This document shows, one piece after another, positions 1-64,000 of a stretch of 64,000 nucleotides of DNA. Source of the DNA: a virus (lineage: Duplodnaviria; Caudoviricetes); the IMG/VR virus record IMGVR_UViG_3300016670_000048, positions 22,181 to 86,180 of that record; one strand, given 5' to 3'. A model generated the notes under the pieces. It did not search any database. It worked only from the letters and a program-made list of their open reading frames with translations, and was not told the DNA's origin. A program made the position numbers and the translations under genes. How positions within the stretch are numbered: position 1 is the stretch's first letter; each line of letters begins with the position of its first letter.

Positions 1-2
1 AT

Positions 3-608
3 GCAGCAGTACACGAACCGAAACTTAAATACCAATCACAGGAGAAAGAGTTTAGCGCAACTGTCTTTGTGGATGAAGAGGCTAAAGATCGACTGCTTGA
101 CGAAGTGATGGTTAACAAGTCCTTCTCTCAAGTTGGTATCACCAAAACTTCTAAGCCACCACGAAAAATTAAATTCGCATTGTCTTCGCAAGTTGAAGAA
201 GGTAAAGCAAATTATGATCTGGTAGATGGTTTGTGGGGCTTCAACATTGCCAAGCCTGAGTTTAGTAAGAAGGGGCTGCCGATGTCTGTTAACGTGATTG
301 ACGCAGAAGGTAATGCATTCACTGAAAACGTGGGTAATGGTTCTGTCGTTAATCTGAAGCTGTTTGGTTATAAGAATCAGGACGGTCAACTTACTGTTAC
401 ATTGGATACTGTTCAAGTGATTGAGCACGTAGCTTATGAAGGTAAAGGTTCGTCTGATTCGGTTGATGATGATGTCTTGGGTGTTAGTTATAAGGTGAAG
501 AAAACTGAGGCTAAGCCTGCTGAAAAAGAAGAGGAAGCTCCAGCACCAAAGGCTAAAGCTGCTCCAGTAGAACTGGATGAAGATGAGGAAAGTCTGCTCC
601 CGTTCTGA
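3..608 (+). CDS. ssDNA-binding protein (T7 gp2.5-like), 5' end outside window
   Basis: Frame is open from nt 3. Acidic C-terminal tail ends in aromatic LLPF. Lies in replication gene context. Confidence 0.65.
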   Translation, partial: AAVHEPKLKYQSQEKEFSATVFVDEEAKDRLLDEVMVNKSFSQVGITKTSKPPRKIKFALSSQVEEGKANYDLVDGLWGFNIAKPEFSKKGLPMSVNVIDAEGNAFTENVGNGSVVNLKLFGYKNQDGQLTVTLDTVQVIEHVAYEGKGSSDSVDDDVLGVSYKVKKTEAKPAEKEEEAPAPKAKAAPVELDEDEESLLPF

Positions 609-629
609 TCTAACAACTAGTTCAATATA

Positions 630-654
630 GCTGCCCGAAAGGGCAGCATCTTTT
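630..654 (+). terminator. Rho-independent terminator
   Basis: GCTGCCC-GAAA-GGGCAGC followed by atctttt. Confidence 0.8.
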
Positions 655-674
655 AAGAATTTAAGGAGAGACAA

Positions 675-947
675 ATGCAACTTACAGAAACAGAAATGTT
701 TGTTATCATGACAGAACGATTCTACAACTACCAGAATGCTTCTGAGTTTAAAGAACAAAAAGCTTTCGCAGAAACTCTTAAGTCTTTTGTAGAGCTGTTC
801 ACTAAAGGTCATTCTACAATCAAACCTAAAGAAGATCCGAAGCCAACAGATCCTTACGCACTTCTTTTGATGCAACTTGCTCAAGCTACAGTGGAAGGTA
901 ATCTAGAAGCTGTGACTGTATATTCCCAAGCACTTCAACGCATTTAA
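675..947 (+). CDS. hypothetical protein
   Basis: AAGGAG RBS, 90 aa ORF. Confidence 0.8.
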   Translation: MQLTETEMFVIMTERFYNYQNASEFKEQKAFAETLKSFVELFTKGHSTIKPKEDPKPTDPYALLLMQLAQATVEGNLEAVTVYSQALQRI

Positions 948-966
948 TTAAAACTAGGAGAGACAA

Positions 967-1221
967 ATGACTGACACAAACGTAATCGTAGTAAACACCG
1001 AACTAACCAAAGGTTACTTCACTGAGCTGGCTAAAGTGATGACCAAGATTGAAGTAGAAAAGATTCGTGCAAAAGAGATTGTAGATACAGCTAAAGAATC
1101 TGGTATTGATGTAAAGCTTCTCAAGAAGGCTGTTGCTCTCTATGTCAAAGAAAGTTTTGAAGAAACTGTAAAGCTCAATAATGATGTAGAAGAGTTTTAC
1201 AAAGCTGTAACTACTGTTTAA
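967..1221 (+). CDS. small DNA-binding protein, DsbA/GapR(DUF2312)-like
   Basis: KEIVDTAKESGIDVKLLKKAV pattern; AGGAG RBS. Confidence 0.55.
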   Translation: MTDTNVIVVNTELTKGYFTELAKVMTKIEVEKIRAKEIVDTAKESGIDVKLLKKAVALYVKESFEETVKLNNDVEEFYKAVTTV

Positions 1222-1228
1222 ATTGAAT

Positions 1229-1250
1229 GGGCTCGAAAGAGCCCTTATTA
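1229..1250 (+). terminator. probable terminator hairpin
   Basis: GGGCTC-GAAA-GAGCCC followed by ttatt. Confidence 0.6.
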
Positions 1251-1274
1251 ACAAATTAACAAGAGGAGAAAGTT

Positions 1275-1577
1275 ATGGGTGTTGACGTTTCCGCAATGAC
1301 ATATATCGGTAAGTATGTAGATGATGCAGAACAATACTTTATTGATAAAGGTCTACTGCAAGAGGGTGAACTGGAAGAGAAGTATTATGGTGATATCGGT
1401 GACATGGAGGGCTTCCCACTAGAAGCTCAAGCGATTAGTTATTACTCAGACCAAGGTTACTATGTTGGATTTGAAGTGTATCCTTCTAGCTACAAAGATT
1501 TTGATGGATTGATTGCTAAGTTCAAAGAGATTACAGGTGATGATGCTGAAGTGTGCTCTTTTGAACAGTGGCATTGA
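1275..1577 (+). CDS. hypothetical acidic protein
   Basis: GAGGAG RBS, 100 aa ORF. Confidence 0.8.
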   Translation: MGVDVSAMTYIGKYVDDAEQYFIDKGLLQEGELEEKYYGDIGDMEGFPLEAQAISYYSDQGYYVGFEVYPSSYKDFDGLIAKFKEITGDDAEVCSFEQWH

Positions 1578-1589
1578 GGAGAGTTTAGA

Positions 1590-2642
1590 GTGACTTATGA
1601 ACTTGTCTTACTGGATGCGGATACTCCCGTTTTCAAGGCTGCAAAGTCTGTGCAACAAGATTACATTATCGTAACCCGTAAGTCTGATGGTGCAACAAAG
1701 CGATATAAGAATAAAACTGAGTTCTGGGGTCATCACAAAAAGAAAGAAGGTGGTGAGCTTGCAAAGAACAATCTTATTCGAATTGAACGTGGTCTTGAAC
1801 CAAACAAACCAGAAGATTACGAAGTTGAAGAATGTGCTGAGTTGGTTCCTGAAATAGAGGATCACGTAGCAGCAGGAGTGGAGCAATTTGACCGTTTCGT
1901 TGGGAAAATTAAGGGTCTAAACCTTGCTGAAGACTACAGGCTAGGCATTGGCGGGAGTGGTAACTTTCGCTACGAAATAGCCCAACAATTACCCTACAAA
2001 GGCGCTCGAAAGGACAAGCCACTTCTGTTCCTAGAGATTAAAGAGGCTATCATTAAGAAGTACCGAAACAAAGTTGTAGTCGTAGATGATGAGGAAGTTG
2101 ACGATTGGTGTTCAATCAAAGGTTATGAGAACTACAAACATTTCCTTAAAACTGGTGAGTGGAAGTACGTCCTTGGATTTCTTGATAAGGACATCAAACA
2201 AGTGATTTCTCCACAGTTTAACTTTGATGATCAGTTTCCAGAAGTTATTATTCCAACACCGTTTGAGGCAGCCAAGTGTTTTGCAAGTCAGTGTCTGAGT
2301 GGGGACTTAACCACCGATAACATTCTTGGGTTACCAAACTTCACCAAAGAAATTCAAGAGAAGTATAGTTTGGGTGGAACACGAGGTATTGGCAAAGCAA
2401 CTGCACTGAAGTATCTTGAAGGTTGTGAAACTGTTAAAGATTTATTTGAGCGAGTCGTTGAAGCTTACAAGAGTTACTACGGTACTGAGAAACAAGAGTT
2501 GGTGTCTCATGACGGTAAAGCTTTGATGTGGGATTATCTGGACTTTTTGCAAGACAGTGCCCAGCTTCTGTATCTGCGGAGGGAGGAAGGTGAGATGTAT
2601 CATATTTGTACAACTTTGGATAAATTGGGGATTGAATATTGA
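1590..2642 (+). CDS. 5'-3' exonuclease (T7 gp6/RNase H-like)
   Basis: LLDADT, EEVDD, DKDI, GDxxDNIxGL and GIGKATA motifs. Confidence 0.9.
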   Translation: MTYELVLLDADTPVFKAAKSVQQDYIIVTRKSDGATKRYKNKTEFWGHHKKKEGGELAKNNLIRIERGLEPNKPEDYEVEECAELVPEIEDHVAAGVEQFDRFVGKIKGLNLAEDYRLGIGGSGNFRYEIAQQLPYKGARKDKPLLFLEIKEAIIKKYRNKVVVVDDEEVDDWCSIKGYENYKHFLKTGEWKYVLGFLDKDIKQVISPQFNFDDQFPEVIIPTPFEAAKCFASQCLSGDLTTDNILGLPNFTKEIQEKYSLGGTRGIGKATALKYLEGCETVKDLFERVVEAYKSYYGTEKQELVSHDGKALMWDYLDFLQDSAQLLYLRREEGEMYHICTTLDKLGIEY

Positions 2643-3727
2643 CGGAAGAAGTAAAATGCTATTTGTACTGGATTAGGACGGAGGAAATGACTGACATCTT
2701 TACACAAGGTTATGTAGGTATCAGTGTGAAACCAGACTACAGGTTCTCTCAGCACAAAAATAAAGCTAAGGTTGGTAAAGTTTATAACAAAGCTTTCCTT
2801 AAGGTGTTGAAAGATGGGACAGCAATTCAGCAGATTATGTTGATAGGCTCGGTAAGCTATTGCAAGGAGGTAGAAAACAAACTGAGACCTTTATTTTATA
2901 TTGGTTGGAATGTTGCTCCCGGAGGGGGTGCTGGTGGAATTTATAAACACGGACTGTCAGGCAGTAAAATCAAAGGTATATATTATAATATACTTACAAA
3001 GATAAGAGAATCTGGGGCTAGGCTTTGTGATGAGTGGAATGACAGTGAAAATGGACTTGTTAAATTCAGTGAGTTTTACGAAGATAACGTTGGTAAGAAT
3101 CAATGTATATCTATAGCAGGATTAGACTTCATTGGTCCCAATACTGTTAAGATACAGAGTCAACAAGAGGTTGTTGCAGATACTAAAAGAAGCTTACTTT
3201 TTCAGGGGGAGATCTACACTTATAAAGAACTTGGAGACAAGTTTGATATAAAACCAAATACTCTTGTATGGCGTCTGCGAAGGGGTGAGACTTTAAACCA
3301 AGCTTTACGGCTTGAAGATAAACCCAAGCGTACTGTTAGGTTAGGTAAGCGGGAGTACGTATACAATGGAAGATTAACAGAAGATCAACTGATCATTTTT
3401 AAAAATGATGTAGAATCCGGTATCCCTTTACTGCATCTGGAAGACAAGTTTGGGATGGACTCAGGTAATCTGAGTAGGGTTGCTGCTAAACTAGGGATAA
3501 AAATTCCAAGAGTTTTTATGGAAGATATGTTGGGTGGAGAATTTGAAGTGGTCTCTCATTCAAAACTTGATGTGGAGTCTTACGAGTTAGCTAAAGAATT
3601 GCTTTTAAACGGCACTCAAAAATACAAAATAGCTGAGGAATTGGGCATCACACCTTCCTCCATGACAGATGTTTGTAAAAGATTAAGATGGAGTGAGTAT
3701 GTCGAACAGCAAAGAGCCTTGGGGTGA
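2639..3727 (+). CDS. putative free-standing homing endonuclease (GIY-YIG N-terminus, degenerate HNH-like middle, HTH C-terminus)
   Basis: YLYWI...GYVGIS...RFSQH at N-terminus; WNVAPGG; HTH-like repeats. Confidence 0.75.
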   Translation: MTEEVKCYLYWIRTEEMTDIFTQGYVGISVKPDYRFSQHKNKAKVGKVYNKAFLKVLKDGTAIQQIMLIGSVSYCKEVENKLRPLFYIGWNVAPGGGAGGIYKHGLSGSKIKGIYYNILTKIRESGARLCDEWNDSENGLVKFSEFYEDNVGKNQCISIAGLDFIGPNTVKIQSQQEVVADTKRSLLFQGEIYTYKELGDKFDIKPNTLVWRLRRGETLNQALRLEDKPKRTVRLGKREYVYNGRLTEDQLIIFKNDVESGIPLLHLEDKFGMDSGNLSRVAAKLGIKIPRVFMEDMLGGEFEVVSHSKLDVESYELAKELLLNGTQKYKIAEELGITPSSMTDVCKRLRWSEYVEQQRALG

Positions 3728-4232
3728 GGGAACACCTTGGAAAAACTCAGTGGCTTTCTTTACTTATCTAAGGGGGTGTCTTCGTAAGGCTTGGTCAAAT
3801 AACCCGATCAAACACAACCTTATTAAAAAAGTTCGGAAACAGATTGAGAACCCAAATCCTAACGGAAAAAAGAAAACAGTATTTGGCTTTACCTGTGAAC
3901 TATGCCATAATGATTTTGTCTTATCTCAGGGGCAGGTAGATCATAAAACACCTGCTGGTAGTCTGAGAAAAACGGAAGACATTCAAGGATTTGTAGAAAG
4001 ACTGTTGTATGTAACTGAAGACGACTTGAGGTTGATTTGTAAGGGTTGTAATAGTTGTCTCAGCTATGCAGATAAAGAGGGTATCACATTCGAGACAGCA
4101 AGGGTAGAGAAAGCTGTAATTGAAATATGTAAGAATAAACAAGATAAACAGTGGCTCTTAGATAAAGGTATAACTCCCCTAGGAAATGCCAAACTAAGGC
4201 GACAACAAATTACTGAGGAGATGTTGAAATGA
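3699..4232 (+). CDS. HNH-family endonuclease (core gene of this phage group)
   Basis: CELC...QVDHK...CKGCN zinc/HNH motif; FFTYLRGCLRKAW N-terminus. Confidence 0.8.
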   Translation: MSNSKEPWGEGTPWKNSVAFFTYLRGCLRKAWSNNPIKHNLIKKVRKQIENPNPNGKKKTVFGFTCELCHNDFVLSQGQVDHKTPAGSLRKTEDIQGFVERLLYVTEDDLRLICKGCNSCLSYADKEGITFETARVEKAVIEICKNKQDKQWLLDKGITPLGNAKLRRQQITEEMLK

Positions 4233-5119
4233 CTAACAAAATCACTAAAGAATTTCTATTTACAGAACTGAGCATTAAAATTGCAACGTTAGAAATGAAG
4301 ATAGATAAAGTGTTGGAACTGCTAAATCAACCTGAATATGAAGTTACCAATGTAATCAATATCTCTGATCATACTCACAGCGCAATCATCCCAACAGATG
4401 AAGAATTTACGGAGCAATTCAAATGATTAAAGATTATTGGACATCAATCTTCTGGTGTGAGTTTGTTCAGTTTAGCGTGTTCTTCGACATCTGGACACAA
4501 CAACTTGGTGTTTAGCTTGAGAGGTGTGTATGGGAACTATAACAGAACTCTTTCCAAAGAAAACTGTTGGAGAAATCACTGTAGAAGTTGATCCGCTGAC
4601 TTATTGGAAATTGCGGAATGATTTAATTAGTGATGAGTTTGTGAAATACAACGCTTATGAGAAACAAGAAATTCTTGATACGATTTTAAATATGAATTTC
4701 GAGCTTTACACTTTGGTACTTAAATTGAGGGAGAGACTTGGTGAGTGAAATTAAAGAAAGGGTTTTCAAACTTCCTCCTAGATATGCAAATCAGGAGTCT
4801 TTGACAACTCAAGAGAAGGAAATGTTAAACTACTATAAATCCTTTGCAGATGAAAATGGCATCAGGATTTCCTACGATAAAGAGTTAGATGTAGCACTTG
4901 TAATCTTTACACCAAATTATTAATTAGGAGAATAACTTGAAAACTGAATTATTGAATAGTGGGGAAACGTCACCCCTTGGTAAGTCTGCCTATGATGAGA
5001 TTGTTATTGGTGATGGTCTAGTACGATGCTTCCGTAACAATCTTTGCTACGCAACTTATTCACTTGATTGTTTTGATTCAACAACTACGCAGTCTTTCAC
5101 TATTAAAGATCAGGAGTAA
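4229..5119 (+). other. cluster of small hypothetical ORFs (4229..4426, 4524..4748, 4738..4923, 4937..5119)
   Basis: Tightly packed ORFs, most with RBS-like sequences. Confidence 0.7.
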
Positions 5120-5123
5120 TGGT

Positions 5124-5888
5124 TTGAAGCATCTAATCATCGCAGATACACAAGTTAAGCCGGGACATGATCTTAGTTATCTTTCTGCTATTGGCGAGTA
5201 CATTGCACACAAGAAGCCAGATGTTATTATTCATATTGGTGACCATTGGGATTTCGAAAGCCTTAGTTCTTACGACAAAGGTAAGAAGAGTTTCGAAGGA
5301 CGCCGTGTGAAGGCCGATTTAGAAGTTGGTCATGAAGGTATGCGCTTGATTATGGAGCCTATTTGGCGGGTACAAGAGAATCAGCGTAAGGCTAAAAAGA
5401 AAGCTTATAATCCCCGACTGGTATTTTGTACCGGAAACCATGAGGCAAGAGCTGACCGATTTGCAAACGATAATCCAGAATTCACAGGCTTCCTTGGGAC
5501 CGAACAACTCGGGCTTGATAAGTACGGATTTGAAGTCTATCCTTATTTGCAACCTGCTGTGATTGATGGTATTAACTACGTCCATTACTTGGCTAACCCA
5601 TTTACAGGCAAGCCTTATGGTGGTAATGCACTTAATCAGTTGAAGAACGTCGGTTGTTCATTTGTTGTTGGTCACAAACAATTGCTTGATTGTGCTATTC
5701 GCCCAACGCTTGAAGGTAAGATGCAGATTGGTATTATTAACGGTGCATGTTATCCTTTTGATGAACCATACAAGGGTTACGTCGGAAATTTTCATTTCCG
5801 TGGCTTGACAATGCTGCACGAAGTTAAAGATGGGTTTGGTCTTCCTTCATTTGTTTCTCTTGAATATATTATGGAAAAGTATGCCTAA
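5124..5888 (+). CDS. metallophosphoesterase (calcineurin-like)
   Basis: TTG start after GGAG. Motifs ADTQ, HIGDHWD, GNHE, GHKQ. Confidence 0.9.
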   Translation: MKHLIIADTQVKPGHDLSYLSAIGEYIAHKKPDVIIHIGDHWDFESLSSYDKGKKSFEGRRVKADLEVGHEGMRLIMEPIWRVQENQRKAKKKAYNPRLVFCTGNHEARADRFANDNPEFTGFLGTEQLGLDKYGFEVYPYLQPAVIDGINYVHYLANPFTGKPYGGNALNQLKNVGCSFVVGHKQLLDCAIRPTLEGKMQIGIINGACYPFDEPYKGYVGNFHFRGLTMLHEVKDGFGLPSFVSLEYIMEKYA

Positions 5889-6615
5889 AAAGATTGATTT
5901 GACTGGAATGGTTTTTGGTAGATTAACAGTATTAAAAGAGTCTGAAACCAAAACAAAAGACAATAAATACTGTTATGATTGTATTTGCAGTTGTGGTAAT
6001 ACTGAGATTGTGACTAAGACTGCAAGCCTACTGCGTTCTGGTCAAAGTAAATCTTGTGGTTGTCTGCAACGTGAAAATGCAAAACTTCAAGCTAACAACA
6101 ATACAGGAGTCCCTCGTAGCCACGGAATGACAGACAGTGTTACATACATCTGCTGGAGGAATATGAAGGCAAGGTGTGATGACCCAAATCACCAAGCTAA
6201 ACAGAACTACGGTGATCGTGGAATCACTTACCCTGAAAGCTGGAAAACATTTGAAGGCTTCTTTGAAGATATGGGAGAGAATCCAGAAGGTTTTACTCTA
6301 AACCGTAAGGATGTTAATCTGGACTACAGCAAAGATAACTGTGAGTGGGTTGATAATGTACGACAAGGCAGGGATAGACGTAAGCCTTCATCTGGTGTAA
6401 CATCTCAGTATAAAGGAGTGTCTTATAACAAAGACTGTGGGAAATTCAAAGGCAGTTTTAGGTACGATGGTGTAATCTATCATCTGGGGTATTCTGAAAG
6501 TGAACTAGAGCTAGCCTTACGTTATGATGCTAAAGTTATTGAAGTTGTTGGTGATAATGGAGGCACTAACTACCAACTTGGACTTCTGCCTGAAGAGTTT
6601 TATAAGGAGAGCTAA
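5881..6615 (+). CDS. HNH-like/AP2 homing endonuclease
   Basis: DLTGMVFGRLTVL, CxCG, SKSCGC, WRNMKARC, YGDRGI; AP2-like SQYKGVS. Confidence 0.85.
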   Translation: MPKKIDLTGMVFGRLTVLKESETKTKDNKYCYDCICSCGNTEIVTKTASLLRSGQSKSCGCLQRENAKLQANNNTGVPRSHGMTDSVTYICWRNMKARCDDPNHQAKQNYGDRGITYPESWKTFEGFFEDMGENPEGFTLNRKDVNLDYSKDNCEWVDNVRQGRDRRKPSSGVTSQYKGVSYNKDCGKFKGSFRYDGVIYHLGYSESELELALRYDAKVIEVVGDNGGTNYQLGLLPEEFYKES

Positions 6616-6616
6616 A

Positions 6617-6772
6617 ATCGAAAACTATAAACTTTTACGTTCTGTAGAAATACTCGAAGAAACTGTTGACAGTCTTAGTAAACAAGTTCATAATCTACGT
6701 CAACAGCAAGACAATATGTTAGAACAAATTAGACGTTTAAAGGAGTTGAATAATGACGGTAGCGGAAAGTAG
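6617..6772 (+). CDS. small coiled-coil protein, probable ATC start
   Basis: AGGAG lies 7 nt before an in-frame ATC GAA AAC; no nearby ATG/GTG/TTG in frame. Confidence 0.5.
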   Translation: MENYKLLRSVEILEETVDSLSKQVHNLRQQQDNMLEQIRRLKELNNDGSGK

Positions 6773-7256
6773 CTTTAATATTGGAGATGCTGTAAAGATT
6801 AAAGATTCAGCTTGGGATGAAAACTTTGATATTTTGGTTCGATTTGGTTTTGAGAAGTCTACTTCGTATGAAGTGAGTGGTGTTTATCCGGGACGTGGTA
6901 TTTCTCTGGTAGGGAACACCAGCATTTATTACCCACATTATTTTGAGCTTAGTAAGTCAAACACTGTCTACGCTAAATATGATGAGGCGAAAACAGTTCC
7001 AGTAAAATCAGATGGTGGTAGTTCATCCTATTACGAACTCACTATCACAAACAAAGCTGGTGAGTCGATCAAGTGTGAAACCGGTGATGTGATTCGTGCG
7101 CTGGTCGGCAATGATTTTGACTTTGGAAACTGTGTTAAAGCACTTCGTCGTATGTACCTAGCAACACTTGGTATGGGTAAAGAGGGTACAGACATTCCTT
7201 ATGATTGTAATAAGGTACGATACTTTCTTAGTGAGATTGAGCGGGTGAATAAGTGA
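6753..7256 (+). CDS. conserved phage protein (SDGGSSSYY motif; possibly DUF3310-like nucleotide-related)
   Basis: SDGGSSSYY...FDFGNCVKALRR...KVRYF motif, nucleotide-metabolism context. Confidence 0.4.
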   Translation: MTVAESSFNIGDAVKIKDSAWDENFDILVRFGFEKSTSYEVSGVYPGRGISLVGNTSIYYPHYFELSKSNTVYAKYDEAKTVPVKSDGGSSSYYELTITNKAGESIKCETGDVIRALVGNDFDFGNCVKALRRMYLATLGMGKEGTDIPYDCNKVRYFLSEIERVNK

Positions 7257-7768
7257 GCGCCATCATCGCAGTGGATGTGGATGATTGCCTTATTGACATG
7301 CGTCCGCTGTGGATCAACTATTGTCAGGAACGCTTTGGATACGTTAAGTGCCCAATTACAAGCTATAATCTTTGTGATTATTGGGGTGAAAAGGCTATGG
7401 ACTTCTGGAGTAATGAAGGTCTGTATGATAATCTTACTCCTAACCCACAAGCTGCAAAGACACTCAGTAAGCTCAATGATTTAGGCTATGAGATTGGATT
7501 CTGTTCTTACACTAAGAAGGGCCATTTTTCTAGCAAATGTGATTTCATTAATGCATACTTCCCTTACAGGAAATTCATTCTAAACACCAAGGAGAAGAAT
7601 TATACAAGGTGTGATTGGTTTATAGATGACAGAAGTTCAAATCTTGTTATTCAACCGAGCAGTGTAAACACAATCTTGTATAAAACAAATATTGAGAATG
7701 ATGAAAGAGATGTAGACTTTGTGACAGATTCGTGGGAAGATATTTACAGCATTATTGTTAATAATTAA
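7253..7768 (+). CDS. 5'(3')-deoxyribonucleotidase, HAD family
   Basis: AVDVDD motif I and FIDDR motif. Confidence 0.85.
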   Translation: MSAIIAVDVDDCLIDMRPLWINYCQERFGYVKCPITSYNLCDYWGEKAMDFWSNEGLYDNLTPNPQAAKTLSKLNDLGYEIGFCSYTKKGHFSSKCDFINAYFPYRKFILNTKEKNYTRCDWFIDDRSSNLVIQPSSVNTILYKTNIENDERDVDFVTDSWEDIYSIIVNN

Positions 7769-7780
7769 GGATAAATAAAC

Positions 7781-7960
7781 ATGATTAAATTTGACCAAGA
7801 TGAACTATATTTGCTCGTAGATTTTCTTGAAGAGCAACTAGAGATTTCCCGAGATAAAACAGCTTGGGGCCTAGATCTTAATGAACAAGAAGAGCTAGAA
7901 ATTGAAGAGTTCATGTTTGAACGGACTCGTGACATTATTAAAAGCTTGATTAAGGAGTAA
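7781..7960 (+). CDS. hypothetical acidic protein (59 aa, below ORF-track cutoff)
   Basis: AAGGA RBS; MIKFDQDEL...LIKE*. Confidence 0.7.
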   Translation: MIKFDQDELYLLVDFLEEQLEISRDKTAWGLDLNEQEELEIEEFMFERTRDIIKSLIKE

Positions 7961-7963
7961 ATT

Positions 7964-8395
7964 TTGAAAGTCAAAGTAAAACGTCTGTATGAATCCGCTA
8001 AACTTCCAACCTACGCAACAGATGGTAGTGGTTGTTTTGATATCTACACAATGCTGAATGGTGATACAGACTATGGACAACCTCACACTTATTCCACTGG
8101 TCTTGCATTTGAAATTCCAGAAGATCATGTGATGCTTATCTTCAGCCGTAGTGGTCATGGATTTAAGAATGATATACGACTTAGCAATTGTGTTGGTGTT
8201 ATCGATTCAGATTATCGCGGAGAACTTAAGGTTAAACTGTCCTGTGATAAACAAGGTTGGGGACTTGAAGTTAATGCTGGTGATCGTATTGCTCAAGGCA
8301 TGGTGATTCCTTACAAGAAAGTAATGTTTGAGGAAGTAAAAGAATTGTCTGAGACAGTACGCGGTACTGGCGGCATGGGGAGCACTGGTGTATGA
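7964..8395 (+). CDS. dut: dUTPase (trimeric)
   Basis: RSG, GVIDSDYRGE, RIAQ and RGTGGMGSTG motifs. Confidence 0.97.
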   Translation: MKVKVKRLYESAKLPTYATDGSGCFDIYTMLNGDTDYGQPHTYSTGLAFEIPEDHVMLIFSRSGHGFKNDIRLSNCVGVIDSDYRGELKVKLSCDKQGWGLEVNAGDRIAQGMVIPYKKVMFEEVKELSETVRGTGGMGSTGV

Positions 8396-8563
8396 TCCAC
8401 GCAAGTACACAACAAGTTAGACCAAAAGCTGATTGGAAAGATTATGTCTTCACCAAAGAAGATTATAGTAAAGTGGTAGCATCGGGCATGGCTTGGGTAG
8501 TATTCCCTGATTGGCCGACACCACAAGAATTTGATGAGTATTTGAAGGAGAGGGGAGAGAAAG

Positions 8564-9232
8564 ATGAGTGAGATTAAAGTAGAACTTTTGGATTCGATGG
8601 GTAATGATCTAGATGTTTGTAACGCAGCACGAGTAAGCTTTGCAAAAGAAACTCAGTGGGCGGCGATGGAAGCTGGAGAAGGTATGTTGGCTTCTGGGGA
8701 TATTAAACTTATCAACTACCTAGCTAAACATGATCACTGGACGCCATTTGCACACACAGCTTTAAAATTCCGTGTAGCAGCACCAGTTCCAATCCGTACA
8801 CAATGTTTTAAGCATAAGGTTGGGATGGTTGAGAACGAAGAGAGTCGCCGGTATATCTCATCAAAACCAGAAATCTATATTCCTGAATTCTTCCGTTCAA
8901 AACCCGAAGGGAGCATTAAACAAGGGAGTGCAGGTAAAGCGGCAGAGTCTGACGTTTGGCTTGAACATTATAAGAATGTGACAGCGGAAGCTGTAGATTG
9001 TTATCTTGGCATGTTGAATGATGGTATTTGCCCTGAACAAGCACGGTTTATTCTTCCACAAGGTGCAATTGTTAATTGGATTTGGACAGGAAATCTGGTA
9101 AGCTTCGCTAACTTCTACAACAAGCGTACAGATACAAATGCTCAACGTGAAGTACAAGTGGTTGCTGAATTGGTTGGTAAAGAAGTAGAACGAATTTTCC
9201 CAGTTTCGTGGAAAGCATTGACGGAGAAATAA
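8564..9232 (+). CDS. thyX: flavin-dependent thymidylate synthase
   Basis: NAARVSF, HWTPFAH, NEESRRY, ARFILPQ, AQREVQ. Confidence 0.97.
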   Translation: MSEIKVELLDSMGNDLDVCNAARVSFAKETQWAAMEAGEGMLASGDIKLINYLAKHDHWTPFAHTALKFRVAAPVPIRTQCFKHKVGMVENEESRRYISSKPEIYIPEFFRSKPEGSIKQGSAGKAAESDVWLEHYKNVTAEAVDCYLGMLNDGICPEQARFILPQGAIVNWIWTGNLVSFANFYNKRTDTNAQREVQVVAELVGKEVERIFPVSWKALTEK

Positions 9233-9233
9233 A

Positions 9234-9805
9234 ATGTCATTCGTGAACAACCCTGATTATCCGATTGAATTCTGGTTGTCTGAAATGTGTGACTTGATTT
9301 CAATCAGAGAAAATATCCAGAAGAGAGAAAGTAACTTGAAGATTCGGGAAAGTATTAGTGACTTTATCGGGTACTACGAAGCAGCATTGAATGTTCAGTC
9401 AGCGTACAATAAATATAAAGGTGGTGTATAATGTCGGTCGGGTTTAATCTAAGTCTTAGTGACTTGCTGTTGTGCGAAGGATTTGCTCAAGCATTTGGTG
9501 AAGATAATAAAGAACAAATTAATAAGTTTCTTTTTGATAATGGTTTAGATGTTTCGATGGGAGTTGATGAGGTAGTTTGTAAACATCGTAATCTTCGTGG
9601 TAATGTTGTAGATTGTTTGATGTATCAGGGACATGAGCGTATTGATTCTACTTGGATGTCTGGTGAAGGTTGTTCTTGGGATAATCAAGTAGAAAACTCA
9701 AGCCTTGATCTACGCATTCAACTAAAGACAATGGGTAAGATGCTCACCACTGGTGATTTCTGCGAATATGCAGAGAAGCATGGAATTCAATCGGATAGTA
9801 AATAA
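9234..9805 (+). other. two hypothetical ORFs (9234..9431, 9431..9805)
   Basis: Contiguous ORFs between thyX and nrdA. Confidence 0.75.
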
Positions 9806-9815
9806 GGAGTAAGGT

Positions 9816-11675
9816 TTGAAAGAAGTAGAGGAACAAACACTAAAGGAACATCTTGGTATCATGATTGACCTGACTCGGGATCAAGATATTCCCGAACAAG
9901 GTTTCTCGATGCTAACTCGTAAAGGGTTCTATAAGAAAGATTGGGAAACTAGTCCACAAGAAGGTTTTGCACGAGCTGCAACTTGCTACTGCTTTGGTGA
10001 TTATGAGTTCGCAGAACGTATTTACGAATATGCAAGCAGAGGTTGGTTTACTAACGCAAGCCCAGTTCTTAGTAATGCTGTAGAAATTGAATGGCCCGCT
10101 TTCAACAAAGATCAGTTTGAAGAAGCATCTGATTGGCTTGCTGAGAACGTAGATCCAGACGGAATGCCAATCTCTTGTTTCTTGGTTAAGATTCCAGATA
10201 CAAAAGAGGGGTTGGTTGAGTCAAGTAGTGAAGCTAAGTGGCTTTCTATGATGGGTGGTGGTGTTGGGATTTGGGCCGCTAACCGTGGTCCCGATGAGAA
10301 GTCAACAGGTGTTATGGCACACATGTCTGGCTATGATGCGGACACATTGGCCTACAAGCAAAAGGAGTCCCGTCGAGGAAGTATTGCAGCTTATCTTGAT
10401 ATTGATCATCCGGAAATTGTACAGTTTATTTCAATGCGCGACCCAGTTGGTGGTGATCAGAATAAGAAATGCTTTAACTTGAACAATGCTGTAAATATTA
10501 CAGACAAGTTTATGCATGCTGTGATTAAGGGAGAAGAGTACGAGCTTGTAGATCCTAAACATGGCGGAACTGGTCGTTTCTTGAAAGCTCGTGAAGTGTG
10601 GGAAAAGATTCTTCAGATGCGATTTGAGACTGGAGAGCCTTATATCATGTGGAAGGATACAGTTAACCGAGCAATTCCTGAATGGATTAAGAACCCTCAT
10701 TACACCGTTGGACAAAGTAACTTATGCTCGGAAATTACCCTTTGGACTTCTGAGAAACGAACTGCTGTTTGCTGCCTCTCCAGCTTGAACTTGGAGAAGT
10801 TTGAAGAATGGAAAGACACAACAATTGTTGAAGACTTGGTTCGTTATCTCGACAACGTATTGGAATACTTTATCCGGTTGGCCCCTGCTGAATTGCATCG
10901 TGCTGTTTATTCAGCATACAAGGAACGGGCCATTGGTTTAGGAAGTCTTGGATGGAATTCTTATCTTCAAAGTAAGATGATTCCTTTTGAGAGTGGTGGC
11001 TTTAATAGTGCTATTCAACACACACATAAGATTTACAGTTTGATTAAGTCCCGTGCTGTTGAGTCAAGTAAGCTGTTAGCTAAAGAACGTGGAGAGTCAC
11101 CAGATTGCGCTGGTAGCGGTATGCGTAATAGTCATTTATTGGCCATTGCTCCTAATGCGTCTTCCAGTTCTATCGTAGGCACAAGTCCGAGTATTGAGCC
11201 GTGGAAAGACAATTATTTTGTAGCAGATGGACGTGCTGGTGCCTTCCTGATCAAGAATAAACATCTTGAGGTTCTTATTAAGAAATATGAAAAAGATTCG
11301 CCAGAAACTTGGAAGTCAATTCAGGACAATAAAGGTAGCGTACAACATCTTGAGTTCTTGTCTGATCTGGAAAAGAGTGTGTTCAAGACATTCAGCGAGA
11401 TTAACCCGATGTATATCATTGAACAAGCTGCTGCACGTACACCGTATATTTGTCAATCAACAAGTGTGAATATTCAGGTGACAAAGGATATCACTAAAGA
11501 AGAAATGTCAGATATCCACATGAAAGCTTGGGGTGCTGGTGTAAAGACGCTATACTACTGCCGTGCTGAGGGGGCTGACAAAGCAGATATTGGGACTGGT
11601 ACAGAGAAACCTTTAAATGCTGTTCCTGTACGTAAAAAAATTGAATATGAAACATGCTTTGCTTGTGAGGCATAA
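9816..11675 (+). CDS. nrdA: ribonucleotide reductase class Ia, alpha subunit
   Basis: PISC, SNLCSEI, CCLSSLN, APNASSS, KTLYY; C-terminal CxxC. Confidence 0.97.
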   Translation: MKEVEEQTLKEHLGIMIDLTRDQDIPEQGFSMLTRKGFYKKDWETSPQEGFARAATCYCFGDYEFAERIYEYASRGWFTNASPVLSNAVEIEWPAFNKDQFEEASDWLAENVDPDGMPISCFLVKIPDTKEGLVESSSEAKWLSMMGGGVGIWAANRGPDEKSTGVMAHMSGYDADTLAYKQKESRRGSIAAYLDIDHPEIVQFISMRDPVGGDQNKKCFNLNNAVNITDKFMHAVIKGEEYELVDPKHGGTGRFLKAREVWEKILQMRFETGEPYIMWKDTVNRAIPEWIKNPHYTVGQSNLCSEITLWTSEKRTAVCCLSSLNLEKFEEWKDTTIVEDLVRYLDNVLEYFIRLAPAELHRAVYSAYKERAIGLGSLGWNSYLQSKMIPFESGGFNSAIQHTHKIYSLIKSRAVESSKLLAKERGESPDCAGSGMRNSHLLAIAPNASSSSIVGTSPSIEPWKDNYFVADGRAGAFLIKNKHLEVLIKKYEKDSPETWKSIQDNKGSVQHLEFLSDLEKSVFKTFSEINPMYIIEQAAARTPYICQSTSVNIQVTKDITKEEMSDIHMKAWGAGVKTLYYCRAEGADKADIGTGTEKPLNAVPVRKKIEYETCFACEA

Positions 11676-11684
11676 GGAGAAATT

Positions 11685-12701
11685 TTGTCTGTATTTAAAC
11701 CTAGTAAGTCGTACCGTCCGTTCACCTACTCTTGGGCTGCGGAAGCAGCTCAAAAGCATTCGATTGATATGTTTTGGGATATCCATCAGCTTAACTTGCA
11801 AGATGATATTCAGCAGTATTTTTCAAAAGAGGGGCTGAAGACAGCAACTGTATCTCACGAACAGAATAAGAATATTCTTGACAGAACTCTTTGCTTGTTT
11901 ACTGAGATGGATAAGACAGTTGGTGAGGGATACACTGAGCTTCTGCCATTCATTAAGAATAATGAAATCCGTAACATGTTGATGACTTTTGCAGCTCGTG
12001 AGGTTGTTCATCAACGAGCATATGCACTAGCTGCTGAAACATTCGGGTTTAGTAACTCTGATTGGCTGGCTTTCGCTGATTATAAAGAAATGGTTGATAA
12101 GCTTGATGTGATGCTTGATGACTTGACACCAGAAGGTGCTTCTAATGAACTTAAGGCTGCAATTAAACTTACTCAGATTCTTCTTGGTGAAGGTATTGGT
12201 TTGTTCGGTGCTTTTGCAACACTTCTCAATCAGAAGCGTAGTGGGATCTTGAATGGATTCAATGATGTTAATGAATGGTCGTTGTTGGATGAAGCCGAAC
12301 ATGTAGCTAAGAACATTCGTGTTGTGGAGGAAATGGAGAAGGATCTTTCTGAGGTTGAACGTGTAGCGCTTAAGAATATCACATTGAAGTTTGTTGATAT
12401 GTTTGAGCAAGCTGAGTACCGATATATTGATCTTGTATTTGAAATGGGTGGTGCTGAAGGACTTACTGCTGATGAGATGAAAGGGTACATTAAATACCTT
12501 GGTAAACTTCGTCTTTATCAGCGTGGTTATGTGAGCCTAAACGACGTTCCCAAGAACCCTTTAGAATGGATGGAGTGGCTACTTAGCGCTAATAAGCACT
12601 CTAATTTCTTCGAGAAAAAGGTTACGGACTACCAACACTCAGAATTGCCGGGTGAAGTGAACTACAACAAATATCGACACCTGCTTGAAAATGTAGCTTG
12701 A
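11685..12701 (+). CDS. nrdB: ribonucleotide reductase class Ia, beta subunit
   Basis: Di-iron ligands EVVHQRAY, EGIGLF, DEAEH; NFFE near C-terminus. Confidence 0.95.
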   Translation: MSVFKPSKSYRPFTYSWAAEAAQKHSIDMFWDIHQLNLQDDIQQYFSKEGLKTATVSHEQNKNILDRTLCLFTEMDKTVGEGYTELLPFIKNNEIRNMLMTFAAREVVHQRAYALAAETFGFSNSDWLAFADYKEMVDKLDVMLDDLTPEGASNELKAAIKLTQILLGEGIGLFGAFATLLNQKRSGILNGFNDVNEWSLLDEAEHVAKNIRVVEEMEKDLSEVERVALKNITLKFVDMFEQAEYRYIDLVFEMGGAEGLTADEMKGYIKYLGKLRLYQRGYVSLNDVPKNPLEWMEWLLSANKHSNFFEKKVTDYQHSELPGEVNYNKYRHLLENVA

Positions 12702-12725
12702 CACCCCAATCTGATGTGCTATCCT
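12698..12725 (+). promoter_or_regulatory. sigma70-like promoter
   Basis: TTGACA-16-TATCCT with TG extended -10. Confidence 0.65.
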
Positions 12726-12727
12726 TG

Positions 12728-12759
12728 GCTCATGTCTCTTCGGGGATGTGGGCTTTTTT
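12728..12759 (+). terminator. Rho-independent terminator after nrdB
   Basis: GCTCATGTCTC-TTCG-GGGATGTGGGC followed by T-tract. Confidence 0.85.
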
Positions 12760-12773
12760 ATTAGGAGAGGTTT

Positions 12774-13802
12774 ATGTTAACTGAAGATTGGATTAAACTA
12801 GAAGTAGGTAGCGTTGTCTATGCACTCACAAACCTTTATAATTCTTGTGATGTTTATGGTAATTCATGTTATGCTAAGAAACATGATAAATTAATTGTAC
12901 GTGGTTTCTCAGAATACAGGGCACACAGTCCTTGGGTGAGCCATGAGGATGTTACAGATGGAACTGGATTTTATATTAGCAAGAATGAAGTCTCTATGAT
13001 GAAACACTTTGAACACTAGGAGAAATAAAATGAAATTCTATAAGCGCACACGTTACCCTTACTGGTCTGAAACCAAACTATTTTCTTGGATGCTGCCTGA
13101 AAAACCAGTTAGGAAATTTACCACTGTTGATGAGATGATGAAATCTCTGGAGATTAAAGATCCATTACTTGAACGCTTCATTGATAGACTTCAAGACATT
13201 GTAATGTTTCCCTCAGACTTTATTTACTCTGCCCGTATTTATCTGAAGAATTCTAAAGGTAATACTCACGTTCTTGAAGCTGGATTGAATCGAGGTGAAT
13301 GGTATGATCTCGTATACAGAATTCCACGCTGCTTGTTCTCAGAGCTTGAAAAATTCATTGAAGTGGAGAAAGGTCTTGAAACTCATGAATGGGAGAAGAC
13401 TCTTACTTTCAATGAAGATTGGGGTGTAAAAACTGATGATGAAAAGTATGGTAAGCTGACACCCCAAGCTCTTGCGGCTATTGAGCAAGACGAGATTTAC
13501 AAGTGGTGGAAATCTGTTAAAGATCGGGGTTATCTTGGAACAGATGAAGATCATACTTATGAGGAACAAGAGCAAGAGATGCTGATTCGTTTAGTTAAGA
13601 TTTATAGGAGTTTGTGGACATGAAAAATCCTATCGTAGACGTAGCTGCTATCCTAATCTGCCTTCTGGCTGTAGTGATTGGAGGACAATATTTCATAAAT
13701 CAGAAGAGAGAAAATAGTTTGAAAAGTATTGAGAAGAAAGTAGAGCTTCGAGTAGATAAGAAGCCTATTACTTTTGAGACTGCCGTTAAGACTACCGAAT
13801 AA
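12774..13802 (+). other. three hypothetical ORFs (12774..13019, 13030..13623, 13620..13802)
   Basis: AGGAG RBSs; the last ORF has an N-terminal TM segment. Confidence 0.75.
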
Positions 13803-13815
13803 CTTTTCTACAGGC

Positions 13816-13856
13816 AAAAAGAAGGCTCCCTTCCGTGATTGGATAGGGAGCCTTTA
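13816..13856. terminator. bidirectional terminator between convergent arms
   Basis: AAGGCTCCCT/AGGGAGCCTT stem flanked by A and T runs. Confidence 0.8.
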
Positions 13857-13909
13857 ACGTATCTGAGATAAGGACATGGCAATCCTTATTGTCTGCATAG
13901 CAGTTTTTA

Positions 13910-14281
13910 TTATTGTTGGTCTTTACCGCTGTAGATGACAGCGTTTGAGTTATTATTGTTAATAATCTTTTGGTTATTCTTTCTGTCAGCTTGTAAGTCT
14001 TTTACCCGCTGTTCAATAACATAGACCCTTTGGTCCATTGTCACTTGATAAGTATCCTGTGTCTCAGATAACTTATTCACTCTTGAGTCAAAATAATCCA
14101 TATTCTTACTCATAACAACTTTAGATTCTTCTTTGAATTGATCTAGCTTTAAACCAAAATTACCAAAATCTTCAGCACTTTTACTATTTGTCATCACGAT
14201 GGAGATCATTATAATCAACAACATCAGTGTTAAAATATCTACAGTCCTTTTTATAAATAACCATACCATCTTTGCCCCCAA
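13910..14281 (-). CDS. membrane-anchored coiled-coil protein
   Basis: N-terminal hydrophobic helix; end of lysis operon. Confidence 0.75.
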   Translation of the reverse strand: MGAKMVWLFIKRTVDILTLMLLIIMISIVMTNSKSAEDFGNFGLKLDQFKEESKVVMSKNMDYFDSRVNKLSETQDTYQVTMDQRVYVIEQRVKDLQADRKNNQKIINNNNSNAVIYSGKDQQ

Positions 14282-14283
14282 AG

Positions 14284-14601
14284 TTACTTCTTAAGTTTAC
14301 CGAAATACAACTCTAGGCGGTCTAGAATATCTTGTTTATCGGAAACTGATTGTTGTCTGAGGTTGCTGAACATAGCATCCATTTTAGTGTTGATCCCACT
14401 TACAGCGTCTTTAAGGTCTTCTTTGTTTACCTTATTCATTTGCATGACAAGAACTTTATCTTCTAGCGCCTTAAAATCTGTACGCTGTGCCTGATAAGTC
14501 ATGAACAAAGCACTAACAACGAGGGTAAGAAGCCCAAGGCACAGTCTTTCCCATATGTTGTTTATTCGGATATTAGCGTCCGGTGTTGGGTCATTTGACA
14601 T
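14284..14601 (-). CDS. single-TM protein in lysis cassette (holin/antiholin-like?)
   Basis: ATG after GAGG RBS; TM LCLGLLTLVVSALFMTY. Confidence 0.6.
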   Translation of the reverse strand: MSNDPTPDANIRINNIWERLCLGLLTLVVSALFMTYQAQRTDFKALEDKVLVMQMNKVNKEDLKDAVSGINTKMDAMFSNLRQQSVSDKQDILDRLELYFGKLKK

Positions 14602-14875
14602 TGTAAAGAGCCTCTTGCTTCTTTTTGTTTTCCATAATTTTATTGATTTGTAATTTGTACAGCCCAATGCAAGACACATTTTTATTATAACCACGAGCCA
14701 AGTCTAGGAGACTTTCACCCGGAGCTGTGGCTTTGCACGGATGCATCAACAGACTGTCTGGTGGATACACATTTACTGTCTGTTGGTTCGACATTACAGT
14801 AGGATTGGAGGAGCAACTTACGCAGATCATCGCTAAGAAGCTCACTCCCAGTAAGTACATTACTTTCTTCAGCAT
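14591..14875 (-). CDS. o-spanin (Rz1-like lipoprotein)
   Basis: Signal peptide with lipobox ICVSC, Pro-rich; overlaps i-spanin in another frame. Confidence 0.85.
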   Translation of the reverse strand: MLKKVMYLLGVSFLAMICVSCSSNPTVMSNQQTVNVYPPDSLLMHPCKATAPGESLLDLARGYNKNVSCIGLYKLQINKIMENKKKQEALYNVK

Positions 14876-15221
14876 TTTTAGGTGCCTCTGTTATCATGTT
14901 ATTAGTGGTAGGCAACTTCTTGATGCCTGTTGGTAGCTTTGAAATCTCTTCAGAGATAGATTCAGTCTTATCTTTTAAATCAGTCTTATCTTCCTCTAAT
15001 TCAACAACACTCTTATCATCAATCTTACAGCTCAAATCCTTCAAGTTAAGGGACTTTTGCATCTCTGTATTGATTTTAATGGCTTGGGCTAGTGCTTGCT
15101 CAGCCACCACCTTATCATCGTGCAGTGATAGAGAAAGCCAAACCAAACCTGCTGTAGTTGCGGACAATGCTAGGATGAGATAGAAGCTTATACCAAAACT
15201 ACTTATCCCCATCACTAGCAT
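14715..15221 (-). CDS. i-spanin (Rz-like)
   Basis: N-terminal TM followed by coiled coil; follows holin. Confidence 0.8.
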   Translation of the reverse strand: MLVMGISSFGISFYLILALSATTAGLVWLSLSLHDDKVVAEQALAQAIKINTEMQKSLNLKDLSCKIDDKSVVELEEDKTDLKDKTESISEEISKLPTGIKKLPTTNNMITEAPKNAEESNVLTGSELLSDDLRKLLLQSYCNVEPTDSKCVSTRQSVDASVQSHSSG

Positions 15222-15537
15222 CCTCGCTCGGCCAGAGCTTCTTCTGCTTTATCAGCCTGAACACTGCTGCTGATACGTTCAATGTGAACATAGCAGCACC
15301 GTAGACAGCAGGAGTAAGCATCGGCTCAAGCATTCCAAAGAATGGAAGGATAACTTCAACCAGAGTGAGAATAACAGACAAGATGTTTGTCCAGAAGGAA
15401 TAAGTGAAGAGCACTTTCTTCCAATTGGGCACTAGCTGAAGCTTCTTATCTGGTGTGGATAGTGTTACAGCAATACTAGCTTCCGTCTGTGTATCTGCTG
15501 TCAGAGGAGTTGTTTCATTGTTTACTGAATTGGTCAT
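15199..15537 (-). CDS. holin
   Basis: Two TM helices, basic C-terminus (RLIKQKKL); adjacent to endolysin. Confidence 0.75.
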   Translation of the reverse strand: MTNSVNNETTPLTADTQTEASIAVTLSTPDKKLQLVPNWKKVLFTYSFWTNILSVILTLVEVILPFFGMLEPMLTPAVYGAAMFTLNVSAAVFRLIKQKKLWPSEDASDGDK

Positions 15538-16090
15538 ACGCTTCTTTCATCCGATTGTGGTAATTATTTTTGGCGTACCCCGGACCATTATAAGCACGAG
15601 CCACCCCAACCCAGTCTTTAGCCTTGAGGGCTTTCAGAACATTTGGGCTTGCTTTAACAAAGCGGATAAACAATTCAAGTTGACCTTCCTCTGTATAAGC
15701 CTTGTTCACAAACTCTTGAACAGATGAGTAGCCCAACACCTTCCAGTGGTATGCCATTATTTGATAGGCTCCCCACGAAGCACTCTCAAGGGCTGTGACC
15801 CGATCAATCTTCACAGCCCTATCAAGACGTTCATGTTCAGCTAAACCGCCTTTGTAACCCCCGGGGGTAGGATTAACAATATCAGGATACTTAGCAGCCA
15901 TGTCAGCAGACTTAATTGGGGTGAAATCCCTAAGACGTTTGAACATTACATGGCGTTCAAAGAGAATCTTAGGGATTTTATTTCCAGCCTTATCTGTGAT
16001 GAAGCCATCACCAGCCGACTCGACCGAAGCAATAGCTTTGACAGCAGCTTCTTCTACACCTAACAATTGTGCTGCTTTAGAGTAATCCAT
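15515..16090 (-). CDS. endolysin, N-acetylmuramidase (DUF3380 type)
   Basis: AIASVES, ILFERHVM, SASWGAYQIM, FARxYNG-like VARAYNG. Confidence 0.92.
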   Translation of the reverse strand: MDYSKAAQLLGVEEAAVKAIASVESAGDGFITDKAGNKIPKILFERHVMFKRLRDFTPIKSADMAAKYPDIVNPTPGGYKGGLAEHERLDRAVKIDRVTALESASWGAYQIMAYHWKVLGYSSVQEFVNKAYTEEGQLELFIRFVKASPNVLKALKAKDWVGVARAYNGPGYAKNNYHNRMKEAYDQFSKQ

Positions 16091-16155
16091 AATTATAATC
16101 CTCGCAGCACAAAGGCTGTAATCAATGTAAATTCGACTTATAAATTAACCAAAAA

Positions 16156-16701
16156 TCACCAATTTATAACCTCTATTTGTTCTTTTGTAGTTGCTGCATC
16201 CACTGCTGCCAAAAGAGAGGCTAGTTTAACTTGTGAACCTTTGATATGAATATTCATATCAATCATAACACCCAATATTTCATCGGCGGTGTGAGCTTTC
16301 CACTGGTATCTTGTCCCGTCTGAAGCCCACAAAGGCTCTGTTGAATCTGTTGCACTTGCGATGTCAAACCTAATCTTCAGATTCACTTGGTCAACTAGAC
16401 GACAATCGTAGTTGTGAATACTACCGAGTGCATTAGATTGAAAACTAGACCTTGTAATTTCATCTGAACAAGCCTCTCTCAGCAGAACTCTTTTGGCTTC
16501 GGCTAAAATAGGAATAGGAATCGGTGGTGGAACATAAGGAGCAAAATGCCACACACCAAATTCATCTTCTGTAGCTACCCAGTAAATAGCAGTTTCTTCT
16601 GGGCAAACTTGCCAATTGTAGATTATCGGAGGGAACCTTCCCTCAGGATCTATGTCAGTTAGTTCAACAACACGTCCTTCTTCTATTCGCGCCCACATCA
16701 T
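16156..16701 (-). CDS. tail fibre assembly chaperone (DUF4376-like)
   Basis: WARIEEGRVVE; SNALGSIHNYD...DQVNL; follows fibre gene. Confidence 0.8.
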   Translation of the reverse strand: MMWARIEEGRVVELTDIDPEGRFPPIIYNWQVCPEETAIYWVATEDEFGVWHFAPYVPPPIPIPILAEAKRVLLREACSDEITRSSFQSNALGSIHNYDCRLVDQVNLKIRFDIASATDSTEPLWASDGTRYQWKAHTADEILGVMIDMNIHIKGSQVKLASLLAAVDAATTKEQIEVINW

Positions 16702-16707
16702 TCCAAA

Positions 16708-17673
16708 TCACCACTCAATGTAAATAGACCCAGCAAAACCATTACCACCCTGTAAGGCATTGTTTGTTACGGCGGCACCGCTGCCGCCGTCGCCGGGAAC
16801 AAGACCGTTGCTACCCGCACCCACCCCCCCGTCAGCGCCGCCGCCGATGAAAGCACCGCCACCACCGTTGCCACCATAGGCGCCACCACTGCTTGTTATT
16901 CCTACGAGGGTTCCATCAGTACCACCATTACCTCTGGCCTTGATAGTACCGGTAGTGCCTACACCACCAGATGCCCCGCTGAGTACGATTGCAACTGTTT
17001 GGGAACCTGCACCAATCCCACCACTACCTCCATTAGCTACAACGAAAGCTCCAAAAAGCGTAGTTCCTCCGGGTAAGCCATTCCAACCATTCGACAGCTG
17101 TCCCCCGGCACCACCTGCGCCGACTGTCATGGAAACAGTTGTAACTCCTGTGAGGTCCACAATAGACCTTGCACCACCACCACCACCACCACCACCGGCT
17201 GCCCCACTCACAGTACTTTGAATACCACCACCCCCACCACCACCACCAATTACTGTAACAGTGGCTTTTTTCAGCCCAAGACGGAGGACAAGAGGTACTG
17301 TCCAAGAACTAGTTCCCGGGGTTGTGAATAGGACTTCATTGCTCTTAAAAATATCTGACCAATTTACTTCTAAAGTGTCAGTGGTGGGGTTTTGATTAGT
17401 ATTTGTTGTGAGTGCAACGTACACTTTACCATTAGCACCTTGTACAAAACTCTTACCAGCTTGATACTCCGTTAAACTGTCCCACACAGAAATACCATGC
17501 TGCAAGATGTGCGCTATACCTTGATCTTGACGGTTTTGGGAATAGTTTTCCCACTGAAACGGGGGAACTTCTGCGGTCCAGCCTGTTGCAATCTTTACAT
17601 CACTAGGTGCTACAATTGCACCGCCACTTGCCCACAAACCATTATTAAAATTGGGCTTGAGAATTTCTGGCAT
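16708..17673 (-). CDS. tail fibre protein, short, with glycine-rich C-terminal domain
   Basis: N-terminal baseplate anchor (WASGG...KIATGW), W-rich carbohydrate-binding-like module, Gly-rich domain ending IYIEW. Confidence 0.8.
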   Translation of the reverse strand: MPEILKPNFNNGLWASGGAIVAPSDVKIATGWTAEVPPFQWENYSQNRQDQGIAHILQHGISVWDSLTEYQAGKSFVQGANGKVYVALTTNTNQNPTTDTLEVNWSDIFKSNEVLFTTPGTSSWTVPLVLRLGLKKATVTVIGGGGGGGGIQSTVSGAAGGGGGGGGARSIVDLTGVTTVSMTVGAGGAGGQLSNGWNGLPGGTTLFGAFVVANGGSGGIGAGSQTVAIVLSGASGGVGTTGTIKARGNGGTDGTLVGITSSGGAYGGNGGGGAFIGGGADGGVGAGSNGLVPGDGGSGAAVTNNALQGGNGFAGSIYIEW

Positions 17674-17688
17674 TAATAAATTTCCTTC

Positions 17689-18453
17689 TTAAAGGAGTTG
17701 GCCATATTGCCCACCCACTGATAAATCACCTAAATCTCCGTAGCCACGGGCATTAGGAGCACCTTGAAAACCAAAATAGTTTTCAGCAATAAATTGTCCA
17801 AAGTTAACCCGAACACCAATTGGTTTTGGGACAAATCTGGACGGATAACCAGAAGAATAGGATGTGTAATTGAGCAAAACCCTTTCAAATGATGTAAGCT
17901 CGCGTCCCATCATCAGAGTGAACTCTGCATTACCTTCTGCCACAACTAGGTTGATATCTATACCAAATACAAATTGCATAAAATCAATAAACTGATTTGG
18001 GGTTGCGTTTGTATTATTTTTTATAATCTTAGCTTTAATGAACAAACGATACTGCTCATCTGTCAAAAGGGTGTTACCAGCCAATGGATTATTAAAATCG
18101 TAGTATGGACCACCTAAAGTTGAATTATTCAAGTCACCATAAGACTGGGCATCTGGATATCCTTGGAAAGCAAAGAATACTAAAAGTGCAGTATCAATGA
18201 GTTCACGGGGTTGACCAACAATATCACCGATGATATCTAACTGAGCACCGGTTGCAGTATCAATAGAACGCTCTTGCATCAACTGGCGGAAGACTTCTTG
18301 AAGTTCTATCTTTCCGCCAAGGAGGAGTTGGAGATATTTGTCAAATATAACCGCCCCACCTTGACCACCTTCGTCTAATTTAAACTGTTCAGTCGTTCTT
18401 GAACGTGCTTCAGAAAGATAATCGATAATGTTAAAGGGATTAAGTTCTGACAT
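17689..18453 (-). CDS. baseplate wedge protein (DUF2612-like)
   Basis: ATGAQLDIIGDIVGQPR, LTDEQYRLFIKAKIIKN. Confidence 0.88.
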   Translation of the reverse strand: MSELNPFNIIDYLSEARSRTTEQFKLDEGGQGGAVIFDKYLQLLLGGKIELQEVFRQLMQERSIDTATGAQLDIIGDIVGQPRELIDTALLVFFAFQGYPDAQSYGDLNNSTLGGPYYDFNNPLAGNTLLTDEQYRLFIKAKIIKNNTNATPNQFIDFMQFVFGIDINLVVAEGNAEFTLMMGRELTSFERVLLNYTSYSSGYPSRFVPKPIGVRVNFGQFIAENYFGFQGAPNARGYGDLGDLSVGGQYGQLL

Positions 18454-19341
18454 CTAAATTGTCCCCCAAAATAAGTGATCCATTTGGAGAACATCTTTGG
18501 AGAACAGTTCTGTATTACCGCTCTTAAGCGGGGCGCTGTTTATAACTCTGTAGTCTTTAAACATGGAGAGGATATTCTTTTCGCACATAGCAGCCTCAGA
18601 ACCCAACTCGAAAGTGTGGAAATATAGTATTGTGATTTTACTCAAATCCCCCTTAAACCTTTCTTTGATGCTTCTGTTAGTTATACCTATTTTCCAATAA
18701 ACCTGACTCTTGTCAGAAATCCTTAAATAGTAAAGGCTCCCCGGTTTAGAATAATCAAATCCTCCACCAATTGCTGGATGGCAATCCATGCAACTTCTTC
18801 CGGCTAGAAGATTACCTGTACTACACCTCCACTTTCCACCACAGACATTGCATTGACAATCTATATTTAATAGATTGTTTTTATATTCACCAGATACGGT
18901 AATATCTCTTTCTGTGGCATCTAATCTACTTTGAATAATTTCTAGAGTCAGAGGCAAAGTATTTGCACACCTAGGGCATCCGTTTTTCATAAAAGATGAT
19001 GGGGAGCATCTCCAACCGTAGCTACAAACTTCACATTCGATATCAAGCTTAGTTCTTTTATTTTTATAATCTTCTTCTGGACTTTTTATTAGTAGTTTTT
19101 TACCAGCAAAGTCGAGAGAGTCTTGTAAAGTTGCAACAGTCCATTTAATTTTTCTGTTGCAGGAAGGGCAACCATTTTTAATTAGATTGGAAGGCAAACT
19201 TTCCCATTCATATTCACATACAAGACACTTTGATTTCAGTTTACAGCCTGAGCCTTTATACTCTCCAGTTAGGAGAAATTTCTTATCAAGCGCATTTAAT
19301 TTATTCTGGTAGAGTTGTAGGCCATTCTCTAGAAATTTCAT
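18454..19341 (-). CDS. putative homing endonuclease: zinc-ribbon repeats + C-terminal GIY-YIG/T5orf172-like domain
   Basis: Three CxxCxxxW...CPxC repeats; GFDYSKPGSLYYL...WKIGIT. Confidence 0.75.
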   Translation of the reverse strand: MKFLENGLQLYQNKLNALDKKFLLTGEYKGSGCKLKSKCLVCEYEWESLPSNLIKNGCPSCNRKIKWTVATLQDSLDFAGKKLLIKSPEEDYKNKRTKLDIECEVCSYGWRCSPSSFMKNGCPRCANTLPLTLEIIQSRLDATERDITVSGEYKNNLLNIDCQCNVCGGKWRCSTGNLLAGRSCMDCHPAIGGGFDYSKPGSLYYLRISDKSQVYWKIGITNRSIKERFKGDLSKITILYFHTFELGSEAAMCEKNILSMFKDYRVINSAPLKSGNTELFSKDVLQMDHLFWGTI

Positions 19342-19352
19342 ACAAATGACCT

Positions 19353-20804
19353 TTACGTAATGATAATATTAATAGCGCTGATGCTGGCAATTTGGTCAAA
19401 ACTCACTGGGACATTGGTTGTACCAACGGGCGCTGGACTTGTACCAATCTTCAAGGATACAACCTCGTGACCGGGCACCGAGTTGATCGGCGTATACAAA
19501 CGACTATAGATAACATCATCGCCAGTTCCAAGATTATCTGCAAAGTATTGTATGATTGCACTTCTGATAGCATCATTACCATTTGCTGGGAAGTTAACAT
19601 CAGTTGTGATATCAATGGAGATATATATAACCAAAGCATTAGGGCGGGAGAAACTCACATTGTGAGCAAAGCCTTGCACATCATTAATACTTACAGTGGT
19701 GTTACCATAACTCAAAATACCAATTGGTTTATTCTCCCAGATAGCATTTGCAATATCTGTAGAAAGTCCACCAACAACAATCGGTAAAAAGCTATGAGCT
19801 GGCACACCATTACCATCTACAATGCTAGTGTCATTCTCGTAGATAGTTACTTCACTGACATTATCCAGATTAATAAGGGCTGAGTAGATGGAATCTAACG
19901 TGTTTGTAGCCCTGTCATACTTACCGTTGCGGAACCTTAAACGAAGTTCTTCATCAGTTTCTCGTTCAGTGCCGGGAGTAGCTGCGGCAGGATTTATAAC
20001 ACTGTCCCAGCCAAGCATTGGAGTTAGAATGGTATCAATAGTATTTGCTGGCTGAACAATAACACCAGCAACAGTTGCTACAACTTCGCCAACAGTACGA
20101 ACTTTAACAATCCCAAGATTAGGGGTGGTTGTAAAGTTTACTGTCTGGAAGATATCATTACGGTTAATTACTAAAGTGCCGGTAGCACCAGTACCAACAA
20201 CTGTAGCTGTAAGACTTGGATGAGCACCAATGATTACAGTACGAAGACCATTCAGGATTTCATCATAAGTTGCACTTGCATCAGATGTGAAGGTAATGGT
20301 ATTGGTGCTAGTTGTGTTGGAATAACTGATGCTGTAAGCTGTGCTATTGGCTAGGGTGACTACGGAGACGGTGACACCACTAGCGTTGCTAGGAGACAGA
20401 GAAATAGCGCCAACTGTAGTGAATTGCTCACCAGTTGTGGAGCTGCTTACAGTTTGTCCTACAGGGATTAGCGTATTCGTATCACCAGCTACAAGAATAG
20501 ATGATGTGGTAAAGGTTTGTTCTTTACGAGTGAGTCCAGCATAAGCTACGAGGTTATCAAGAGCAATACCTGTAGCAGAGTTTGGGTCAAAGGCTGCATA
20601 TACTTCTTGAGCAGCTTCCCATAGGTCAGCTTCAGAGGGGGCAGCTAGGGAGATAAGGCGACCGAGGGCGGAAGAATCTGAAACATCGACGGTATCGCCT
20701 ACAGCCGTGAGGTCTATAAAAAGTTGTACAGCCAAGGCCCTATCATCTGCCAAGATATCGGCCAAGCGTTTAATGACAAACCCGGCGTCTGTTAAACCTG
20801 CCAT
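19353..20804 (-). CDS. baseplate J-like protein
   Basis: LWEAAQEVY...ATGIALD, ETDEELRLR, HSFLPIVVGG. Confidence 0.92.
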   Translation of the reverse strand: MAGLTDAGFVIKRLADILADDRALAVQLFIDLTAVGDTVDVSDSSALGRLISLAAPSEADLWEAAQEVYAAFDPNSATGIALDNLVAYAGLTRKEQTFTTSSILVAGDTNTLIPVGQTVSSSTTGEQFTTVGAISLSPSNASGVTVSVVTLANSTAYSISYSNTTSTNTITFTSDASATYDEILNGLRTVIIGAHPSLTATVVGTGATGTLVINRNDIFQTVNFTTTPNLGIVKVRTVGEVVATVAGVIVQPANTIDTILTPMLGWDSVINPAAATPGTERETDEELRLRFRNGKYDRATNTLDSIYSALINLDNVSEVTIYENDTSIVDGNGVPAHSFLPIVVGGLSTDIANAIWENKPIGILSYGNTTVSINDVQGFAHNVSFSRPNALVIYISIDITTDVNFPANGNDAIRSAIIQYFADNLGTGDDVIYSRLYTPINSVPGHEVVSLKIGTSPAPVGTTNVPVSFDQIASISAINIIIT

Positions 20805-20816
20805 GTGTTGGAATCC

Positions 20817-21740
20817 TTAAAATTGATTTAATTGGATGTCTAGAAATTCCCCGAGACTTTGTATTGGGAAAGTTTCCGTGTAACCTTTTGGCAATTCATG
20901 TTTAAGGAAATAGGCTGGTAACTGAGCTTTTATTTGCCTTTCATGTTCACTTGCTTTATAACCATCTTCGTACTCCCACTTACAAGAGAGTTCAAATTTT
21001 ATTCCCAGCGATTCGTTATACTTTCCATGCTCATACAATCTCCTTTTCAAGTCTCCAGTGATGCCATATTTATATCCGATTAGAATGTCATGTTCTGATA
21101 TAACCCTAACCAGATACAATGTCGCTGGATTCTTAGTATTGAACCCATACCCAGCGCATTTTGTGCACCTGCTTCCATTGCGAATAGAGTGTACTGTTGT
21201 TTCCCAATTAGCTTCACAAGCCTCACAGTAACAAGTCACCCTTAATCTCTCCTTATCCCCAGAAGTATATTGAAAGTTCTCTAGTTTATAAGGTTGTCCT
21301 GCCAGATGATTAGTAAGTTCCAGATGAAGTTCTTGTTCGGTAAGCCGTCTTGCTTTATTACATGCAGCACAGCCACCGTCTTGATATATAAAACTATTAT
21401 ATCTTGACTTGGTGACATAAGTGCAAACGTTGCAATAGAGTTCTAAATATCCCCTTGATAAACTAAGATCGGCACTAATTAGAGTAAGATTTTTATCTTT
21501 AATCTTGTTCTTAATTACCTTTAGTTTACGGTCTGGACTGCAATTTGCTTTCTTACTACACAAACAAGACTTTCGATCCCTCAACATATTTTTAGCAGTG
21601 TTTTTAAACACATATGAGCAGACAAGACATCTGAATTCAAAAGTGGTCGATTGAGAGTAATTTTCGGGCACTTCAAGGACTTCATAAAGATCACCGAAAT
21701 GTTTAACTATACTGTTTGGAAAGAGTTCAGATAAGATCAT
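20817..21740 (-). CDS. putative homing endonuclease, same family as 18454..19341
   Basis: CxxC repeats; GFNTKNPATLYL...YKYGIT. Confidence 0.75.
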   Translation of the reverse strand: MILSELFPNSIVKHFGDLYEVLEVPENYSQSTTFEFRCLVCSYVFKNTAKNMLRDRKSCLCSKKANCSPDRKLKVIKNKIKDKNLTLISADLSLSRGYLELYCNVCTYVTKSRYNSFIYQDGGCAACNKARRLTEQELHLELTNHLAGQPYKLENFQYTSGDKERLRVTCYCEACEANWETTVHSIRNGSRCTKCAGYGFNTKNPATLYLVRVISEHDILIGYKYGITGDLKRRLYEHGKYNESLGIKFELSCKWEYEDGYKASEHERQIKAQLPAYFLKHELPKGYTETFPIQSLGEFLDIQLNQF

Positions 21741-21742
21741 AA

Positions 21743-22114
21743 TTAATTCAACGGCTGAATAAGTATGGGGGCCGTAACTTCACCAGTAACAACTCTCACT
21801 TTAAACACCAAAGAATATTGACGATTTACAAAAGTAGAATCAAAACTAACAATCTCTTTAACACCATCCTCTGCTAATATTTGACTTTGGAAAATCAAAT
21901 CCGCTGCTGCTTTAGAGGTTTGCTTCTGCCCCAACAGACGTTCGAAGTAGGGGACGCCATATACCATATTGATGAACCATTCCGAATAGAAGGTCAATAA
22001 ACGGATCTTTAGACGCTGACCGACAGTTTCAGTTAAAGGCTGGGTTGTTTCTTCTTTTCGAAGGGGACCATTCCGCCAAATTATATCCCAGTCCTGACTA
22101 AGCTTGAAGTCAAT
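21743..22114 (-). CDS. baseplate wedge subunit (gp25-like), probable ATT start, 123 aa
   Basis: GGAGG then 6 nt then ATT GAC TTC AAG. Frame is open upstream of the listed TTG and includes VGQRLKIRLLTFYSEWF. Confidence 0.8.
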   Translation of the reverse strand: MDFKLSQDWDIIWRNGPLRKEETTQPLTETVGQRLKIRLLTFYSEWFINMVYGVPYFERLLGQKQTSKAAADLIFQSQILAEDGVKEIVSFDSTFVNRQYSLVFKVRVVTGEVTAPILIQPLN

Positions 22115-22127
22115 AATACACCTCCAA

Positions 22128-22901
22128 TTAAGGGTTAGTTGGCGGAATAACCGCAGGAGCGTGGCGGTGGGTATTGAAAATTACACCGTTAAAGGTAGCA
22201 ACACCTGTCATAGAATAGTTGCCGACTTGTGTCAGATTACCTTGAAGGTTTATACTTCCCAGCCAATCTGTGCTTGCAACATCTACAGTCATAGTCTGTG
22301 CATTCAAATTAATACTATTAGAGGCATTAACTGTGGCATCAGAACAATTAATAATAACCGGCTGGTTAGAAGTATTAATTTCAATACTGCCATCAGACTT
22401 CAATCTTACTTCGCTTTCTGCACCACCCAGATTAGCAAAAATCACTACATCCTTAGTATCATGTGTTAGAACATGCTTTGCTGGATTATTCACAGCCACA
22501 CCGGGAGGTTGGATACCCGGAAGAAAGATAGCGTCTCCCTTGTCCATCTTAGCGAAGTTCATAGGACTTGCTGGACGACCATTGCCAGCTTTCCAACCAT
22601 CCATGTTCCTCATAGAGAACATGGCAGTGCCTGTATCACCCACCTCAATAGGGAAAGTGAACCCAGACTTTTTAGATACTTGGAAAGATACTGGGACACC
22701 GGGGATAACCGCACGCTCTTTAACAGTGCCATCTTGTTCAAGTTGATTAATCGTTGGTTGTATATCAACCATCTGACCATTCAATCCGTCCCTGACAGCC
22801 ACGACAATACAAGGTATAATTGTGTAAAGATTTTGCATTTGACTGCTAAAAGCACTAACCATCGTACTTTGTATAGCTGCTACAGCTTCAGAACTCATCA
22901 C
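22128..22901 (-). CDS. baseplate spike / puncturing protein (gp138/gpV-like)
   Basis: PGVPVSF...FTFPIEVGD, DAIFLPG; C-terminal HRH metal motif. Confidence 0.88.
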   Translation of the reverse strand: MMSSEAVAAIQSTMVSAFSSQMQNLYTIIPCIVVAVRDGLNGQMVDIQPTINQLEQDGTVKERAVIPGVPVSFQVSKKSGFTFPIEVGDTGTAMFSMRNMDGWKAGNGRPASPMNFAKMDKGDAIFLPGIQPPGVAVNNPAKHVLTHDTKDVVIFANLGGAESEVRLKSDGSIEINTSNQPVIINCSDATVNASNSINLNAQTMTVDVASTDWLGSINLQGNLTQVGNYSMTGVATFNGVIFNTHRHAPAVIPPTNP

Positions 22902-23797
22902 TTAGCTCCAGATTGAACTACTTTCTCTAAACTCACGGCTTTAAGCTCCGTATACCAGCCTGACGAACGCCATCCCCCAGAGTGTCTAAGAGATTCAACC
23001 TTAAGCCAACCTGTGATAAGAGTATCTTCTAGATATATAATATCCCCAGCTTTGATATCTGGATTAAGAAGTATCTTCATCTGAATTCCGGGCTTTTTCG
23101 CTTTGTCCTTTTTTGACCTACGACGATCACCAGAAACTCTGTAAGGAGTTTCAATCAAACCTGTGTACTTAGATATAACATAGGCCTGATTGAAGTTCTC
23201 AGTGGCTGCACGATCATTGTTGTGGACATATAGAACACCGTCATCAATTTGAGTATCTAGGGCATACTTCTCAGCAAGTTCATCCAGCATCTCTTTAGGA
23301 GTGCCCATGAGGGGGTACCCGTAGATAATCTCATTACTAAGATTTGTACCATTGTAGACGCCGCGAGATACACCGGGAAGGTTTTTACGAATGGCTTCAG
23401 CTACATCTTTGACAGTCTGGCCGGGCGCTACAAGCTCCGAAAGAATTTGATGATTCAGTTCTACGTAGCCATCTCCAAGTTGTATCTGTGTAACCCGATC
23501 CGTACCAGACTTCCTCGTAGAAACGTGGGTAACTTGACCAGAAAAGAGGCGTTTAGGTCCGCCCGTATCAAGATATCCAGCCTCGAACACTGCGGCTGGA
23601 TAGTCTGTATCCAGCAGTCTGATATGTTCAATAGATAAGTTGGTGACTTCAATAGAAGCAGAATTCGTTCTTTTCTTGTTATCCGTACTTTTACTGATAT
23701 CAAACTGAACTTGAAGATCAGTGATTTCTAATGCTTCACCAGAGTTATAGTCACCAATTATTAGTCTATACTGGCGGTTTCTCTGGATTAAGTCCAT
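22898..23797 (-). CDS. baseplate hub protein
   Basis: LQVQFDISKS, EAGY, ILLNPDIKAGD. Confidence 0.85.
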   Translation of the reverse strand: MDLIQRNRQYRLIIGDYNSGEALEITDLQVQFDISKSTDNKKRTNSASIEVTNLSIEHIRLLDTDYPAAVFEAGYLDTGGPKRLFSGQVTHVSTRKSGTDRVTQIQLGDGYVELNHQILSELVAPGQTVKDVAEAIRKNLPGVSRGVYNGTNLSNEIIYGYPLMGTPKEMLDELAEKYALDTQIDDGVLYVHNNDRAATENFNQAYVISKYTGLIETPYRVSGDRRRSKKDKAKKPGIQMKILLNPDIKAGDIIYLEDTLITGWLKVESLRHSGGWRSSGWYTELKAVSLEKVVQSGAK

Positions 23798-24132
23798 TAG
23801 TCTTCCTCTGTGTAGATATAGAAAAGATTATAATACTGATCAATTGAATCTGGGTAAACTTTATAAGGCTCACTGACAATATCCGCTTTCTCTTCCATCC
23901 AGATAAAACCTGTAAGAGGGAATATTGCATAGTCCAGAAACAAAGGATAGTTTGGAACCAAAGCTTCCCCCATTACGATGGGGTTATTATCAGCATCATA
24001 GAGATTTATAAAATACAGCTTTGCTCTTTCATTATAAACAAACTCAAAAATGTATGAGTCACCTTGAAAGGCTATTGTGTAAGTGTAGAAAGGGTCTGGA
24101 AACAAAGGCATTGCAATATATTTATCAGCCAT
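23797..24132 (-). CDS. baseplate-associated virion protein
   Basis: Position in operon; FEFVYNER...YFINLYD. Confidence 0.7.
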   Translation of the reverse strand: MADKYIAMPLFPDPFYTYTIAFQGDSYIFEFVYNERAKLYFINLYDADNNPIVMGEALVPNYPLFLDYAIFPLTGFIWMEEKADIVSEPYKVYPDSIDQYYNLFYIYTEED

Positions 24133-24922
24133 TTTCCCTTGCCTGCCTTAGTGGATCTGTGTCTTTGGGAGCATTACTTCCAGCATTAGGTCCGTCTACA
24201 TCTTGAGGAGTGCTGTCTTGTCTACCCTTTGAAGCTTTACTTGAAGATTTCTTTTTCAAGGAATCTTGAACATCTTTCGGGATTGTTGTCTTCTTCAAAA
24301 AAGCAAACGTAACTTGCTCAAAAGTGATATCACAATAAAGAGCATAACCTGTGTTAGCGTCTTCCTTGAAAGTGATCTTGGTCATTACAAGATTATTAAT
24401 CACTTTACGCAAAGAGATGTTATCATATTCAAACAAACGAACCAATTGGATACTAGGGTCAAACTGTCCTGTCTTATCGTTATAGATAACACCAGATGTA
24501 AGGTCAATCAGAGCTTGTCTAATCTGCTCAATTAAATCTGTTCGTCTGGCATCAACTACTACTTCTGGTTGATCATCTGAAAGAAACTGTCCAATACTAT
24601 CTGGTAGAAATTTCTTTAGCACACTTTGATCAGTAGAGTTAACACTAACAGGAGTAGGTGCCTCATTACTGTTATAAGGACTATTACCATCCAAATCTTG
24701 AATTAGGTAAGTACCAGTAGAAATATCTACCCCAGTAATCACAGCACCAATTGTGAAGACCGGATTATTTTTAATAAAATGATCTGTGACATTTCCGCCA
24801 GCATCTATTGGATGTTTTGTGACCTGACCACTGTAATTTTGCGTATATGCCTGTACAGCATCACAGTAGATAAACCCACCATCCTGAACAGAGGAGTCAC
24901 CCCATTCGATTGCCAAACTCAT
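24125..24922 (-). CDS. tail-tube initiator / Dit-like protein
   Basis: VTKHPIDAGGNVTDH motif; directly downstream of tape measure. Confidence 0.8.
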   Translation of the reverse strand: MSLAIEWGDSSVQDGGFIYCDAVQAYTQNYSGQVTKHPIDAGGNVTDHFIKNNPVFTIGAVITGVDISTGTYLIQDLDGNSPYNSNEAPTPVSVNSTDQSVLKKFLPDSIGQFLSDDQPEVVVDARRTDLIEQIRQALIDLTSGVIYNDKTGQFDPSIQLVRLFEYDNISLRKVINNLVMTKITFKEDANTGYALYCDITFEQVTFAFLKKTTIPKDVQDSLKKKSSSKASKGRQDSTPQDVDGPNAGSNAPKDTDPLRQARENG

Positions 24923-24932
24923 AGGTGACTCC

Positions 24933-26007
24933 TTATTGTTTCACTGGGAATTGAACATTCACTTGATCAAAAGATTGAACAAACATATTTGCAACAGCTT
25001 CACCAATTGCTTGCGCTTGTGCATTAGCATCCATACCTTGCAGAGTAGACCCATCAACATTTACAACTATATCAATTTGATTGCTGTTGTTTGTCACAAT
25101 ACCCATAGCCTTATCATCGGCTGCGGCCTTAGCCATTTCAGCCTGTTGGTCATCATAGCCAGCAGCATCTTGGTAATATCGCGAGGTTGGATCTTCATAG
25201 ACAGCCCTGCCACGTTCCTTAGCCTTAGCTAAATTGAAACCTGTGTTGTTTATAATATCCCCAACAACAGCAGCAGGTGATGGATACTTCCAACCAAACA
25301 AATTGGCTTCTTCAGTGGAGCTATTATTTGTCTCGGTGGTTGGTAGATTACCACTTTTCCATCTTTGGAATTCACCAATTGCATTAAGTATAGCGGCAAG
25401 TTCTTTAGTTGTGGCTTGGAGGGTTGGAAGAAATTCACCAAACAGATTAGTAGGGTTCAGTGCAGACATTTGCTCCCACAGAGTCTTAATGTCTTGCCAA
25501 TCTTTTACTAACTGTGATGTTTTGCCTATTCCCAACCAATCTGCTACAAGGCTATCTTTTCCCTCAAGTGCTCTGATAAAAGACTGAGGGAAAAGAAGTA
25601 GATCGTCTGCCCATTTTGTAGCATCATTGAATCCCTCAGCGAGTGTACGAATGAGGCTTCCACTCTCACTCAAACCGGCATTCAAAGTCCTGAAGATTCT
25701 TGCAAAGCCTTCTTCTACGCCTGAGTTAGAGGCGAGAACAGCCATGTCATTTACAGAGTTTTGATAACGAGCTTGTTCAGCCTGAGAGGCTTGGCTTGCG
25801 GATGCCAAGGCACCCCCTGCATTAGCCCTTTGAGATGCGGCAGCACCGGCATAGGTCAGAATGTCGCTAGTTACCTTACCCTTCTTCATATCAGCTAAAA
25901 GCTGTTGAATAGCATCTGCACCAGTTTTATTACCGCCAATCTTAGCTTGATACGCCTGTGCAAACAGGGCTGTACCACCGGGCAATGCCTCCGCGATTTG
26001 TCCTGTA
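24933..26007 (-). CDS. tape measure protein, exon 2
   Basis: Resumes t|ACA GGA CAA ATC GCG GAG GCA TTG CCC GGT (TGQIAEALPG), continuing the conserved tape-measure motif. Confidence 0.9.
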
Positions 26008-26742
26008 CTTTATATTCAAGCAGAGACGCTACTCTCTGCCCCGTTCACTTATGAACTGCTATAACTCTCGCTATAGAATAGACTATATCTTAGTGTTTTG
26101 TAGGTAATTTATAGCATTGTGTAAAATATCTTGGCAATCTTTCGCGTGACCAATAATAAGATTACAACTATTGCAAAGAAGACCCCTGACCTTGCCCGTT
26201 TCATGGCAATGATCAATATTTAATCCATAGTAGATATTTCTACCATTTCTACAAATAATTTCGTGTTTACCACAAATCTTACAGCAATCGTCTTGTAAGA
26301 TTCTCATCTGATCATAATAAGGTTTATCTATACCGACAAACTTCAGTTTAATTTTTAAAGAAGCGCACTCAAAACAAACAGTGTTGTACTTTAAAAGATC
26401 AGTGTCTTGGTAATTTTCACGGTCTTTTCTCTTGGCGAACTTAACAATTTCAAGTTCTCCTTTGCAATACGTACAAATTTTATACAATTAACACCCCTCC
26501 TGTTTCGGCTGTGCTTACAGCCTACTCTACTCCGTTCCACATCTCTGTGCCGTTTCGATAGTCGTTGAACGTTCCCTTTTGGGCTTCGCTGCTGATTTTC
26601 CAAAATAGTTGTTTTCAAACATTCACGCTTGAACCATATATTCTACTTAGGTTCTACGTTGTAGTCAACTATTAATAAGGACTTTCCAGCAATTAAGGAG
26701 GTAAATTTTTCTACGTATTTCTACGCAGCGAGCCTAATATTA
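26008..26742 (-). mobile_element. group I self-splicing intron (735 nt, phage IA2-like) in tape measure gene
   Basis: P AAUUGCUGGAAA, Q AAUCAGCAG, R GUUCAACGACUA, S AAGAUAUAGUCU. P1 GAGCU/GGCUC with U.G at the 5' splice site, terminal omega-G, P9 hairpins. Removal restores the reading frame. Confidence 0.95.
26083..26487 (-). CDS. intron-encoded homing endonuclease, endonuclease VII family
   Basis: QDDCCKICG...IDHCHETGKVRGLLCNSCNLIIG; located in P8 loop. Confidence 0.92.
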   Translation of the reverse strand: MYKICTYCKGELEIVKFAKRKDRENYQDTDLLKYNTVCFECASLKIKLKFVGIDKPYYDQMRILQDDCCKICGKHEIICRNGRNIYYGLNIDHCHETGKVRGLLCNSCNLIIGHAKDCQDILHNAINYLQNTKI

Positions 26743-27545
26743 AGCTCTTCACTCATAAGCTTTCCTTTACCAGCAACTTGTGAAAGTGCTCGGAAAAGTC
26801 TGTTCTGAGTAGTTTTGTCTAGCTTATTCACCCGTGCCAATTCAGCAAAACCAGAGAATACTTTCTGACTTTCTTTCAGTCCAATACCTGAACCAGTAAG
26901 ACCGGAGATTAGTTTGTTGTAATCTTGAGAAGCATCTAGGTAGTTAAAACCAATCCTCTGCCCTTCATTCTTAAGGTATTGGAAGGAGTCTTTACCTTGT
27001 TGCTCTGTACCACCAGCTTGTTGTACAACAGCAGTGGATTGCAATTCAGCAGATACCACTTGTTGGTTTTTACGATTCAATGCAGCCAAACCATAAGCAC
27101 CAAATCCTAATGCTAAGCCACCACCAAGCAAGCCTCCCATACCACCAAATACCGCACCGCCTCTTGCAGCCCTACTTCCGGGGACAGGTACAGGGACCGG
27201 TGGATGAGGACCCCCACCGGGAGGCAAAGGTGGGCCGGGTGGTGGAACTGGCAGCCTACGAGCAGCACGTAACAAAGCTGCTAACAAATTCCTATCATTA
27301 ACAACAAACCTAGATATCTCAAAGGCAACTTTAGGGCTTGCTGCATCGAGTGCAGTTCCAAGAGTCTTTGTAAGCTTAGCTTGGTCCACTGTAAAACCAG
27401 TAATATTTAGGACAATAGGTTTACCAGCAATCTTACCAAACTTTAAGATTCTAGCTTCCAATCGACTTAATATAGTATCAACACGCTTGACACTTGTCTG
27501 GTCAATGTGCATACCGATGGAAGCGAAGTATTTCGCTATATTCAA
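26743..27545 (-). CDS. tape measure protein, exon 1
   Basis: Tape-measure N-terminal motif RALSQVAGKGKLMSEEL; 803 nt ending in codon phase 2. Confidence 0.9.
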
Positions 27546-27559
27546 GGTTCAATACTCCG

Positions 27560-27817
27560 TTATTTCTTTGGTTTATTAGCTGCTGCTTTATCCCTAGCTT
27601 GCTTTTCTAGAGAGTCATGAATATCCAACATTTCAATCATCTTCAAAAGCTGTCTAGTAGAGTATTTCCACTCCATCTCAGCAGCTAGCGTAAGACCCCC
27701 CTTCTCATGCATTGCTATCCTATAGATGCTCCAATGCTGGGAGAATGTTTTATCTATTTCTTTTTCTAACGGCGTTGGTGGGGCTTTTCCCGATGCAGTT
27801 GACTCACTTGGAGTCAA
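27560..27817 (-). CDS. tail assembly chaperone, downstream (gpT-like) segment
   Basis: Lies between chaperone and tape measure; -1 frame overlap with upstream ORF. Confidence 0.65.
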   Translation of the reverse strand: MTPSESTASGKAPPTPLEKEIDKTFSQHWSIYRIAMHEKGGLTLAAEMEWKYSTRQLLKMIEMLDIHDSLEKQARDKAAANKPKK

Positions 27818-28137
27818 GCTTCTTCTGAATCGGGTGCCTGAAAAAGTTCTTCGAAGTTGAAATTCAGAACCTCTTTATATAGCTTATTGAGGTGTGCATA
27901 ACGACGTGCAAAGATCATATCAAAAGATTTTTCAGTGATTTGCATATTATCTTTGGATACATAGTTACAGATGATTTGTTTCATCTGACTAAGATCAGCT
28001 TTACCCTCATCAATAGCCGCTTGATGCTTTTCAATAAACATCAAACCTTTAGTGGCGGGCATAGCACTAACCAGATAATCTACATCATCAACTGTGAGAG
28101 TTGTTTGTTCCAATACTTGAAATTGTGGAGCTGCCAT
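27814..28137 (-). CDS. tail assembly chaperone (gpG-like)
   Basis: Position between tube genes and tape measure. Confidence 0.7.
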   Translation of the reverse strand: MAAPQFQVLEQTTLTVDDVDYLVSAMPATKGLMFIEKHQAAIDEGKADLSQMKQIICNYVSKDNMQITEKSFDMIFARRYAHLNKLYKEVLNFNFEELFQAPDSEEA

Positions 28138-28160
28138 TTATTTTATCTCAGAATTAAAAT

Positions 28161-28658
28161 TTAAAACAAGCCCTCAACGAAGTTTGTAGCTTCTTTTAAG
28201 GCGCCATCAAACAATGAAGTGCTAGGTCTGGAGTTACCGTAAACCTTGAAAGTATCAGTTGTTTGACAAAAGATTTCCCAGTTTCTATACTCAAACTGAC
28301 CAGAGAAGGTAACTGAAGGATAACCAGTAATAAAAGCTTCGTTGGAGTTGAATACAGAGCGTCCTGAGTTATCTTTGAGTGTTAGAGCAATCCTTGCAGT
28401 TCCTTCTTCTAGATCAAGCTCATGAATGTATGATAATACATCATTACTCTGCGATGACTGAAGAATGGGGAAAGTAAGTGTTGCAGAAGTGTCACGATTT
28501 ACTACACGTGTATTTTTACCACGGATACCCCGGATGGGAGTAAAACCTTTTGAAGATCTTGTAATACTAATTGACTGCCAACCAGTAACTTGATATCCAC
28601 CTATGATTAAAACTACATCTTTTGGGCTGTATGTTTTCACATCAAAAGTATTAGCCAT
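28161..28658 (-). CDS. tail tube-like protein (DUF3277 family), copy 3
   Basis: TYSPKDVVLIIGG, LTLKDNSG. Confidence 0.8.
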   Translation of the reverse strand: MANTFDVKTYSPKDVVLIIGGYQVTGWQSISITRSSKGFTPIRGIRGKNTRVVNRDTSATLTFPILQSSQSNDVLSYIHELDLEEGTARIALTLKDNSGRSVFNSNEAFITGYPSVTFSGQFEYRNWEIFCQTTDTFKVYGNSRPSTSLFDGALKEATNFVEGLF

Positions 28659-29161
28659 TAGATAATACCTTCAATGGTTGGTATGGCTGAAACTGCAAGG
28701 TTAACAAGGCTTTCAAGGATAGATGAGGCATCCCCATTACCACCAATGTTGATGACTGCTTGAGATGATCTTAGTACCCAAGTTCGACTATCAAAGTTAT
28801 TGCTTTTAACAATAGACGCTGGAGATTCAATCCACGTAGTGGTTGAGAAGAACATGTCACTACCGCTTGAATCACGCACCATCAGTGGAAATTTACCACG
28901 CTGGGTTATTTCATCTAACTGCCAGAACTTTGTTAACACATCATTTGAATCACTGCCGCTATAAAGAGTCAACGTAATTGTGTAAGTTTGGTCATTGTTA
29001 TAAAGACGTGCTACAGTTCCATCTGGAGTTCTGGTTGAGCTGAATGGCACTATATCCTTTCTTACTTCTAGGAAAGTTCCATCTACAAAACCAGATATTG
29101 GAAGTATCCCACCAATAAGAACTGTAACTTGTTCTGGAATATAAGTAGCTAATTGAGTCAT
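28658..29161 (-). CDS. tail tube-like protein (DUF3277 family), copy 2
   Basis: TYIPEQVTVLIGG, SNDVL, VRDSSG. Confidence 0.8.
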   Translation of the reverse strand: MTQLATYIPEQVTVLIGGILPISGFVDGTFLEVRKDIVPFSSTRTPDGTVARLYNNDQTYTITLTLYSGSDSNDVLTKFWQLDEITQRGKFPLMVRDSSGSDMFFSTTTWIESPASIVKSNNFDSRTWVLRSSQAVINIGGNGDASSILESLVNLAVSAIPTIEGII

Positions 29162-29212
29162 TAAATATTCCTTGGTGGAAAGAGGGTAAAGTCACTACCC
29201 TCGTATTATTGC

Positions 29213-29734
29213 TTACAACTGCCAACGAGTAGGAACTTCAGCACCAAGGGCTTCCATAGCTGCCACTTCTGCGGAGTCGAACCGGGTATTACTGCCTACA
29301 TTATAACTCAGACTTACAGCTTGCAGTACCCAATCACGGGTCTCAGTGGTACTGGACAAAGTAGTGTCAGGAACTGTTGCTACAAAAGCTTGATTGCTGG
29401 AGAACAAAGTTGTACCACTGTTATCTTTTGCGGTAAGTGCAACCACCCAATTATCAGAATCGTCTTCTTCATCGGCGCGTTGCAAAGCTTGCAACACAGC
29501 ATTAGATGGACTAAATTGATGGAGTGTTAGTGTAATAGTCGCAGCTTTATTACGCCGCTTCACACGGCCTGCTGACAAGTCACTTCCTACGTAAAGCTCT
29601 GAAGCGGGTGTAATGCGACTAACATTTAAAAAGGTGCCATCTGCATACCCTTGAATAGTATGAACAAACTCACCTTTACTCAGAACAATTACAACAGACT
29701 CTGGGCTATAGTTACCTAAGAGAGCATCTGCCAT
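29213..29734 (-). CDS. tail tube protein (DUF3277 family)
   Basis: NYSPESV, SPSNAVL, AKDNSG, RDWVL; first tube-like gene after sheath. Confidence 0.85.
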   Translation of the reverse strand: MADALLGNYSPESVVIVLSKGEFVHTIQGYADGTFLNVSRITPASELYVGSDLSAGRVKRRNKAATITLTLHQFSPSNAVLQALQRADEEDDSDNWVVALTAKDNSGTTLFSSNQAFVATVPDTTLSSTTETRDWVLQAVSLSYNVGSNTRFDSAEVAAMEALGAEVPTRWQL

Positions 29735-30547
29735 TTAAACCTCTATATTTTCATTAATTTTATAAGAAAATCTAGGGTCTTTATTTTTAAGTCCTCTAGA
29801 TATTGTGCATGCCGAATAATTTGAAAACTTTCCGGCCAGTTTGATCGAATCATAAAGTACATCATCTACATATACAGCTTTTGAATTTGGGCAAAGCTTA
29901 CCGGTTTTCCCAGTTGTTGGGTGGTCTAAACCACAAGTTTCAGAGTTACCTTGTTGTTCAATAAAGCCGTCGTATATTCTTTTTCTTAGTGTGGGTATAG
30001 TCTTACTTAATATATAAGAGGCAGTTTCAAAGTTATTAAACCAAAACCCTGCGACATAGACTGGAGCATTAGCCGGATTCTTAACTCTGTTCTTACTAAT
30101 GAACTCACCAGCACGACCTTCCCTAAGCATTCTATAGAGCATGCCTTTGGATATTGAAATGTGCTTTAGACAAGTTCTGGCGTTCGGAAACCAGAATCCC
30201 ATAACAAACAAGGGAGTATCATCACTCCTATTTGAAATTTTATGTCCTGATCCACCTTCTCCACCAGCTCTAATATTATAGCCATTGTTTATAGAATCGT
30301 AAGCAACAATGGCCTTCTTTTCCAAGTCGATAATATATTCACGAGAACCTTCACAAAGAATTATAAACTCAAAATTTTCAGGCCCGTATTTATCAATAGC
30401 CAACTTAATAATAGAAATAGTCTTTTTAGATCTATGATTGAAATGTTGATATTTTCGTCTTTCAACGTCACCAGACATCCCAATATAAACTTTATCATTG
30501 ACACTATTTACAATTTTATAAAGATAGTAAGATTTAAAAGAATTCAT
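29735..30547 (-). CDS. GIY-YIG homing endonuclease (Seg-like)
   Basis: YYLYKIVNSVNDKVYIG...R...H, GYNIRAGGEG; NUMOD-like repeats. Confidence 0.92.
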   Translation of the reverse strand: MNSFKSYYLYKIVNSVNDKVYIGMSGDVERRKYQHFNHRSKKTISIIKLAIDKYGPENFEFIILCEGSREYIIDLEKKAIVAYDSINNGYNIRAGGEGGSGHKISNRSDDTPLFVMGFWFPNARTCLKHISISKGMLYRMLREGRAGEFISKNRVKNPANAPVYVAGFWFNNFETASYILSKTIPTLRKRIYDGFIEQQGNSETCGLDHPTTGKTGKLCPNSKAVYVDDVLYDSIKLAGKFSNYSACTISRGLKNKDPRFSYKINENIEV

Positions 30548-30607
30548 GCAGCCTCCTAGATAATTTGACTAACTAGTCTATCATATAAAAGGCTGCATAT
30601 CAACAGA

Positions 30608-31891
30608 TCACACAGCAAGATACCCGTTGATGATAACCTTACGGATACTGCCAGCCAATCGTACACGGAACTGGAATACGCCAGCAGTACGAAGGGCACG
30701 AAGGTTAGCCGGAATTTCCAGTACATCGGGAACGGTCACGCTCCAACCACGATCAATTGCACCATTAGCTTCAGCTTGAGATAGTACAGAACGAATTTCG
30801 TTTTCAATGATAACCAAACCAGCGTTAGTCATCGGAACCTTCAAGGTATTAACTAGGCGGAAGTAAATTTGTTCCTGAAGTCGGGCATAAAGCCAGTCCT
30901 CGATGATCACTTGGTCAATCGGAGTACCATCAAACATGTTACCGTCTTGAAAGACGTTTACACCACCAACAGTGGTGTACATGTTCATATTTTTAGCACG
31001 AAGATTTACACGAGCAGTGTCATTCAGCTTGCTTACAGTTGCACCAACACCACGCTTGAAGTCCCAATCATTAGAACCCGGAGTGTAAGCCAATTGACTA
31101 CCCATCCAAACCGCTTCTGGATATTCAGCATCAGCAGTGGGTAAGTAAACACCGTAAGTACGGCCAGCACTAATGGAATCAAGAATGTAGGCAATGTCAG
31201 TAGTACCATTGGTGGGAACTACAGTATCTTGACTAGAAGTACCAAAGATCTTACGACGTGCTTGAATAGCCGCACTAAGGGCTTGTACATCAGCAGGGGT
31301 GTGTGTTTCGGTTACCAGAGCATACCAGACGTCATTATCATCACTTACCGCTGTCAATGAATCTGCCCAAGTTTCAACAGGTGCTGCGTTCACACCTACA
31401 AGATTGGCAGAAGCTCTCACACTCCAAGGGGTCCCTACAACAGTTGGGGCAACAATAAGAGTGGATGTACCACTGACGGTGATGCCCGTAGGAGTACCAA
31501 TCGCTGCTTTCAGGCCGGTTACAATAGTAGTGGCAGTTGCACCGACACCGGACGTAAAGGAATAAAGAACTCCGTTAACAGTAGCCGTGTACACCGTGCT
31601 ATCAGCAACTGTTGGTGTAAAAGTTACGCTGTTAACTTGACGACGACCAACCACGATACTTGGAGGAACGGCACCAACAGTTGACTGACCGAACAGTTTT
31701 TGGGCAATGACATACACTTTATCAGTAGAACTGAAGTCGTCAGTAACAGCATCAAAGTCTGTATAAGTGCGTGTACGTTCAGAGAAGTTTGTAAAGGCTG
31801 CAAGAATCAGAGGAATCTGAAAACTGGCAGTTGCCACTGGAGTAGACTCACGGGTCAGCGTGATTTGGATAATCTGGTCAAGCTCGCTCAT
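30608..31891 (-). CDS. tail sheath protein (DUF3383 family)
   Basis: FQIPLIL, DWLYARLQEQI, KVPMTNAG. Confidence 0.92.
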   Translation of the reverse strand: MSELDQIIQITLTRESTPVATASFQIPLILAAFTNFSERTRTYTDFDAVTDDFSSTDKVYVIAQKLFGQSTVGAVPPSIVVGRRQVNSVTFTPTVADSTVYTATVNGVLYSFTSGVGATATTIVTGLKAAIGTPTGITVSGTSTLIVAPTVVGTPWSVRASANLVGVNAAPVETWADSLTAVSDDNDVWYALVTETHTPADVQALSAAIQARRKIFGTSSQDTVVPTNGTTDIAYILDSISAGRTYGVYLPTADAEYPEAVWMGSQLAYTPGSNDWDFKRGVGATVSKLNDTARVNLRAKNMNMYTTVGGVNVFQDGNMFDGTPIDQVIIEDWLYARLQEQIYFRLVNTLKVPMTNAGLVIIENEIRSVLSQAEANGAIDRGWSVTVPDVLEIPANLRALRTAGVFQFRVRLAGSIRKVIINGYLAV

Positions 31892-31975
31892 GCGGCTACC
31901 TCACTTGGTTGAAAAGACATTCGTTAATCCTTATTAGACTTTATTTATATTGCGGCATACGAATGCCTTCTGTTA

Positions 31976-32515
31976 CTAGTATGGAGGGATTGGACCTTCA
32001 GGAACTCTAAAAATACTTGGCTCTGTTTGATTTTCAACAATCACAGCTTCAATTAAATCTATAACTTGAGTGGTACAAATAGTGTAAGAAAAAGTCACAT
32101 CTATATTGTGATATTCAACCCACTTTGTATCTCGCTTCTGTGGAGACCTTCTAATTTGACTCTTTCGCATTACACCGAGTTTATTTCTACCCAGCTCTTC
32201 AAAGACTTGACAGTTGTTATTGATTCTTTGTGTAAAGCTTTGGGACATATCACCAGACAAACTACCAATAAAACTGAACTGTACCATTACTTCATAACTG
32301 GCCTGAATAGTCTGGGTTTCAGTAGTTTCATTTAATCTCGTAGAAGTACTATGATGCCCCTGTTGTACAATATTTAGAATATTAACAACAACATAACTGG
32401 CAGAAGGCTCTGGTCCATTCTCATGACTAAAAATGACGATAGGATTTGTAAATTCTGAAAGAGCTGCGAGAGCACTTTTACGAATAGCAGCCTTTACATC
32501 ACTATAAACTGCCAT
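31976..32515 (-). CDS. tail terminator / neck protein
   Basis: Position upstream of sheath. Confidence 0.7.
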   Translation of the reverse strand: MAVYSDVKAAIRKSALAALSEFTNPIVIFSHENGPEPSASYVVVNILNIVQQGHHSTSTRLNETTETQTIQASYEVMVQFSFIGSLSGDMSQSFTQRINNNCQVFEELGRNKLGVMRKSQIRRSPQKRDTKWVEYHNIDVTFSYTICTTQVIDLIEAVIVENQTEPSIFRVPEGPIPPY

Positions 32516-33018
32516 CAGTTAGCTCCCTTCTTTTCTACTTTAGCTGTTACATTGGCAATCAACTCACTAGTCTCTACCAAAGGATTGTTGAAGCCTTTAA
32601 GCTCCTCGGTCTTTGGTGAGTTCATTGGTGTGTCCCAGTCAAGCATTACTTTACGGAGAGTGCGTTCAAAGTTATTAGTTGTTTTTTGCATAGCTATTAA
32701 CACTGACTTACCTGTCAGTACAGCTTGAACCATATCCTTGAAGTCATCCTTGTTTGCACCAGCTTTGAATGCAACTGGGAGCCCTACACGCATGAAAGGT
32801 CTTGGTGGTGTTATAGAACCGGGGAATGCAGATCCCGCACCATTGACATGACCTTCTTCGTTCAAGAATGCAACCTGAGCATAAGGTAAGTTGTCATTAT
32901 CTGGTCCATAATTCTGTCCCTCATGCCAGCCTACGTTAACTTCATATTGATCAGCTTGCAGCAAACTCTTCTTGATCTTTTCCCAACCCGACTTATCTAC
33001 CTTCAACTTAAAAGACAT
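32515..33018 (-). CDS. tail completion/neck protein (HK97 gp10-like), copy 2
   Basis: PPRPFMR, NSPKT...KGFNNPL. Confidence 0.8.
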   Translation of the reverse strand: MSFKLKVDKSGWEKIKKSLLQADQYEVNVGWHEGQNYGPDNDNLPYAQVAFLNEEGHVNGAGSAFPGSITPPRPFMRVGLPVAFKAGANKDDFKDMVQAVLTGKSVLIAMQKTTNNFERTLRKVMLDWDTPMNSPKTEELKGFNNPLVETSELIANVTAKVEKKGAN

Positions 33019-33030
33019 TGTTCATATCCT

Positions 33031-33399
33031 TTAATTTGGAGTTAATTCTACGCGGGTACATTTCGCCTCGCGATGATCTACAACACCCATCTTATAGTTT
33101 CTTACAGCCATGACTTCGTACAGATCACCATCCCACATGAATCTGTCAGCGCCATAGCCATTGACCCCTTCCTTCTTTTGTCGTACTAAATCAGACGTGA
33201 ATAACCACACCCAACTTTTAGTTCTGTCAGATTCAGGAAGTATCATCACTTGATAGTCTGAAAAGGGGTGGACGTTAGCTTGGATAGTTACTGTTGTTTC
33301 AACACCCTCAACCCATTCACCGTCAACATAATCACCCTCAGCATGTCTCAGAATATCCACAGGAGTCTTCTTAACTAACGAGAATTGTGCAATAGACAT
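33031..33399 (-). CDS. head closure protein
   Basis: GDYVDGEWVEG...QANVHP, ADRFMWDG. Confidence 0.8.
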   Translation of the reverse strand: MSIAQFSLVKKTPVDILRHAEGDYVDGEWVEGVETTVTIQANVHPFSDYQVMILPESDRTKSWVWLFTSDLVRQKKEGVNGYGADRFMWDGDLYEVMAVRNYKMGVVDHREAKCTRVELTPN

Positions 33400-33881
33400 T
33401 AATCACTTCCTCTATTAGCTACTTTAAAATCAACGGAATTGTAAAGAGTATCAGAATCCCTAAGAGGGTCGTTGAAACCTTTTTCAGAGACAGTGAGCGG
33501 TGAGTTTGGCGGTGTATCCCAGTCTGCAACAGCTTTCTTCAGGTCAGCCTTGGCTTGTACACCAATCTTCGTATATTCTTGTTTGAAGGTACTACTTCCC
33601 GATGCAATCCTTTGCATACTTTCCACAAAGAGTTTGTCATATGATCCCTTTTTAATAGGGGCCATAAAACCAACACGAATTGCTGGACGCGTTGGGATGT
33701 TCTGAGCAGGAAGGCCTTCCTCTTGCCATTGCCAAACTTGAGCTACGGATAGGTTGTCATTGTCAGAACCATAATATGTTGGCTCAACAATACCCACTTG
33801 AACTTCTAGATTAGATCCTTTTAGGATTTCTTTTTTGAGCTTGCTCCAACCGGATTTGTCAACCTTCAATTTGAAACCCAT
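33399..33881 (-). CDS. tail completion/neck protein (HK97 gp10-like), copy 1
   Basis: IPTRPAIR, NSPLT...KGFNDPL; ATG overlaps upstream stop. Confidence 0.8.
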   Translation of the reverse strand: MGFKLKVDKSGWSKLKKEILKGSNLEVQVGIVEPTYYGSDNDNLSVAQVWQWQEEGLPAQNIPTRPAIRVGFMAPIKKGSYDKLFVESMQRIASGSSTFKQEYTKIGVQAKADLKKAVADWDTPPNSPLTVSEKGFNDPLRDSDTLYNSVDFKVANRGSD

Positions 33882-34372
33882 TAAAAATTCTCCAGTTCCC
33901 ATCCAACAAACTGGATAGCTGAATCTAGACCAAAGAATACAGAAGCATCTCTAGTAGAATTTCCATGATTATAGGGCTTCTCACCTTTATCAAATCCTTG
34001 ATAAATAGGTTGAATATTATTATCCTGATTACCATCATTGCAGAACATATCTTGTTTGCTGATACCACCAGCATAAGGAATGATCTTTGATGTCAGAAGA
34101 GAGGCAGGTGTCTTGATAATATTTTGAAGGGCGGCTAAATAAGCAGTCGAATAGCTGTTCCACACCTCATAATTTCCTGCTCGTTCACGGGTTGGATAAC
34201 TAGCAATTCGTAATGAAATAATGATTGCAGCTTTGATTGCAGCTTGCCAAACATCACCATTAGTTGTTTCTAAAAGATATTCGTAGGTTTCATCATCAAG
34301 AATCTGGTACAAGGGATTTGTAGGAACATCCCCAACAATGATTTTAACCTTTTCAACGTCTGTTAGGGCCAT
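33881..34372 (-). CDS. head-tail adaptor
   Basis: VKIIVGD...LDDETY, PYAGGIS. Confidence 0.8.
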   Translation of the reverse strand: MALTDVEKVKIIVGDVPTNPLYQILDDETYEYLLETTNGDVWQAAIKAAIIISLRIASYPTRERAGNYEVWNSYSTAYLAALQNIIKTPASLLTSKIIPYAGGISKQDMFCNDGNQDNNIQPIYQGFDKGEKPYNHGNSTRDASVFFGLDSAIQFVGWELENF

Positions 34373-34419
34373 GCAGCCTCCTTATAGAATTAAAGGAGGG
34401 CAGACAAGCTGCCCTTATA

Positions 34420-34680
34420 TCAACTGGCAGGCATAATCCCAGCAGCGATGAGTTTTGTAAGCAGAGCATTGTATGCAGTCGTCACAGCAGCCAAATCAGC
34501 AAAAGCCGGAGATTGCTGTGCAGTAAAAGTAATTTGTTTAACTTTACCTGCGACAGTAGTAGTAGCGGCGGGAGTGGTTGCACCAGTGACGGAACTATTA
34601 GTTTCAGTAGCTACACGGTCAATGACATCAAACACATCTCCCCAAGAACGTTCTTGGATAGTTGTTACAGTAACAGCCAT
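34420..34680 (-). CDS. small virion protein (head-fibre-like)
   Basis: ATTTVAGKVKQ...YNALLTKLIAAGIM pattern. Confidence 0.6.
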   Translation of the reverse strand: MAVTVTTIQERSWGDVFDVIDRVATETNSSVTGATTPAATTTVAGKVKQITFTAQQSPAFADLAAVTTAYNALLTKLIAAGIMPAS

Positions 34681-34744
34681 TTTAAACTCCTAATCTATTT
34701 AAACTGTAAGGGCACCAAAACGATGCCCTTTATTCTAAGACCTA

Positions 34745-35788
34745 TTAAGTCGAAGAAATCAGTTTAACCAGCACTTGAGGCTGAGTTGCGAAGTACAGAG
34801 GCGAAGTCTCAACTTGCATTTCATGGAATTCATCTTTAGGATCGGTGAACTCATATGCAAACATTTCAACGCCCGGACCATTAGCACCCGACAGTTTGTT
34901 GCTTGGACCGTAGTAACCACGGAACAGATCATTTACAACTGGGATAACGTGGCCAGTGTCGGTAGCAACAGCTACTTCAGTGGTGTCGTTAGGCAGTTTG
35001 AAGATGTGATCGTAGGTGATGAAAGTTACACCTTTGTAGGTGAACTGATCAACCGAACCCCAAGCCATGAACTGGTTGGTGCTATTACGGTTGATTTCAA
35101 CTTGGGAAGCGTAGTACAGATAAGCTTGACGAATCTGTGGGTGGCTAACCAGTTTATCAAAGAACGAACCATCAACAACAACACGAATACCGCCACCAAT
35201 GGTGGAACCAGTTTTCAGGTTGGTTTGCAGATAGCGCTTCAGTTGCGAGATTTTAGCGTTAACATCAGTAGCAGCATCACCAAGGTCAAAGTCAATCACT
35301 TGCTGAGTAACACCAAACTCGGTGAACATGTCTGCAATTACAGCACCGTCGGGGGTCTTCATAATCCCCTTAACAGCTTGCAGCTTCATGTACTCAAGCG
35401 ATTGCTCAACTTGTGCACGCATGTCAGTCAGTTTTTGTACACGGACATTAGCCAGTTGCTCAGGAGAGTCTGGGGTGCCCGGCATACGCCAGCCTTGAAT
35501 ATCTTCTGGGGTGATATAGTCGCTATGCTTGAAGTAAGCCAGTGGCAGCGAGAAGGTTTGTACCTGACGGTCATTACCTTTGGTAGTCTCACGACTACGA
35601 CGAGATACTTGTGGCAGCAGGGTGGTGTCATTCATGCTCTTATCGAACACGATTGCAGTTTGAGTAGTACCTTGGGTACGGAACAGGCCCATACCGCCAA
35701 TCAAACCAGCTTGGTTATCAAGGTTATTAATTTCTTGGGTCCAGTCTACAAGCTGGAAGCCATTACCATACGAGCGGGTAGTTGCCAT
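34745..35788 (-). CDS. major capsid protein (HK97 fold, gpE-like)
   Basis: Position after scaffold and decoration genes; EYMKLQAVKG, QVETSPL. Confidence 0.92.
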   Translation of the reverse strand: MATTRSYGNGFQLVDWTQEINNLDNQAGLIGGMGLFRTQGTTQTAIVFDKSMNDTTLLPQVSRRSRETTKGNDRQVQTFSLPLAYFKHSDYITPEDIQGWRMPGTPDSPEQLANVRVQKLTDMRAQVEQSLEYMKLQAVKGIMKTPDGAVIADMFTEFGVTQQVIDFDLGDAATDVNAKISQLKRYLQTNLKTGSTIGGGIRVVVDGSFFDKLVSHPQIRQAYLYYASQVEINRNSTNQFMAWGSVDQFTYKGVTFITYDHIFKLPNDTTEVAVATDTGHVIPVVNDLFRGYYGPSNKLSGANGPGVEMFAYEFTDPKDEFHEMQVETSPLYFATQPQVLVKLISST

Positions 35789-35801
35789 TATTTACTGTTC
35801 C

Positions 35802-36230
35802 TTACGCGAATTGATTTGGTTGTTCGATGAGCTTGATACCCACAGCTTCCATTTGGGCATAAACAGCAGCCAGCTCAGGAGCGGTATCAACGGAAGCACC
35901 AAATACGAGATTTGCCTTACCTACACCAGCAGGGCCACGGAACAGAACAACTACGTTAGTATCAGTGGTTGCAGCAATAGTTTGTTTGTTGTCGCCTTTA
36001 GGTTCGCCAATATAAATACCAGCAAAGTTTTGGCTACCGTCAGAGGCAGTGGCTTCCAAGATTTTGTACTTACCAGTAGCAGTAACTTTGCCGAGAACGG
36101 TGCCGATTACATAAGTTTTGATTGCAGCTTCGTTAGCAACAACTACGTCACGGCAGTGACCGTATTCAGGGTGGTCTTCATATTGCAGAACTGCGCCGAG
36201 GCGAGTAGAGCGGGTTTCGATTGCAGCCAT
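35802..36230 (-). CDS. head decoration protein
   Basis: GTVLGKVTATGKY motif. Confidence 0.85.
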   Translation of the reverse strand: MAAIETRSTRLGAVLQYEDHPEYGHCRDVVVANEAAIKTYVIGTVLGKVTATGKYKILEATASDGSQNFAGIYIGEPKGDNKQTIAATTDTNVVVLFRGPAGVGKANLVFGASVDTAPELAAVYAQMEAVGIKLIEQPNQFA

Positions 36231-36270
36231 ATTATTTGAAACTCCTAGCTAGGATAATTGATAAACAATA

Positions 36271-37230
36271 TTATTGTTTTTTACTTTTATTAATAAGTTC
36301 ACCAACAAGAGCTAGACCTGCGTCTTCTTGCTTCTTAGGCTCACCTTCACCACTAACACCTTTCTCTTTGAAAAGGTCAGAGTTTGCTTCTTCTTCGGAT
36401 TTAGCACCCAAAGCTTTCAACATTACTTCAAATGCTTCATCGCCCAAAGCTTCGGTTGCTTTGTACAGCGATTCACCATCTTCTTTGTTGAGACTTTTAA
36501 CAGTTGCAATTTTAGCTTTACGAGCTTTGGCAACTACTTCCATCTTTTCTTTCTTAAACTCTTCAACTTCACCAAGAGCTTTAGTCAGTTCAGTCTCCAA
36601 TTCACCAATCTTCGACTTGAGAATTGCTTCAGCAGCATCAACTGCTTTCTTGATTTCTTGTTCCAAAATTTCTACCTCAGACTTTTTAAGTTCTTGTGCT
36701 TTAAACATCTCAACAAGATGTTTTTTAGTACCATCATTTTGAAGGGCTTTAGTTACAAGACTATAGATTCCTTCTTCAAGTTTATCTTCCGCATCTTCAG
36801 ACAGAAGCATTTCCCCAGTCGCCGCTACGTAAGAAATTTCACGGGTCATAGGTGGGGCCAAGTCACCTAAAGTAACTTTTCCATCTACAAGAGAGTAATC
36901 TACCGAAAATAGACCACCCTCACTACAGAAGAGAACAATGGAATCATTATAGTCTTCTACATACAGCCAATGATCGTCATCCCCGAAAGCCTCACGTACT
37001 GCACTGGAAAGTGCATCACTGATTTTGGATGCGTACATTGATTTATTGATAAGTCCTTTATCAAGCCCAAGAGCTTCAAGAGCCTTTGTAATTTCTTCAG
37101 TAGCTTCTACATCACTTTTCATGAGCAGAGATACGTTACGACCGTTAGCAGCGCCACCTTGTAGCTCGTTATGAGTGAGTGCAAGATGAGGACGCTTACT
37201 ATCGTCTTTTGTCTTAATGATCAAAGTCAT
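36271..37230 (-). CDS. scaffolding protein
   Basis: Glu/Lys-rich coiled coil upstream of capsid genes. Confidence 0.75.
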   Translation of the reverse strand: MTLIIKTKDDSKRPHLALTHNELQGGAANGRNVSLLMKSDVEATEEITKALEALGLDKGLINKSMYASKISDALSSAVREAFGDDDHWLYVEDYNDSIVLFCSEGGLFSVDYSLVDGKVTLGDLAPPMTREISYVAATGEMLLSEDAEDKLEEGIYSLVTKALQNDGTKKHLVEMFKAQELKKSEVEILEQEIKKAVDAAEAILKSKIGELETELTKALGEVEEFKKEKMEVVAKARKAKIATVKSLNKEDGESLYKATEALGDEAFEVMLKALGAKSEEEANSDLFKEKGVSGEGEPKKQEDAGLALVGELINKSKKQ

Positions 37231-37748
37231 TCTTCACCACCATCAAATGTGACATTGGTGATTTCACCAGTCTTTTGGTTGATCTTTCCTTTACCACCAA
37301 TACTTACACCACCAATTACGCCAGCTTTCTTGAGATTCCAAAGATCCTCGCTGTTGTATTTAATCTTGGCAACCCAAGTACCAGCTTTAATAACTTCGCC
37401 AGTTTGAACAACCTTTACATCCAATTCCTTTTGAACCCAAGTAGATTCAATAGTGAATGCGTCAGTAGATTCAAGATGGAAGAGGTTCGAATTAACAACC
37501 CCTTTCTCAAGATTCTGATTGAAGTTCTCACAAGCTTTTTCAATAGTCTCTTCAGACATCCATTCCCCATGAGCATCCTTCACTAGAGGCTCGTAGACAA
37601 CTTCATAAGACACCATCTCTTCATTGACTTCTTCAACTACAGGAGTGTTATTAGTGGCACCAAAGTATTTCTCAATGAACTCAGCGAATCCTTCAAGAAT
37701 ACCCTTCTTCAGCTCTGCTGAGCCTTCTTCAATTTTATCTGTCATCAA
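37227..37748 (-). CDS. XkdF-like putative prohead protease-domain protein
   Basis: YEPLVKDAHGEW, NLFH, GTWV, GVSIGG. Confidence 0.75.
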   Translation of the reverse strand: MMTDKIEEGSAELKKGILEGFAEFIEKYFGATNNTPVVEEVNEEMVSYEVVYEPLVKDAHGEWMSEETIEKACENFNQNLEKGVVNSNLFHLESTDAFTIESTWVQKELDVKVVQTGEVIKAGTWVAKIKYNSEDLWNLKKAGVIGGVSIGGKGKINQKTGEITNVTFDGGEE

Positions 37749-39220
37749 GTATTCTCATTATTTCCGACTGAGCTATCATCGCCACCGATTGGACTTTTAC
37801 TTGTCCCTTCACCCGCTGTTTGCATACCTTCTGCTGCACCTGAATCATATCCAGTCAGTTGAGGACGAAGATCATCAATACTAACTTCAGAATCGAACTT
37901 AGTTGGCAACCCTACCCACTCAGCAACTTGGTTAATATTTTCAGGAGTAACAGCAATTAAGCCAACCGATGCAGCACGTTGTAAATACTTGGAAAGGACA
38001 TCCAAATCTTCTTCTTTAATTTGATCATATTCGAACTTAGGGAGACGGTCTAGTGACCAACCATTGAGTCCGAACAACTGAGGAATCAAATCAGAGTTGA
38101 GGGGATCTTGAATTTCTTTCAGATAATTCTCAACAGCCATATGCACAATGGACGACTTAGAATCCGCTAGATTGAAAGATCCACCTTTAGAGTTACCCAT
38201 CTGCAAGATATCGGCAAACAATGCTTGAAGAATCTTGTTATCCCAACGAATGATTGCTTTGTCAGTGTCATATTGACTCGCATTAGGTGGGCCAATCAGT
38301 TCAAAATCAAACAGGCTGTTATTCTGATCATCATAGAACTTAGGAAGAATAATACAGGCTTGTTCATTGTTCTGAAGATTACGGCCAATATTCTTAAAAG
38401 CTTCCACTGTAGCTTTTTGGTCAGAAGTAGAATCTTCTTTCAAATAATCGGCGGGCAATTCAAACTTAGGAATGCCACCAAGACCACGAGTGATACCGAC
38501 AGCCTCAGATTCTTCAATCTGTTTACGATAACGCCAAGCCTTGTAAACTTTAGAGAGGGGGGAGCGACCTTGCGGATTATCTCGGCTTACATCAGTTCGG
38601 AACAGAAGGAACTTCTTACGTTCAATATCAATCTGTCCACCATAATCTTTGCTATTAGCTAGACGATATCCATCAACTAGAAAGCCTGTATCTTGAACAA
38701 CACCGAGGAGATCACGCCCATCATCACTGAATAGCCAACGGTAAACAGTGGTCTGAGAACGAGTGGCAAGTTTAGCAATACCAACCAAGCCATCATCGTA
38801 TTTAGAACCAGTACCTTTCCGGCGGCGGCGATAGACCTTCTCTTGAATAGCATATCCGTATGTGAACATGCTAGTCACTTCCTTGATAAAGGAGAACCAA
38901 CTATGATCCATGTCATCCATGCACTGTTGCAAGAACTGGACTTTCTTCAAATCATCTTCAGTAGGATCAACAGGAGGAACCACTTTCCAATTAACCCGAC
39001 TAATCATCATTGAGAACAGTGAAAGAGCAGAAGCAATAGTTGCATCCTCTCCCATTTCTTGGTATGTTCTATTGGAGCGAGGCCACTGTAGATCCTTTCG
39101 CATCTCCTCAAGAATAATACCGTCAAATTCTCTCAAGCCCAACCAGCCCGTTTCACCCATCTTAATGCGGAGGGCTGGATTATCACCGGCAGAGAGATTT
39201 AAATTGTCATTTTCTGCCAT
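37745..39220 (-). CDS. portal protein
   Basis: Follows TerL; NPQGRSPL, GGSFNLA. Confidence 0.9.
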   Translation of the reverse strand: MAENDNLNLSAGDNPALRIKMGETGWLGLREFDGIILEEMRKDLQWPRSNRTYQEMGEDATIASALSLFSMMISRVNWKVVPPVDPTEDDLKKVQFLQQCMDDMDHSWFSFIKEVTSMFTYGYAIQEKVYRRRRKGTGSKYDDGLVGIAKLATRSQTTVYRWLFSDDGRDLLGVVQDTGFLVDGYRLANSKDYGGQIDIERKKFLLFRTDVSRDNPQGRSPLSKVYKAWRYRKQIEESEAVGITRGLGGIPKFELPADYLKEDSTSDQKATVEAFKNIGRNLQNNEQACIILPKFYDDQNNSLFDFELIGPPNASQYDTDKAIIRWDNKILQALFADILQMGNSKGGSFNLADSKSSIVHMAVENYLKEIQDPLNSDLIPQLFGLNGWSLDRLPKFEYDQIKEEDLDVLSKYLQRAASVGLIAVTPENINQVAEWVGLPTKFDSEVSIDDLRPQLTGYDSGAAEGMQTAGEGTSKSPIGGDDSSVGNNENT

Positions 39221-39245
39221 GTTATTCCTTTGTAAGATAGGCTAT

Positions 39246-40754
39246 TTAAAAGCTGAATTCATTTGATTTTGTCATGCTGGGCATGGAGAAGGTTGGGACT
39301 TGGAATTTCTGTGCTAGTTGCATATAACCAAGAGAACAACAATCGACCATATCGTCGTGGCCCAGTTCGCCGCTTTTCCGGGTCCCATCAAAATTCTCTA
39401 ACTCCTTGTAAAAGAAATCGTTAGAGTTTGTGATGTTGTTCCAAAGGTCGTTTGCACAGTTGGTTACGATGGAAACAACACCTAATTCAACAGAAGCTGC
39501 GAAAGGTCTGAACGAATCCAACTTACCAGCAGGAGAGCGCCTAACTTTAGCAACAATTCCCATTTCATTAAGAGACTTGGCAATCATACTAGTTGCTGCT
39601 TTAGCTGCGGCGTTCGGATCTTCAGGAAGAATAACTTCTACAGCCCTACCATCTCTTTCCGAGTTCTCAACGATGTGTTTTACCCAATTACCAAAAGTAA
39701 TTCGTGTCCTTGTAATATCAAGGATTACATAATCACCGGTCTTGAGTTTACCCATCTTCACAGAAGCAAAGTAGTCGGGAGACCTGTTTTGATCATGGGG
39801 AAGAGTGCCTGCAAAATCGTAAGCTCGAACAATTCTTACGAAGTCTGTATGAGGTGGGGGTGCAGTCAATTCTATTAAATCTGCCCGGTCAAAGTACGAC
39901 GAATTATCGGGCCTTGCGAACCAATTGCCCCATCTAAGCCTTTCACAATCTAGCTTAGGAAGAGCTTCCAAATTTTTCTTGTAGCTGGGATTGGACAAAT
40001 TTAACGGTGGGTTATCTTCAATTGTACCAAAGAGACCTTGAAAGCTAATTGGTTCTATTTGGTCTTTATGATCAGCAGGTAGATCTGGATTGCCGTACTT
40101 TTCAATCATCTCTTCTCTGGTATCTCCCCAGACAAGATCACCATTGATTCGGAGCAAAAATCTGATTACACCATTTTTCTCTGGGTCAGGTCGACCGGCC
40201 AATGGGTGATGTTCGGGGTAGAGCCACCACATGGCATACTTAAGCACCCAACTCGCGTTGTCTGGGTTACACGACCACCACATCGAGTGTATATTATCTG
40301 CATCAGAACGGAGACGTGACCAGAGCCACCACAATTGTTCTTCATTTTCTGCGTGAGTTACCTCATCATAGAAAATGTTTGAAATTTGAATACCCTGATA
40401 TTTCTTAGCTGCGTTATCATTCTCGTAGTGAGAAAAGCTAACTTCCGCCCCGCTAGAAAAGACCAGTTTTTGATCTTTAAGACGAATCTTTAAATTGGGA
40501 TCAAACTGGCTATAAAGTTTCACAGCTTCTTGGAACAAACCACCAGAAGCCATGATTGCACTAGAGTTCTTTCGAATACAATAAGCTTTATAATTTGGAT
40601 CGTGGGCAAAGCGGAGGTGACGCATTAATCCTACGTAACTCTTTGAACTTCCTGCTGCGCCGCCCACCAAAATAATCTGGGCGTCGGAGTTGAGGTATTT
40701 TTGCTGGAACTCCGACGCTGGGCCTATAACAACTTCATCTGGTTTTAGTTTCAA
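39246..40754 (-). CDS. terminase large subunit
   Basis: Walker A GGAAGSSKS, Walker B IFYDE, CNPD, HDDMVD nuclease motif. Confidence 0.95.
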   Translation of the reverse strand: MKLKPDEVVIGPASEFQQKYLNSDAQIILVGGAAGSSKSYVGLMRHLRFAHDPNYKAYCIRKNSSAIMASGGLFQEAVKLYSQFDPNLKIRLKDQKLVFSSGAEVSFSHYENDNAAKKYQGIQISNIFYDEVTHAENEEQLWWLWSRLRSDADNIHSMWWSCNPDNASWVLKYAMWWLYPEHHPLAGRPDPEKNGVIRFLLRINGDLVWGDTREEMIEKYGNPDLPADHKDQIEPISFQGLFGTIEDNPPLNLSNPSYKKNLEALPKLDCERLRWGNWFARPDNSSYFDRADLIELTAPPPHTDFVRIVRAYDFAGTLPHDQNRSPDYFASVKMGKLKTGDYVILDITRTRITFGNWVKHIVENSERDGRAVEVILPEDPNAAAKAATSMIAKSLNEMGIVAKVRRSPAGKLDSFRPFAASVELGVVSIVTNCANDLWNNITNSNDFFYKELENFDGTRKSGELGHDDMVDCCSLGYMQLAQKFQVPTFSMPSMTKSNEFSF

Positions 40755-41645
40755 TTAACTTCCCTCACTATGAAATTCCACCCACTCCTTATCGTAATGA
40801 GGAATCCAATTTTCTCGGAACATTTCAACTAATTTATCAAAATGAAATCTAGGGTATTCTACATTTTCTAACTTAGAACAAATAGTGGCAAAAGAATAGG
40901 CTTTTGGCTTATCGTTCTCAATCCAGATATTGTAATAATTTGCGGCCATTGCCCATACCCTTGCTCGGGCTGGTCTTGCTAAGGCTGCACTTTTCTGCCA
41001 AGGTTTTAAGGATTTCTGGTACTCAGACAATTGAGCTTTTTGCTCTTCTGAAATAACCTTACCTATCTGAGCCAACCTAGATTTTTCAACAGCTTCTGGC
41101 GATCTTTTCTTACCTCGAAAAGCATCTCCAATCTTCTTTCTGGCAGACTCTGGAACTGTCCAACCGGAAGCAATTAGTTCTTGTCGCTTTGCACTTATCT
41201 TACTTTTAGTCTCTTCAGAAACTTTATGACCCATCATTTTCTGCCTACCTTTTTCGATAGACTCTGTTGTTCTTTTATGACCAGTTAGTGTTTGACGAAT
41301 CTTCTCTTTTGTTTCTTCAGAGACAACCCTATTACTCATAAACTCTGCTTTAGCAATCTTAGCTTTCTCAACTTCACGAGAAGTAAGAATACCTTTATGA
41401 GAATTTACAGTGCGTGCATAAGCCCACATCAAACTATAGTTATCAGGATTAGCTTTCCACAAAAGACGATGTGCAATCACATGCTCTCTAGGGGTAAACA
41501 GAACAAAGTTGGAATTTTTATCAGAACCACCGAGACATTTGGGGATAATGTGGTGTTTTTCAAAATAACCATCTAAGACTTTCTTATCTAAACCTCTAGC
41601 AACACACTTATCAACTAGAGCATTATAAATTTTCTGATAATTCAA
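40755..41645 (-). CDS. HNH homing endonuclease with NUMOD3 repeats
   Basis: EKHHIIPKCLGGSD...N...REHVIAHRLL; SEETKxKI repeats. Confidence 0.92.
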   Translation of the reverse strand: MNYQKIYNALVDKCVARGLDKKVLDGYFEKHHIIPKCLGGSDKNSNFVLFTPREHVIAHRLLWKANPDNYSLMWAYARTVNSHKGILTSREVEKAKIAKAEFMSNRVVSEETKEKIRQTLTGHKRTTESIEKGRQKMMGHKVSEETKSKISAKRQELIASGWTVPESARKKIGDAFRGKKRSPEAVEKSRLAQIGKVISEEQKAQLSEYQKSLKPWQKSAALARPARARVWAMAANYYNIWIENDKPKAYSFATICSKLENVEYPRFHFDKLVEMFRENWIPHYDKEWVEFHSEGS

Positions 41646-41647
41646 AC

Positions 41648-42289
41648 TTAAACACTCCCAAACTGAATCTTCATCCGTTCGGGAATTGCTTGCACTACCA
41701 ATTCTTTATAGCGATTTCGATCACCTTCGAACAAGAAGTTTTCTTCAATTGTCCCAGTGATATGTTTTACAGAATCACAGAAGCCAACAACACGACCATT
41801 AACTTTATCCAAAAGATTAGCTTTATTAGCCCAAGAGTCATCTTTCTCAAGATTCTCAATTGAGTCGATAACAACCATCTGCTTGGCTCGGAACAAATGA
41901 GCTAGTACAAAGTCTTTTGAAATGTTGGCATCGAACAGCATCAAGTCACGAGCAAGACCTTGGGTCTTTGCAATACAGTTATCACCACATGCAATAAACT
42001 TAATCTTTGAACCATTCCTCAATGTTGCAATTGCAGACTTTTCAGAGTAGCGAATATCTGAACCAAACATTTTTAGCATGTATTCTTTAACACTGCCAGC
42101 ACGATTAATATGAAACCATGTTGGAACTAAGAATGTCACATTGATATCTTGGTTATCAGAAGCTACTTGCCAAGCTTTCATAAGCAAGGCTGTAGTTGCA
42201 CCTGCTCCGGGCTCTGCTGTAATAACCGTGAGCTTCTCGTTTGATTCAAGAAGCTCTTTCTGCATCTTTGTTGCAAATACAACTGACAT
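41648..42289 (-). CDS. degenerate terminase-ATPase paralog
   Basis: Colinear with TerL N-terminal domain but Walker A is GAGAT and Walker B is LFDA. Confidence 0.7.
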   Translation of the reverse strand: MSVVFATKMQKELLESNEKLTVITAEPGAGATTALLMKAWQVASDNQDINVTFLVPTWFHINRAGSVKEYMLKMFGSDIRYSEKSAIATLRNGSKIKFIACGDNCIAKTQGLARDLMLFDANISKDFVLAHLFRAKQMVVIDSIENLEKDDSWANKANLLDKVNGRVVGFCDSVKHITGTIEENFLFEGDRNRYKELVVQAIPERMKIQFGSV

Positions 42290-42328
42290 AGCGTCTTACT
42301 CCATAGCGGATTGATTAAATTGTATTAC

Positions 42329-42667
42329 TTAAACTTTCGCATTAGCTTCCAAGAAATCTCGGATCATTTGATTTTTATCTCTGCCTGTAATCCCACGAGT
42401 GGCTACAATAGGTCGTAGATCTTCAATCCGCATTTCTTGCAAAACTTCTTTCGTCCAATTCTCGTGGACAATCACAACTTCAACACTAGGCTCTGACTTA
42501 AGAAACTCTTCAGTCTCAATAACCATCACACACGCGTGAGGATAATCATTGTAGAATCGTTCTTTCTTGTCTAGCTCAGCACCTTTCTTAGCGTACTTGA
42601 TAATGTTGTCAATAAAGTTATGACCGTAATAATCTTGACTTGTAATAAGCAATTTGTACTTGTTCAT
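42329..42667 (-). CDS. hypothetical protein (C-terminal HeH/Rho-N-like segment)
   Basis: GGAG RBS; EDLRPIVATRGITGRDKNQMI. Confidence 0.7.
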   Translation of the reverse strand: MNKYKLLITSQDYYGHNFIDNIIKYAKKGAELDKKERFYNDYPHACVMVIETEEFLKSEPSVEVVIVHENWTKEVLQEMRIEDLRPIVATRGITGRDKNQMIRDFLEANAKV

Positions 42668-42917
42668 AATTTCTCTCCGTTTGTTCTCAATTCATAAAAG
42701 AGATATTACGCTACGTAACAGTAGTTTGTCAAGCTTTCTTAAAAATAATTATCAATTAACTAAAAATAAATGCCAACTCTACCACCTACCCGTAAGTTGA
42801 CTCTCAGACTCTAAGATTAAGTCTGCCTTCTCCACTCGATAGCTTACCTATCAGCATTGGAACTAGACCTCCGCCAGAAGGTCTTGGGTTTCCGAACTAG
42901 GCAGCTCAGAAATTCTT

Positions 42918-43328
42918 TCAGTCTTTCTTTTCTACAGGCTCATCAAACGTCAACTTCAATCGAGGAACAAGCTTCACAATCTCAGCAGCTTCTTGCTGCT
43001 CATCTTCGTCGTCATCCGAACGCTTACCTTCTATACGGATCTTAGTCAGACTAGCCTCTTCACTAGCTGCGGCACGGTCCAAAGCAATGATGCTAGAAAC
43101 GATCCACTTCGAACTGTCCAACTGTTGAGTTTCTACTTTCTCACCTTCCACACTCTTCTTGATATTCTCAAGTGCAGTTGGTTGAATCTTACGTAGTTCT
43201 TCAGCGGTTTCACGAAGCTTAGACTTCTGGATGCGAATTTTTGAATTTGATTTCGTATTTCTATTGCTTTTCTCACCATCAAAACGATGAGCCTTCTGTG
43301 CTGCTGTTTGTTCTTTTTTGTTAGCCAT
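42918..43328 (-). CDS. probable terminase small subunit
   Basis: First gene of the packaging module; HRFDGEKS N-terminus, helical body. Confidence 0.6.
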   Translation of the reverse strand: MANKKEQTAAQKAHRFDGEKSNRNTKSNSKIRIQKSKLRETAEELRKIQPTALENIKKSVEGEKVETQQLDSSKWIVSSIIALDRAAASEEASLTKIRIEGKRSDDDEDEQQEAAEIVKLVPRLKLTFDEPVEKKD

Positions 43329-43382
43329 AATTAAATACCTATAATTTCAAGATCGCACTCAAGGTAGCGTATCACCTGAAAA

Positions 43383-43590
43383 TTTCTTAAATTCTATCAA
43401 CAGGACATACCTGCAATATACTAAGAAGTAAGGATAGAATTTAAGAAATGACCCTGTTATATTGCCTATAAAATATAGGAGAGGATACGTTACAGGCACA
43501 AGGTCAATAGCGAAATAAAGGAGGAGAGAACTTTATACGCTTAATGTCCGGCATAGAGGAGGAAGACGCCGGGAGGAAACACACCTTTCT
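43383..43590 (-). ncRNA. hairpin array with CU-rich (anti-SD-like) loops
   Basis: Four stem-loops including a perfect 16-bp stem; loops CUUCCUCCUCU, UUCUCUCCUC. Confidence 0.55.
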
Positions 43591-43622
43591 AGGATTTGAT
43601 CTTCGTGGTGTGGTGAAACTAA

Positions 43623-43707
43623 TTTGAAGTATCACGCTTTTCACGGGGCTGCCAGTAATCATTCTCTGACCCGGTATCGACTTCGGGGCTTTCGCCTATA
43701 CTTCAAA
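43623..43707 (-). ncRNA. structured RNA unit C (unknown class)
   Basis: 10-bp closing stem UUUGAAGUAU/AUACUUCAAA enclosing GGC-GAAA-GCC and further hairpins. Confidence 0.55.
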
Positions 43708-43710
43708 ACT

Positions 43711-43787
43711 TGGTGGGTCCATCCAGACTTGAACTGGAAATCAACGAATTATGAGTTCGCTGCATTAACCAATTATGCTACAGACCC
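43711..43787 (-). tRNA. tRNA with CAT anticodon (Ile2 or elongator Met), CCA encoded
   Basis: GGGTCTG/TGGACCC acceptor, CTCATAA loop, GTTCAAG T-loop, ACCA end. G1-C72 and no GGG/CCC anticodon stem, so not an initiator. Confidence 0.93.
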
Positions 43788-43790
43788 TAG

Positions 43791-43900
43791 ATTAGTTCCG
43801 CATGTGCGGGAAAGTCCACGTTCTTCCAAACTCTATAACGTTACGGTTGTAGGACTGACTTGCGCCTTGAAGACATAACCACTGTTTTGAGTAAACTAAT
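43791..43900 (-). ncRNA. structured RNA unit B (unknown class)
   Basis: Closing stem AUUAGUUU/GAACUAAU, GGC-GCAA-GUC hairpin, possible pseudoknot AGUCC/GGACU. Confidence 0.5.
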
Positions 43901-43925
43901 GATCTGTTTCTTATCAGGCGACTTT

Positions 43926-44011
43926 ATCTGGAAAGTCACATTACCACTACCAAATTAGGAGGCCAATATTGGTTTAGGCACAGATGTTCTTTCGGAGCAT
44001 CCCTTCCAGAT
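43926..44011 (-). ncRNA. structured RNA unit A (three-way junction, GAAA tetraloop plus receptor)
   Basis: 10-bp closing stem, C-GAAA-G loop, GCCUAAACC...GGUAGU receptor. Confidence 0.6.
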
Positions 44012-44155
44012 TTAAACCCACTCTTCTTCATTAGTAATTTCGTCACAACCGATATCAAGATATTCAAACATCTCTTGTGCAGAGCTAAACCGAATAAGGT
44101 TTTCACCACGATCAGTTGCATCCATCACTTCTTGAGTTTTGGTATTTGGAATCAT
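44012..44155 (-). CDS. 47-aa peptide resembling the DinJ/RelB antitoxin C-terminus
   Basis: AGGAG RBS; MIPNTKTQEVMDATDRGENLIRFSSAQEMFEYLDIGCDEITNEEEWV; absent from ORF track because of size. Confidence 0.7.
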   Translation of the reverse strand: MIPNTKTQEVMDATDRGENLIRFSSAQEMFEYLDIGCDEITNEEEWV

Positions 44156-44193
44156 TTTATTTCTCCTATGTTCGCATCGTTTTCACATTACCT

Positions 44194-44221
44194 ATTATAC
44201 AGACTTATTTCCGATTGTCAA
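44194..44221 (-). promoter_or_regulatory. consensus sigma70 promoter
   Basis: TTGACA-16-TATAAT. Confidence 0.85.
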
Positions 44222-44326
44222 CTAATATCTTTCATTTTGTTATAAAAGAATATTAACTATCAGAATCTGTAAATGTATGCTCTATACAACATTGTAACAT
44301 TATTACATTCTATTTGCAACTACTTT

Positions 44327-44518
44327 CTATTCAGAATAAGTCTCTGGAACGTAGAAAGGGTCACACTGATCTTCGAATGTATAGGTACGCGGTTCAAATT
44401 GATCGATGTTATAAACAACAGTTAGGCAGCTAGCACAGAAGTCTTCTTCACTGCCGTCATCTTGTTTCATTTTAAAATTCCTCCACGAAAGAGGCACATT
44501 ACAGCAACGACACCTCAT
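44327..44518 (-). CDS. small zinc-finger protein
   Basis: CRCC...CASC; AGGA RBS. Confidence 0.7.
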   Translation of the reverse strand: MRCRCCNVPLSWRNFKMKQDDGSEEDFCASCLTVVYNIDQFEPRTYTFEDQCDPFYVPETYSE

Positions 44519-44550
44519 CGGAGGATTCCTTTAATTAAGTTCAGAAGACT

Positions 44551-44579
44551 AATGTATCAAATAAATATCTAAAAAGCAA
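44551..44579 (-). promoter_or_regulatory. possible sigma70 promoter
   Basis: TTGCTT-17-TACATT. Confidence 0.45.
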
Positions 44580-44595
44580 GTGTTTGCGAAAATAA

Positions 44596-45576
44596 TTATA
44601 AAATTCTTATTCCTCCCATTTCAGAAAAGATATTCATAACTTGGTCTAAGTAAATAGTGTAGCAAATCTCCGACCAACCTGACTCAGAAGTATCCATTTC
44701 TAATAAACCCCTAGGGATAAGATCTTTACATTTTCTTTCCGCAGCCTTGCACTCTGCAATAGTCCCATACTCGTATATGGCAAACAGCTCATGCCTGTAC
44801 TGGGAATTATAGTTGTGTTGTATAAGTCTGTTTCTAGAGTTTTTAGATATTCCAAATTTAATAGCTACTGGAACCTGTTCATCATACATCAGATTAATAT
44901 ATGATTCTGTTTGCCTATGAAATGCACAAGAACAACCAACTTGACCCCTCTGCAAGTGTCCTTGCTGGCTTTCATATACATCTCCACACCTATCGCAAGT
45001 TATTTGCCAATAAACACACTGACCTCTCTTAGTTGTCCTGTCTATTCGTTTAAACTTGGTTTCGCTTCCAAAAGAACCTGACTCCATAAAAGATTTAATC
45101 ATAATACTTTCTGGTTTAATATTAAACTTTCTAGCAGCAGCCATTCCCTTGATATCTCTACAATTGATACATCCACGCTCTGCACTCCAAAGCATTGATA
45201 ACTCAAGTGACCAAGTATGGTTACACTTTGTACAGGATAAATTACAACGGGAGCTGGAGCCTGTATAGGGTTGGATTATGCCACAAAACCTATGTCCTGC
45301 ATTTTTAGCGGATCTTTGACTTTTAACTATAGCTTGTTGTTCTGTCCAAATAACTTTTCCTGCACAACCACAAAACAATGCACCCTTTAAGTAATTTTGT
45401 TTGTCTGTATAAAATAAAGAATCACCAAATAATTCTGTGTCAAAGGAACAAACATTGCACTTGAATATATAATCTGTTCTTTTATTATTTCTAACTGTAC
45501 CTATGTATCTGTATCTACCTGAATCTTGTAATTTATAGTCTTTCTTTATGTCTTGAATTGATCCACTGTAAATCAT
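44596..45576 (-). CDS. putative homing endonuclease, zinc-ribbon repeat family
   Basis: FKCNVC, CTKC...W, CDRCG repeats; C-terminal AIKFGISKNSRNRL. Confidence 0.72.
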   Translation of the reverse strand: MIYSGSIQDIKKDYKLQDSGRYRYIGTVRNNKRTDYIFKCNVCSFDTELFGDSLFYTDKQNYLKGALFCGCAGKVIWTEQQAIVKSQRSAKNAGHRFCGIIQPYTGSSSRCNLSCTKCNHTWSLELSMLWSAERGCINCRDIKGMAAARKFNIKPESIMIKSFMESGSFGSETKFKRIDRTTKRGQCVYWQITCDRCGDVYESQQGHLQRGQVGCSCAFHRQTESYINLMYDEQVPVAIKFGISKNSRNRLIQHNYNSQYRHELFAIYEYGTIAECKAAERKCKDLIPRGLLEMDTSESGWSEICYTIYLDQVMNIFSEMGGIRIL

Positions 45577-45624
45577 CTTACTCTCTTTCTTGTATTAAAT
45601 ATTATTTATATTGTATTAGATTTA

Positions 45625-46078
45625 CATTTCAACTGAGTTCAGATAGGAACTTCAGATAAAGAAATACCTTACCCAGCCATACAAAGCCAACGCTCTGCCT
45701 AAGACCGAGTAACGTACCTTATCTGATAGCTCTATCTGCCTCTGTCCGTTATTAGCAATTAAATTGCCTTTCAACTTGAGACGAGATTTAGTGAGTGAAT
45801 AAATCACTCTATGGTCTACACGGACAAACGTAGCCACCTTCAGGACAATGACACTAATAACGCATTGTCTCAACACATTGCATATCGCACGACTTTATTA
45901 GAATCGTTAGGGAGGTAGTGTTTTTCAGTTTACCTTGCAGACTGTCCCATCACTCACAGTAGTCCGCTTGTTTAAGAAAGAAGCTGCCATCTCACACAGG
46001 AAGCGTTAGCCACCATGTTAACCGACCTTCAATCCGATCCTTAATCCAATGTGCTTTCGCTTAGAGTTTTAAGGAGTG
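45625..46078 (-). ncRNA. large structured non-coding RNA, unknown class (~450 nt)
   Basis: Two upstream promoters, no credible ORF, more than ten helices with G-U pairs favouring the minus strand. Confidence 0.6.
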
Positions 46079-46083
46079 CATCA

Positions 46084-46111
46084 ATTATACAGAATTATAG
46101 AAGTAGAGCAA
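46084..46111 (-). promoter_or_regulatory. sigma70-like promoter for the large RNA
   Basis: TTGCTC-16-TATAAT. Confidence 0.65.
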
Positions 46112-46152
46112 GAGATTTATTTAACTCTTTAATTTTACTAGCTATTCATCTT

Positions 46153-46181
46153 ATACTAACATGGATTTTCAAATAAAGCAA
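46153..46181 (-). promoter_or_regulatory. second, upstream sigma70-like promoter
   Basis: TTGCTT-17-TAGTAT. Confidence 0.5.
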
Positions 46182-46270
46182 GCCCTTTCGTCTTTTTTTG
46201 ATCCATCATCACCAAAATAATCCCTATTCCAAATCAACCTAACCAAACCTAAATTATTTTAGCAATCCGC

Positions 46271-46299
46271 TTGCTTTCCACAAATCTGTAGCGTAGAAT
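46271..46299 (+). promoter_or_regulatory. divergent sigma70-like promoter for accessory genes
   Basis: TTGCTT-17-TAGAAT. Confidence 0.7.
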
Positions 46300-46338
46300 T
46301 GGTTCATCAAATAGAGAAACACCTAAAGGAGAGAAGAA

Positions 46339-49209
46339 ATGAAAACATACGAACTGAAAATTGAACCTTGCCACACAGATAACGAGAAGATCTATCGCAC
46401 CAAAGGTCACCATAGTGCAGACGATTTCCTTAAGGCTTTGAAAGAATATGGTGTAGATATTACCTATTACACAGTTCCTGAACAGATTTATATTAAGACT
46501 ACTCCCGCACATAAAGATTCGTGGTGCTCTGCCCACTATAACATCGTAGACAAGTCTGTTCGTGGAGCTTATCCTTGCACTTATGTTAGGGAATATGGGG
46601 AGGTCTATAATGAAGATTGATTATGTTATGGTGTTTCTTGTTGGTGTTTGTTTTGGAGCAATTCTTCAATATTGGTCTTAGGAGGTCTAAACTATGAAAG
46701 ATCCAGTCAAGCATTGCAGCCTGTACAAAGAGGAGGGCTGTACCCATGTAGATGGGATGTTGTGTGATTTTGAAACTTGTTCAATGCGAATTGGTTATGA
46801 TAATAAATATATTGCACTGCTGAAACTTGTGACAGATCACAACCAAGCATGCGATTCTGAGTGTAGTGCTAACGCAAAGTATTGTATTGATTATTTGGCT
46901 GTTGGGCGTAGATGCTCAGGTTGTCCTAAGTATTACAAGGTAGATATTTAATCATGCGCTACTCAAAAGGTCGTTGGACAGCTAGCTACCGGGACACTTA
47001 TAGCCTCGATATGACCCTACCCCCAATCATCTACGCCGGACTATCTAAATTCCACTCAGTGTTGGAACAAAAGAACCGCGAAGGGAAGTGTCTAGGCGTT
47101 CCTAACGAATACTGTGCAAACCCCGATGTAGACGTAACAGACCAAGAAATACAAAATTGGCTAGACGACATCAAGAAGATGATGTATGCTTTCGAGAACA
47201 AAGAGCCTGATATGAGCTTGTATAATTTCAAGCTTACGATGGTGCCTGTGGAATGTGAGCTTGCAAAATCTTATGAAGGTAAATTCGGCAAGTCATACAC
47301 AATCGAGTGTGATAATCTGGAAGAGAAAGCTAGATATTATGTGGATTGTGATGAGCATGAGAGGTTGGTGCAAGAGGGGCTTGATTTGTTCAGTCAGAAA
47401 TACCGCTCGTTGTGGTGGTAAATTAATAGGAGAAGACGAATGAGGGTCGTAATAGATAAGAGCTTTCTGCTTGAAGATGCGAATAAAGAAGATATTGATT
47501 TTTTAAAGGGTTGCACCATCTTCCATCAAATTGAGGGTACGGGAGATGTGACAATCATTGAGCAGAAAATAGACTTGTCAGAGGACTACATGGAAGCATT
47601 TCTTGATATCGTAGACTGGGCTTGTAGAGGTACAATTACTTTGGAAAGATACGCAACAGGACGTTATGGATTGAAACTCTCATGACAATCCTCCTAGCAT
47701 GGTCCGTGTGTGCCATTTGCAGCTTTTCATTGGGCAAATCCTACATAGAAAACCTCTTCCGTCCCTTCGGAGGGCTGCCATCAGTCTGTAGACGTATCTG
47801 GCTGGAAGACCCTGAAAACACCGCCAAAGATAGACAGTCTTTGAATGAAATGCCAGATGGATTCATTGCAGCAGTCCTTTATACAATACTTCTTGTGCTG
47901 AACCTTATGTTGTGGCCACTTGTATTGTCTGTTATCATCTGGCTTAAGATATTTCCATTGGATACAGAAGAGTTGGAGGAGTATAGGGAATGATTGATCT
48001 ACCAATTACAAAATTCAGGGCATGGGCAATTGATCTTGTCTATACTGACGGCGATGAAGTTACAGCCTATTGGGATGAAGTTGCTGGTGTCTATTGCTGG
48101 AATAGTTGGAGTGTCCCTCGCAGGGGTATTCGAGAAGTAGTTATACCAGACAATACCTTTCAAAAGGGAGGAGTAAAATCTCACTCAGAAATTTATCTTG
48201 TTGAGATTACTCGAACACCTCGTATAGAAGAAACAGTTTCAGTGGAGAAGCTAGTCAAATGAAAATCCGAATCTGCCAAATGACCTACCCATCCAAGAAA
48301 CCATTCCGCGTGTTCTACGGGAAAGAAAAGCTTGCAGAGTTCTCTACAAAAGAGAGTGCTGAGGAATTTGCTAAGATTTATTTAGTGCCTCCTTATACGA
48401 TGCAGACAAATGTGTGGTATAAACGATGAATTATGAATTCTCGCATAAAGGTGCATAATTTATGAAAGTTTGTTGTAGTAATGGAAAACTATACGATTCG
48501 TTGACAGAGTTTGAACGTCTTGGTGGATGCAACAACGATCATTGCTTTGGTCCTATTGAAGAATATGTCTATTTACAATTCTGTGGGACATTCCACACAA
48601 ATGAATGTACAAGCTCAGATGATTTAGCTAAACTACTAAGACAACCTAATTGGGAAGACTGGATTGCCTCGCAGATTGAAGAGGAAGGGTTTGACAAGTA
48701 TAAAGAGTGGTATGCTAGGATGCTTCAACGTGGAGCTATCTGCGACGAGATGATTGAAGCTCATAATATAATGTTTATGGAGGAATGATGAAACCACAAG
48801 AGATTGACAAACTAGTTCAACTTGACCCTAATGGTATGAACGGAACTATCATGCAAACTCTTCTTCACCCTGAAGTGAATGAGATTCCTTTTGCAGATGC
48901 TTTGTATCATTTGTTGAGCAAGACTCTTGAAGAACGAGCTTATTATGAGAAAATGTATCAGAAGTTCTTTAATGTGCTTACAGCGAATGGTTTGATGACT
49001 AATGAATTGCTTGGATTGGAGGAGAAATGAAAATTACAGACGAACAAAAGAAAGCAATCTATACAGCTTATATGAAATGGGCAACTCAGCTATTTGACGA
49101 CCTTGAGGATAAGAGTGTGATTACGGCTGAGGAGCTGGTCTATAAGGTGTTGAGTTTGGTGGAATCATCTCTGACAGAACAGGAATTAGATGAAGAATAT
49201 GTGAAGTAA
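46339..49209 (+). other. cluster of about 9 small hypothetical ORFs (46339, 46694, 46954, 47440, 47682, 47990, 48462, 48785, 49027)
   Basis: Contiguous ORFs with RBSs; 47682..47993 has TM segments. Confidence 0.7.
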
Positions 49210-49340
49210 AATGTGTAGACTATTTTGAGAAAAAGCTTTACATCAAGCGGTTTGTATGAGATTCTAGGGTTGTGGGAAATTGCTGGGAAATGTGAAGTGA
49301 AGAAGGCGGTATAATTTAAATTATTGAAGGAAATACTAAT

Positions 49341-50120
49341 ATGGGAAGTCGCGAGAAAGCTATCTTGAGTCTGGTTGACGGTGAGGAAGTATTCAGCACA
49401 CGTAAGAAATCTCGTGCTGATAAAAAACCAACTCAATCAAACCGTACAGATGAATGTTATGGAGTTCGTTCATTTGTTCCTACAATCTGGCAGAAGGAGG
49501 CACTTGATGTAATTGAAGCTCACGATATCACTTTTGTGGACTCGGTAGCCGGTACGGGTAAAACGACGATGGCTTTGTATTACGCGTGCAAAGAGTATCT
49601 TGCAGATGTAAATAAACAAATTGTGTTTGTGCGTACTCCTGCTGAAGTTGGTCCTGACCGGATTGGATTTCTTCCCGGATCGGCAAAGACAGATTCTGAG
49701 AACAAACTTGGTCCACACTTTGAGTCTACCAAAGCTTTGCTGCAAGACTTTATTGGTAAGAACAAGATGGATGCAGACGAGGGTAAACGCATTCACTTCT
49801 CAATTCCAAATTTTGAACTCGGGAAGACACGAGAGAACACCGTATATATTTTGGACGAATGTCAGCTCCTACAACCACTGATTTTGAAACTGTTGCTGGA
49901 ACGGATTGGTCACGGTACAAAAACTATTGTACTTGGTTCTAGTGGTCAGCTTTACACAACTGATCGTGGACGTAATGGCTTGCGGGACGCTTACGCTCGG
50001 TTTTTCACACAAGATATGGAAAAGAAATACGAACGTATTGGTCATTACAAGTTTCCACTGGACGCTATCCAGCGTGCTGATGTTGTACGGGATGTTATTG
50101 AGGCTTATGAGAATGAGTAA
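49341..50120 (+). CDS. phoH: PhoH-family ATPase
   Basis: VAGTGKT, IGFLPG, ILDECQ, IQRADVVR. Confidence 0.92.
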   Translation: MGSREKAILSLVDGEEVFSTRKKSRADKKPTQSNRTDECYGVRSFVPTIWQKEALDVIEAHDITFVDSVAGTGKTTMALYYACKEYLADVNKQIVFVRTPAEVGPDRIGFLPGSAKTDSENKLGPHFESTKALLQDFIGKNKMDADEGKRIHFSIPNFELGKTRENTVYILDECQLLQPLILKLLLERIGHGTKTIVLGSSGQLYTTDRGRNGLRDAYARFFTQDMEKKYERIGHYKFPLDAIQRADVVRDVIEAYENE

Positions 50121-50129
50121 GGAGGAAGT

Positions 50130-50897
50130 TTGACGGATATAAATGGAAATAAACTACATAAAAATGCAATTGACTGGGAAGGACAGGTAATCGGAAGACT
50201 TGTGATAAAGAAGTTAATTGGCAGGCACAAAACTAGGAAAACCCTTCTGTGGGAAGCCGACTGTTCATGTGGTAACAGTACTGAAGTTACATCAGCAGAA
50301 CTTTCAGCTCAGCATACTAAGTCGTGTGGGTGTCTGTGGAAAGAGATGCTTGAAGAGCGGAATAAAGAGTTCGCTGAAAAATACCAAACTCATGGGATGA
50401 GCGGAACTGTAGAACAGAAGGCTTGGAAAAGGATTAAACAAAGATGTCTAAATCCTAACTCGGCGGAATATGAGATTTACTCTAAGATTGGTATTTCTGA
50501 ATCCTTCGCTGAAAGCTTTATGAACTTCTACAATGATATTGGTCCTGTACCGCAAGACTTTAAAGGGCGTGTTTCAGTAGACAGAAAAGAAAATTCATTA
50601 GGGTATGTTGAGGGGAATGTTCGTTGGGCAAATGATGATATGCAGGCACGGAACAAAGGGATGTATTCTAGTAATAAAAGCGGCATAAATGGAGTCAGGC
50701 TTCATGAAAATAAGAACGGTACGCGATATTGGTGTGCCACTTGGTATCCGCTATCAGGTAAACATAAAAGTAAATACTTTTCTATAGCTAAGTACGGAGA
50801 TGAACTGGCTTTCTTTGCGGCATGTGAATATCGTAGTTTGATGATTGAGCGTTTAAATATGGTGGGTGCTGGATATGCCCATGATCATGGTAAGTGA
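50130..50897 (+). CDS. HNH-like/AP2 homing endonuclease
   Basis: DCSCG, KSCGC, WKRIKQRC, SVDRKEN...NVRWA, NKSGINGV. Confidence 0.88.
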   Translation: MTDINGNKLHKNAIDWEGQVIGRLVIKKLIGRHKTRKTLLWEADCSCGNSTEVTSAELSAQHTKSCGCLWKEMLEERNKEFAEKYQTHGMSGTVEQKAWKRIKQRCLNPNSAEYEIYSKIGISESFAESFMNFYNDIGPVPQDFKGRVSVDRKENSLGYVEGNVRWANDDMQARNKGMYSSNKSGINGVRLHENKNGTRYWCATWYPLSGKHKSKYFSIAKYGDELAFFAACEYRSLMIERLNMVGAGYAHDHGK

Positions 50898-50907
50898 GGA
50901 ATAATTT

Positions 50908-51669
50908 ATGAGCGAAGAAACCTTTATCCCAATGTTCCCACCAAAGAACATTTTTACAACCGAAGTTCGTGGTCAGCAACATACATACTACCTTACTGGT
51001 CCTATCACTGAACCAGAAAACTATGTAGACTTGTGTAATATCCTCCGTACATCCGGAGCACAAGATGAAATTATCATCCGCATCAATAGTCGAGGTGGCA
51101 TGGTATCATCGGAACGAATGATTGTGACAGCGATGGAAGAGTCCGAGGCTAATGTTGTCGCATTTATTGAATATGATTGTATGTCAGCGGCCACAGGTAT
51201 CTTCTTGGCAGCAAAACAGCACGGATGGGCTAAACATATCCAGTTCATGGCACACTGTTCATGGTGGGGCAGTATTGGTAAAAACCCGGATATCAAGAGT
51301 CAGACAGAGTTTGGCATTAAACAAATGGAAGAGGAGATTGTCTCCACGTATACTGGACTGTTGAGTGACGAGGAAATTTCTCAACTAAACGAAGGTAAAG
51401 AATTCTGGTTCGGTGCAAAAGAACTTGAACGGCGTATGGAAAGTTTCTACGAATATCGTCAAAGCCTGCCTTGCCCTTGTGGCGATGAAAATTGTTCAAA
51501 TAACCCACAACAAGAAGAGGATTTTGACGACTTCCCAGAATTCAACTTGGAAGAACTCGTAGAAAAAGCTGTCCAAGCTGGTGTAACCAAAGCTCTTGCT
51601 GCAAGGGATGCAAAGGAACGCAAAGCTTCTCGCCCAAAGAAACCTGAAGCTGAAGCAATTATAAAATAA
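50908..51669 (+). CDS. ClpP-like protease
   Basis: INSRGG, CMSAATGIFL, FMAH, EFWFGA. Confidence 0.85.
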   Translation: MSEETFIPMFPPKNIFTTEVRGQQHTYYLTGPITEPENYVDLCNILRTSGAQDEIIIRINSRGGMVSSERMIVTAMEESEANVVAFIEYDCMSAATGIFLAAKQHGWAKHIQFMAHCSWWGSIGKNPDIKSQTEFGIKQMEEEIVSTYTGLLSDEEISQLNEGKEFWFGAKELERRMESFYEYRQSLPCPCGDENCSNNPQQEEDFDDFPEFNLEELVEKAVQAGVTKALAARDAKERKASRPKKPEAEAIIK

Positions 51670-51672
51670 CTC

Positions 51673-51701
51673 TGGACAAACCTCTGTGCCTGACCTAGAA
51701 T
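51673..51701 (+). promoter_or_regulatory. sigma70-like promoter
   Basis: TGGACA-17-TAGAAT. Confidence 0.6.
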
Positions 51702-51747
51702 ACGTTCTACAAAGGCACATTTAAACAAATTAATAGGAGAGAATATT

Positions 51748-53177
51748 ATGTACACTGAACAAGAATTGAATGACGCAGTATTCAAAGTTGTAGAACAGAA
51801 CAAGATTCCATATACACAAGATGGTCTTGACTTTCTACTAAAAGAAACTATTAACCTTCTGCCTAAACGTGAAGTAGTTTTTCAAATTGAGTGTATTGAA
51901 GATATGTCTGTACAAGATCGTGAAGAACGTAAGTTGCCTAAGATTACTGTGACATACCAATGAAAAATATCTTCGACACTCTATATGAAGTCCCAGACGC
52001 CGACGACCACCCTGACCCATGCTTTGATGTTGACCCATGTATTTATTTAGAGCTTGATTTAGTTTCGAACTGTATTGATTGAGGAGAAATGATTTGAATT
52101 ACGAAGAAATCGGAATTGAACAACTTGAGTCATCCATTGAGCATTGGCTTCTCGGAGACGAGCAAGACTGTGTGGAAAACCTAGGAGAAGATTTGACTAG
52201 CGCTGTTAAGGAGGCTTTGAATTATGAGTAGAGAAGAGTATGATGAATGTATCAGTAAGTTGGAGACTGGAACCACTTACGAAAAACTTCAAGCAACCAT
52301 ACTCCTCTCAATACTGCCGACTTATAATAGTAAAATTCCTGTTGAAGAGGGTATGGCTAAGATTGATGAGGCTGTGAGGAGTTTTAAATATGAGTGACAT
52401 AGACCAGCTTACTAAAGAGTTTATGCTGATGTGTGTAGAACAACAGAAAAGAATTCAACCACATCCAAGTGACAACGAGTATTTGCAAGGGATGATTATT
52501 CAATTGACCGGGAAAATGTTTCAATTGGAGGCACGCGTTAAGGAGTTGGAAAATGACTGACTATGATCTTTGGTTAGATGAAAATCTAGAAGATTGGTAC
52601 TCCGAAGACGAAGACAGCCAAGAACAAGATTGGAATGATTACGAACCAAACGAATATCCAGATGAGGAGTTGGATTGATGGCTGAGAAGAAAGAATTAAA
52701 AGTCACGACTGTATCCTTTGAAGACTTTACTGCTTACGACTATATTTGTCAGGCTGCTTTCTACTTCAAAGATGCGCTTGGTCAAATTCACATGCTGCAC
52801 AGCTCTAAGCGTGAAGAATGTCAAGCGTGGGTGGATTTGAATTATCCGCCGAAGGGTAAATATAAAGTTATCGCTAGCCGTGAACAGAAGACAAAGAGTC
52901 GGCAAGAGTCAGGTGAATATTCGGCTGTTGGGGTTTCTACACGAAGGGGTCAAAAGAAATGAGTTATACGATTACATATAAAGAAGAAACAGAGATGTTC
53001 TATATGAATGACAAACCCGAACCCTTGATCGGTTATCATTTAGAAGCAATTGGTAAGGAACTTAAAATTCAAGACATGGATAACGCTCTATCAGAAAGCC
53101 AGATGCTCAGTATCTTGTATTCGCACGGTGTTGAAGTTAATCTTCTTGAGGAAGATGGTTCTCGGATGGAATGGTAA
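51748..53177 (+). other. cluster of small hypothetical ORFs (51748, 52675, 52959 and several <60 aa)
   Basis: Contiguous ORFs with RBSs. Confidence 0.65.
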
Positions 53178-53602
53178 TGAAGGATAAAGAATACAACACA
53201 TATTTTGATTTCGCCTGTCGTGTGGCACTAAACTCCTATGCTGAACGCAAGAAGGTGGGAAGCTGCTTGATCACCCCAGACGAAGTAGTTCTTATTGGAT
53301 GGAATGGCACTAGTAAAGGCTTTGATAATAAATGTGAGGATGAGTATGGAGGTACACTTAGCACCGTCCTACATTCAGAATCTAACGCCATTATGAAGGC
53401 AACCAAGGCAGGTATAAGCCTGAAAGGCAGCACAATCTTCACGACATTGAGCCCTTGCCAAGCTTGCAGTAATTTGATTGTACAGGCAGGGATTACTAAG
53501 GTAGTATATGGAGAGGTGTACAGAGACACGGCACCATTAGAATTCCTCAAAAAATGTAATGTTCATGTAGAACAATTTAAAGGAGAACAAAATGCACTCT
53601 AA
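53177..53602 (+). CDS. dCMP deaminase
   Basis: HSESNAI, SPCQAC zinc-deaminase motifs. Confidence 0.92.
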   Translation: MKDKEYNTYFDFACRVALNSYAERKKVGSCLITPDEVVLIGWNGTSKGFDNKCEDEYGGTLSTVLHSESNAIMKATKAGISLKGSTIFTTLSPCQACSNLIVQAGITKVVYGEVYRDTAPLEFLKKCNVHVEQFKGEQNAL

Positions 53603-55630
53603 AGCTAGCAAGTGGGATTCAGAAGAAATTCTCGACACTAAGAAACTCCAATTATTCGCCCTAGACGAATTCATGTCAGCATTAAAATATGAGCGAATTA
53701 AATGGGCTTATGGCCCTATTACATATCAAAGTTGGCATCGTAAAAATAAAGGTCGAAATATTATTTCATTCAAAAGCGCTGTTGGGTTATATAATAACAA
53801 TTCTGTAAAATGCCTATTCGGTAAACCCCCTGTCACCCTTAGTCTGTGGAGCTTCGATGATTACACTGTTGCTAAGGCTAAAGCAGCTCGTCCATTAAAG
53901 AGTATTAAACTTCAATTCTGCAAAAAGACCAATCAGATTATTGTTCAAGACCATCGTGTTCAATTTACTTGTAGCTCATATAAGAACCTTTTCCTCAACA
54001 ATAAGCATCTATGAGGTGATATATGAACCCTAGGACAACAGTGTTGCTATTCGAATCCGGCTCGTGGTGCTGGTCAGAGGACTATCATCTAGCTGTGCAC
54101 AAAGATCTCGGACGATATGAGGAAGTGTATTTTGCAAAGGGTTGGCAGGACTGTGAGGTCGAAGAAGTTATCTCTGAATACTATAGAGCTAATCTATTAG
54201 AGTTGTTTCCATAATGAATATTTATAAGGGCCTTGGATATTGTTTCCTTGGCCCTTTTGTTTTATTCTGTAGTTACAAATTCAAAGGAAGTCTTATGAAA
54301 CAGTTCGAAGGATTATCTGATTTCTTTCTTAATGCTACTGAAGAAGAGAAAACAGAGGTATATCTTAAAGTCATTGAAGAAGCTAATAAACAACAAATTG
54401 AAATTATTGAGGCAGCAAAGGAGAAAGAAGAAGATGGCATTTTGTAGATGGTCTAGTATGGATTGGGCGTGTGATTTGTATTGCTACGAGTCATCACAGG
54501 GTTTTGTTACGCATGTAGCTGAGCAGAAAGTGATCGGCGACATACCAAAGGTGGATTCATCTCTTTTCCTAAATTTCACTGATGAAAACAGCGAGAAGTT
54601 CTTTGAACAACAGAAAGCTCAATTTGATTTCCTAGAAACTGCTGAACGTAAGTCAATTGGTTTGAAGTACGATGGGCAGACATTCTATGATGACAAAGAT
54701 ACTTTCTTATCTAGATTGAAAATGCTTCGTGAAGAAGGGTATAGGTTTCCAGAGATTACAGAGGAGGATCTAGAGTGAATAGGTCTGATTGGTTTGAGGG
54801 ATTACTGTGGGCCGAGGACATGTGTTCGGTAGGAGAAGGTTGGGGTGCTGTACCAGTTAAAATTATGCTAGGCTATGCACATGAGGAGTCAGCCTGCTAT
54901 GAATCACCAGAAGATTTCTTTGATGGAGCACACAGTTATGCAGAACATGTTTGGAAAATATTGAATAAGTTGGGTAAGTAATGACCAAAAATAAGCTAAA
55001 GAAAGATCTAGAACTAATCCACCGACACCTAACCCGAGCAGAAGTGGTTATGGAAAAGATTGCAGACAAACTTGGCATTGACAGGCACGCCTACCTTGAA
55101 ATGACTCTATATGAGATAGAGGAGTTACTGAAGTTATTCGGAGACACTAATGAACCTAGTGAAACAAAGAATTAAATGGGAATACGAATATGCTTTTGGT
55201 AAACCTGTAGAATTCCAAGCATTCTTGGATTACAAGAAATACAGGCACACGGAAGACTTTAGACTTAACTTTGGATTGGAAGAATATTTTGAATACGTGA
55301 TATCTCTTGAAAACAAAATAGCCGAGCTTACTAGCTCAAGGTAGCATTAACATGAAACTCTCTACACCAATAATTCTTTCCTTTACAATCCTTGCAACAG
55401 GTTGTACAATTCACCAACCAAAGCAAGCTGATAGGGTTGGTCCCGGAACATTCTATGCTAAATGGCAGAAGGAAGTGATGGAAGCCTGTTCTGACAAGGC
55501 TGCTGAAGTTGTTCTAAAGTTTACAGCGGATAAATACAAGGAAGGGATTTTGTTGACGGAGAGTGAGATTGTTATGATTCATCAGGTATTGGTTAAGAAG
55601 TGTTCCCAGAATAGTGGGCTGGTTATATAA
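53592..55630 (+). other. cluster of small hypothetical ORFs (53592, 54023, 54214, 54332, 54775, 54981, 55150, 55352)
   Basis: Contiguous ORFs; 55352..55630 has a lipoprotein signal (LATGC). Confidence 0.65.
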
Positions 55631-55642
55631 TTGGAGAAATAG

Positions 55643-55972
55643 ATGTTAAAAATGTATGTTGCTGTACTAGATGCTGTTCCAGACTATATGGTGCCCACTC
55701 TTGTCGCTCATAGCGTGATCAATGGGCACAGATTGTTTGAAGGGAGTGCTGTTTATGATCAATGGCTGATTAGTTCATTTAAGAAAGTGGTGGTGCGTGT
55801 AAATAACAAAGAATTTGATAAAATAAGCTCTACATTGGAATGCTGGAAGGGACATGAGAATACAACTCTTGGTGGAATGCCTAGTTGTCTTGTAGTGATG
55901 CCAGTGGATAGTGATAATATTCCGAATGTATTGAAATTTGCTAAAATGTGGAAGCCTAGGGAGAATAATTGA
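55643..55972 (+). CDS. peptidyl-tRNA hydrolase 2 (Pth2)-like protein
   Basis: KMYVAV...VAHSV...W...FKKVVVRV pattern. Confidence 0.7.
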   Translation: MLKMYVAVLDAVPDYMVPTLVAHSVINGHRLFEGSAVYDQWLISSFKKVVVRVNNKEFDKISSTLECWKGHENTTLGGMPSCLVVMPVDSDNIPNVLKFAKMWKPRENN

Positions 55973-56334
55973 TGAGCAATCCATCGTTTACACCAATGAG
56001 TGAAGAGCAGCGAGAAGAAGTACGACTGAAAAGAATTGCTGATCAAGAGTCGGCTAAAGAGAATTTAAACACTTCCTACGCAGATGAACAATTTTGGCGT
56101 GAACAAAGTAGTTTGTTCGGAATCCGACTACCAATGTGGTGGAAGCCAGCTTCGGATACCAAATATGTAAGGCGTGCCTGTAAGAAACTTGGTATTGATG
56201 TTAAAGACTTCGTTGCCAGTACAGGATTCAGCAACATTAATCAATTTGTGCAGAATAATCCTCGGTGGAGTGCACTAGCTGTGGTAGGTTTGTGCATTGA
56301 GTACAAACTAAGTAAAGAATGCAGAGAAAACTAG
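55969..56334 (+). CDS. hypothetical protein
   Basis: 121 aa ORF with RBS. Confidence 0.75.
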   Translation: MMSNPSFTPMSEEQREEVRLKRIADQESAKENLNTSYADEQFWREQSSLFGIRLPMWWKPASDTKYVRRACKKLGIDVKDFVASTGFSNINQFVQNNPRWSALAVVGLCIEYKLSKECREN

Positions 56335-56578
56335 GAAAGTTGGCGTAGTTTTACTATAATAGAACGTAATTGACAAAGAAGTAGCCCGGTATTGGCTCCT
56401 AGGAGAATATGATGTTTTTAACCCTTTATTTTACCGTTGTACTTGTGATACTCTACACAGAGGCGAAAGATTGCTACATTGCTAATCGTAAATTTGAAGT
56501 TGGCTCAGAGCTTATTTTCTCATTTACTTGGCCAATCAGTCTTCCCTTGTCTATCTACACTATTTGGAAGGAAAAGAA

Positions 56579-57226
56579 GTGAAGGTTAATAAAAGAAACA
56601 AATTAGTTTGCGGTGTTGGTATTAATGATGCTGATTATCCCGTCCACGTATGTGAAATGGTGGACGGCAAGTGGAAGATCACTTGGAAATGTCCTTTCTA
56701 TATAAAGTGGCACGCAATGATGGAGCGGTGCTACAGTAAAAGCTTTATTCTAAAGCACCCTAGCTATATAGATTGCACGTCTGTCCCTGAGTGGCAGAGA
56801 TTTAGTAACTTTAAAGCTTGGATGCAAACACAAGATTGGGAAAGAAAGCATCTTGACAAGGATCTCTTGGTTTTCGGGAATAGGCTATACGGTCCTGATA
56901 CTTGTGTGTTTATTGAGAGTAGACTTAATCTGTTTTTAACAGACCACAAAGCAAAACGTGGCCTTTATCCCATTGGGGTAACTTTTGTACAAAGACCGAA
57001 AAGAAAACCTTACCGTGCGAAAGGTGTCTCTGTTGTAACGGGAAAGTATGAACATCTTGGATGCTTCAGTACACCAGAAGAAGCTCATGCTGCATGGCTT
57101 GCTTTTAAGTTAGAACAGGCGCACATTCTAGCTGCGGAGCAACCAGACGAAAGGGTGGCTAAAGCTTTAATTAAACGGTATGAAAATTATAAGGATGACC
57201 GCTTAAATGCAACCATACAATTGTGA
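56579..57226 (+). CDS. HNH homing endonuclease (AP2-like C-terminus)
   Basis: VCGVGIND, WHAMMERCY, LDKDLL...N..Y.PDTC, EEAHAAW; GTG start. Confidence 0.88.
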   Translation: MKVNKRNKLVCGVGINDADYPVHVCEMVDGKWKITWKCPFYIKWHAMMERCYSKSFILKHPSYIDCTSVPEWQRFSNFKAWMQTQDWERKHLDKDLLVFGNRLYGPDTCVFIESRLNLFLTDHKAKRGLYPIGVTFVQRPKRKPYRAKGVSVVTGKYEHLGCFSTPEEAHAAWLAFKLEQAHILAAEQPDERVAKALIKRYENYKDDRLNATIQL

Positions 57227-57382
57227 TAAAGAGTTGGTCAAAGATTTTCTTAAATGGGTCAGTGACAACCACAAGTGCGCCTTGGTAGCTTTTCCAGATG
57301 AATTTTCATACAATAAGTATGTGAACTATAAGTTTATAGATACGTGTAAGTTGTTAGATCAGTTTCTTGAGGAGAGAAAGGT

Positions 57383-58576
57383 ATGAAAATCAAACCAAAA
57401 GCTCCAATACCACCTCCAATGAGAGCACTCAAAGGATATACATGGGTGAATGAATGGGAACTCGTAGACTGGTATACTGACATGGGCATGCTTTACCCAA
57501 AGAACGTGTACGAGGATAGATTTGGCTGGTTATCTAGGTTGTTTAAAAGGGATTACCAGATTAAACTTGAGCATTCTTTAAGATTGAATAAGAAAATCCA
57601 TGAGGAGTATGTCAGGTTGGGGTTAAAATGAAACAATACACATGTATCAAATGCCTGCACAAAGGGCTGTGTTTACACACTTCCCTAAACAATATTGGAA
57701 AGGAGGGAACTATATGATTTGGTATTCAGGGTGTGAGCAGTGTGCTGGAGGGGTGTTTATTAAATGAAAACATTTGAAGAACGTATGCAATCCATAGAAG
57801 ACCAACTCAAAGAGATTCGTAAAGAGTTGGAAGAGACTCTTGCACTGTATAAGCAAGTTCAGAAACAAAGTGAACAGTGTTGTGAAGGTGGGTCTCAGTG
57901 GGGCCACACTTGGGATTGTAAGAATCAGCAGGGTTGAGGAGAGAAGTATGAAATCTAACGGCTGCAATGAAGATGGATGGGATTTGTATGAGGAACAAAC
58001 TAGACAAGAGTTTGAGTATTATGCTGTTCGTAGGGGCTATTCAGTGGTGAGGGATTCTGAATATAGTTTCTTTTATGCTGAAGAACATACCGAAGCTGCT
58101 TGGGAGATGTATCATCAGGGGCATATTAGTGGGAGGACTTGGAATGAGCATAGTACAATTTCCAACAAAGAAGCCTAGTATACACGAAATCAAAGTTCGT
58201 ATAGATGTTGCGGTTCTTGAAGATGGTTCTATGTGGTACAGAGTTGAGAATTTAAAAACTGGAGAATTCGGAGATTGGATTAAGAATGAATATTGAAGAA
58301 ATCATCAAAGGCATGTGGTGCAACTGCGGTATAGACCATGTTGAACCTAAATGGCACTCACTTGATTGCTCTTACAGGGCTGAATGGGAATTCCAGAAAG
58401 GTACAGTACACATGACGGAGAAAGAAAAGCGACTAGCTGAGAAGGTCACAGGTTGGAAAGCAGAACATGTAAAACAATACCATCCTGATGAATTGGATAG
58501 AATCTTTATGCAAAGAACAGAAGAAGCATACCACTATGGAAAACGAACGGAGAAAAGTAAACTGAATTATGACTGA
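57383..58576 (+). other. cluster of small hypothetical ORFs
   Basis: 57383..57631, 57949..58178, 58286..58576 and others with RBSs. Confidence 0.6.
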
Positions 58577-59141
58577 TGAAATAAAAGAGAAGGCTATTGC
58601 TTTAAGAAAGCAAGGTCTGACTTACGCACAAATATCAAGCGCCTTAGATGGCGCTATATCTATTGACTGGTGTAAAAGAAATCTAAAGGTTGTTGAATAC
58701 AAAAAAGCAGAAGATCCAATACTTGTGGAAATTATAGCTCTTGCAATCAGGCCCGAAGGCTGCACCAACTACGAACTAACTGGGATTGTAATGAAACACA
58801 ACCCTGAATTGATCGATAAGAAAGGAGCTTATATGAGTGCATACAAACGCAAAGCACGGGATAGGAATAAAAATTCACTCTTCCGCCCATCATGGATCAG
58901 TCCAACCAAAGCCTTTGAAAGCTCACAAGCTATGTACAGTATTGCTGATTCTATCTTTGAACGTATACAAGAAGCTGTACGTGACTACACTGATATGTTC
59001 CCAGAAGTAGTAGATAAGAAAGCAATCCTAGACGAGATAGTTAAAATATCTAATGCCCACTTAGTTAAAGAAGGGCTGAGTACAAGGCTTTCAAGGCATG
59101 AGGTGGTTGTGGAAAAGCTAATAGATAGACACTCTGTGTGA
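58569..59141 (+). CDS. HTH DNA-binding protein
   Basis: AIALRKQGLTYAQISSAL...DWCKRNL. Confidence 0.7.
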   Translation: MTDEIKEKAIALRKQGLTYAQISSALDGAISIDWCKRNLKVVEYKKAEDPILVEIIALAIRPEGCTNYELTGIVMKHNPELIDKKGAYMSAYKRKARDRNKNSLFRPSWISPTKAFESSQAMYSIADSIFERIQEAVRDYTDMFPEVVDKKAILDEIVKISNAHLVKEGLSTRLSRHEVVVEKLIDRHSV

Positions 59142-59207
59142 GGTGCACTTTGATGTGCTATTAAAGTAACAGTGCGGTGCACTATCTACTATTAATGTGG
59201 GTGCACT
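59142..59207. repeat. GGTGCACT x3
   Basis: Copies at 59142, 59176 and 59200. Confidence 0.7.
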
Positions 59208-59389
59208 TCATTTCTGATAATATTATATACGTGCAGTGGAGTGTGAAGTGGTGAATAATTATGAAACAGAAATACTAAGGTTAAAAGAAGAATTAGGTTG
59301 TGATCTACTTCCCAAGTACTTAACACCTAATCAACAAGCGACTTTACTGAAAGCTATGTTGAAAGATATACAAGAAGAGGAGACTAAGC

Positions 59390-59878
59390 TTGCAAATAAC
59401 ACATGATAGTCTATGTCTTTTGGCAGAGAAGTTCCTTAGTAAACAAAACTTCGGTGTTGTCTTCCATGATAAATTCAAAGCCTACACTAACAGCGGAGAG
59501 CAACCAGACTGTCTGGGGTTTAGAAGTGGATTGTCTTGTCTGATTGAGTGTAAGACATCTAGGTCAGATTTCTTAATAGATAAGCGTAAGAAGTTTAGAA
59601 TTGATCCACAAATGGGATTAGGTGATTGGAGGTTCTTTCTCACACCTAAAGGACTTGTGACAGTAGATGAATTACCAACAGGTTGGGGATTGTTAGAAAC
59701 AGATGGTAAGAGAGTTAGTAAAGTGTTTGGCTTCCCAACTAATACCGAGTGGTTTAGTGGCAAACCTTTCACTGGTAATAAACAAGCTGAGTGTGATTAC
59801 ATGTATTCAGCATTAAGGAGGATGGTGATCAGAGGACACTTTAAAGAAGTGTATGAAGGTATTCCTCAAAAGATATAA
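59390..59878 (+). CDS. PD-(D/E)xK nuclease-like protein (MmcB-like)
   Basis: EQPDCLG...LIECKTSRSDF, GDWRFFL. Confidence 0.75.
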   Translation: MQITHDSLCLLAEKFLSKQNFGVVFHDKFKAYTNSGEQPDCLGFRSGLSCLIECKTSRSDFLIDKRKKFRIDPQMGLGDWRFFLTPKGLVTVDELPTGWGLLETDGKRVSKVFGFPTNTEWFSGKPFTGNKQAECDYMYSALRRMVIRGHFKEVYEGIPQKI

Positions 59879-59895
59879 TTACCCAACCCCCTATA

Positions 59896-59930
59896 AAAAG
59901 GAGTCAGCTTGTATTAGTGACTCCTTTTCT
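59896..59930 (+). terminator. terminator ending the + arm (possibly bidirectional)
   Basis: AAAAGGAGTCA/TGACTCCTTTT. Confidence 0.8.
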
Positions 59931-60539
59931 TTTGCCTGTAAATATCTGTAAGTCCTGTTAATCAAGGTCTGTAGTCTGAATAATCCTGTCTCGGTATATT
60001 GGGTGTTTAACACGCTCTACCCCGGCCACCACACTAAATATTAGGATCCCAAAATATCGTACACGATTGATTAGTGCACAAGCTATTAGTGTGTGTCTCT
60101 GTGGGTAGCATCCCTCTAGCCAACGATTGGTATTCCAAACGGTATTCCAAGCCAATGACGTAGACTGTGAATGCCCTTTAAATACAATGACTTAGGCTGC
60201 CTGTTCAACTTCCTACTGGTCAACTGAACTGAATAGACAGGCTGCGAGAAAGGGTTAGTTCACATACTTATGTCAAGCATAATGGTAGCTAGAGTGTAGT
60301 GACTGGTGGGTATGGGCTGGTTAGGATAGTGTAAAGGAATCGTTACGGGGAGAAAGTGAGAGGGAATGATGATCAGGCTTAGCCATCAGAGATGTCTTCG
60401 CATATTGATAGTGGCTAGAAAGTACACTAATCAGTGCATATTAGACAAGCTTACACACTAGCTGTAGTGTAGCTTAGAGGACTTTAGACACAAGATGTAG
60501 GAAGGTATTAGAAGAATGTCTATATGTAGTGTTACAGAC

Positions 60540-60567
60540 ACAAGAAAGCCACTAGATCTAGTGGCTT
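60540..60567 (-). terminator. terminator ending the - early arm
   Basis: AAGCCACTAG-AT-CTAGTGGCTT followed by tcttgt on the minus strand. Confidence 0.65.
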
Positions 60568-60937
60568 GATTATCCTGCTTGAATGTTAGTTAGGGATTAC
60601 TTGCAAAGCTTTTGAGCTGCTGTATTGAACTTTTCAGCCATCTCCATTACATGGTCATCGGTGGTGTTGTGTTCACAGATAAAGCCAAGATTGAAACGTT
60701 TGTCACCATGCACTAGGTAAAAGAAAGTGTTGTTAACAATCTCTAAGCTCCACAAGGTGTCTGCATTAGGTTGAAAGAACACTTGAGGATTAACGTAAAC
60801 CAGTTCACCTTGTTTAGTGTAGCTGATACTAGTCCAGTCAAAGGAAACAGTCAGAAGGGCTTTCTTAACCATCTGATATTTAGCTTCTTGTTTGGTCATT
60901 TTCTTTATCTCTTTGGTTGTTTGCTTCTGATGTGTTT

Positions 60938-60966
60938 ATTTTAAGACAAACGAAAACCCCTGTAAA
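60938..60966 (-). promoter_or_regulatory. sigma70-like early promoter
   Basis: TTTACA-17-TAAAAT. Confidence 0.7.
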
Positions 60967-62717
60967 GGGGTGATTGAAGAAATAGTTGATTTATTTTCGT
61001 ATATTTTATACACCTTTCATATAATCATTCCAGCGCCTGATACACTCAGTAATACAGTAAATCTCCATCTCAACCCGTTGGAACTCATCTAGAAGTGATA
61101 GATCACCCTCTAGGACATCATAGACAAGATCCCCTAGATAGTCTTTTGAGCTATCGTGTAGACTAACTACATTAATCAGGTAGATTTCAGCAATACCAGT
61201 TTTATCAAATGCATCATATGTAATTTCATTTGTTTTCCTTTGATTGTGTGTTAAAGCTTCCAGAATGTTACAGACGTTCAAACCTTACAGGCGTATACAA
61301 ACAGTAATCATCCCCCCATCATCAAGAAAGATTCATATAGATAAGCTCTTTGAGAATAATCCCACAAGATCAATTGAACACCATTGAAGTTTTTAATGAA
61401 TGGGGTTATTACATTCGTAATGCCTGAAGTTTTCATGTTCTTACTCTCCAAACAATTCATTGAAAAGATCATCATCACAAATGTCGTCAACTGTCATGTA
61501 AAGGCTATCATCAAGCATCAACACAGCGCTAGCCTTGTCAACACCAACATTGGCATATGCTTTGCTACCAGACTTGATAGCCTCAAGGTGACGTTTGATG
61601 TTCTTAATCTCAGAGGCTGTAGACATTGGAGAGGCTTGTGTGTTAAAGAACTTCTTGCCAGTGCAGTCTGTGATGTAGATAGTGTGCCAAGTAGTCATGT
61701 TCTTTACTCTTCAGTTGTTTTGTTTCGATAAAGCTATCTTACCAGAATCATCACTCAACACAAGCTTTATTTTACTTCTTTTCCACAACATAGCAATCAC
61801 TCTCATGATACGTCCCAATCACATCACTCATATAACGTCTCTCTTCCTTAGCACAAGCTTCTAGATCTTTGTTCAATTCAGCTACAGAATTAGCTGTCCA
61901 GACTTGAGTAGCCACACAGTCTGTATTGGAGAAGCATAGAGTGACGTAGAGGATTTGTGGGCTCCTTTCGAAGCCCTGTCAACAATCTATTTCAATCAAT
62001 CCAAACACTGTCAATCTCAGGGGCTTCAAACTCAGACAGACAATGTGCCCAATCCATCACACTGATTGACTGCATAGTTTCCACTGTAGAGCCTTCTTTC
62101 TGCCACTTCTCGGCCAACGAATCAAAGGCTGTATCGAAGTTTTCCAAGGCGGATTCAAGTACAATCTCATCAAATTGGTTGGAAACATTCCACTTCTTTT
62201 CACAATTCAACCAAGCTTCCAGTTCGATGTGAAGTTTAGTCTCTACTGCAAGCTTCAGGTTAACAATGCTCATAATCTTTACTCTTCTGTCTTGAGAGAA
62301 TCTATTTCCTCTCTTCTTGTGTTCTATTGTACAGCTTCTGGTGGGGTGTGCAAGGGGTATTTAAAAGAAAATACTTTATTTTAGATGTTGACGTAGCTTT
62401 GATGTGTTGTTATAGTTTACCTACTGGGTCACTCCTGAGAAGGGAGAGTGGGCGATACATAAGTTTTCAGATAGACAAAATAAAAGCGCCCGAAGGCGCT
62501 CTCTTTAGATTGCTTGGATGAACTCAGGTGGCACACAACGGCTAGAACGTCCAAGCTTGACCCATACCATACCGTCCTTACACTGGAAGTCTATAACACC
62601 TTTCTTACCGATCAGCTTCTTGTCGTTGATGATATTGGTCTTGATCAGGGTGATTGCTTGGTTGGCTTGGAAGGTCATGGCTGTTGCTCCTAGAAGGTTT
62701 GTCGTTTCGATAGAGTG

Positions 62718-62746
62718 ATTATGCGGGACTTTCGCCCCTCAGTCAA
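62718..62746 (-). promoter_or_regulatory. sigma70-like early promoter
   Basis: TTGACT-17-CATAAT. Confidence 0.7.
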
Positions 62747-63338
62747 CAACTATTTTAGAATTTAACCAAAGTAGTAGTATAGGCTGGGCTCACTTCACCG
62801 TCACCCCAGTCCATTTCTGGATGGAACTCTTCAGTCAGGATAGCGCCGGGGACTACCTTTGCGAAGTCCTTGGCGGCTGCTTTATGGTTCTTACCACTGA
62901 TAATCACAAGGTTATCGTCATGACCAAAGTGAATGGCTCGTGCAACCATAATCGAGATATCAGCACCGTGGACTTTCTTAGCACTATCATTGATTGCTTT
63001 GATTTCGTTGGCGATTGTCATGATGTTCTTCCTAAGCGGTTGTTTGCTTGTGTGTAGGTATTGTGGGGCTTGTTCGACATCTTGTAAAGCTTTATTTTGC
63101 TTTATTTTCCAAGTGTTCCTTAACCAAGATAGCAACACCAGCCAATACCAACAACAAAGGGGAAGCTACAGCGAAGTATTCAGCAGCAATGATTATGTAG
63201 GCCATTTGTGTATCTCCTTGTTTATGTGTCTATCTTACAAGCCACTGATACTGTAGTACAATTGAATATTTCTATTCTTAGTCCCAAGCTTATAGATTTT
63301 ACCTAACCCTAAATAGCGCCCACAGTCACCGTAAAATC

Positions 63339-63367
63339 AGTATAAACAAGAAAAAGACTCTGTGCAA
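63339..63367 (-). promoter_or_regulatory. sigma70-like early promoter
   Basis: TTGCAC-17-TATACT. Confidence 0.7.
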
Positions 63368-64000
63368 GCAGTCTTTTCATTTATTTTCAGGGTATTGACC
63401 TACCACGCGCTGCTACCAACGATTGCCGTGAGTCGTCCAGCTTTCTTCTGGATCTGCCCCGGAGGCTCATCTAGGTTAAGTATTTCAAGCTGTTGATTGT
63501 ACTTAATAGCTGTAGCTGTCCTACTCTCATACATGGATATCCAGCCAACCTCGTGTAGCTCTAGATAATCATATGCTGACCTAGCTACATAATGAGAATA
63601 GTCAGCATCCCAGCCTTGAGAGTTACGACCTTCAAATCTAGAATGTAGATAGTAGGATTTAAGGAATTCATAAAACTCTTCATATCTAGGCATGATATTA
63701 ACCTTTCATATAATCGTTAAACAAGCGTATGTGCTCATGACTGCAATGAATCTCCATGTCTAGGATTTGATCATCAGAGAGTACTGAGATATCACCTTCC
63801 AACACTCGATAGTCAAGATCACCTAGATATTCTTTGTCACTGTTTGACAGGCTGATTGTATCGATCACGAATGTTTCAGCAATACCTGTACTATCAAATG
63901 CATCATATGTAATTTTCAATCTTTAAAACTCCTATTCAAGATAATCATAAATCCCCGTAACATCTTCAGGCTTGTACTTAGCCACCACACCCTCTTCACT

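Follow-up and report, generated by a model that had tools for sequence, protein, structure and literature searches.

The td, nrdB and nrdD (sunY) genes of phage T4, which function in nucleotide metabolism, contain group I introns that carry the endonucleases I-TevI, I-TevII and I-TevIII and are mobile by homing. The tape-measure gene has been called "frequently interrupted" (Barth et al. 2023, PMC10448857). In prophages of the Bacillus cereus group, tape-measure introns of types IA1 and IA2 are found at three sites (TMP-IVS1, TMP-IVS2 and TMP-IVS3); related as well as unrelated introns share one site, and the guides are fitted to the exon sequence (Tourasse and Kolsto 2008, PMC2504315). [quoted passage not shown] The middle ICP1 intron usually carries an HNH-3 nuclease and the nuclease content varies between isolates; in ICP1 M4 it varies while the splice sites are fixed (PMC10448857).

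The locus described here is found in a stretch of 64,000 nucleotides (the window, i.e. the whole of the DNA analyzed), which is part of an IMG/VR record of 86,180 bp with a completeness rating of 98%. In the major capsid protein, identity is 52% with Pseudomonas phage vB_PsaM_M1 and about 35% with Felix-O1-like coliphages. As judged from these identities, the source phage is an uncultured myovirus of about 86 kb that belongs to the broad group of vB_PsaM_M1 and the Felix-O1-like phages. Plant, soil, root and wastewater samples yielded sequencing runs with partial matches to the stretch, none of which covers half of it. The order of genes on the minus strand is tail sheath, a GIY-YIG nuclease, three tube-like proteins, two small chaperone-like proteins, open reading frames of 274, 134 and 350 aa, and baseplate. 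It is very probable that the tape-measure gene of this phage is interrupted by a mobile group I intron and that splicing would be required for the full-length protein. Positions of the features are given in Table 1.

Table 1. Positions of the tape-measure exons, the intron and its parts, and related features (window numbering unless a locus is named)
Feature	Position	Strand	Description and basis
Tail sheath gene	31891..30608	-	
Tape measure exon 1	26743..27545	-	267 codons and CU of the junction Leu codon; Pfam TMP_3, PHROG 5255
Tape measure exon 2	24933..26007	-	U of the Leu codon, 357 codons and stop; PHROG 5255, homolog alignment
Group I intron	26008..26742	-	735 nt, IA-like; two RF00028 pieces, exact excision restores the frame
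P1	26730..26747	-	exon GAGCU (26747..26743) and guide GGCUC (26734..26730); U.G at splice site
P2	26711..26728	-	7 bp, CUGCGUA-GAAA-UACGUAG, GAAA loop
P3 5' strand, CCUCCU	26696..26701	-	pairs with 26501..26496
P4, P5, P5a extension and P6 domain (AAUUGCUGGAAA, AAUCAGCAG)	26570..26691	-	Rfam alignment; all pairs standard; in free-energy fold
J6/7 and P7 5' strand, UUCAAC-GACUA	26559..26569	-	P7 strand pairs with 26085..26081
P7.1 and P7.2 hairpins	26507..26549	-	between P7 and P3'; at 26549..26538 and 26522..26507; both in free-energy fold
P3 3' strand, AGGAGG	26496..26501	-	doubles as Shine-Dalgarno sequence, 8 nt before nuclease start
Endonuclease VII-type (His-Me/HNH) ORF, 134 aa	26083..26487	-	in P8 loop; PF02945, PHROG families
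P8 3' strand	26093..26102	-	pairs with 26494..26483; 10 of 10 standard; in free-energy fold
J8/7 and P7 3' strand (AAGAUAUAGUCU)	26080..26091	-	second Rfam piece, model positions 221-251
P9, P9.1 and P9.2 hairpins	26020..26076	-	nearly identical in L007, L008 and L153
Terminal (omega) G	26008	-	sequence
Sister intron copies with HNH_3 in P6	L007:4809-5909; L153:1-720		

A first-pass annotation of this DNA had proposed that two tape-measure ORFs are separated by an endonuclease gene, that removal of 735 nt restores SEEL-TGQIAE continuity in a protein of 625 aa, and that automated annotation would miss the full-length protein. All of this agrees with the present analysis. The 134-aa ORF with a PF02945 domain lies between the 274-aa and 350-aa ORFs. 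Exon 1 displays the Pfam TMP_3 domain (PF20155) at positions 14–115, with a score of 37.2 bits on its own against a cut-off of 41, and is 100% covered by uninterrupted homologs. PF20155 is present in all full-length tape-measure homologs, and PHROG tape-measure families match both exons. Identification as a tape-measure gene also fits the neighbouring genes for sheath, tube-like proteins, chaperone and baseplate hub. When position 26743 is joined to 26007 the frame is open over 625 codons plus the stop. The public protein cluster for the record is the 274-aa exon-1 ORF, i.e. the gene has been split by gene callers. A megablast search with the gene and a tblastn search with exon 2 gave no match in 50,697 phage records; the tape measure is therefore without a close cultured relative.

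The last bases of exon 1 are ..GAAGAGCU at position 26743, and the intron is inserted after the second base of a Leu codon. The PHROG 5255 tape-measure profile spans positions 316–425 in exon 1 and restarts at 428 in exon 2, which leaves space for the junction Leu and the following Thr only. The junction sequence GKGKLMSEEL-TGQIAEALPGG aligns with 120 uninterrupted homologs (606–735 aa) without a gap within 10 residues, and the Leu is invariant. This block is the most conserved in the protein, with a mean identity of 93% compared with 64% overall. The U before the 5' cut, the G as last intron base and the restored frame together permit one boundary choice only.

The same region might alternatively be a gene that works in pieces without splicing, giving two polypeptides, one of 274 aa (..SEELNIRLAA) and one of 350 aa from a TTG codon at 25985. 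There are precedents for phage genes that are split and function as separate parts, e.g. nrdA of phage Aeh1; both half-ORFs are present as listed and there is a GGAGG sequence just upstream of the TTG. However, only 2 nt separate the GGAGG from the TTG, and the GGAGG is ordinary coding sequence (..AEALPGG) that is found equally in the intron-less homologs. Translation in pieces would also leave unexplained a complete co-varying fold and the presence of the U.G pair and the terminal G exactly at the boundaries that restore the frame. The likelihood of this arrangement appears exceedingly slight.

The intron begins with UAAUAUUAGGCUC and includes the guide GGCUC. The core elements AAUUGCUGGAAA, AAUCAGCAG, GUUCAACGACUA and AAGAUAUAGUCU are present, and the P3–P8 core has the P4/P6 and P3/P7 strands (elements P, Q, R and S) in the right order. 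The P1 pairing of GAGCU with GGCUC and its U.G at 26743, all four core elements, P2, the three P9 hairpins and the terminal G at 26008 were each located where the first-pass annotation had them. Group I intron models, a check it had put forward, were also applied. RF00028 aligns to the intron in two pieces that are parted only by the nuclease ORF. The first, at 26752..26492, has a score of 39.5 bits (E = 2.7e-8 in a 1.2-kb stretch and 1.4e-6 in the 64-kb window) and encompasses P1–P7 and P3'; the second, at 26091..26061, has a score of 18.4 bits and encompasses J8/7-P7'-P9. All core elements align with the model, i.e. P1-P2-P3-P4-P5-P6-J6/7-P7 and J8/7-P7'-P9. Each piece alone is below the gathering cut-off of 50 bits and matches only with an E-value threshold, and RF00028 with default filters gave no match over the whole record. 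The model does not include the 405-nt ORF, the long P5 extension or P7.1/P7.2. The intron is of subgroup IA, since P7.1/P7.2 are present, and would be IA2-like.

Sixteen helices were assigned by hand (P1, P2, P3, P4, P5, P5a, P6, P6a, P7, P7.1, P7.2, two segments of P8, P9, P9.1 and P9.2), and every one of the 77 pairs assigned inside the intron, from P2 to P9.2, is standard. The unconstrained minimum-energy fold of the sequence, with the ORF loop removed, displays 14 of the 16 helices including P1 (z = -5.2). It misses P7 and the 2-bp P6; P7 is unrecoverable by such a fold because it is part of the P3/P7 pseudoknot.

Comparison of four related copies shows at least 12 pairs in P1, P2, P3, P4, P7, P7.1, P7.2 and P8 that have changed on both sides and kept pairing, and no internal pair is broken. 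Between the window and locus L008 there are 21 differences in the ribozyme part, nine of which are in loops. Four pairs show double compensatory changes (one in P2, one in P3 and two in P7.2), two single-sided changes pass via G.U, and the one lost pair is the loop-closing pair of P9.1. The P3 sequence is CCCCUU/AGGGGG in L008 and CUUCUC/GGGAAG in L007; P7 reads GGCCA/UGGUC in L007 and L153 with pairing kept. Compensatory changes relative to the window are thus found in both P3 and P7 of L007. L007 and L153 differ from each other by eight double compensatory changes (P7.1, P7.2 and P8) with none broken. At P2, two positions change on both sides among four sequences, and a G-C pair of P1 is replaced by A-U in ICP1 (exon GAACU, guide GGUUC). 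For P1, P2, P4 and P5, the 5' parts of the introns of the window, L008 and L007 were aligned with that of the middle ICP1 intron. In these four sequences the assigned pairs of the helices are 98.8% paired and five pairs have changed on both sides, a number reached in 0 of 500 shuffles; with the partner slid by 1–3 columns, 30–42% are paired.

Intron-less alleles are found among relatives. No insert is found at the site in 32 of 34 related IMG/VR loci, which, with the 120 gapless proteins, completes the alignment with intron-less homologs that had been suggested as a check. The intron-less sequence around the site in locus L001 is ..GAAGAGCTTACAGG.., and inserts at the identical base are found in L008 (734 nt) and L007 (1101 nt). 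A search of IMG/VR and JGI metagenomes with the exact 3' motif detected L007 and L008 and, as the sole further copy, the partial L153. In addition, DNA contigs of two sequencing runs (X1 and X2) skip exactly the 735 nt, and in the X1 sample such an allele occurs alongside both ends of an L007-type intron.

The record derives from a metagenome assembly, and a chimeric contig with a foreign intron would produce a similar picture. However, L007, L008 and L153 are independent assemblies from other samples and have the insert at the same base, and a wastewater contig (X7) contains an intron and ORF that are about 98% identical to those of the window inside exons that are less than 90% identical. 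X7 is labelled "RNA-Seq" but is probably DNA. With these copies at hand, an assembly artefact is practically negligible as an explanation.

Near-identical introns are present in diverged phages. The ribozyme parts of the window and L008 have 93–94% identity, and the exons have 79% near the site and 60–74% overall. An intron-less soil contig of 87.6 kb (X2), when compared with window positions 24934–26967, displays 98% identity downstream of the site and 80% upstream; the homing site is therefore also the place of a recombination boundary. The patterns of L008, X7, X1 and X2 fit homing with co-conversion and with exchange at the nuclease site.

A census of truncated proteins was made from 93 clusters of exon-1-related proteins of 146–468 aa (E ≤ 1e-30). 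Fifty-seven clusters that consist of exon 1 only end at the site of the window intron, with ..SEEL followed by a few intron-encoded residues, e.g. NIRLAA, in which R-L represents the guide sequence. A further 26 clusters stop 18 nt downstream of this site, following ..TGQ(I/L)A, and five stop 9 nt upstream of it, following ..LMS. Uninterrupted forms of the tape measure number at least 356. The truncations end at three sites, and this lineage thus has a three-site intron hotspot at the motif ..GKxxLMSEELTGQIA.. (window positions 26700–26770).

It might be argued that the intron is a relic or depends on its host, i.e. that it does not self-splice efficiently and that the phage is defective or needs a helper protein. 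Catalysis is predicted from the sequence, and the Rfam score falls short of the gathering threshold. A decayed element is difficult to reconcile, however, with a ribozyme of 93–94% identity between exons of only about 60–79% and with helix changes all of which keep pairing, which indicates continuing selection on the fold. Many of the truncated clusters are on contigs of 85–93 kb, and with 57 public clusters ending at the window's site the interrupted form is common in apparently complete genomes of this size. Decay or host dependence is thus regarded as very unlikely.

RNA of the ligated exons was looked for in the runs and not found. Three short contigs came from the one true metatranscriptome (X20), all of which lie over the intron of a relative. 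One of these ends one base from the 5' splice site. Another, of 63 nt, joins the 3' end of the relative's intron (window positions 26011–26040) to its 5' end (window positions 26716–26741) with three letters between them. This single shallow contig may represent excised or circular intron RNA.

The 134-aa ORF in the intron displays the Pfam Endonuclease_7 domain (PF02945; E = 1.7e-17, 63.6 bits against a cut-off of 23.6) and matches several PHROG endonuclease VII families. Intact catalytic and zinc-binding motifs, DHCH..N..H and CxxC, are readable in the translation, and the ORF is a predicted homing endonuclease of the endonuclease VII/His-Me finger type. The closest cultured relatives, at about 38% identity, are free-standing genes in T7-like Klebsiella phages. 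The copy in L008 is 78% identical. In a large protein collection only two clusters have 78% or greater identity and further relatives are at 52%, so the nuclease is rare.

L007 and L153 have a short P8 hairpin, and a 240-aa HNH_3 nuclease is looped out of P6 instead. One and the same ribozyme, at a single site, is therefore found with two unrelated nucleases: HNH_3 in P6 (L007, L153 and ICP1) and the endonuclease VII type in P8 (window and L008). In the window, the UUG start codon of the nuclease is in the 5' strand of P8, the AGGAGG 8 nt upstream of it is the 3' strand of P3, and the UAG stop codon is in P7'. With the ribosome-binding site in P3, the start in P8 and the stop in P7, translation of the nuclease and folding of the ribozyme would be mutually exclusive. 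A switch between synthesis of the tape measure protein and synthesis of the nuclease is a conjecture. The combined proposal of one ribozyme lineage at one codon, two independent colonisations by nucleases and a built-in tape-measure/nuclease switch is doubtful when its parts are taken jointly.

Two other homing endonuclease genes are present in the window. A free-standing GIY-YIG gene of 270 aa at 29735–30547 (minus strand) is located between the sheath gene and the first of the three tube-like genes, and no intron signal was found around it. The tube-like genes at 28161–29734 (minus strand) are three tandem paralogs of 165–173 aa that match PHROG 280, a virion structural protein, at a place where a single tail tube gene is expected. 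An HNH gene of 296 aa at 40755–41645 (minus strand) adjoins the start of the large terminase gene (39246–40754), and an ATPase-like ORF of 213 aa is upstream of it at 41648–42289. A split of the terminase by this HNH gene was considered and rejected, as the terminase is of 502 aa and has its own Walker A motif; the 213-aa ORF was likewise rejected as a terminase half and is a separate protein. The HNH gene appears to be free-standing, and the terminase is unsplit. A single tRNA gene at 43714–43787 (minus strand, 63.4 bits) is the sole match in an Rfam scan of the window at gathering thresholds. Its anticodon is CAU (Met or Ile2 type) because the anticodon loop reads CUCAUAA.

Like the window intron, the T4 introns are of subgroup IA with P7.1/P7.2, have an ORF looped from a peripheral helix, and interrupt a conserved part of an essential gene. 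They differ in having GIY-YIG or other HNH-type nucleases, and their ORFs are in P6 or P9.1 and not in P8. The B. cereus tape-measure introns are also IA group I introns that occupy several sites in a tape-measure gene; however, they are found in siphovirus prophages of Gram-positive hosts, in tape measures of more than 1200 aa and at other insertion sites (PMC2504315).

The likeness to ICP1 is closer. Both tape measures are of the same TMP_3-type family and have the same conserved motif. A blastn search shows about 71% identity between the ribozyme core of the window and ICP1 over 175 nt, in the gap between an HNH gene and the C-terminal tape-measure ORF; this match corresponds to a different ICP1 tape-measure intron from the middle one. 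RF00028 matches the ICP1 tape-measure region in three pieces (77.9, 28.9 and 38.9 bits). From the ICP1 sequence (HQ641347) the 5' splice sites would be after ..AUGGCU, ..GAAGAACU and ..ACUGGGU, each with a downstream guide. The middle intron, after GAAGAACU, appears to be at the same codon position as GAAGAGCU in the window, and displays a matching guide sequence and a similar P2. The two flanking ICP1 sites would correspond to the upstream and downstream truncation sites of the window's lineage. Over its full length the nuclease of L007 shares 54% identity with ICP1 ORF80 (HNH_3). As in ICP1 M4, the nuclease content of the set formed by the window and L007 varies and the splice sites are fixed.

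There are also differences. The window has one intron and ICP1 three in a row; the window nuclease is of the endonuclease VII type in P8 and that of ICP1 is of another family in P6. The phages are unrelated, one being a myovirus of about 86 kb from soil, plant or wastewater and the other a Vibrio phage. Splicing has been proven by experiment in ICP1 and is predicted for the window intron.

On the proposed mechanism, the late transcript of the tail genes would be made as a precursor in which the intron RNA folds and the guide GGCUC pairs with the exon end GAGCU. Free guanosine would then attack after the U, and the terminal G would direct ligation of the exons to give an mRNA for the 625-aa tape measure protein. 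During co-infection the nuclease encoded in the P8 loop would cut the intron-less alleles of related phages, and it is proposed that repair of the cut copies the intron in. We infer catalysis, in vivo splicing of the window's copy, and the activity and target of the nuclease.

The first-pass annotation had also implied that an intron in a tape-measure gene is novel. Its identification of a group I intron is sustained by the fold, the covariation, the junction and the intron-less alleles. That implication goes too far, because tape-measure genes are well recorded as places where phage group I introns frequently reside (PMC2504315, PMC10448857). The window intron is of a kind already known, and shown by experiment in the ICP1 relative (PMC10448857). 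The finding raises no new question. It is modestly interesting for the alternative nucleases in P6 and P8, for translation signals that overlap core helices and for the hotspot shared with ICP1.

For annotation, an essential tail gene has been called as two hypothetical proteins and an endonuclease, and the same is the case for at least 88 related public protein clusters. Since tail length is predicted from the length of the tape measure, such split calls mislead. A tape-measure stretch of about 30 nt is a three-site intron hotspot common to this lineage and the distant Vibrio phage ICP1. With the present locus, a lineage of uncultured soil, plant and wastewater myoviruses would join the phages in which tail assembly depends on RNA splicing.

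Follow-up and report, generated by a model that had tools for sequence, protein, structure and literature searches.

What is a tailed phage doing with a tiny antitoxin-like peptide gene, a tRNA and several structured RNAs placed behind one strong promoter? The locus lies in the window, the 64,000-nucleotide stretch of DNA analysed here, which spans positions 22,181 to 86,180 of IMG/VR record IMGVR_UViG_3300016670_000048, from an uncultured 86-kb phage. A first-pass annotation of the sequence described it as a candidate tRNA-punctuated operon and inferred, as a speculative function, a compact cassette that protects translation from host toxins or nucleases. The elements it listed are almost all present and its observation is confirmed with the exception of one detail, the closing helix of unit B. 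Its interpretation is only partly supported. Two of the structured RNAs are new conserved families, and one of these displays pyrimidine loops complementary to ribosome-binding sites and may control translation.

Organization of the locus

The features of the locus and their coordinates are collected in Table 1. The promoter matches the sigma-70 consensus at 12 of 12 positions, and in related loci and contigs (locus L040 and contigs of sequencing runs X1 and X2) the hexamers are invariant while substitutions fall only in the spacer. No terminator-like site is called anywhere in 42800-44700. ARAGORN identifies the tRNA as tRNA-Met, and Rfam model RF00005 scores it at 63.4 bits against a gathering score of 29.

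Table 1. Features of the RNA cluster and its surroundings (window coordinates)
Feature	Position	Strand	Description
Promoter	44194..44221	-	sigma-70 type; TTGACA (44221-44216), 16-nt spacer, TATAAT (44199-44194)
Shine-Dalgarno site	44167-44162	-	AGGAGA, upstream of the ORF
ORF	44012..44155	-	47 aa; stand-alone homologue of the C-terminal (toxin-binding) segment of RelB/DinJ antitoxins
Unit A	43926..44011	-	three-way-junction RNA starting 1 nt after the stop codon; closing helix P1 of 10 bp, P2 capped by a GNRA loop (GAAA here), P3 with conserved loop UUGGCCUCC; fold z-score -2.6
Unit B	43925-43788	-	B1 plus remainder; fold z-score -1.3
Unit B1	43862..43922	-	conserved long hairpin; with unit A forms RNA family A-B1
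Unit B remainder	43788..43861	-	optional module B2 (43856-43813), small hairpin CCGC-ACAU-GCGG (43809-43798), junction AACUAAUCUA
tRNA-Met	43711..43787	-	anticodon CAT, encoded CCA; 3-nt spacers CUA before and AGU after
Unit C	43623..43707	-	multi-branch RNA closed by a 10-bp helix, internal GGC-GAAA-GCC hairpin; fold z-score -1.6
Five-hairpin RNA (array)	43381..43620	-	5' AGUUUCACC; fold z-score -8.3 (plus strand -4.1)
H1	43612-43580	-	
H2	43572-43548	-	loop CUUCCUCCUCU
H3	43541-43509	-	loop UUCUCUCCUC
H4	43505-43450	-	loop CCUCUCCU
H5	43449-43382	-	long, conserved hairpin
Promoter-like site	43318-43345	+	TTGTTA-16-TATAAT, 10 of 12 matches, pointing into the array
136-aa gene	42918..43328	-	first gene of the packaging/structural block, used as the anchor to find relatives; not part of the RNA cluster

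The strand assignment of the first-pass annotation holds. The whole 629 nt folds with a z-score of -5.0 on the minus strand and -1.6 on the plus strand, and conserved G-U pairs in both RNA families are possible only on the minus strand. A blastn search of the 1-kb locus against GenBank phage DNA matched only the tRNA, as did Rfam, both at gathering score and at E up to 10.

The 47-aa ORF

Nine protein clusters at 77-89% identity match the ORF, and all nine close homologues are 44-51 aa long. Direct searches against Pfam and NCBIfam (no family listed even at E up to 10), PHROGs and PDB gave nothing. A profile of the 47-aa family, searched over 1.8 billion proteins, hits the C-terminal ends of PF04221 proteins at E 4e-6 to 9e-4. 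Alignment with hhalign extends this result with 99.2% probability over residues 2-36 against 53-87, that is the last ~35 residues of RelB/DinJ-family proteins (motif PN.KT....D.TDRGE.L..F.S..E.F..L), although the compared proteins were themselves picked as hits of that profile. The DinJ-like character proposed in the first-pass annotation is thus supported, and we consider it highly probable that the peptide is a homologue of the RelB/DinJ tail. It starts at the tail segment and has no N-terminal ribbon-helix-helix DNA-binding/dimerisation domain. No match to PF05016 or PF15738 is found in the 86-kb genome and no ParE/RelE/YafQ toxin gene is detected there, adjacent or otherwise, although the YafQ control search was weak. 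The ORF is absent from 30 related phage contigs, a search in viral contigs found none, and the metagenome scan gave one true relative, L040. Elsewhere the ORF is followed by another ORF.

The five-hairpin RNA family

The array is a ~240-nt, five-hairpin RNA found once each in 27 related phage loci, always on the strand of the tRNAs, and in one copy in each of 5 further complete genomes. A plain MAFFT plus RNAalifold run on 18 arrays recovered only 5 pairs, and a subset alignment, a projected structure and a covariance model (R1) were needed to describe the family. Covariation among relatives, which had been named beforehand as a test of the locus, is strong: 88.5% of cells are paired, against about 40% in slid controls, and 53 of 60 pairs change on both sides, values reached by 0 of 500 shuffles. 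Several pairs are conserved as G-U or U-G. The sense strand is more stable in 19 of 20 sequences, with a mean z-score of -7.3 against -3.3. Loops H2-H4 are purely pyrimidine in 18 of 18 sequences, with consensus CCUCUCCU, and stay conserved while the stem sequences vary. Rfam has no family for this RNA, and none at gathering score matches 10 relatives, in which only tRNA was found.

Other RNA modules and the exchange of cassettes

Unit A and hairpin B1 form a second conserved family. Its covariance model (R2) hits 8 loci; 87% of cells are paired, against 70% in shuffles and about 40% when slid, and 26 of 43 pairs change on both sides. Unit A is homologous in L004, L011, L026, L030 and L033, where P1, P2 and P3 covary. 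The first-pass annotation had each RNA unit closed by its own 8-10 bp helix, which holds for A and C but fails for B: no helix closes the whole of B, which consists of B1, an optional middle hairpin and a small hairpin. The remainder of B is identical in L075, partial in L040 and absent in L026, L030 and L033. A pattern search for unit B also hit two GC-rich coding sequences by chance, L073 and L076. The only homologue of unit C is L010/L002 (92% identity), with one compensatory A-U to G-C change in the closing helix, and a search with the unit C core pattern found only this one known relative. A tRNA-like element seen by eye upstream of unit C in L002/L010 was not confirmed by ARAGORN or Rfam.

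These modules do not form a conserved operon. The identity of the tRNA changes among Met, His, Asn, Thr, Gly, Leu or none, and the block of tRNA-Met plus unit C is swapped as a unit in another metagenome (run X1). The ORF, A-B1, the tRNAs and C are mosaic cassettes swapped at fixed junctions, and only the array is conserved across the clade. This does not support the idea of one compact functional cassette. In contrast, the flanking RNAs are real structured RNAs on the tRNA strand, and the proposal that tRNA ends define their ends is probable: in five relatives (L005, L013, L021, L034 and L038), with three tRNA identities, the terminal A of the tRNA is the first base of the array.

Proposed role of the five-hairpin RNA

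We interpret the locus as the RNA-gene cluster of a tailed phage that is distant kin of Pseudomonas phages phiPMW and vB_PsaM_M1. In this view, the promoter drives one minus-strand precursor that first encodes the orphan antitoxin fragment and then carries stable-RNA modules in the order A-B1, B2, tRNA-Met, C and the five-hairpin RNA. The host tRNA-processing enzymes would cut this precursor at the tRNA ends, RNase P at the 5' end and an RNase E-type cut at the conserved CCA/AGUUU junction followed by trimming at the 3' end, releasing the neighbouring RNAs. The five-hairpin RNA would expose three or four pyrimidine loops (CCUCUCCU, UUCUCUCCUC) that resemble the anti-Shine-Dalgarno sequence of the ribosome and are tuned to AGGAGA and GGAGAGA, pair with such sites on phage mRNAs, and possibly host mRNAs, and block 30S binding, acting as a multivalent translational repressor or timer. 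The peptide, the tRNA and the other modules would be independently exchangeable cassettes, not obligate partners.

The promoter sequence and its conservation, the peptide homology, the two RNA families with their covariation and strand, the pyrimidine loops and the abutting tRNA ends are established by the sequence comparisons, whereas transcription, processing, toxin binding by the peptide and pairing of the loops with mRNAs are inferred. That conserved RNA families exist on this strand is almost certain, and release by tRNA processing is more likely than not, but masking of Shine-Dalgarno sites remains a tentative assignment. The sequencing runs provided only assembled contigs, which cannot show transcription, RNA ends or strand; this applies also to an RNA-library contig covering 43859-43987.

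Several properties of the genomes favour the masking hypothesis. GGAGAGA occurs 21 times in the genome, 17 of them 2-14 nt before a start codon, while AGGAGA precedes 39 genes and AGGAGG only 7; AGGAGA and GGAGAGA are the commonest Shine-Dalgarno types of these phages. Array-bearing genomes use GGAGAGA sites 8-17 times, against 8 and 2 in the array-less phiPMW and M1, and AGGAGG 5-13 times, against 24 and 29. Among 56 C5U3 octamers, CUCUCCUC and CCUCUCCU rank 1st and 2nd-4th for complementarity to start regions in the four array-bearing genomes, and CCUCUCCU ranks 8th-9th in the two array-less phages. About 15-20 start regions are predicted to bind the loop 3-5 kcal/mol better than the anti-Shine-Dalgarno sequence. 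However, any purine-rich ribosome-binding site complements any CU-rich loop, so the complementarity is only weakly discriminating, and the comparison of 4 array-bearing with 2 array-less genomes involves genomes that are not independent. GGAGAGA sites are not significantly concentrated in early genes (about 15 of 130 non-structural genes against 2 of 45 structural genes), and an early sigma-70 promoter would make the RNA at the same time as the mRNAs it is proposed to silence. The model does not explain H1, H5 and the conserved 5' UUCACC.

Very few regulatory RNAs of virulent phages are known, and none has a defined mechanism. The locus offers two covariation-supported RNA families with clear, mutable motifs and a simple prediction, that the loops pair with AGGAGA/GGAGAGA start sites; if that holds, it would be an RNA-based way for a phage to reprogram translation. 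It also shows tRNA genes behaving as exchangeable cassettes inside a conserved RNA scaffold and provides a minimal "antitoxin tail" peptide, a candidate anti-defence factor amenable to testing. In a bolder form of the hypothesis, which we regard as rather unlikely, the RNA is a phage-made, multivalent imitation of the anti-Shine-Dalgarno sequence tuned to the phage-preferred GGAGAGA variant, an RNA-only switch that masks a whole class of start sites to time phage gene expression or to shut off host translation, released from a processed RNA operon into which tRNA cassettes are swapped at one fixed junction.

Alternative roles

Three alternatives appear unlikely to a similar degree. The first makes the counter-defence idea of the first-pass annotation specific: the pyrimidine loops, together with the UUCACC 5' end, would mimic the 3' tail of 16S rRNA and soak up a host factor that attacks or binds that tail or CU-rich RNA, for example an endoribonuclease toxin with UCCU/CCUC-type specificity, while the peptide would neutralise RelE/YafQ-type toxins and the tRNA replace cleaved tRNA, the locus being a functional anti-toxin tool kit. 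The orphan antitoxin tail, the known capacity of phage tRNAs to evade tRNA-targeting defences (PMC10264068, PMC11555353, PMC11464382), the rapid turnover of cassettes, which fits an arms race, and the CCUCC core of the anti-Shine-Dalgarno sequence contained in the loops are compatible with this role, which on present evidence is a conjecture. However, the peptide and the RNAs are not co-inherited, the loop consensus is CCUCUCCU and not the rRNA sequence CACCUCCUUA, and no nuclease with this specificity is known for the host, itself unidentified.

Alternatively, the loops could titrate a host or phage RNA-binding protein that prefers CU-rich single strands, such as ribosomal protein S1 or a KH-domain protein, in analogy to CsrB/RsmZ sequestering CsrA. 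Three or four near-identical loops on stable stems of variable sequence are the architecture of known protein-sponge RNAs, but no candidate protein was identified and this model leaves as coincidence that the loops are exact complements of the phage's own ribosome-binding sites.

The array could also act purely in cis as the 3' end of the tRNA/RNA operon, as a stabiliser against 3' exonucleases, a processing platform, and a terminator or insulator in front of the packaging genes, without a trans target. It sits between the tRNA cluster and the first packaging gene in most relatives, phiPMW has an annotated rho-independent terminator at that place, and H5 is a long, conserved hairpin. Yet the sequences after H5 vary and lack the consistent U run expected of an intrinsic terminator, no terminator-like site was called, and a terminator does not need three invariant pyrimidine loops or a conserved 5' UUCACC. 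In L005 and L034 inserted genes separate the array from the packaging gene and it is nevertheless kept intact.

A functional plus-strand RNA with GGAG/AGGAGAGG loops, a CsrB/RsmZ-like sponge for CsrA/RsmA driven by the plus-strand promoter-like site, is very unlikely even though GGA motifs in hairpin loops are the hallmark of CsrA sponges, since the minus strand folds better in 19 of 20 homologues, conserved G-U pairs would be A-C mismatches on the plus strand, and the conserved 5' motif abuts tRNA 3' ends on the minus strand. A DNA-level site made of inverted repeats (pac/cos site, origin or recombination hot spot) is also very unlikely despite the position upstream of the packaging module, next to the terminase genes, and the mosaic junctions at its border, because stems covary freely while loops stay fixed, G-U pairs are strand-specific, and in a contig with direct terminal repeats the array is about 19.6 kb from the end.

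Relation to known systems

The closest analogues are the cuckoo/CcsR RNAs (Rfam ar14 group) of Alphaproteobacteria, hairpins whose loops carry an anti-Shine-Dalgarno-like pyrimidine motif repeated several times in one transcript, transcribed together with a small ORF and cut out of the precursor by RNase E next to U residues such as GUUUCC (PMC8034643). The phage RNA differs from these chromosomal RNAs in having CCUCUCCU/UUCUCUCCUC rather than CCUCCUCCC loops, one five-hairpin RNA rather than tandem two-hairpin units, and a RelB/DinJ tail rather than DUF1127 as neighbouring ORF, and it has no match to the Rfam model at E up to 10.

T4 band C and D RNAs and ncRNA1 and ncRNA2 of Pseudomonas phage PAK_P3 are abundant small RNAs of unknown function encoded beside or between phage tRNA genes, which lack their own start site and arise by processing (PMC4933390, PMC10914365). 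The PAK_P3 RNAs, invoked in the first-pass annotation, are an analogy of position and processing only: no sequence or structure homology to them or to the T4 RNAs is found, and model R1 finds nothing significant in PAK_P3, despite a shared UUCACCACAC decamer, nor in phiPMW or vB_PsaM_M1.

The T4 RegB endoribonuclease is a functional analogue only, a phage device that inactivates a class of mRNAs through their GGAG Shine-Dalgarno sequence; RegB is a protein nuclease, while here an RNA is proposed to mask the sites. RNAIII and RsaE, C-rich-loop regulatory RNAs of Firmicutes, have several pyrimidine loops that pair with ribosome-binding sites, and GOLLD and ROOL are large structured RNAs located next to tRNAs in phages. 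No Rfam match to any of them is found, and size, motifs and host range differ.

In the neighbouring packaging region, a reading in which the terminase is split by the HNH gene was discarded, as the 502-aa ORF alone covers the full phiPMW large terminase.

Genomic context and organization of the locus

The window is part of an 86,180-bp IMG/VR viral contig that is about 98% complete and codes for a large terminase with 53% amino acid sequence identity to those of Pseudomonas phages phiPMW, vB_PpS_SYP and vB_PsaM_M1. Genes from about 46.5 kb down to 14 kb run on the minus strand, and the locus lies between small, probably early genes and the packaging/structural block. The elements listed in the first-pass annotation are all present on the minus strand and its observation is confirmed, with a single wrong sub-claim: unit B does not have a closing helix of its own. 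The 629 non-coding bases fold better on the minus strand (z -5.0) than on the plus strand (z -1.6). Folded alone, units A, B and C give z values of -2.6, -1.3 and -1.6, respectively.

Coordinates of the features at the locus, in its surroundings and in related contigs
Feature	Sequence	Position	Strand	Characteristics
Promoter	window	44221-44194	-	TTGACA-16-TATAAT, 12 of 12 consensus matches
47-aa ORF	window	44155..44012	-	AGGAGA Shine-Dalgarno site
Unit A	window	44011-43926	-	starts 1 nt after the stop codon; closed by 10 bp
Unit B	window	43925-43788	-	followed by a CUA spacer
tRNA-Met(CAT)	window	43787..43711	-	followed by an AGU spacer
Unit C	window	43707-43623	-	closed by 10 bp
Hairpin array	window	43620-43381	-	five hairpins, H1-H5
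Motif AUUAUAGGUAAUUA	window and relatives	43336-43344 in the window	-	8-12 nt before the start of the 136-aa gene
Zinc-ribbon ORF	window	44327-44518	-	63 aa; phrog_10364; promoter-like site TTGCAA-17-TACAAT
CapR-domain endonuclease	window	44596-45576	-	326 aa; phrog_681
ORF-poor region	window	45600-46950		about 1.3 kb without ORFs of 100 aa or more
Large terminase region	window	39246-42289	-	502-aa terminase, HNH/NUMOD endonuclease, 213-aa ORF
HNH/NUMOD homing endonuclease	window	40755-41645	-	precedes the large terminase
Group I intron	related contig L023	4842-5107	+	RF00028, 88 bits
Fragments between modules	related locus L004	3655-3740		T-arm-like GGTTCGATTCC motifs
Fragments between modules	related locus L011	2860-2930		T-arm-like GGTTCGATTCC motifs
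ncRNA1 segment	L043 (phage PAK_P3)	1845-1860		contains GGUUCACCACACG

A peptide related to the tail of RelB/DinJ antitoxins

The 47-aa peptide is 77-89% identical to nine protein clusters of 44-51 aa, but direct searches of Pfam, NCBIfam, PHROGs and PDB gave no hit. A profile of the family scored against 1.84 billion proteins hits the carboxyl-terminal ends of proteins of 67-117 aa, five of which are bona fide members of the RelB/DinJ family (PF04221, for example the protein numbered P0015 at E 9e-17). Profile-profile comparison gives a 99.2% probability over residues 2-36 of the peptide against 53-87, although the proteins compared were themselves chosen as hits of the same profile. The ribbon-helix-helix domain is missing, and no ParE/RelE/YafQ gene was found in the phage. 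The "DinJ-like" label of the first-pass annotation is thus right in the narrow sense of an orphan antitoxin tail, for which toxin binding is inferred only.

Relatives and mosaicism of the locus

Use of the downstream 136-aa gene as an anchor yielded 8 loci, then 30 loci, from viral contigs of 80-92 kb. The region upstream of this gene is a mosaic. The tRNAs differ between relatives (His, Asn, Pro+Leu, Asn+Tyr+Thr, Thr, Gly, Met or none) and the 47-aa ORF is absent from all of them. One metagenome contig, L040, keeps the same promoter and ORF, followed there by a second ORF, the 3' part of B and then directly the array, with no tRNA or unit C. Locus L075 likewise joins B2, a module of unit B, straight to the array. 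Contigs from other metagenomes keep the promoter, the ORF, A and B at about 96% identity but replace exactly the 174 nt between 43795 and 43620 (tRNA-Met plus C) with another 177 nt that ends in a different tRNA, while another contig replaces 413 nt. The junctions ...AACUAAU(UCUA) and AGUUUCACC... therefore behave as fixed cassette borders. The fragments with T-arm-like GGTTCGATTCC motifs, and extra tRNAs, that lie between modules in L004, in L011 and downstream of the array in loci L030/L031 look like debris of earlier tRNA cassettes. The CapR-domain endonuclease gene just upstream of the locus may drive this cassette mosaicism; a related endonuclease gene is inserted between the array and the 136-aa gene in the related locus L034.

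The five-hairpin RNA

Twenty homologues of the array each fold into the same five domains, H1-H5, at the same relative positions, although their stem sequences differ. The mean z is -7.3 on the sense strand and -3.3 on the antisense strand, the sense strand being more stable in 19 of 20. Loops H2-H4 are exclusively pyrimidine in all 18 five-domain sequences: H4 is most often exactly CCUCUCCU, H2 and H3 contain (U)UCUCUCCUC or CCUCCUC, and the H1-H2 linker is often UUUCCUC. A covariance model built from 8 sequences (R1) finds exactly one match in each of 27 loci, always on the tRNA strand, one in the 64-kb window, and one in each of five further complete genomes. In the resulting alignment 88.5% of cells pair, against 61.8% in shuffles and 38-51% when slid, and 53 of 60 pairs change on both sides; none of 500 shuffles reaches any of these measures. 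Several pairs are conserved as G-U or U-G, which fixes the strand.

Rfam 15 has no family for this RNA, and the cultured relatives phiPMW, M1 and PAK_P3 lack it. The ncRNA1 of PAK_P3 contains GGUUCACCACACG, which shares a 10-nt string with the 5' end of the array (UUCACCACAC), but the rest does not match model R1. In five loci the terminal A of a tRNA (Thr three times, Gly, Leu) is the first base of the match (CCA/GUUUCACC), supporting definition of its 5' end by tRNA 3' processing, a step that is inferred.

Units A, B and C

A model built from the window, L004 and L011 (R2) finds full copies of A-B1, which joins unit A to the first hairpin of B, in L026, L030 and L033 and partial copies in L040 and L075. 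In this family 87.3% of cells pair, against 70.4% when shuffled and about 40% when slid, and 26 of 43 pairs change on both sides. Unit A is a three-way junction whose P2 always ends in a GNRA tetraloop (GAAA, GUAA, GUGA or GCGA). Its P3 loop UUGGCCUCC is conserved, so that unit A too carries a CCUCC loop. B1 is a conserved long hairpin, whereas B2 and the CCGC-ACAU-GCGG hairpin are optional. Unit C has one homologue (92% identity), with one compensatory change in its closing helix and three uncompensated changes inside; its status as an independent RNA is plausible but weakly supported.

Possible function

The array loops are the exact complement of the commonest ribosome-binding sites of this phage. 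GGAGAGA occurs 21 times in 86 kb, 17 of them 2-14 nt before a start codon, while AGGAGA precedes 39 genes and AGGAGG only 7. Four array-bearing genomes use GGAGAGA sites 8-17 times and AGGAGG 5-13 times, whereas the array-less phiPMW and M1 use GGAGAGA 8 and 2 times and AGGAGG 24 and 29 times. Of the 56 possible C5U3 octamers, the two loop motifs rank 1st and 2nd-4th for 7-nt complementarity to start regions in the array-bearing genomes; in the array-less phages CCUCUCCU ranks 8th-9th and the canonical CCUCCUUC ranks first or near the top. For 15-20 genes the predicted duplex with the loop is 3-5 kcal/mol stronger than with the anti-Shine-Dalgarno sequence.

We tentatively privilege the hypothesis of a multivalent RNA that masks Shine-Dalgarno sites, working like the cuckoo/CcsR RNAs (PMC8034643). 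The outcome would be like that of T4 RegB. The support is circumstantial and comes from sequence alone, without expression data: purine-rich sites complement any CU-rich loop, and the genome comparison is small and not independent. The RNA could alternatively be a decoy for factors that act on the 16S tail, a protein sponge or a purely cis-acting 3' structure. A plus-strand CsrA sponge and a DNA site are disfavoured by the strand-specific covariation. The analysis shows the covarying RNA families and their strand and, somewhat less firmly, the homology of the peptide, while toxin binding by the peptide, definition of RNA ends by tRNA processing and masking of Shine-Dalgarno sites are inferences. 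The integrated "counter-defence operon" proposed in the first-pass annotation is only partly supported: its parts are real and the peptide annotation is right, but the parts are independently mobile and a role in defence remains speculation.

By position and probable biogenesis the locus resembles the stable RNAs of phage tRNA clusters, T4 bands C and D and PAK_P3 ncRNA1/2, which are processed and abundant late (PMC4933390, PMC10914365), but it is not homologous to them. By motif logic it resembles the cuckoo/CcsR RNAs, yet it failed every criterion of membership applied. We therefore regard the array, and A-B1, as new RNA families of a known general kind, processed phage small RNAs with anti-Shine-Dalgarno-loop regulators.

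Neighbouring genes and sequence elements

The motif AUUAUAGGUAAUUA conserved ahead of the 136-aa gene reads as a TATAAT box on the opposite strand, and could be a ribosome-binding region, a phage-specific promoter or an antisense promoter. In a related contig, L023, a group I intron lies downstream of the 136-aa gene. The zinc-ribbon ORF, which has its own promoter-like site, is conserved in L004 upstream of the A-B1 RNA. The ORF-poor region lies between the divergent gene blocks. The large terminase is full-length and is preceded by the HNH/NUMOD homing endonuclease and by the 213-aa ORF, which has weak similarity to the terminase ATPase region and looks like a paralogue rather than part of a split gene.

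Follow-up and report, generated by a model that had tools for sequence, protein, structure and literature searches.

A covarying multi-hairpin RNA with loops complementary to Shine-Dalgarno sequences in the tRNA clusters of uncultured phages

In S. aureus RNAIII and in sRNAs of the RsaE/RoxS type, C/U-rich hairpin loops pair with the Shine-Dalgarno (SD) regions of many mRNAs, without the use of a long seed. A related design is found in the cuckoo (alpha-r14) sRNAs of Rhizobiales and Rhodobacterales, including RSs0680/CcsR and NfeR1, in which two to four similarly sized hairpins stand side by side, each with CCUCCUCCC in its loop, on stems that are highly variable through compensatory changes (PMC4615179). 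In NfeR1, these redundant anti-SD (aSD) loop seeds occlude ribosome-binding sites (RBSs) (PMC10746234).

Few trans-acting regulatory RNAs are known from lytic phages. In phage T4, none has been characterised according to a review of the field, and the role of RNAC and RNAD, small stable RNAs produced from the T4 tRNA region, is still unknown (PMC3014915). At the protein level, T4 RegB targets GGAG in the SDs of early mRNAs and shuts off their translation (PMC9409239).

The window analysed here is a stretch of 64,000 nucleotides taken from an 86,180-bp virus record of IMG/VR (completeness 98%). By terminase and capsid, the nearest isolates were the Pseudomonas phages phiPMW, vB_PpS_SYP, and vB_PsaM_M1, the last of which is a Felix-O1-like Ounavirinae phage; the identity was only ~52-53%. 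The uncultured clade that bears the element described below consists of phages with genomes of ~85-93 kb. In the window, the element is a ~235-nt RNA encoded on the minus strand at 43382-43617, inside a 382-nt gap (43329-43710) bounded by a tRNA-Met gene and a 136-aa ORF. The original prediction had placed an array of hairpins at 43383-43590; the array was found there, but the element extended to 43617 and included a further hairpin (P1) and a UUCACC box. Following the minus strand from the upstream promoter, the features are listed below.

44194-44221, minus strand: perfect sigma-70 consensus promoter TTGACA-16-TATAAT (12/12 matches), pointing toward the 47-aa ORF, tRNA-Met, and the element
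44012-44155, minus strand: 47-aa ORF, the promoter-proximal gene, with a strong SD (AGGAGAA)
43711-43787, minus strand: tRNA-Met (CAU), upstream of the element and on the same strand (ARAGORN; Rfam tRNA model, 63.4 bits)
43618-43710, minus strand: accessory structured spacer of ~90 nt from tRNA-Met to the element, outside the conserved family
43612-43617, minus strand: UUCACC box forming the 5' boundary, preceded by AGU; a putative processing site, invariant in alignments A1 and A3
43580-43612, minus strand: hairpin P1 (helices 1-3), a covarying 6-bp stem with a conserved A-rich loop that holds a small AGA/UCU inner helix
43573-43579, minus strand: single-stranded CU-rich linker UUUCCUC(CC), predicted probability of being unpaired 0.98
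43548-43572, minus strand: hairpin H2 (helix 4), a stem of 7 bp that includes a single G-U pair, capped by a CU loop of 11 nt, predicted probability of the loop being unpaired 1.00
43509-43541 (core 43515-43536), minus strand: hairpin H3 (helices 5-7), a conserved base of the AAAG/CUUU type and a 10-nt CU loop, predicted probability of being unpaired 1.00
43450-43505, minus strand: hairpin H4 (helices 8 and 9, with 97% and 87% of cells paired), a basal and an inner stem capped by CCUCUCCU as a loop of 8 nt
43382-43449, minus strand: terminal hairpin T, a covarying 17-bp A/U-rich stem (UUUCUUAA...UUAAGAAA) around two small hairpins; no canonical terminator
42918-43328, minus strand: 136-aa ORF at the head of the packaging block, for a protein that is basic at its N-terminus and acidic at its C-terminus; the anchor for finding relatives

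The packaging block opened by the 136-aa ORF contains a TerL-like ATPase paralog, a homing endonuclease, TerL, and the portal gene. Searches of PDB, Pfam, and PHROG with the 136-aa protein gave zero matches, and the Atlas provided weak leads only (small terminase, TM 0.43). A conserved UAUAGGUAAU-like motif was observed at 43336-43345 (minus strand), 8-12 nt 5' of the start of the 136-aa gene, and occurred at the same position in relatives; since this is farther away than usual for an SD, it might represent another signal. Farther into the block, in the region 41648-42289 and 40755-41645 (minus strand), a 213-aa ORF matched the large-terminase PHROG over its N-terminal ATPase part only and sits upstream of the homing endonuclease and a full-length TerL (39246-40754); it looks like a paralog of the TerL ATPase rather than a part of a split gene. 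On the other side, directly upstream of the unit comprising promoter, tRNA, and RNA, a 326-aa ORF (44596-45576, minus strand) matched an endonuclease PHROG and, in Pfam, contained a CapR-homology domain (E = 2.5e-14). At ~43798-43810 (minus strand), and also in L003, L004, and L015, a small, conserved CCGCACAUGCGG-like hairpin with AACUAAU after it stands ahead of the first tRNA; it may serve as a processing or promoter-proximal signal. The ~90-nt spacer was seen in just one other contig (L002/L013, 94.5% identity); it had no Rfam match and contained a long-range stem with one compensatory change.

The hairpins that had been listed from the letters of the minus strand were all present. A perfect stem was likewise found in T, although its length was 17 bp rather than the 16 bp initially reported, with 43382-43398 paired to 43433-43449. 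The aSD loops proposed at the outset held for H2-H4 and the linker, which were predicted to be unpaired with probabilities of 0.98-1.00, but not for T: its inner CUUACUUCUU stretch was half paired (predicted probability of being unpaired 0.58) and was not kept as a CU loop in relatives, and it was therefore not counted as a fifth display site. Overall, ~60% of the RNA was predicted to be base-paired, and the fold of the minus strand had a z-score of -4.67 against shuffled sequences (-2.63 for the plus strand). A first hairpin scan was too loose, with 88 unspecific matches genome-wide, and a test of run density was used instead; by this test, no other site of the genome (86 kb) had four CTCC/CCTC-containing pyrimidine runs of at least 8 nt inside 240 nt, as the element does, the strand mean being 0.30. 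Two candidate classes were set aside on anatomy, ToxI-like antitoxin repeats because the locus has neither direct repeats nor a toxin gene, and mimics of CRISPR repeats because the stems are not conserved.

Relatives were fetched from viral contigs via the 136-aa protein anchor and exact hairpin matches. They had a common layout, consisting of the UUCACC box, P1, the CU-rich linker, H2-H4, and T. The stems of H2-H4 had almost no sequence in common between phages, whereas the loops stayed CU-rich; the linker was CU-rich in most but not all relatives. Because the stems were too divergent, MAFFT alignments of 7 or 18 members, analysed by RNAalifold, yielded just T or nothing, and a covariance model (R1) was seeded from six members. 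R1 identified 32 members in the first locus set (46 sources), all of them on the gene strand, and 36 stretches came from scanning viral contigs for the pattern, with six R1-confirmed members among 25 new contigs. In total, the element was found in ~38 related viral contigs (32 + 6), in one copy per genome and always on the gene strand. It was present in ~39 of the 43 contigs carrying the 136-aa gene, plus two further contigs, and the genomes that do not have it beside the 136-aa gene have it elsewhere.

In the 32-member alignment, which was fitted to the model and thus leans toward the structure, 90.8% of the pair cells were standard-paired, compared with 58.2% in column shuffles (0/500 reached the observed value) and 35-42% when the columns were slid by 1-3, so that the margin was nonetheless very large. 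Changes on both sides were seen at 37 of the 39 pairs, with 353 such cells in this alignment. All 7 pairs of H2 showed double changes, as did 9 of the 16 pairs scored in T (7 sequences); in relatives, T spans 62-68 nt and its base, UUUCU(U/A)AA...UU(A/U)AGAAA, is conserved. The hairpins were also visible in independent single-sequence folds. These patterns of covariation in relatives are the decisive evidence that the fold exceeds chance.

In Rfam and among cultured phages, we obtained no match to the element. At gathering thresholds and at E <= 10, Rfam searches of both strands returned only the tRNA and chance miRNA-like matches to the long hairpin; in 50,697 records of cultured phages, blastn and tblastn gave zero homologues of the element or of its 136-aa neighbour; and blastn of 42900-44700 against cultured phages gave tRNA matches only. 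An R1 scan of phiPMW and vB_PsaM_M1 likewise gave no match to the element. Literature searches on the loop motif and on phage anti-SD sRNAs found nothing specific. In vB_PsaM_M1, a single UUGUUCUCCU-loop hairpin followed by AUCCUCC was observed upstream of a small ORF (L012 4300-4345), which R1 did not detect; in this phage, the nearest one in culture, it may be a remnant of the array. A separate non-coding stretch of ~80 nt was conserved between vB_PsaM_M1 (L012 2680-2750) and the uncultured L009 (~3600-3690), in both cases upstream of tRNA clusters.

The strand of the RNA had originally been assigned from a G-U pair, and the alignment bore out the choice of the minus strand. Among the 32 members, 94 cells were G-U and 29 were A-C, with A-C no commoner than other mismatches; in eight hand-checked members, the counts were 45 and 2, and the minus strand was favoured by a summed 68 kcal/mol. 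The folding energy of H4 was -19.8 kcal/mol on the minus strand versus -10.6 on the plus strand. Counts of G-U pairs in minimum-free-energy structures of the whole element failed to separate the strands (45 vs 34). The excess of G-U over A-C in the conserved helices indicates that the minus strand is the RNA.

With regard to genomic setting, the element had been placed upstream of the packaging genes. This is its position in the window, but in some relatives a tail-fibre-like gene or a tRNA comes next, and it is more telling that the element is a gene inside the phage tRNA cluster. On the minus strand of the window, the order is perfect promoter, 47-aa ORF, tRNA-Met, ~90-nt spacer, and element. 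At ten loci, a tRNA for Thr, Gly, Arg, Leu, or Pro lies on the strand of the element and ends in CCA; GU comes next, so that UUCACC starts 2-3 nt past the CCA. Promoters with at least 11/12 matches were found in 10 of 28 relatives, at distances of 150-1030 nt upstream and on the same strand, and five of them are perfect. We infer that a stable RNA is released from the tRNA precursor.

On the 3' side, L039 has a tRNA-Gln that begins 12 nt past T and shares the strand of the element, and T is followed in L036 by a tRNA-like sequence with a sub-threshold match (33.9 bits) to the tRNA-Sec model; thus, T is no terminator in those loci. A terminator scan found none at T and none on the plus strand. 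Among 22 T tails, at least five U residues within 8 nt occurred in only 9 and an unbroken U-tract in none, and a G+C-rich stem was found nowhere. An intrinsic (Rho-independent) terminator was accordingly rejected as the identity of T, given its A/U-rich stem, the lack of an unbroken U-tract, and the tRNA that follows it in L039; T is likely a processing or stabilising structure. In L013, L014, and L045, tRNA-like sequences with a T-arm motif were observed 20-160 nt past T, which neither ARAGORN nor the Rfam tRNA model called; they may be degenerate or intron-bearing tRNAs. The gene downstream of the element also varies, being the 136-aa gene in some phages and a tail-fibre-like gene in L010, L096, and L101, and lying 1.5-3 kb off in G001 and G002. 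The tail-fibre-like gene, which follows the element in L010 (from 2595 downward, minus strand), L096, and L101, contains Ser/Ala/Thr repeats. Its replacement of the 136-aa gene suggests that the element moves with the tRNAs in genome rearrangement.

A lack of conservation of the loop motifs in relatives had been named among the refutations of the original prediction, and the motif proved to be conserved. In the 96 loops of H2-H4 from 32 members, CUCCU occurred in 78, UCUCC in 77, and CUCUCCU in 55, and the loops were 84% pyrimidine, being C/U-rich and G-poor. The CU loops are therefore the conserved, selected part of the element, and the stems diverge freely. The consensus of the motif is CUCUCCU, and its core CUCCU is the complement of GGAG-type SDs, with AGGAGAG as the best complement. 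Upstream of the start codons of this phage (positions -18 to -4), GGAG was enriched 9.9-fold and AGGA 7.6-fold, with GGAGA as the commonest extension. On crude gene calls, GGAGA or GAGAG was present in 3 of 38 late-module initiation regions versus 35 of 98 others (Fisher p = 0.001). Predicted pairing with the loop motif also differed between late and other regions (p = 0.0095), whereas predicted pairing with the 16S tail was equal; three relatives showed the same direction, each non-significantly, and significance was thus confined to this genome. This difference between late and other SDs lends weak support to masking in trans and suggests that the RNA could spare late mRNAs. A comparative target prediction (43 orthogroups in four genomes) identified no single outstanding conserved target.

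We propose, with a confidence somewhat short of even, that the element is a stable multivalent anti-SD RNA that acts in the manner of cuckoo/NfeR1 RNAs or RNAIII and lies outside those families. The cuckoo-like design, in conjunction with the occlusion of RBSs by NfeR1, leads us to favour multivalent masking of GGAG-type SDs in trans. According to this proposal, host RNA polymerase would transcribe the element from the consensus sigma-70 promoter within a tRNA-cluster precursor. A cut at the AG/UUUCACC junction, a few nucleotides past the tRNA or spacer that comes before, would create the 5' end, this AG/UUU-type boundary being one that fits the preference of RNase E, and the 3' end would be set by T and, where a tRNA follows, by the 5' processing of that tRNA. 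H2-H4 and the linker would present copies of one pyrimidine motif in fully unpaired loops, and the RNA would then pair multivalently with the RBSs of host and/or phage non-late mRNAs and block 30S binding. A more specific scenario, which we regard as rather doubtful, is that the lytic phages of this clade ship a multivalent SD-sponge RNA together with their tRNAs, which would be expressed early from consensus host promoters, be released by tRNA-processing enzymes, and mask GGAGAG-type RBSs of host and phage non-late mRNAs while sparing late ones, whose SDs are of another type.

Alternatively, the element could work in cis as the 5' leader of the late (packaging/structural) operon and stay on the downstream mRNA, where it could recruit 30S or S1 through its loops as a standby site or enhancer, act in antitermination in a nut/put-like way, or stabilise the mRNA through T. 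In many relatives, only 23-36 nt separate T from the start of the next ORF, which leaves no room for a promoter; therefore, the element may also, or instead, be the 5' leader of that gene. This reading fits the position of the element, always upstream of late genes and on the same strand, the absence of a canonical terminator tail from T, and the weak SD of the 136-aa gene (predicted 16S pairing -3.7 kcal/mol), as well as the syntenic site of phiPMW, where a plain terminator and a phage promoter stand in place of the element. However, we consider it unlikely, as the gene downstream is inconstant (136-aa, tail-fibre-like, or 1.5-3 kb distant); moreover, the tRNA of L039 and the tRNA-like sequence of L036 lie between T and the next ORF, so that processing should sever the element from the mRNA, and a standby site would not need as many as three to four redundant loops that all present exactly one motif.

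The loops could instead be bound by a pyrimidine-specific protein. The 16S-like CCUCC occurred in only 22 of the 96 loops, and since the conserved motif thus differs from the exact 16S aSD, the ligand could be something besides SDs. In this alternative, which we would also call improbable, the CUCUCCU loops would bind S1, Rho (whose ligands are YC-rich), a factor of the 16S 3' tail, or a phage protein, or Hfq would bind the A-rich loop of P1, and the element would titrate the bound protein or load it onto the transcript. Sponges of the CsrB/RsmZ type also present multivalent identical motifs in loops over variable stems, the loops of the element are C/U-rich and G-poor, and the lack of a conserved mRNA target in the predictions is in keeping with a protein ligand. 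On the other hand, we know of no bacterial protein that specifically reads CUCUCCU, no partner gene is consistently adjacent, and the complementarity of the motif core to the most enriched SD 4-mers of the phage would become a coincidence. Rho loading in particular is at odds with an RNA that is ~60% base-paired, as rut sites are normally unstructured and poorly conserved.

Transcription of the plus strand from a weak TTGTTA-16-TATAAT promoter, to give a GGA sponge of the Csr/Rsm type for RsmA/CsrA, had been raised alongside the anti-SD reading, and we now consider it very improbable. GGA is certainly dense on that strand: 10 of the 11 copies reported lie inside 43383-43590 (208 nt) and the 11th just outside, a density in the top 0.13% (window mean 2.9), and the nearest isolates infect Pseudomonas, which has Rsm. 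The promoter-like site is also present at 43318-43345, with 10/12 matches, but it is not conserved, even a 9/12 site being found in only 6 of 28 relatives. Read as plus-strand RNA, the 94 G-U cells turn into A-C mismatches (versus 29 conversely), H4 and T lose 2-9 kcal/mol, and the transcript would be antisense to a tRNA; the terminator scan of the plus strand was empty, and the Rfam models of CsrB, CsrC, and RsmX/Y/Z gave no match on either strand at E <= 10. As for a DNA-level signal (a pac site, an origin, or a protein-binding array, with incidental or cruciform hairpins), the location of the element just upstream of the terminase block and the weak small-terminase lead of its 136-aa neighbour would suit it, but it is hardly credible, as recognition of a duplex selects neither for pairing kept despite free change of the stems nor for G-U pairs on one strand, and in relatives the element travels with tRNAs and not with terminase genes.

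Whatever its function, the element represents a new, well-defined structured RNA family that deserves a curated model; it shows strong covariation, is present in nearly every member of the clade, and has a repeated RBS-complementary motif as its selected feature. If the masking of SDs proved true, these phages would reprogram translation initiation by means of an RNA delivered with their tRNAs, and a concrete functional hypothesis would be at hand for the "orphan" small RNAs of phage tRNA clusters.

In this respect, the comparison with T4 RNAC and RNAD is one of setting and not of sequence: the element, too, lies within the tRNA cluster of a lytic phage and on the tRNA strand. To our knowledge, RNAC and RNAD have not been described with repeated anti-SD loops. 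The outcome proposed for the element would be the same as that of RegB, although RegB acts as a protein nuclease by cleaving its targets and the element, an RNA, would mask them; if the SD-sponge scenario were true, the element would be an RNA-only counterpart of RegB and the first phage-encoded global anti-SD riboregulator. With CsrB, RsmY, and RsmZ, the element shares the display of many copies of one short motif in loops on variable stems, but their GGA lies on the transcribed strand, whereas that of the element lies on the non-functional plus strand.

The analogy with cuckoo RNAs and RNAIII drawn at the outset holds at the level of design. Like RNAIII and the RsaE/RoxS-type sRNAs, the element exposes C/U-rich loops on several hairpins; unlike the element, those RNAs belong to another phylum and use UCCC/CCCC motifs, with no sequence or model similarity to it, and RNAIII is chromosomal, is 514 nt long, and also encodes a peptide. 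Like the cuckoo RNAs, all members of the family have three adjacent CU-loop hairpins (H2-H4) on variable, compensated stems. In contrast to them, its loops carry CUCUCCU (55/96) and not CCUCCUCCC, and it is phage-encoded, resides in a tRNA cluster, and has the additional P1, T, and UUCACC box; all its members are on viral contigs with Pseudomonas phages as the nearest isolates, and no Rfam family matched at E <= 10. As it differs in the CCUCCUCCC loop, falls outside the taxonomic range of the cuckoo RNAs, and is not detected by the Rfam models, the element is not a member of the cuckoo family, and the shared design is convergent, with no evidence of homology. Thus, the element is an undescribed phage RNA family that converges on the anti-SD-loop design and is unusual in having its home in a tRNA cluster; if it acts as proposed, the design of cuckoo RNAs and RNAIII would have arisen independently in viruses of Gammaproteobacteria-like hosts.

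Follow-up and report, generated by a model that had tools for sequence, protein, structure and literature searches.

The 47-residue protein encoded at 44012-44155 on the minus strand of this phage DNA is very probably homologous to the toxin-suppression segment of DinJ-type antitoxins. Judged from its sequence, we favour, with moderate confidence, a role as a stand-alone antidote, which would bind a host YafQ-family toxin as DinJ does and thereby defeat abortive-infection defence by a toxin–antitoxin (TA) system. The window, by which we mean the whole 64,000-nt stretch analysed, comes from an IMG/VR virus record of 86,180 bp with a completeness rating of 98%.

The gene, its expression signals and its conservation

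The features of the locus are as follows.

44012-44155, minus strand: 47-aa ORF including its TAA stop, very probably a stand-alone DinJ-type toxin-suppression module (ORF, relatives, profile and BLASTP homology)
44194-44221, minus strand: sigma-70 consensus promoter, with -35 TTGACA at 44221-44216, a 16-nt spacer and -10 TATAAT at 44199-44194 (12/12 match)
44222-44269, minus strand: AT-rich stretch upstream, part of the cassette and a possible UP element (shared with the contig L030; cassette boundary near 44269)
44156-44193, minus strand: short unstructured 5' leader with AGGAG at 44167-44163 (transcription start probably near 44187)
44051-44152, minus strand: residues 2-35, very probably homologous to DinJ residues 53-86 (alpha3, loop, alpha4), from the alignment and predicted helices
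44015-44050, minus strand: residues 36-47, the acidic low-confidence tail GCDEITNEEEWV, past the DinJ C-terminus (relatives' alignment, AF2 pLDDT)
43711-43787, minus strand: tRNA-Met (CAT), context outside the cassette, 224 nt downstream of the ORF

A preliminary description of this DNA had pointed to an ORF at these coordinates behind a consensus promoter and a strong RBS, and all three were borne out. The ORF lies on the minus strand, with the peptide quoted in that description corresponding to residues 3-35, and the AGGAG ends 7 nt 5' of its ATG. The TTGACA-N16-TATAAT promoter is the sole perfect site in the window, where 0.07 would be expected by chance (at least one such site occurred in 7 of 100 shuffles of the window), and is present as a single copy in the phage genome. 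The leader is essentially unfolded (MFE -0.3 kcal/mol, z 0.43), and the same-frame opening 5' of the ATG extends for 9 codons only. In the 224 nt between the ORF and the tRNA-Met there was no predicted terminator and no credible ORF. The 47-aa ORF is already present in protein collections, where it carries no name. Among the sequencing runs listed for the stretch there was no RNA run, and these runs hold small shares only.

Nine protein clusters are 77-89% identical to the 47-aa protein, all of them 44-51 aa long. Together with the ORF they make up ten family members, from which the alignment and profile A1 was built. Residues invariant in A1 cluster in positions 3-35 and include F30, L33 and I35, with M or L at position 29. 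The C-terminal tail is variable; residues 36-47 differ among the relatives, stay acidic, and mostly end in an aromatic or hydrophobic residue.

The closest metagenomic contig differs from the ORF at 3 nucleotides, all three at third codon positions. In the more distant copy on the contig L030, 43 codons align with no indel and no stop, and the 25 differences in 129 nt are distributed 6/7/12 by codon position. The resulting dN/dS of ~0.56 (pS 0.28), from 25 differences, is only moderately below 1. One X5 contig with foreign flanks conserves 44011-44169 alone, which is the ORF and its RBS. The pattern of frame and third positions, the conservation of the ORF by itself, and a relative that keeps the RNA region without the ORF together argue for selection on the ORF itself.

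Relationship to DinJ-type antitoxins and their partners

In a HMMER search of 1.84 billion representative proteins, the A1 profile gave 11 remote matches with library-wide E-values of 4e-6 to 9e-4, and phage residues 2-35 were the matched part in every one of them. Five of the 11 belong to the RelB/DinJ antitoxins of Pfam (PF04221), and in these the match falls at the extreme C-terminus, within the span of the Pfam model. P0015, which has 86 aa, matches PF04221 over residues 5-83 (E 9e-17), and P0011 matches model positions 25-79. By BLASTP, P0032, a named RelB/DinJ antitoxin, aligned ungapped to the phage protein with 19/34 identities (56%, E 2e-12). A search with the composite alignment found ~60 more PF04221 proteins, 27-58% identical to the peptide over ~34 residues, many of which their sources call 'RelB/DinJ family antitoxin' or 'DNA-damage-inducible protein J'.

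The composite profile aligned end to end with E. coli DinJ (4Q2U, 4ML0; E ~1e-12) and with V. cholerae DinJ (9LEW), although the E-value comes mostly from the RHH columns of the bacterial rows, so that this match anchors the register and is not proof of the tail match. In this register, phage P3-I35 lies on DinJ P54-I86, ungapped and with 8/33 identities. The phage residues M29, F30, L33 and I35 pair with L80, F81, L84 and I86 of DinJ, and the hydrophobic pattern is kept. An HMM of six bacterial tails picked out this ORF alone among the 1,355 open frames of the window, at 63.8 bits compared to 9.3 for the next frame, a score that is inflated because the tails were picked by their match to the phage profile.

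As a single sequence, the 47-aa protein had no match in Pfam, NCBIfam, PHROGs or the PDB (for Pfam and NCBIfam even at E 10), and none in a word-index search for longer proteins. The A1 profile had no match in the PDB or in IMG/VR. Against GenBank phages, megablast returned nothing and tblastn only a chance-level match (E 2). The missing curated Pfam/NCBIfam score is expected, as the fragment amounts to ~40% of the model and belongs to a sub-branch. Since direct searches with the 47-aa protein fail, the link to DinJ itself is transitive, running via the antitoxin sub-branch.

The AF2 model contains helices at residues 5-15 and 26-32, with a pLDDT of ~90 over residues 1-30. Confidence falls in the tail, where mean pLDDT is 72 over residues 31-40 and 55 over residues 41-47. 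A Foldseek search with the model against 350,542 PDB chains returned six matches only, all of them DinJ, at a non-significant E of ~3; this is consistent with DinJ homology and is not independent evidence for it. Neighbours in the ESM Atlas scored 0.83-0.84, which is under the counting level, and RelB was annotated on 17% of the members of one cluster, which we regard as a lead only.

The protein starts at the equivalent of DinJ 52/53, just after the linker, and the RHH head is absent. Compared to PF04221/TIGR02384 antitoxins, it thus has the C-terminal toxin-suppression segment, and has neither the RHH domain, a score above threshold nor, in searches of limited sensitivity, a toxin neighbour. 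These results agree in most respects with the preliminary description, which had called the peptide an orphan mimic of the DinJ/RelB C-terminus. The DinJ C-terminus given there agrees with the PDB sequence of 4Q2U, and the ungapped alignment is confirmed in the register given above. The comparison with RelB/DinJ profiles that it proposed leads, through A1, to the C-termini of PF04221 antitoxins, and the lack of an RHH DNA-binding domain holds for all ten family members. Its word 'mimic' says too little, as the peptide is in all probability not a look-alike but a true homologue, a captured or stripped antitoxin module. The similarity is to a sub-branch of DinJ-like tails, since Pfam RelB gives no match with the single sequence.

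Which toxins the bacterial relatives are paired with could be read in two groups of the closest antitoxins with readable neighbours. One group consists of Pseudomonas gingeri and a Pseudomonadaceae MAG, where a PF04221 antitoxin of 86 aa, with the tail APNAKTRAVMEATDRGENL..., has a 90-94-aa YafQ-family protein (PF15738) beside it. The two genes are convergent, tail to tail and ~40 nt apart, and form no operon (L002:2501-3077, L004:1021-1599). In this Pseudomonas YafQ-like protein, N, K and V stand at three histidine positions of E. coli YafQ, H50, H63 and H87, which we take to be the catalytic histidines. The second group, consisting of two metagenome contigs, has a canonical dinJ-yafQ operon with the antitoxin tail ...TFEETDRGENLIRHKDADAMFTKLGI. 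Here yafQ keeps the histidine motifs, and the same frameshift after 'HQDHP' occurs in both assemblies (L031:1604-1872, L032:3105-3380); this may be a truly broken toxin with a kept antitoxin. Because both readable groups pair with PF15738 proteins, the best-supported target family would be YafQ, not RelE in general. Host toxins of the RelE/YafQ type had been put forward earlier as targets, and of this pair the YafQ-family part is supported by the PF15738 neighbours in the two groups and the RelE-wide part is given up for the narrower target.

Phage background, the cassette and other carriers of the tail

The genome encodes a terminase, a Mu-type portal and a major capsid protein, in keeping with its IMG/VR entry as a virus and with the earlier view of the DNA as that of a phage. 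Its large terminase shares 52-53% identity with the terminases of the Pseudomonas phages phiPMW, SYP and vB_PsaM_M1; vB_PsaM_M1 is placed in Ounavirinae, and its G+C is similar (~42% in the stretch compared). The nearest terminase relatives are Ounavirinae-type Pseudomonas phages. A search for tyrosine integrases, whose control was positive in 14/14 genomes, found none in the phage genome, which suggests that the phage is probably virulent. When the A1 profile was run against 301 Pseudomonas species genomes, a similar tail was found in one, the source genome of the locus from which the tail was known, and Pseudomonas can thus not be claimed as the host. A PADLOC match to PDC-M72B (E 0.021) was dropped, as the family occurred in 0/201 Pseudomonas genomes and in 0 controls.

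No toxin adjoins the ORF in any of three contexts, namely this window, L030 and the X5 contig in which the ORF has foreign flanks, and L030 in particular has no toxin-like neighbour. Within the 86-kb phage genome, PF15738, PF05016 and A5, an alignment of the Pseudomonas YafQ-like toxin, gave no match even at E 10, where the PF15738 search is not very sensitive, as its cut-off was reached in no control genome, E. coli included. The statement in the preliminary description that no cognate toxin is nearby thus holds for the adjoining genes and, by these searches, for the genome.

The gene and its promoter are found together elsewhere. Positions 44269-44015 of the window align with L030:1607-1841, and the sequences are unrelated past both ends. 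L030 is a contig from a distant phage. The polymerase-like protein next to its copy of the cassette has only 28% identity with the counterpart here, and the promoter of that copy is the same except for 2 spacer bases. In one close relative, an X5 contig, 89 other bases stand in place of 44017-44281. Promoter, leader and ORF form a unit, as they are present or absent between the same flanks and occur at different sites, and they behave as a movable accessory (moron-like) cassette, having their own promoter, presence and absence between relatives, and different genomic contexts.

Several further observations were made around the cassette. The X5 contig without it retains 43638-44016, which is the ORF-free stretch with the tRNA-Met, so that this RNA region and the tRNA are independent of the ORF. 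The region 44156-44269 differs from L030:1607-1721 by 2 substitutions and 1 indel in 117 nt, compared to 25/129 for the ORF; so nearly identical a promoter module points either to unusually strong constraint or to separate histories of promoter and ORF with recombination at the ATG. Two genes upstream, at 44596-45576 on the minus strand, lies the gene for a 326-aa protein that carries the CapR homology domain PF21817 (E 2.5e-14) and has a match to phrog_681 'endonuclease' (E 2.4e-42), which is probably a homing-type endonuclease by these matches. In related contigs, ~44536-45631 is swapped for 759-1116 other bases.

The same tail also occurs on other proteins. P0019, an 83-aa protein on a 91-kb viral contig (L006:4001-4252), has a coiled-coil-like head followed by a DinJ tail, and has the relatives P0029 and P0012. 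In the ORF list, P0019 has no RHH head and no toxin-like neighbour, and it is surrounded by replication-type genes. In the P0010 family, which comprises proteins of 250-350 aa on 47-49-kb viral contigs, the DinJ-tail motif is present in 4 of the 15 aligned members (L007, L008, L009 and L011), where it takes up a hypervariable slot flanked by two conserved blocks. The tail was also found on a protein with an AAA_28/dNK-like domain and on several Nitrospirae proteins with domains of no known function. The dNK-like protein with the tail, P0085, gave no match in IMG/VR. Its occurrence on such varied proteins without an RHH head supports the tail functioning independently of the head. It is a real, if tentative, possibility that phages have captured the toxin-binding tail of DinJ from bacterial antitoxins as a portable antidote module and use it without the DNA-binding head. 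The module would stand alone here, in a cassette with its own promoter that is passed between distant phages, and would be joined in other cases to coiled-coil heads or inserted in the hypervariable slot of a larger phage protein.

The protein at L007:4001-4741 and its relatives L008-L029 share the conserved frame RIISQPQAEEVE ... KTDQIDGPIKWRD, and the insert is unrelated in the other members. The C-terminal part of the L007-type protein matches phrog_10201, whose function is not known. From this arrangement, L007-type proteins look like carriers of swappable modules.

Proposed function, alternatives and known systems

[quoted passage not shown] For the phage peptide we infer expression, binding, the identity of the target and a benefit to the phage along the following lines. 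It would be the toxin-suppression domain freed from a DinJ-type antitoxin, with a helix, a loop, a second helix and an added acidic tail, the cut falling exactly where the linker to the RHH head would begin. Because the gene has its own consensus sigma-70 promoter, host RNA polymerase would read it early in infection, and because the product has no DNA-binding or dimerisation domain it would not repress itself. Infection may free a host ribosome-dependent RNase of the YafQ family from its labile antitoxin. The peptide would then wrap the freed toxin one-to-one, like the DinJ tail, with the second-helix patch M/L-F-x-x-L-x-I buried in the toxin. Translation would be kept running, and the TA system would fail as an abortive-infection defence.

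Some points weigh on this proposal. Type II antitoxins are usually highly specific. DinJ works as a dimer that tethers two toxins, and a monomeric tail may for this reason bind more weakly than dimeric DinJ. We also counted against an antidote that both bacterial YafQ partners are odd, one with its histidine substitutions and the other with its frameshift. The single A1 match among the 301 Pseudomonas genomes and the transitive nature of the link to DinJ count against it as well.

Could the peptide instead be what remains of a phage-borne dinJ-yafQ pair? It is clearly derived from a real antitoxin, and a dN/dS of 0.56 would allow for some relaxation. In this case the phage lineage would have lost both toxin and RHH head, and the tail would be either a decaying relic or an anti-addiction immunity, giving protection not from host defence but from the toxins of competing phages, plasmids and prophages. 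We consider this unlikely. No toxin adjoins the gene in the three contexts and none was found in the genome, and the perfect promoter, RBS, start codon and length are kept across ten sequence clusters; moreover, the intact promoter-gene cassette travels as a unit, which a decaying relic would not do. The anti-addiction version, for its part, shares its molecular mechanism with the antidote proposed here. Nor do we think it any likelier that the tail has been reused for another partner, whether a BECR-fold protein or an unrelated one from host or phage; candidates would include a multidomain defence toxin of the RelE/ParE superfamily or a phage RNase. Reuse would fit the occurrence of the same tail on many unrelated heads (coiled-coil-like, AAA_28/dNK-like, the Nitrospirae domains and the hypervariable slot), and multidomain BECR-fold toxins with proposed defence roles are described in PMC11980606. 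However, the readable partners of the close homologues are single-domain YafQ-family proteins only, and no alternative partner was identified.

Two further explanations carry less weight than these. The tail may copy the part of DinJ that is recognised by Lon and act as a decoy that competes for or inhibits host proteases, so that antitoxins are spared and toxins stay locked. The result would be like that of T7 Gp4.5, though reached in another way. The peptide is small, is predicted to be partly disordered and has a very strong promoter, as a decoy might. This is very improbable all the same, as neither sequence nor structure gives a sign of protease binding, which makes the idea pure inference, and the best-conserved part is the hydrophobic face of the second helix, which is the toxin contact in DinJ, and not the loop alone. 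Lastly, the ORF is very short, and downstream of it lie 224 ORF-free nt and a tRNA with no terminator predicted in between, which would fit a non-functional chance ORF in the 5' portion of a transcript made up of non-coding RNA and tRNA. This explanation is close to refuted by the significant protein-domain homology, by the conservation of frame and length in ten clusters, and by nucleotide differences that favour third codon positions. In addition, one relative keeps the ORF alone in foreign flanks, while another keeps the RNA region without the ORF.

The closest characterised relative is E. coli DinJ of the DinJ-YafQ pair (4Q2U, 4ML0; V. cholerae 9LEW; PF04221), with which the peptide shares the segment DinJ 54-86 and a predicted helix-loop-helix. 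It is 24% identical to E. coli DinJ, compared to 45-58% for the sub-branch of DinJ-like tails. In contrast to DinJ, it has no RHH head, and is thus expected neither to dimerise, nor to bind DNA, nor to repress its own gene. It also has no adjoining toxin, carries an extra acidic tail of 12 residues, and is phage-encoded behind a constitutive-looking consensus promoter.

Among phage proteins, T4 Dmd is a small early protein that directly binds and neutralises a host TA toxin (RnlA/LsoA) by which infection would otherwise be aborted (cited in PMC11257639). The mode of action proposed for the peptide is the same, with the difference that the peptide is, very probably, a true homologue of the binding domain of the host antitoxin itself. 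Another difference concerns Dmd, which is not known to be homologous to the cognate antitoxins RnlB/LsoB and targets another toxin family. The authors of PMC11257639 regard AdfN as the first case, to their knowledge, of a lytic phage using an orphan antitoxin for counter-defence. Both AdfN and the DarG-like proteins of T-even phages and chimalliviruses are stand-alone phage homologues of a host antitoxin that serve as counter-defence (PMC11825919/PMC11257639, PMC13309987). These are type IV antitoxin enzymes that reverse DNA ADP-ribosylation, whereas the peptide would be a non-enzymatic, type II toxin-binding tail. Like the members of this anti-TA counter-defence class (Dmd, AdfN and DarG-like), it is phage-encoded and, by the genome searches above, has no cognate toxin. 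Gerdes argues for defence roles of RelE/ParE-superfamily toxins and, by a term search of the article, names no phage-encoded inhibitor (PMC11980606). Full-text literature searches found no report of a phage gene that consists of the RelB/DinJ toxin-binding tail alone.

Phage antidotes to TA defences are already known, namely Dmd, pseudo-ToxI, AdfA/AdfN and DarG-like proteins, and the natural role of classical type II TA pairs of the YafQ family is still debated. If the tail is indeed a portable module, YafQ-family pairs would restrict phages often enough to select dedicated inhibitors. Neutralisation of YafQ-type toxins by the peptide, if it occurs, would give indirect natural evidence that classical TA pairs act against phages, and the peptide would then provide a minimal toxin inhibitor of 35-47 residues for studies of specificity. 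In that case the signature PNxKT...TDRGE...F.S...LF..L.I, occurring without an RHH head, could also serve in a search of phage genomes for anti-TA genes, and could help to predict which host TA systems matter for host range.

A variation on the tail was seen in P0017, a 117-aa PF04221 antitoxin from an NCBI source that has two toxin-binding tails in tandem. The first of these is like the phage peptide, and the second is like E. coli DinJ (…SEAGIDV…LYQKLGI).

Follow-up and report, generated by a model that had tools for sequence, protein, structure and literature searches.

A candidate new class of large structured RNA in a narrow group of mosaic phages

The divergent gap and its neighbours

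The stretch of DNA considered here, which we call the window, is 64,000 nt long and forms part of an 86-kb IMG/VR phage record. Within it, a 762-nt gap between divergent genes (45577-46338) is the site of a promoter followed by a putative non-coding RNA (ncRNA), which together make up a sharply bounded conserved block that runs on the minus strand from 46111 to about 45631. On one side of the gap lies a 326-aa ORF (44596-45576, minus strand), the first of the minus-strand genes that run to the packaging and structural genes, and on the other side are plus-strand genes of early type. An 18-mer from the core of the ncRNA recovered one further IMG/VR phage (locus L140, in genome G006) and three metagenome contigs (L144, L150 and L151), and these four together with the window form the set of five alleles used throughout (alignments A3 and A4). 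Beyond the block, the flanks are unrelated in all of the homologs.

The 326-aa ORF encodes a homing-like endonuclease of the T5orf172/CapR type (phrog_681, 2e-42; PF21817) and belongs to a minus-strand cassette (44587-45594) that is swapped as a unit: in a DNA contig from public run X10, exactly this interval is exchanged for 679 other letters, and 45595-46238 is retained with eight other letters and two gaps in 644 nt. In L140 and L144, HNH endonucleases stand in place of the T5orf172 cassette downstream of the ncRNA, and every allele with a visible 3' flank has a nuclease-type or unknown cassette behind it. As the downstream nuclease varies while the ncRNA stays, and as the relative L007 has the T5orf172 nuclease family without any ncRNA, the RNA appears to be independent of the nuclease. 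On the upstream side, three homologs have a divergent gene for an HTH_37 regulator 140-200 nt from the -35 element, and assemblies from public runs branch again at 46238-46343. Cassette exchange on one side and this branching on the other make the block a conserved island between two variable regions; neither target-site duplications nor terminal inverted repeats were found at its borders.

Two more features lie downstream on the same strand as the ncRNA. The first is a possible second promoter for the cassette (45605-45632; TTGAAA, 16-nt spacer, TATAAA), which can be read in an AT-rich stretch and is kept in L140 and not in L144. The second is a gene for tRNA-Met (CAT; 43711-43787), found by both ARAGORN and Rfam 1.85 kb downstream of the ncRNA, and in G006 a tRNA-Thr gene lies at an equal distance from L140, again on the same strand.

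Some observations on the neighbouring regions may be recorded here. In the window, the full terL gene comes after an ORF for an N-terminal TerL fragment (41648-42289) and a phrog_655 homing endonuclease (40755-41645), all within 39246-42289. The tblastn matches between the window terminase and the terL genes of L006, L007, L008, L009, L011 and L013-L015 are interrupted, at residues ~34 and ~121-125, by clean gaps of 218-256 nt, which could be small introns. The equivalent divergent gap in L015 (2983-3551), which is without the ncRNA, holds about five copies of a palindromic ATAGGAC...GTCC motif that are probably operators of an early/late switch.

Promoter, extent and fold of the putative RNA

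The upstream border of the block is marked exactly by a -35 element, TTGCTC (46106-46111, minus strand; TTGATC in all four homologs), as blastn matches to L140, L144, L150 and L151 have their border at 46111/46112. After a 16-nt spacer comes an extended -10 element, TG-TATAAT (46084-46091, minus strand), which is kept in four of the five sequences (the hexamer is TATACT in L151, and the TG is missing in L150), so that the consensus over the alleles reads TTGMTC, 16-nt spacer, TG-TATAAT. A consensus promoter scan missed this site because its -35 element matches at three of six positions in the window. The initial annotation, made from the sequence of the window by itself, had proposed two tandem sigma70-like promoters, of which the second is the conserved one; the upstream TATAAT is not conserved.

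From the spacing of these elements, transcription is predicted to start at about 46077, and from there to the end of conservation in L144 the putative ncRNA measures about 447 nt (45631-46077, minus strand). Similarity ends at ~45591 in L140 and at ~45631 in L144, and L150 and L151 are cut by contig ends. Because all of the helices described below read on the minus strand, the putative RNA would run from about 46078 down to about 45625, toward the 326-aa ORF. A scan for canonical terminators (an sRNA-type GC-rich hairpin followed by a U run) found none, so the RNA may simply be the front of a longer mRNA; the 3' strand of its terminal arm is U-rich (UAUUUCUUUAUCU) but is itself paired.

A coding reading of the region can be set aside, as the homologs differ by indels of 1, 2, 4 and 24 nt and the start of a 35-codon plus-strand ORF, the only plus-strand start codon present, is lost in L140; the earlier view that there is no credible ORF here is therefore borne out. 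Inside the core lies an invariant 14-codon ORF (MVANASCVRWQLLS; 45972-46016, minus strand) with AAGG about 10 nt before its AUG, for which a substitution-pattern test is impossible since nothing in the core varies.

The fold is specific to one strand. The 454-nt minus strand has a minimum free energy of -141.4 kcal/mol, compared with -118.7 +/- 6.3 kcal/mol for dinucleotide shuffles (z -3.59), and none of 100 shuffles was as good, whereas the plus strand of the same 454 nt has a z of only -0.93. Together with the covariation described next and the non-coding status of the region, this bears out the putative ~450-nt ncRNA of the initial annotation. By domain, the signal comes from the long terminal arm (MFE -38.3 on the minus strand, z -10.3), the 5' hairpin (z -3.0) and the 3' domain (z -3.0), with z -1.7 for helix H3. 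The arm reaches only z -3.1 on the plus strand, which is explained by its many G-U pairs. The middle part (RNA nt 110-237) is no better than shuffles (z -0.3) and has several near-isoenergetic alternatives.

Among the five sequences, 99.5% of cells are paired in the RNAalifold structure, and in five helices a total of nine pairs have both bases changed while remaining paired. None of 500 shuffles reached nine double changes, and slid controls gave 0-1. The helices listed in the initial annotation are all present and all on the minus strand, and covariation backs four of them: UCCUUAA/UUAAGGA with its GAAA tip, GAGUGA/UCACUC, GCAAU/AUUGC and the tip of an arm of ~27 bp. The others (GCGGA/UCUGC, AGGUA/UACCU, ACGAU/GUCGU, GACAAUG/CAUUGUC and AGUUC/GAACU) are invariant and do not rise above chance.

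Read from its 5' end, the RNA would begin, about 3 nt after the predicted start, with the hairpin P1 (46038-46075, minus strand), in which two pairs show double changes. P1 has a GAAA tetraloop at 46058-46055, and its distal 24 nt are cleanly deleted in L144 in such a way that a hairpin remains. Its stem varies among the alleles (UCCUUAA/UUAAGGA, UCUUUAUUUC/GAAAUAAAGA and UCCUUAUUUC/GAGGUAAGGA) and reaches 10 bp in L140 and L151. P1 is followed by a sequence-invariant core of 196 nt (45837-46032, minus strand) with a single substitution among the five sequences, and with invariant sequence in only five alleles no covariation is possible there. The description of the RNA as "ornate" is for this reason earned in part: its middle is invariant and without demonstrated secondary structure. 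Within the core, the 7-nt loops of two predicted adjacent hairpins (45895-45901 and 45854-45860, minus strand) are perfectly complementary (CUAAUAA/UUAUUAG) with all positions invariant, and could form a kissing interaction or an alternative 14-bp helix.

The sequence GGUGGCUA occurs twice, as had been noticed, once in the core (46014-46007) and once at 45838-45831. The second copy lies in helix H11 (GGUGGCUACG/UGUAGACCAU, loop UUUGUCCG; 45811-45837, minus strand), where it pairs with UAGACCA, and in L140 a U:A pair of this helix has become C:G. H11 was missed by the initial annotation, which proposed instead a long-range helix UGUCCGU/ACGGACA. The two complementary strands are indeed present, but they are invariant and located in the loop of H11, so that a pseudoknot would result if both helices are real. 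A tRNA-like cloverleaf for the UGUCCGU...ACGGACA domain was rejected by ARAGORN.

Two hairpins that follow appear to be replaceable as units. H12 (45793-45809, minus strand) has double changes in four of its six pairs and takes the form GAGUGA/UCACUC in the window, GGAUC-GAAA-GAUCC in L140 and AGGUAA/UUACCU in L144. H15 (45754-45768, minus strand), supported by the alignment and by covariation, is GGCAAU-UUA-AUUGCU in the window and AGCUU-AAC-AAGCU in L144, and is shortened in L140 and L150. Next comes the interrupted, G-U-rich terminal arm of 73 nt (45653-45725, minus strand), whose tip shows one double change and one change from G-U to G-C (GCAGAGC/GCUUUGU to GCAGAAC/GUUCUGU). An internal loop of this arm, UAUGG opposite UCUUAGG, resembles the 11-nt receptor for GAAA tetraloops. 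The last conserved element of the putative RNA is a small hairpin, AGUUC/GAACU (45636-45651, minus strand), invariant in the three sequences that reach that far. Of short motifs, AAGGU occurs five times compared with 0.7 expected, but the copies sit in helix strands, and a CsrA/RsmA sponge was rejected because GGA motifs are not enriched.

Distribution among phages and in public sequence data

Two k-mers from the core had L140 as their sole match in IMG/VR; blastn against GenBank phages, plasmids and E. coli genomes gave no match to the block, and a 20-mer none in GTDB genomes. In twelve relatives by terminase (63-98% aa identity) and in the complete genomes G001 and G002, no homolog of the ncRNA was found with blastn, nhmmer, tblastx or a covariance model built on the 3' domain (R1); their equivalent gaps hold other content. 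Less direct routes gave the same answer: the pattern GGTGGCTA-N(155-180)-GGTGGCTA returned more than 118 chance matches in IMG/VR and no homolog, a search with the endonuclease protein found no relatives in IMG/VR, and the HTH neighbour and its alignment led to 40 loci, none with the ncRNA. A separate protein search with the HTH neighbour gave 14 relatives. Rfam 15 cmscan, at gathering score over the window and at E <= 10 over 45300-46500, matched no ncRNA family other than tRNA, nor was there any match at the homolog loci, and ARAGORN reported only the tRNA-Met. The sequence was found in no paper in a literature search, and the motifs given in the accessible part of a 2023 catalogue of viral structured RNAs are all 29-151 nt long (PMC10690425).

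One short identity outside phages deserves mention. On the bacterial contig FLOH01000052.1 (L154:673-698), 23 nt are identical to the ncRNA (GGUGGCUAACGCUUCCUGUGUGA), immediately past the stop codon that closes a cmk-rpsA reading frame and ahead of a terminator; the remaining 11 chance matches of the 18-mer extend by only 0-2 nt. The identity may be due to chance (rough p about 0.01) or to a host 3' UTR that was captured or mimicked.

G006 is a mosaic relative of the genome to which the window belongs (G000): the terminases are 41% identical in amino acid sequence, the head module is not alignable, and the shared genes, those of the tail among them, have 65-78% nucleotide identity. No other long match between these genomes is as good as the block, with its 93.1% identity over 522 nt, and nothing else in its genome appears to be so strongly constrained. 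The swapped head/packaging module (window 34745-42289) is a clear case of mosaicism at the level of modules. Among proteins, the best conserved between G000 and G006 are a 94-aa ORF without a family (G000:C1:12504-12788, locus L203; 93.6% aa identity) and a Gp2.5-like ssDNA-binding protein (window 3-608; 96.6%), both of which are absent from G001 and G002, two relatives that lack the ncRNA.

Parts of a 2.6-kb stretch around the block occur in 20 public runs from 13 studies, five of which are recorded as RNA, with labels that include plant, soil, indoor, wastewater, food, biofilm, marine and rhizosphere. Contigs were aligned to the window from four of the listed runs, and small shares elsewhere were not used for habitat. 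A DNA contig from run X1 is collinear with the window at 97%. Metatranscriptome contigs from two studies cover the core of the putative RNA, 45765-46023 in X16 and 45777-46033 in X18, and the X18 contig is the sole piece of the 2.6-kb stretch in that run. X16 also holds pieces from upstream of the promoter, so that DNA carry-over is possible there. As the ends of these contigs and the gaps in coverage coincide with the variable hairpins, they are not read as ends of the RNA.

What the RNA might be

The most obvious comparison is to ROOL and GOLLD, large ncRNAs of phages and prophages that often lie near tRNA genes and have conserved cores with variable peripheral hairpins; both form RNA-only cages and have no known function or protein partner (PMC12286853). 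Like ROOL (RF03087) and GOLLD (RF01998), the RNA described here is phage-encoded and has a tRNA gene nearby, on the same strand in both carrier genomes. However, their covariance models found no match even at E <= 10 (45300-46500), nor any at the homolog loci, and at ~447 nt the RNA is smaller than ROOL and GOLLD (~600 to >800 nt, with GOLLD usually >800 nt). It differs, too, in being represented by five alleles from a narrow phage group and in that the secondary structure of its core is only predicted; a homo-oligomeric, RNA-only cage is a further feature of ROOL. The initial annotation had left open whether it was a member of a known family or a new class. A new class is supported by the strand-specific fold, the compensatory changes, the conservation relative to diverged flanks, the promoter of its own, the nearby tRNA gene and the presence in RNA libraries; membership in ROOL, GOLLD, OLE or HEARO is unsupported, Rfam being empty at E <= 10. 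The best reading is that of a new family, similar in kind to ROOL and GOLLD and part of neither.

Several other RNA types were considered and rejected. A tmRNA or RNase P RNA is contradicted by ARAGORN (tRNA-Met only) and by Rfam (tRNA only). A group I intron does not fit an element that starts at a promoter and has no 5' exon and no match to Rfam Intron_gpI; a conserved 3' part behind the nuclease cassette, sought as a further test, is absent in L140. On these three types the initial annotation had reached the same view. A retron msr-msd or the template RNA of a diversity-generating retroelement was excluded as PF00078 is absent from both carrier genomes.

We regard it as roughly an even prospect that the block is a separate gene for a stable, folded ncRNA of about 447 nt (minus strand, ~46077 to 45631) that is transcribed by the host and acts in trans. 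According to this proposal, the host sigma70 RNA polymerase would transcribe the RNA from the conserved extended -10 promoter and, as that promoter stands back to back with the phage early promoter region, would do so from the first minutes of infection. The RNA would consist of the 5'-end hairpin, the invariant core of ~200 nt, a 3' domain with the two replaceable hairpins, and the 73-nt terminal arm. The hairpins at the two ends might protect it, and the arm might set its 3' end, as a weak terminator by virtue of the U-rich 3' strand or as a processing site of RNase III type. In T7 early RNA, RNase III cuts bipartite stems and leaves a protective 3' hairpin; the arm, which likewise lies behind a transcript from a host-type promoter, is similar to those stems in shape only, with no similarity in sequence. 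The RNA would then work as an RNA particle, as proposed for ROOL and GOLLD, with the invariant core making sequence-specific contact to a conserved partner, which might be a protein of the host or of the phage, a different RNA, or the same RNA in further copies.

In this proposal the endonuclease genes would be passengers and the ncRNA gene their landing site, and they would help to carry it between phages in the manner of SegB. In phage T4, the homing endonuclease SegB lies beside tRNA genes, recognises conserved RNA-gene sequence, and drives its own inheritance along with that of the neighbouring RNA genes (PMC2330249). The likeness is that interchangeable T5orf172 and HNH cassettes abut an ncRNA gene common to mosaic genomes. 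The differences are that SegB is a GIY-YIG enzyme acting on a tRNA region, whereas here the nucleases are of other families, the RNA is not a tRNA, and cleavage of its gene by these nucleases is hypothetical.

The most serious rival is that the block is not a gene of its own but a cis-acting 5' leader of the leftward transcript (nuclease cassette, small ORFs, tRNA and packaging genes), controlling its read-through, processing or translation. This reading, which we think unlikely though far from negligible, is consistent with the result of the terminator scan, with the position and orientation of the ncRNA directly upstream of the leftward genes, with its identical placement in G006, ~7 kb upstream of terL, with the nuclease cassette that is each visible 3' neighbour, and with alternative pairings at the arm, where two possible partners are available to CAGAUAG, namely AUCU (45786-45783) and CUAUCUG (45646-45640). 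Such a leader might be an attenuator or antiterminator on the lines of lambda PR'-6S-tR' and Q, or might resemble the T4-type leaders by which expression of a homing endonuclease is prevented early in infection. The lambda 6S RNA and HK022 put systems belong to lambdoid temperate phages and have leaders of 70-194 nt and clear terminators. They resemble the present locus in that a strong host-type promoter heading a long late operon first makes a short ncRNA; here, however, the RNA is ~447 nt long, there is no clear terminator, no Q-like gene was identified, and the operon runs in relatives that have no such RNA. An I-TevI-type leader was rejected since the ncRNA precedes three different cassettes and its conservation ends 20-150 nt before the start codon.

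Against a leader of any kind, conservation stops 20-150 nt before the downstream ribosome site, the second promoter-like site would feed the downstream genes independently, and G001 and G002 run the same operon with no ncRNA. Known leaders such as put, lambda 6S and that of I-TevI need far less than ~450 nt, and a stretch of that length with 196 invariant nucleotides far exceeds such needs. The interchangeable downstream gene and the relatives without the block particularly disfavour an obligatory leader.

It is tempting to speculate that the RNA might act entirely by itself, either as a self-assembling, RNA-only particle, which would make it the third former of a cage or ring, or as a large ribozyme that processes the leftward transcript, in which case the invariant 200-nt core would be the catalytic centre. 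An arms race with the homing endonucleases would be played out at the replaceable hairpins, which separate the core from the nuclease gene. The pointers to such a self-acting RNA are the GAAA loop, the receptor-like UAUGG/UCUUAGG and the complementary CUAAUAA/UUAUUAG loops. These are only pointers, and we consider such an RNA rather doubtful.

A different kind of explanation would place the conservation at the level of DNA, the block being a homing site and co-conversion tract of the adjacent endonucleases with incidental hairpins, or the regulatory region of the divergent promoters, or both, homogenised by repeated gene conversion. Nuclease genes of two families at the same border, the precise replacement of the cassette, a block common to otherwise mosaic genomes and a mid-core devoid of folding signal all fit this idea, as does the precedent of SegB-like nucleases that drag neighbouring RNA genes along (PMC2330249). 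But nine double compensatory changes and the replacement of whole hairpins amount to selection on RNA pairing, the arm with its many G-U pairs has a stable fold on the minus strand alone, and the promoter is conserved along with the block. Moreover, variation is found on the nuclease side of the invariant core, in the variable hairpins, which is the reverse of a co-conversion gradient. A purely DNA-level explanation is made improbable above all by the compensatory changes and by the strand specificity of the arm.

Finally, in T7 and T4 origins and in ColE1 RNA II a transcript primes DNA synthesis, and the block could similarly be a replication origin with a structured primer transcript, its promoter firing through the RNA into an AT-rich unwinding stretch (45591-45630). 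In favour of this, the lowest point of the cumulative GC skew falls at 44-46 kb, a promoter, the RNA and a ~40-nt AT-rich stretch that is 100% conserved in L140 follow one another in that order, and a T7-type Gp2.5-like SSB is common to both carrier phages (96.6% aa identity). Even so, an origin seems very unlikely: the skew switches where gene orientation does and so carries little weight on its own, the AT-rich stretch is not conserved in L144, there are no adjoining iterons or initiator genes, and complete relatives are without the block altogether.

Large structured RNAs of unknown function are rare, and each new class so far has led to unexpected biology or architecture, as with the nanocages of ROOL and GOLLD. 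The candidate described here is compact and defined by its promoter, so that it could be expressed from a plasmid without further design, and it appears to be widespread, with near-identical copies on record under the run labels soil, plant, indoor, food, biofilm, wastewater and marine. It would also offer a clean case for understanding how homing endonucleases exploit and spread the RNA genes of phages.
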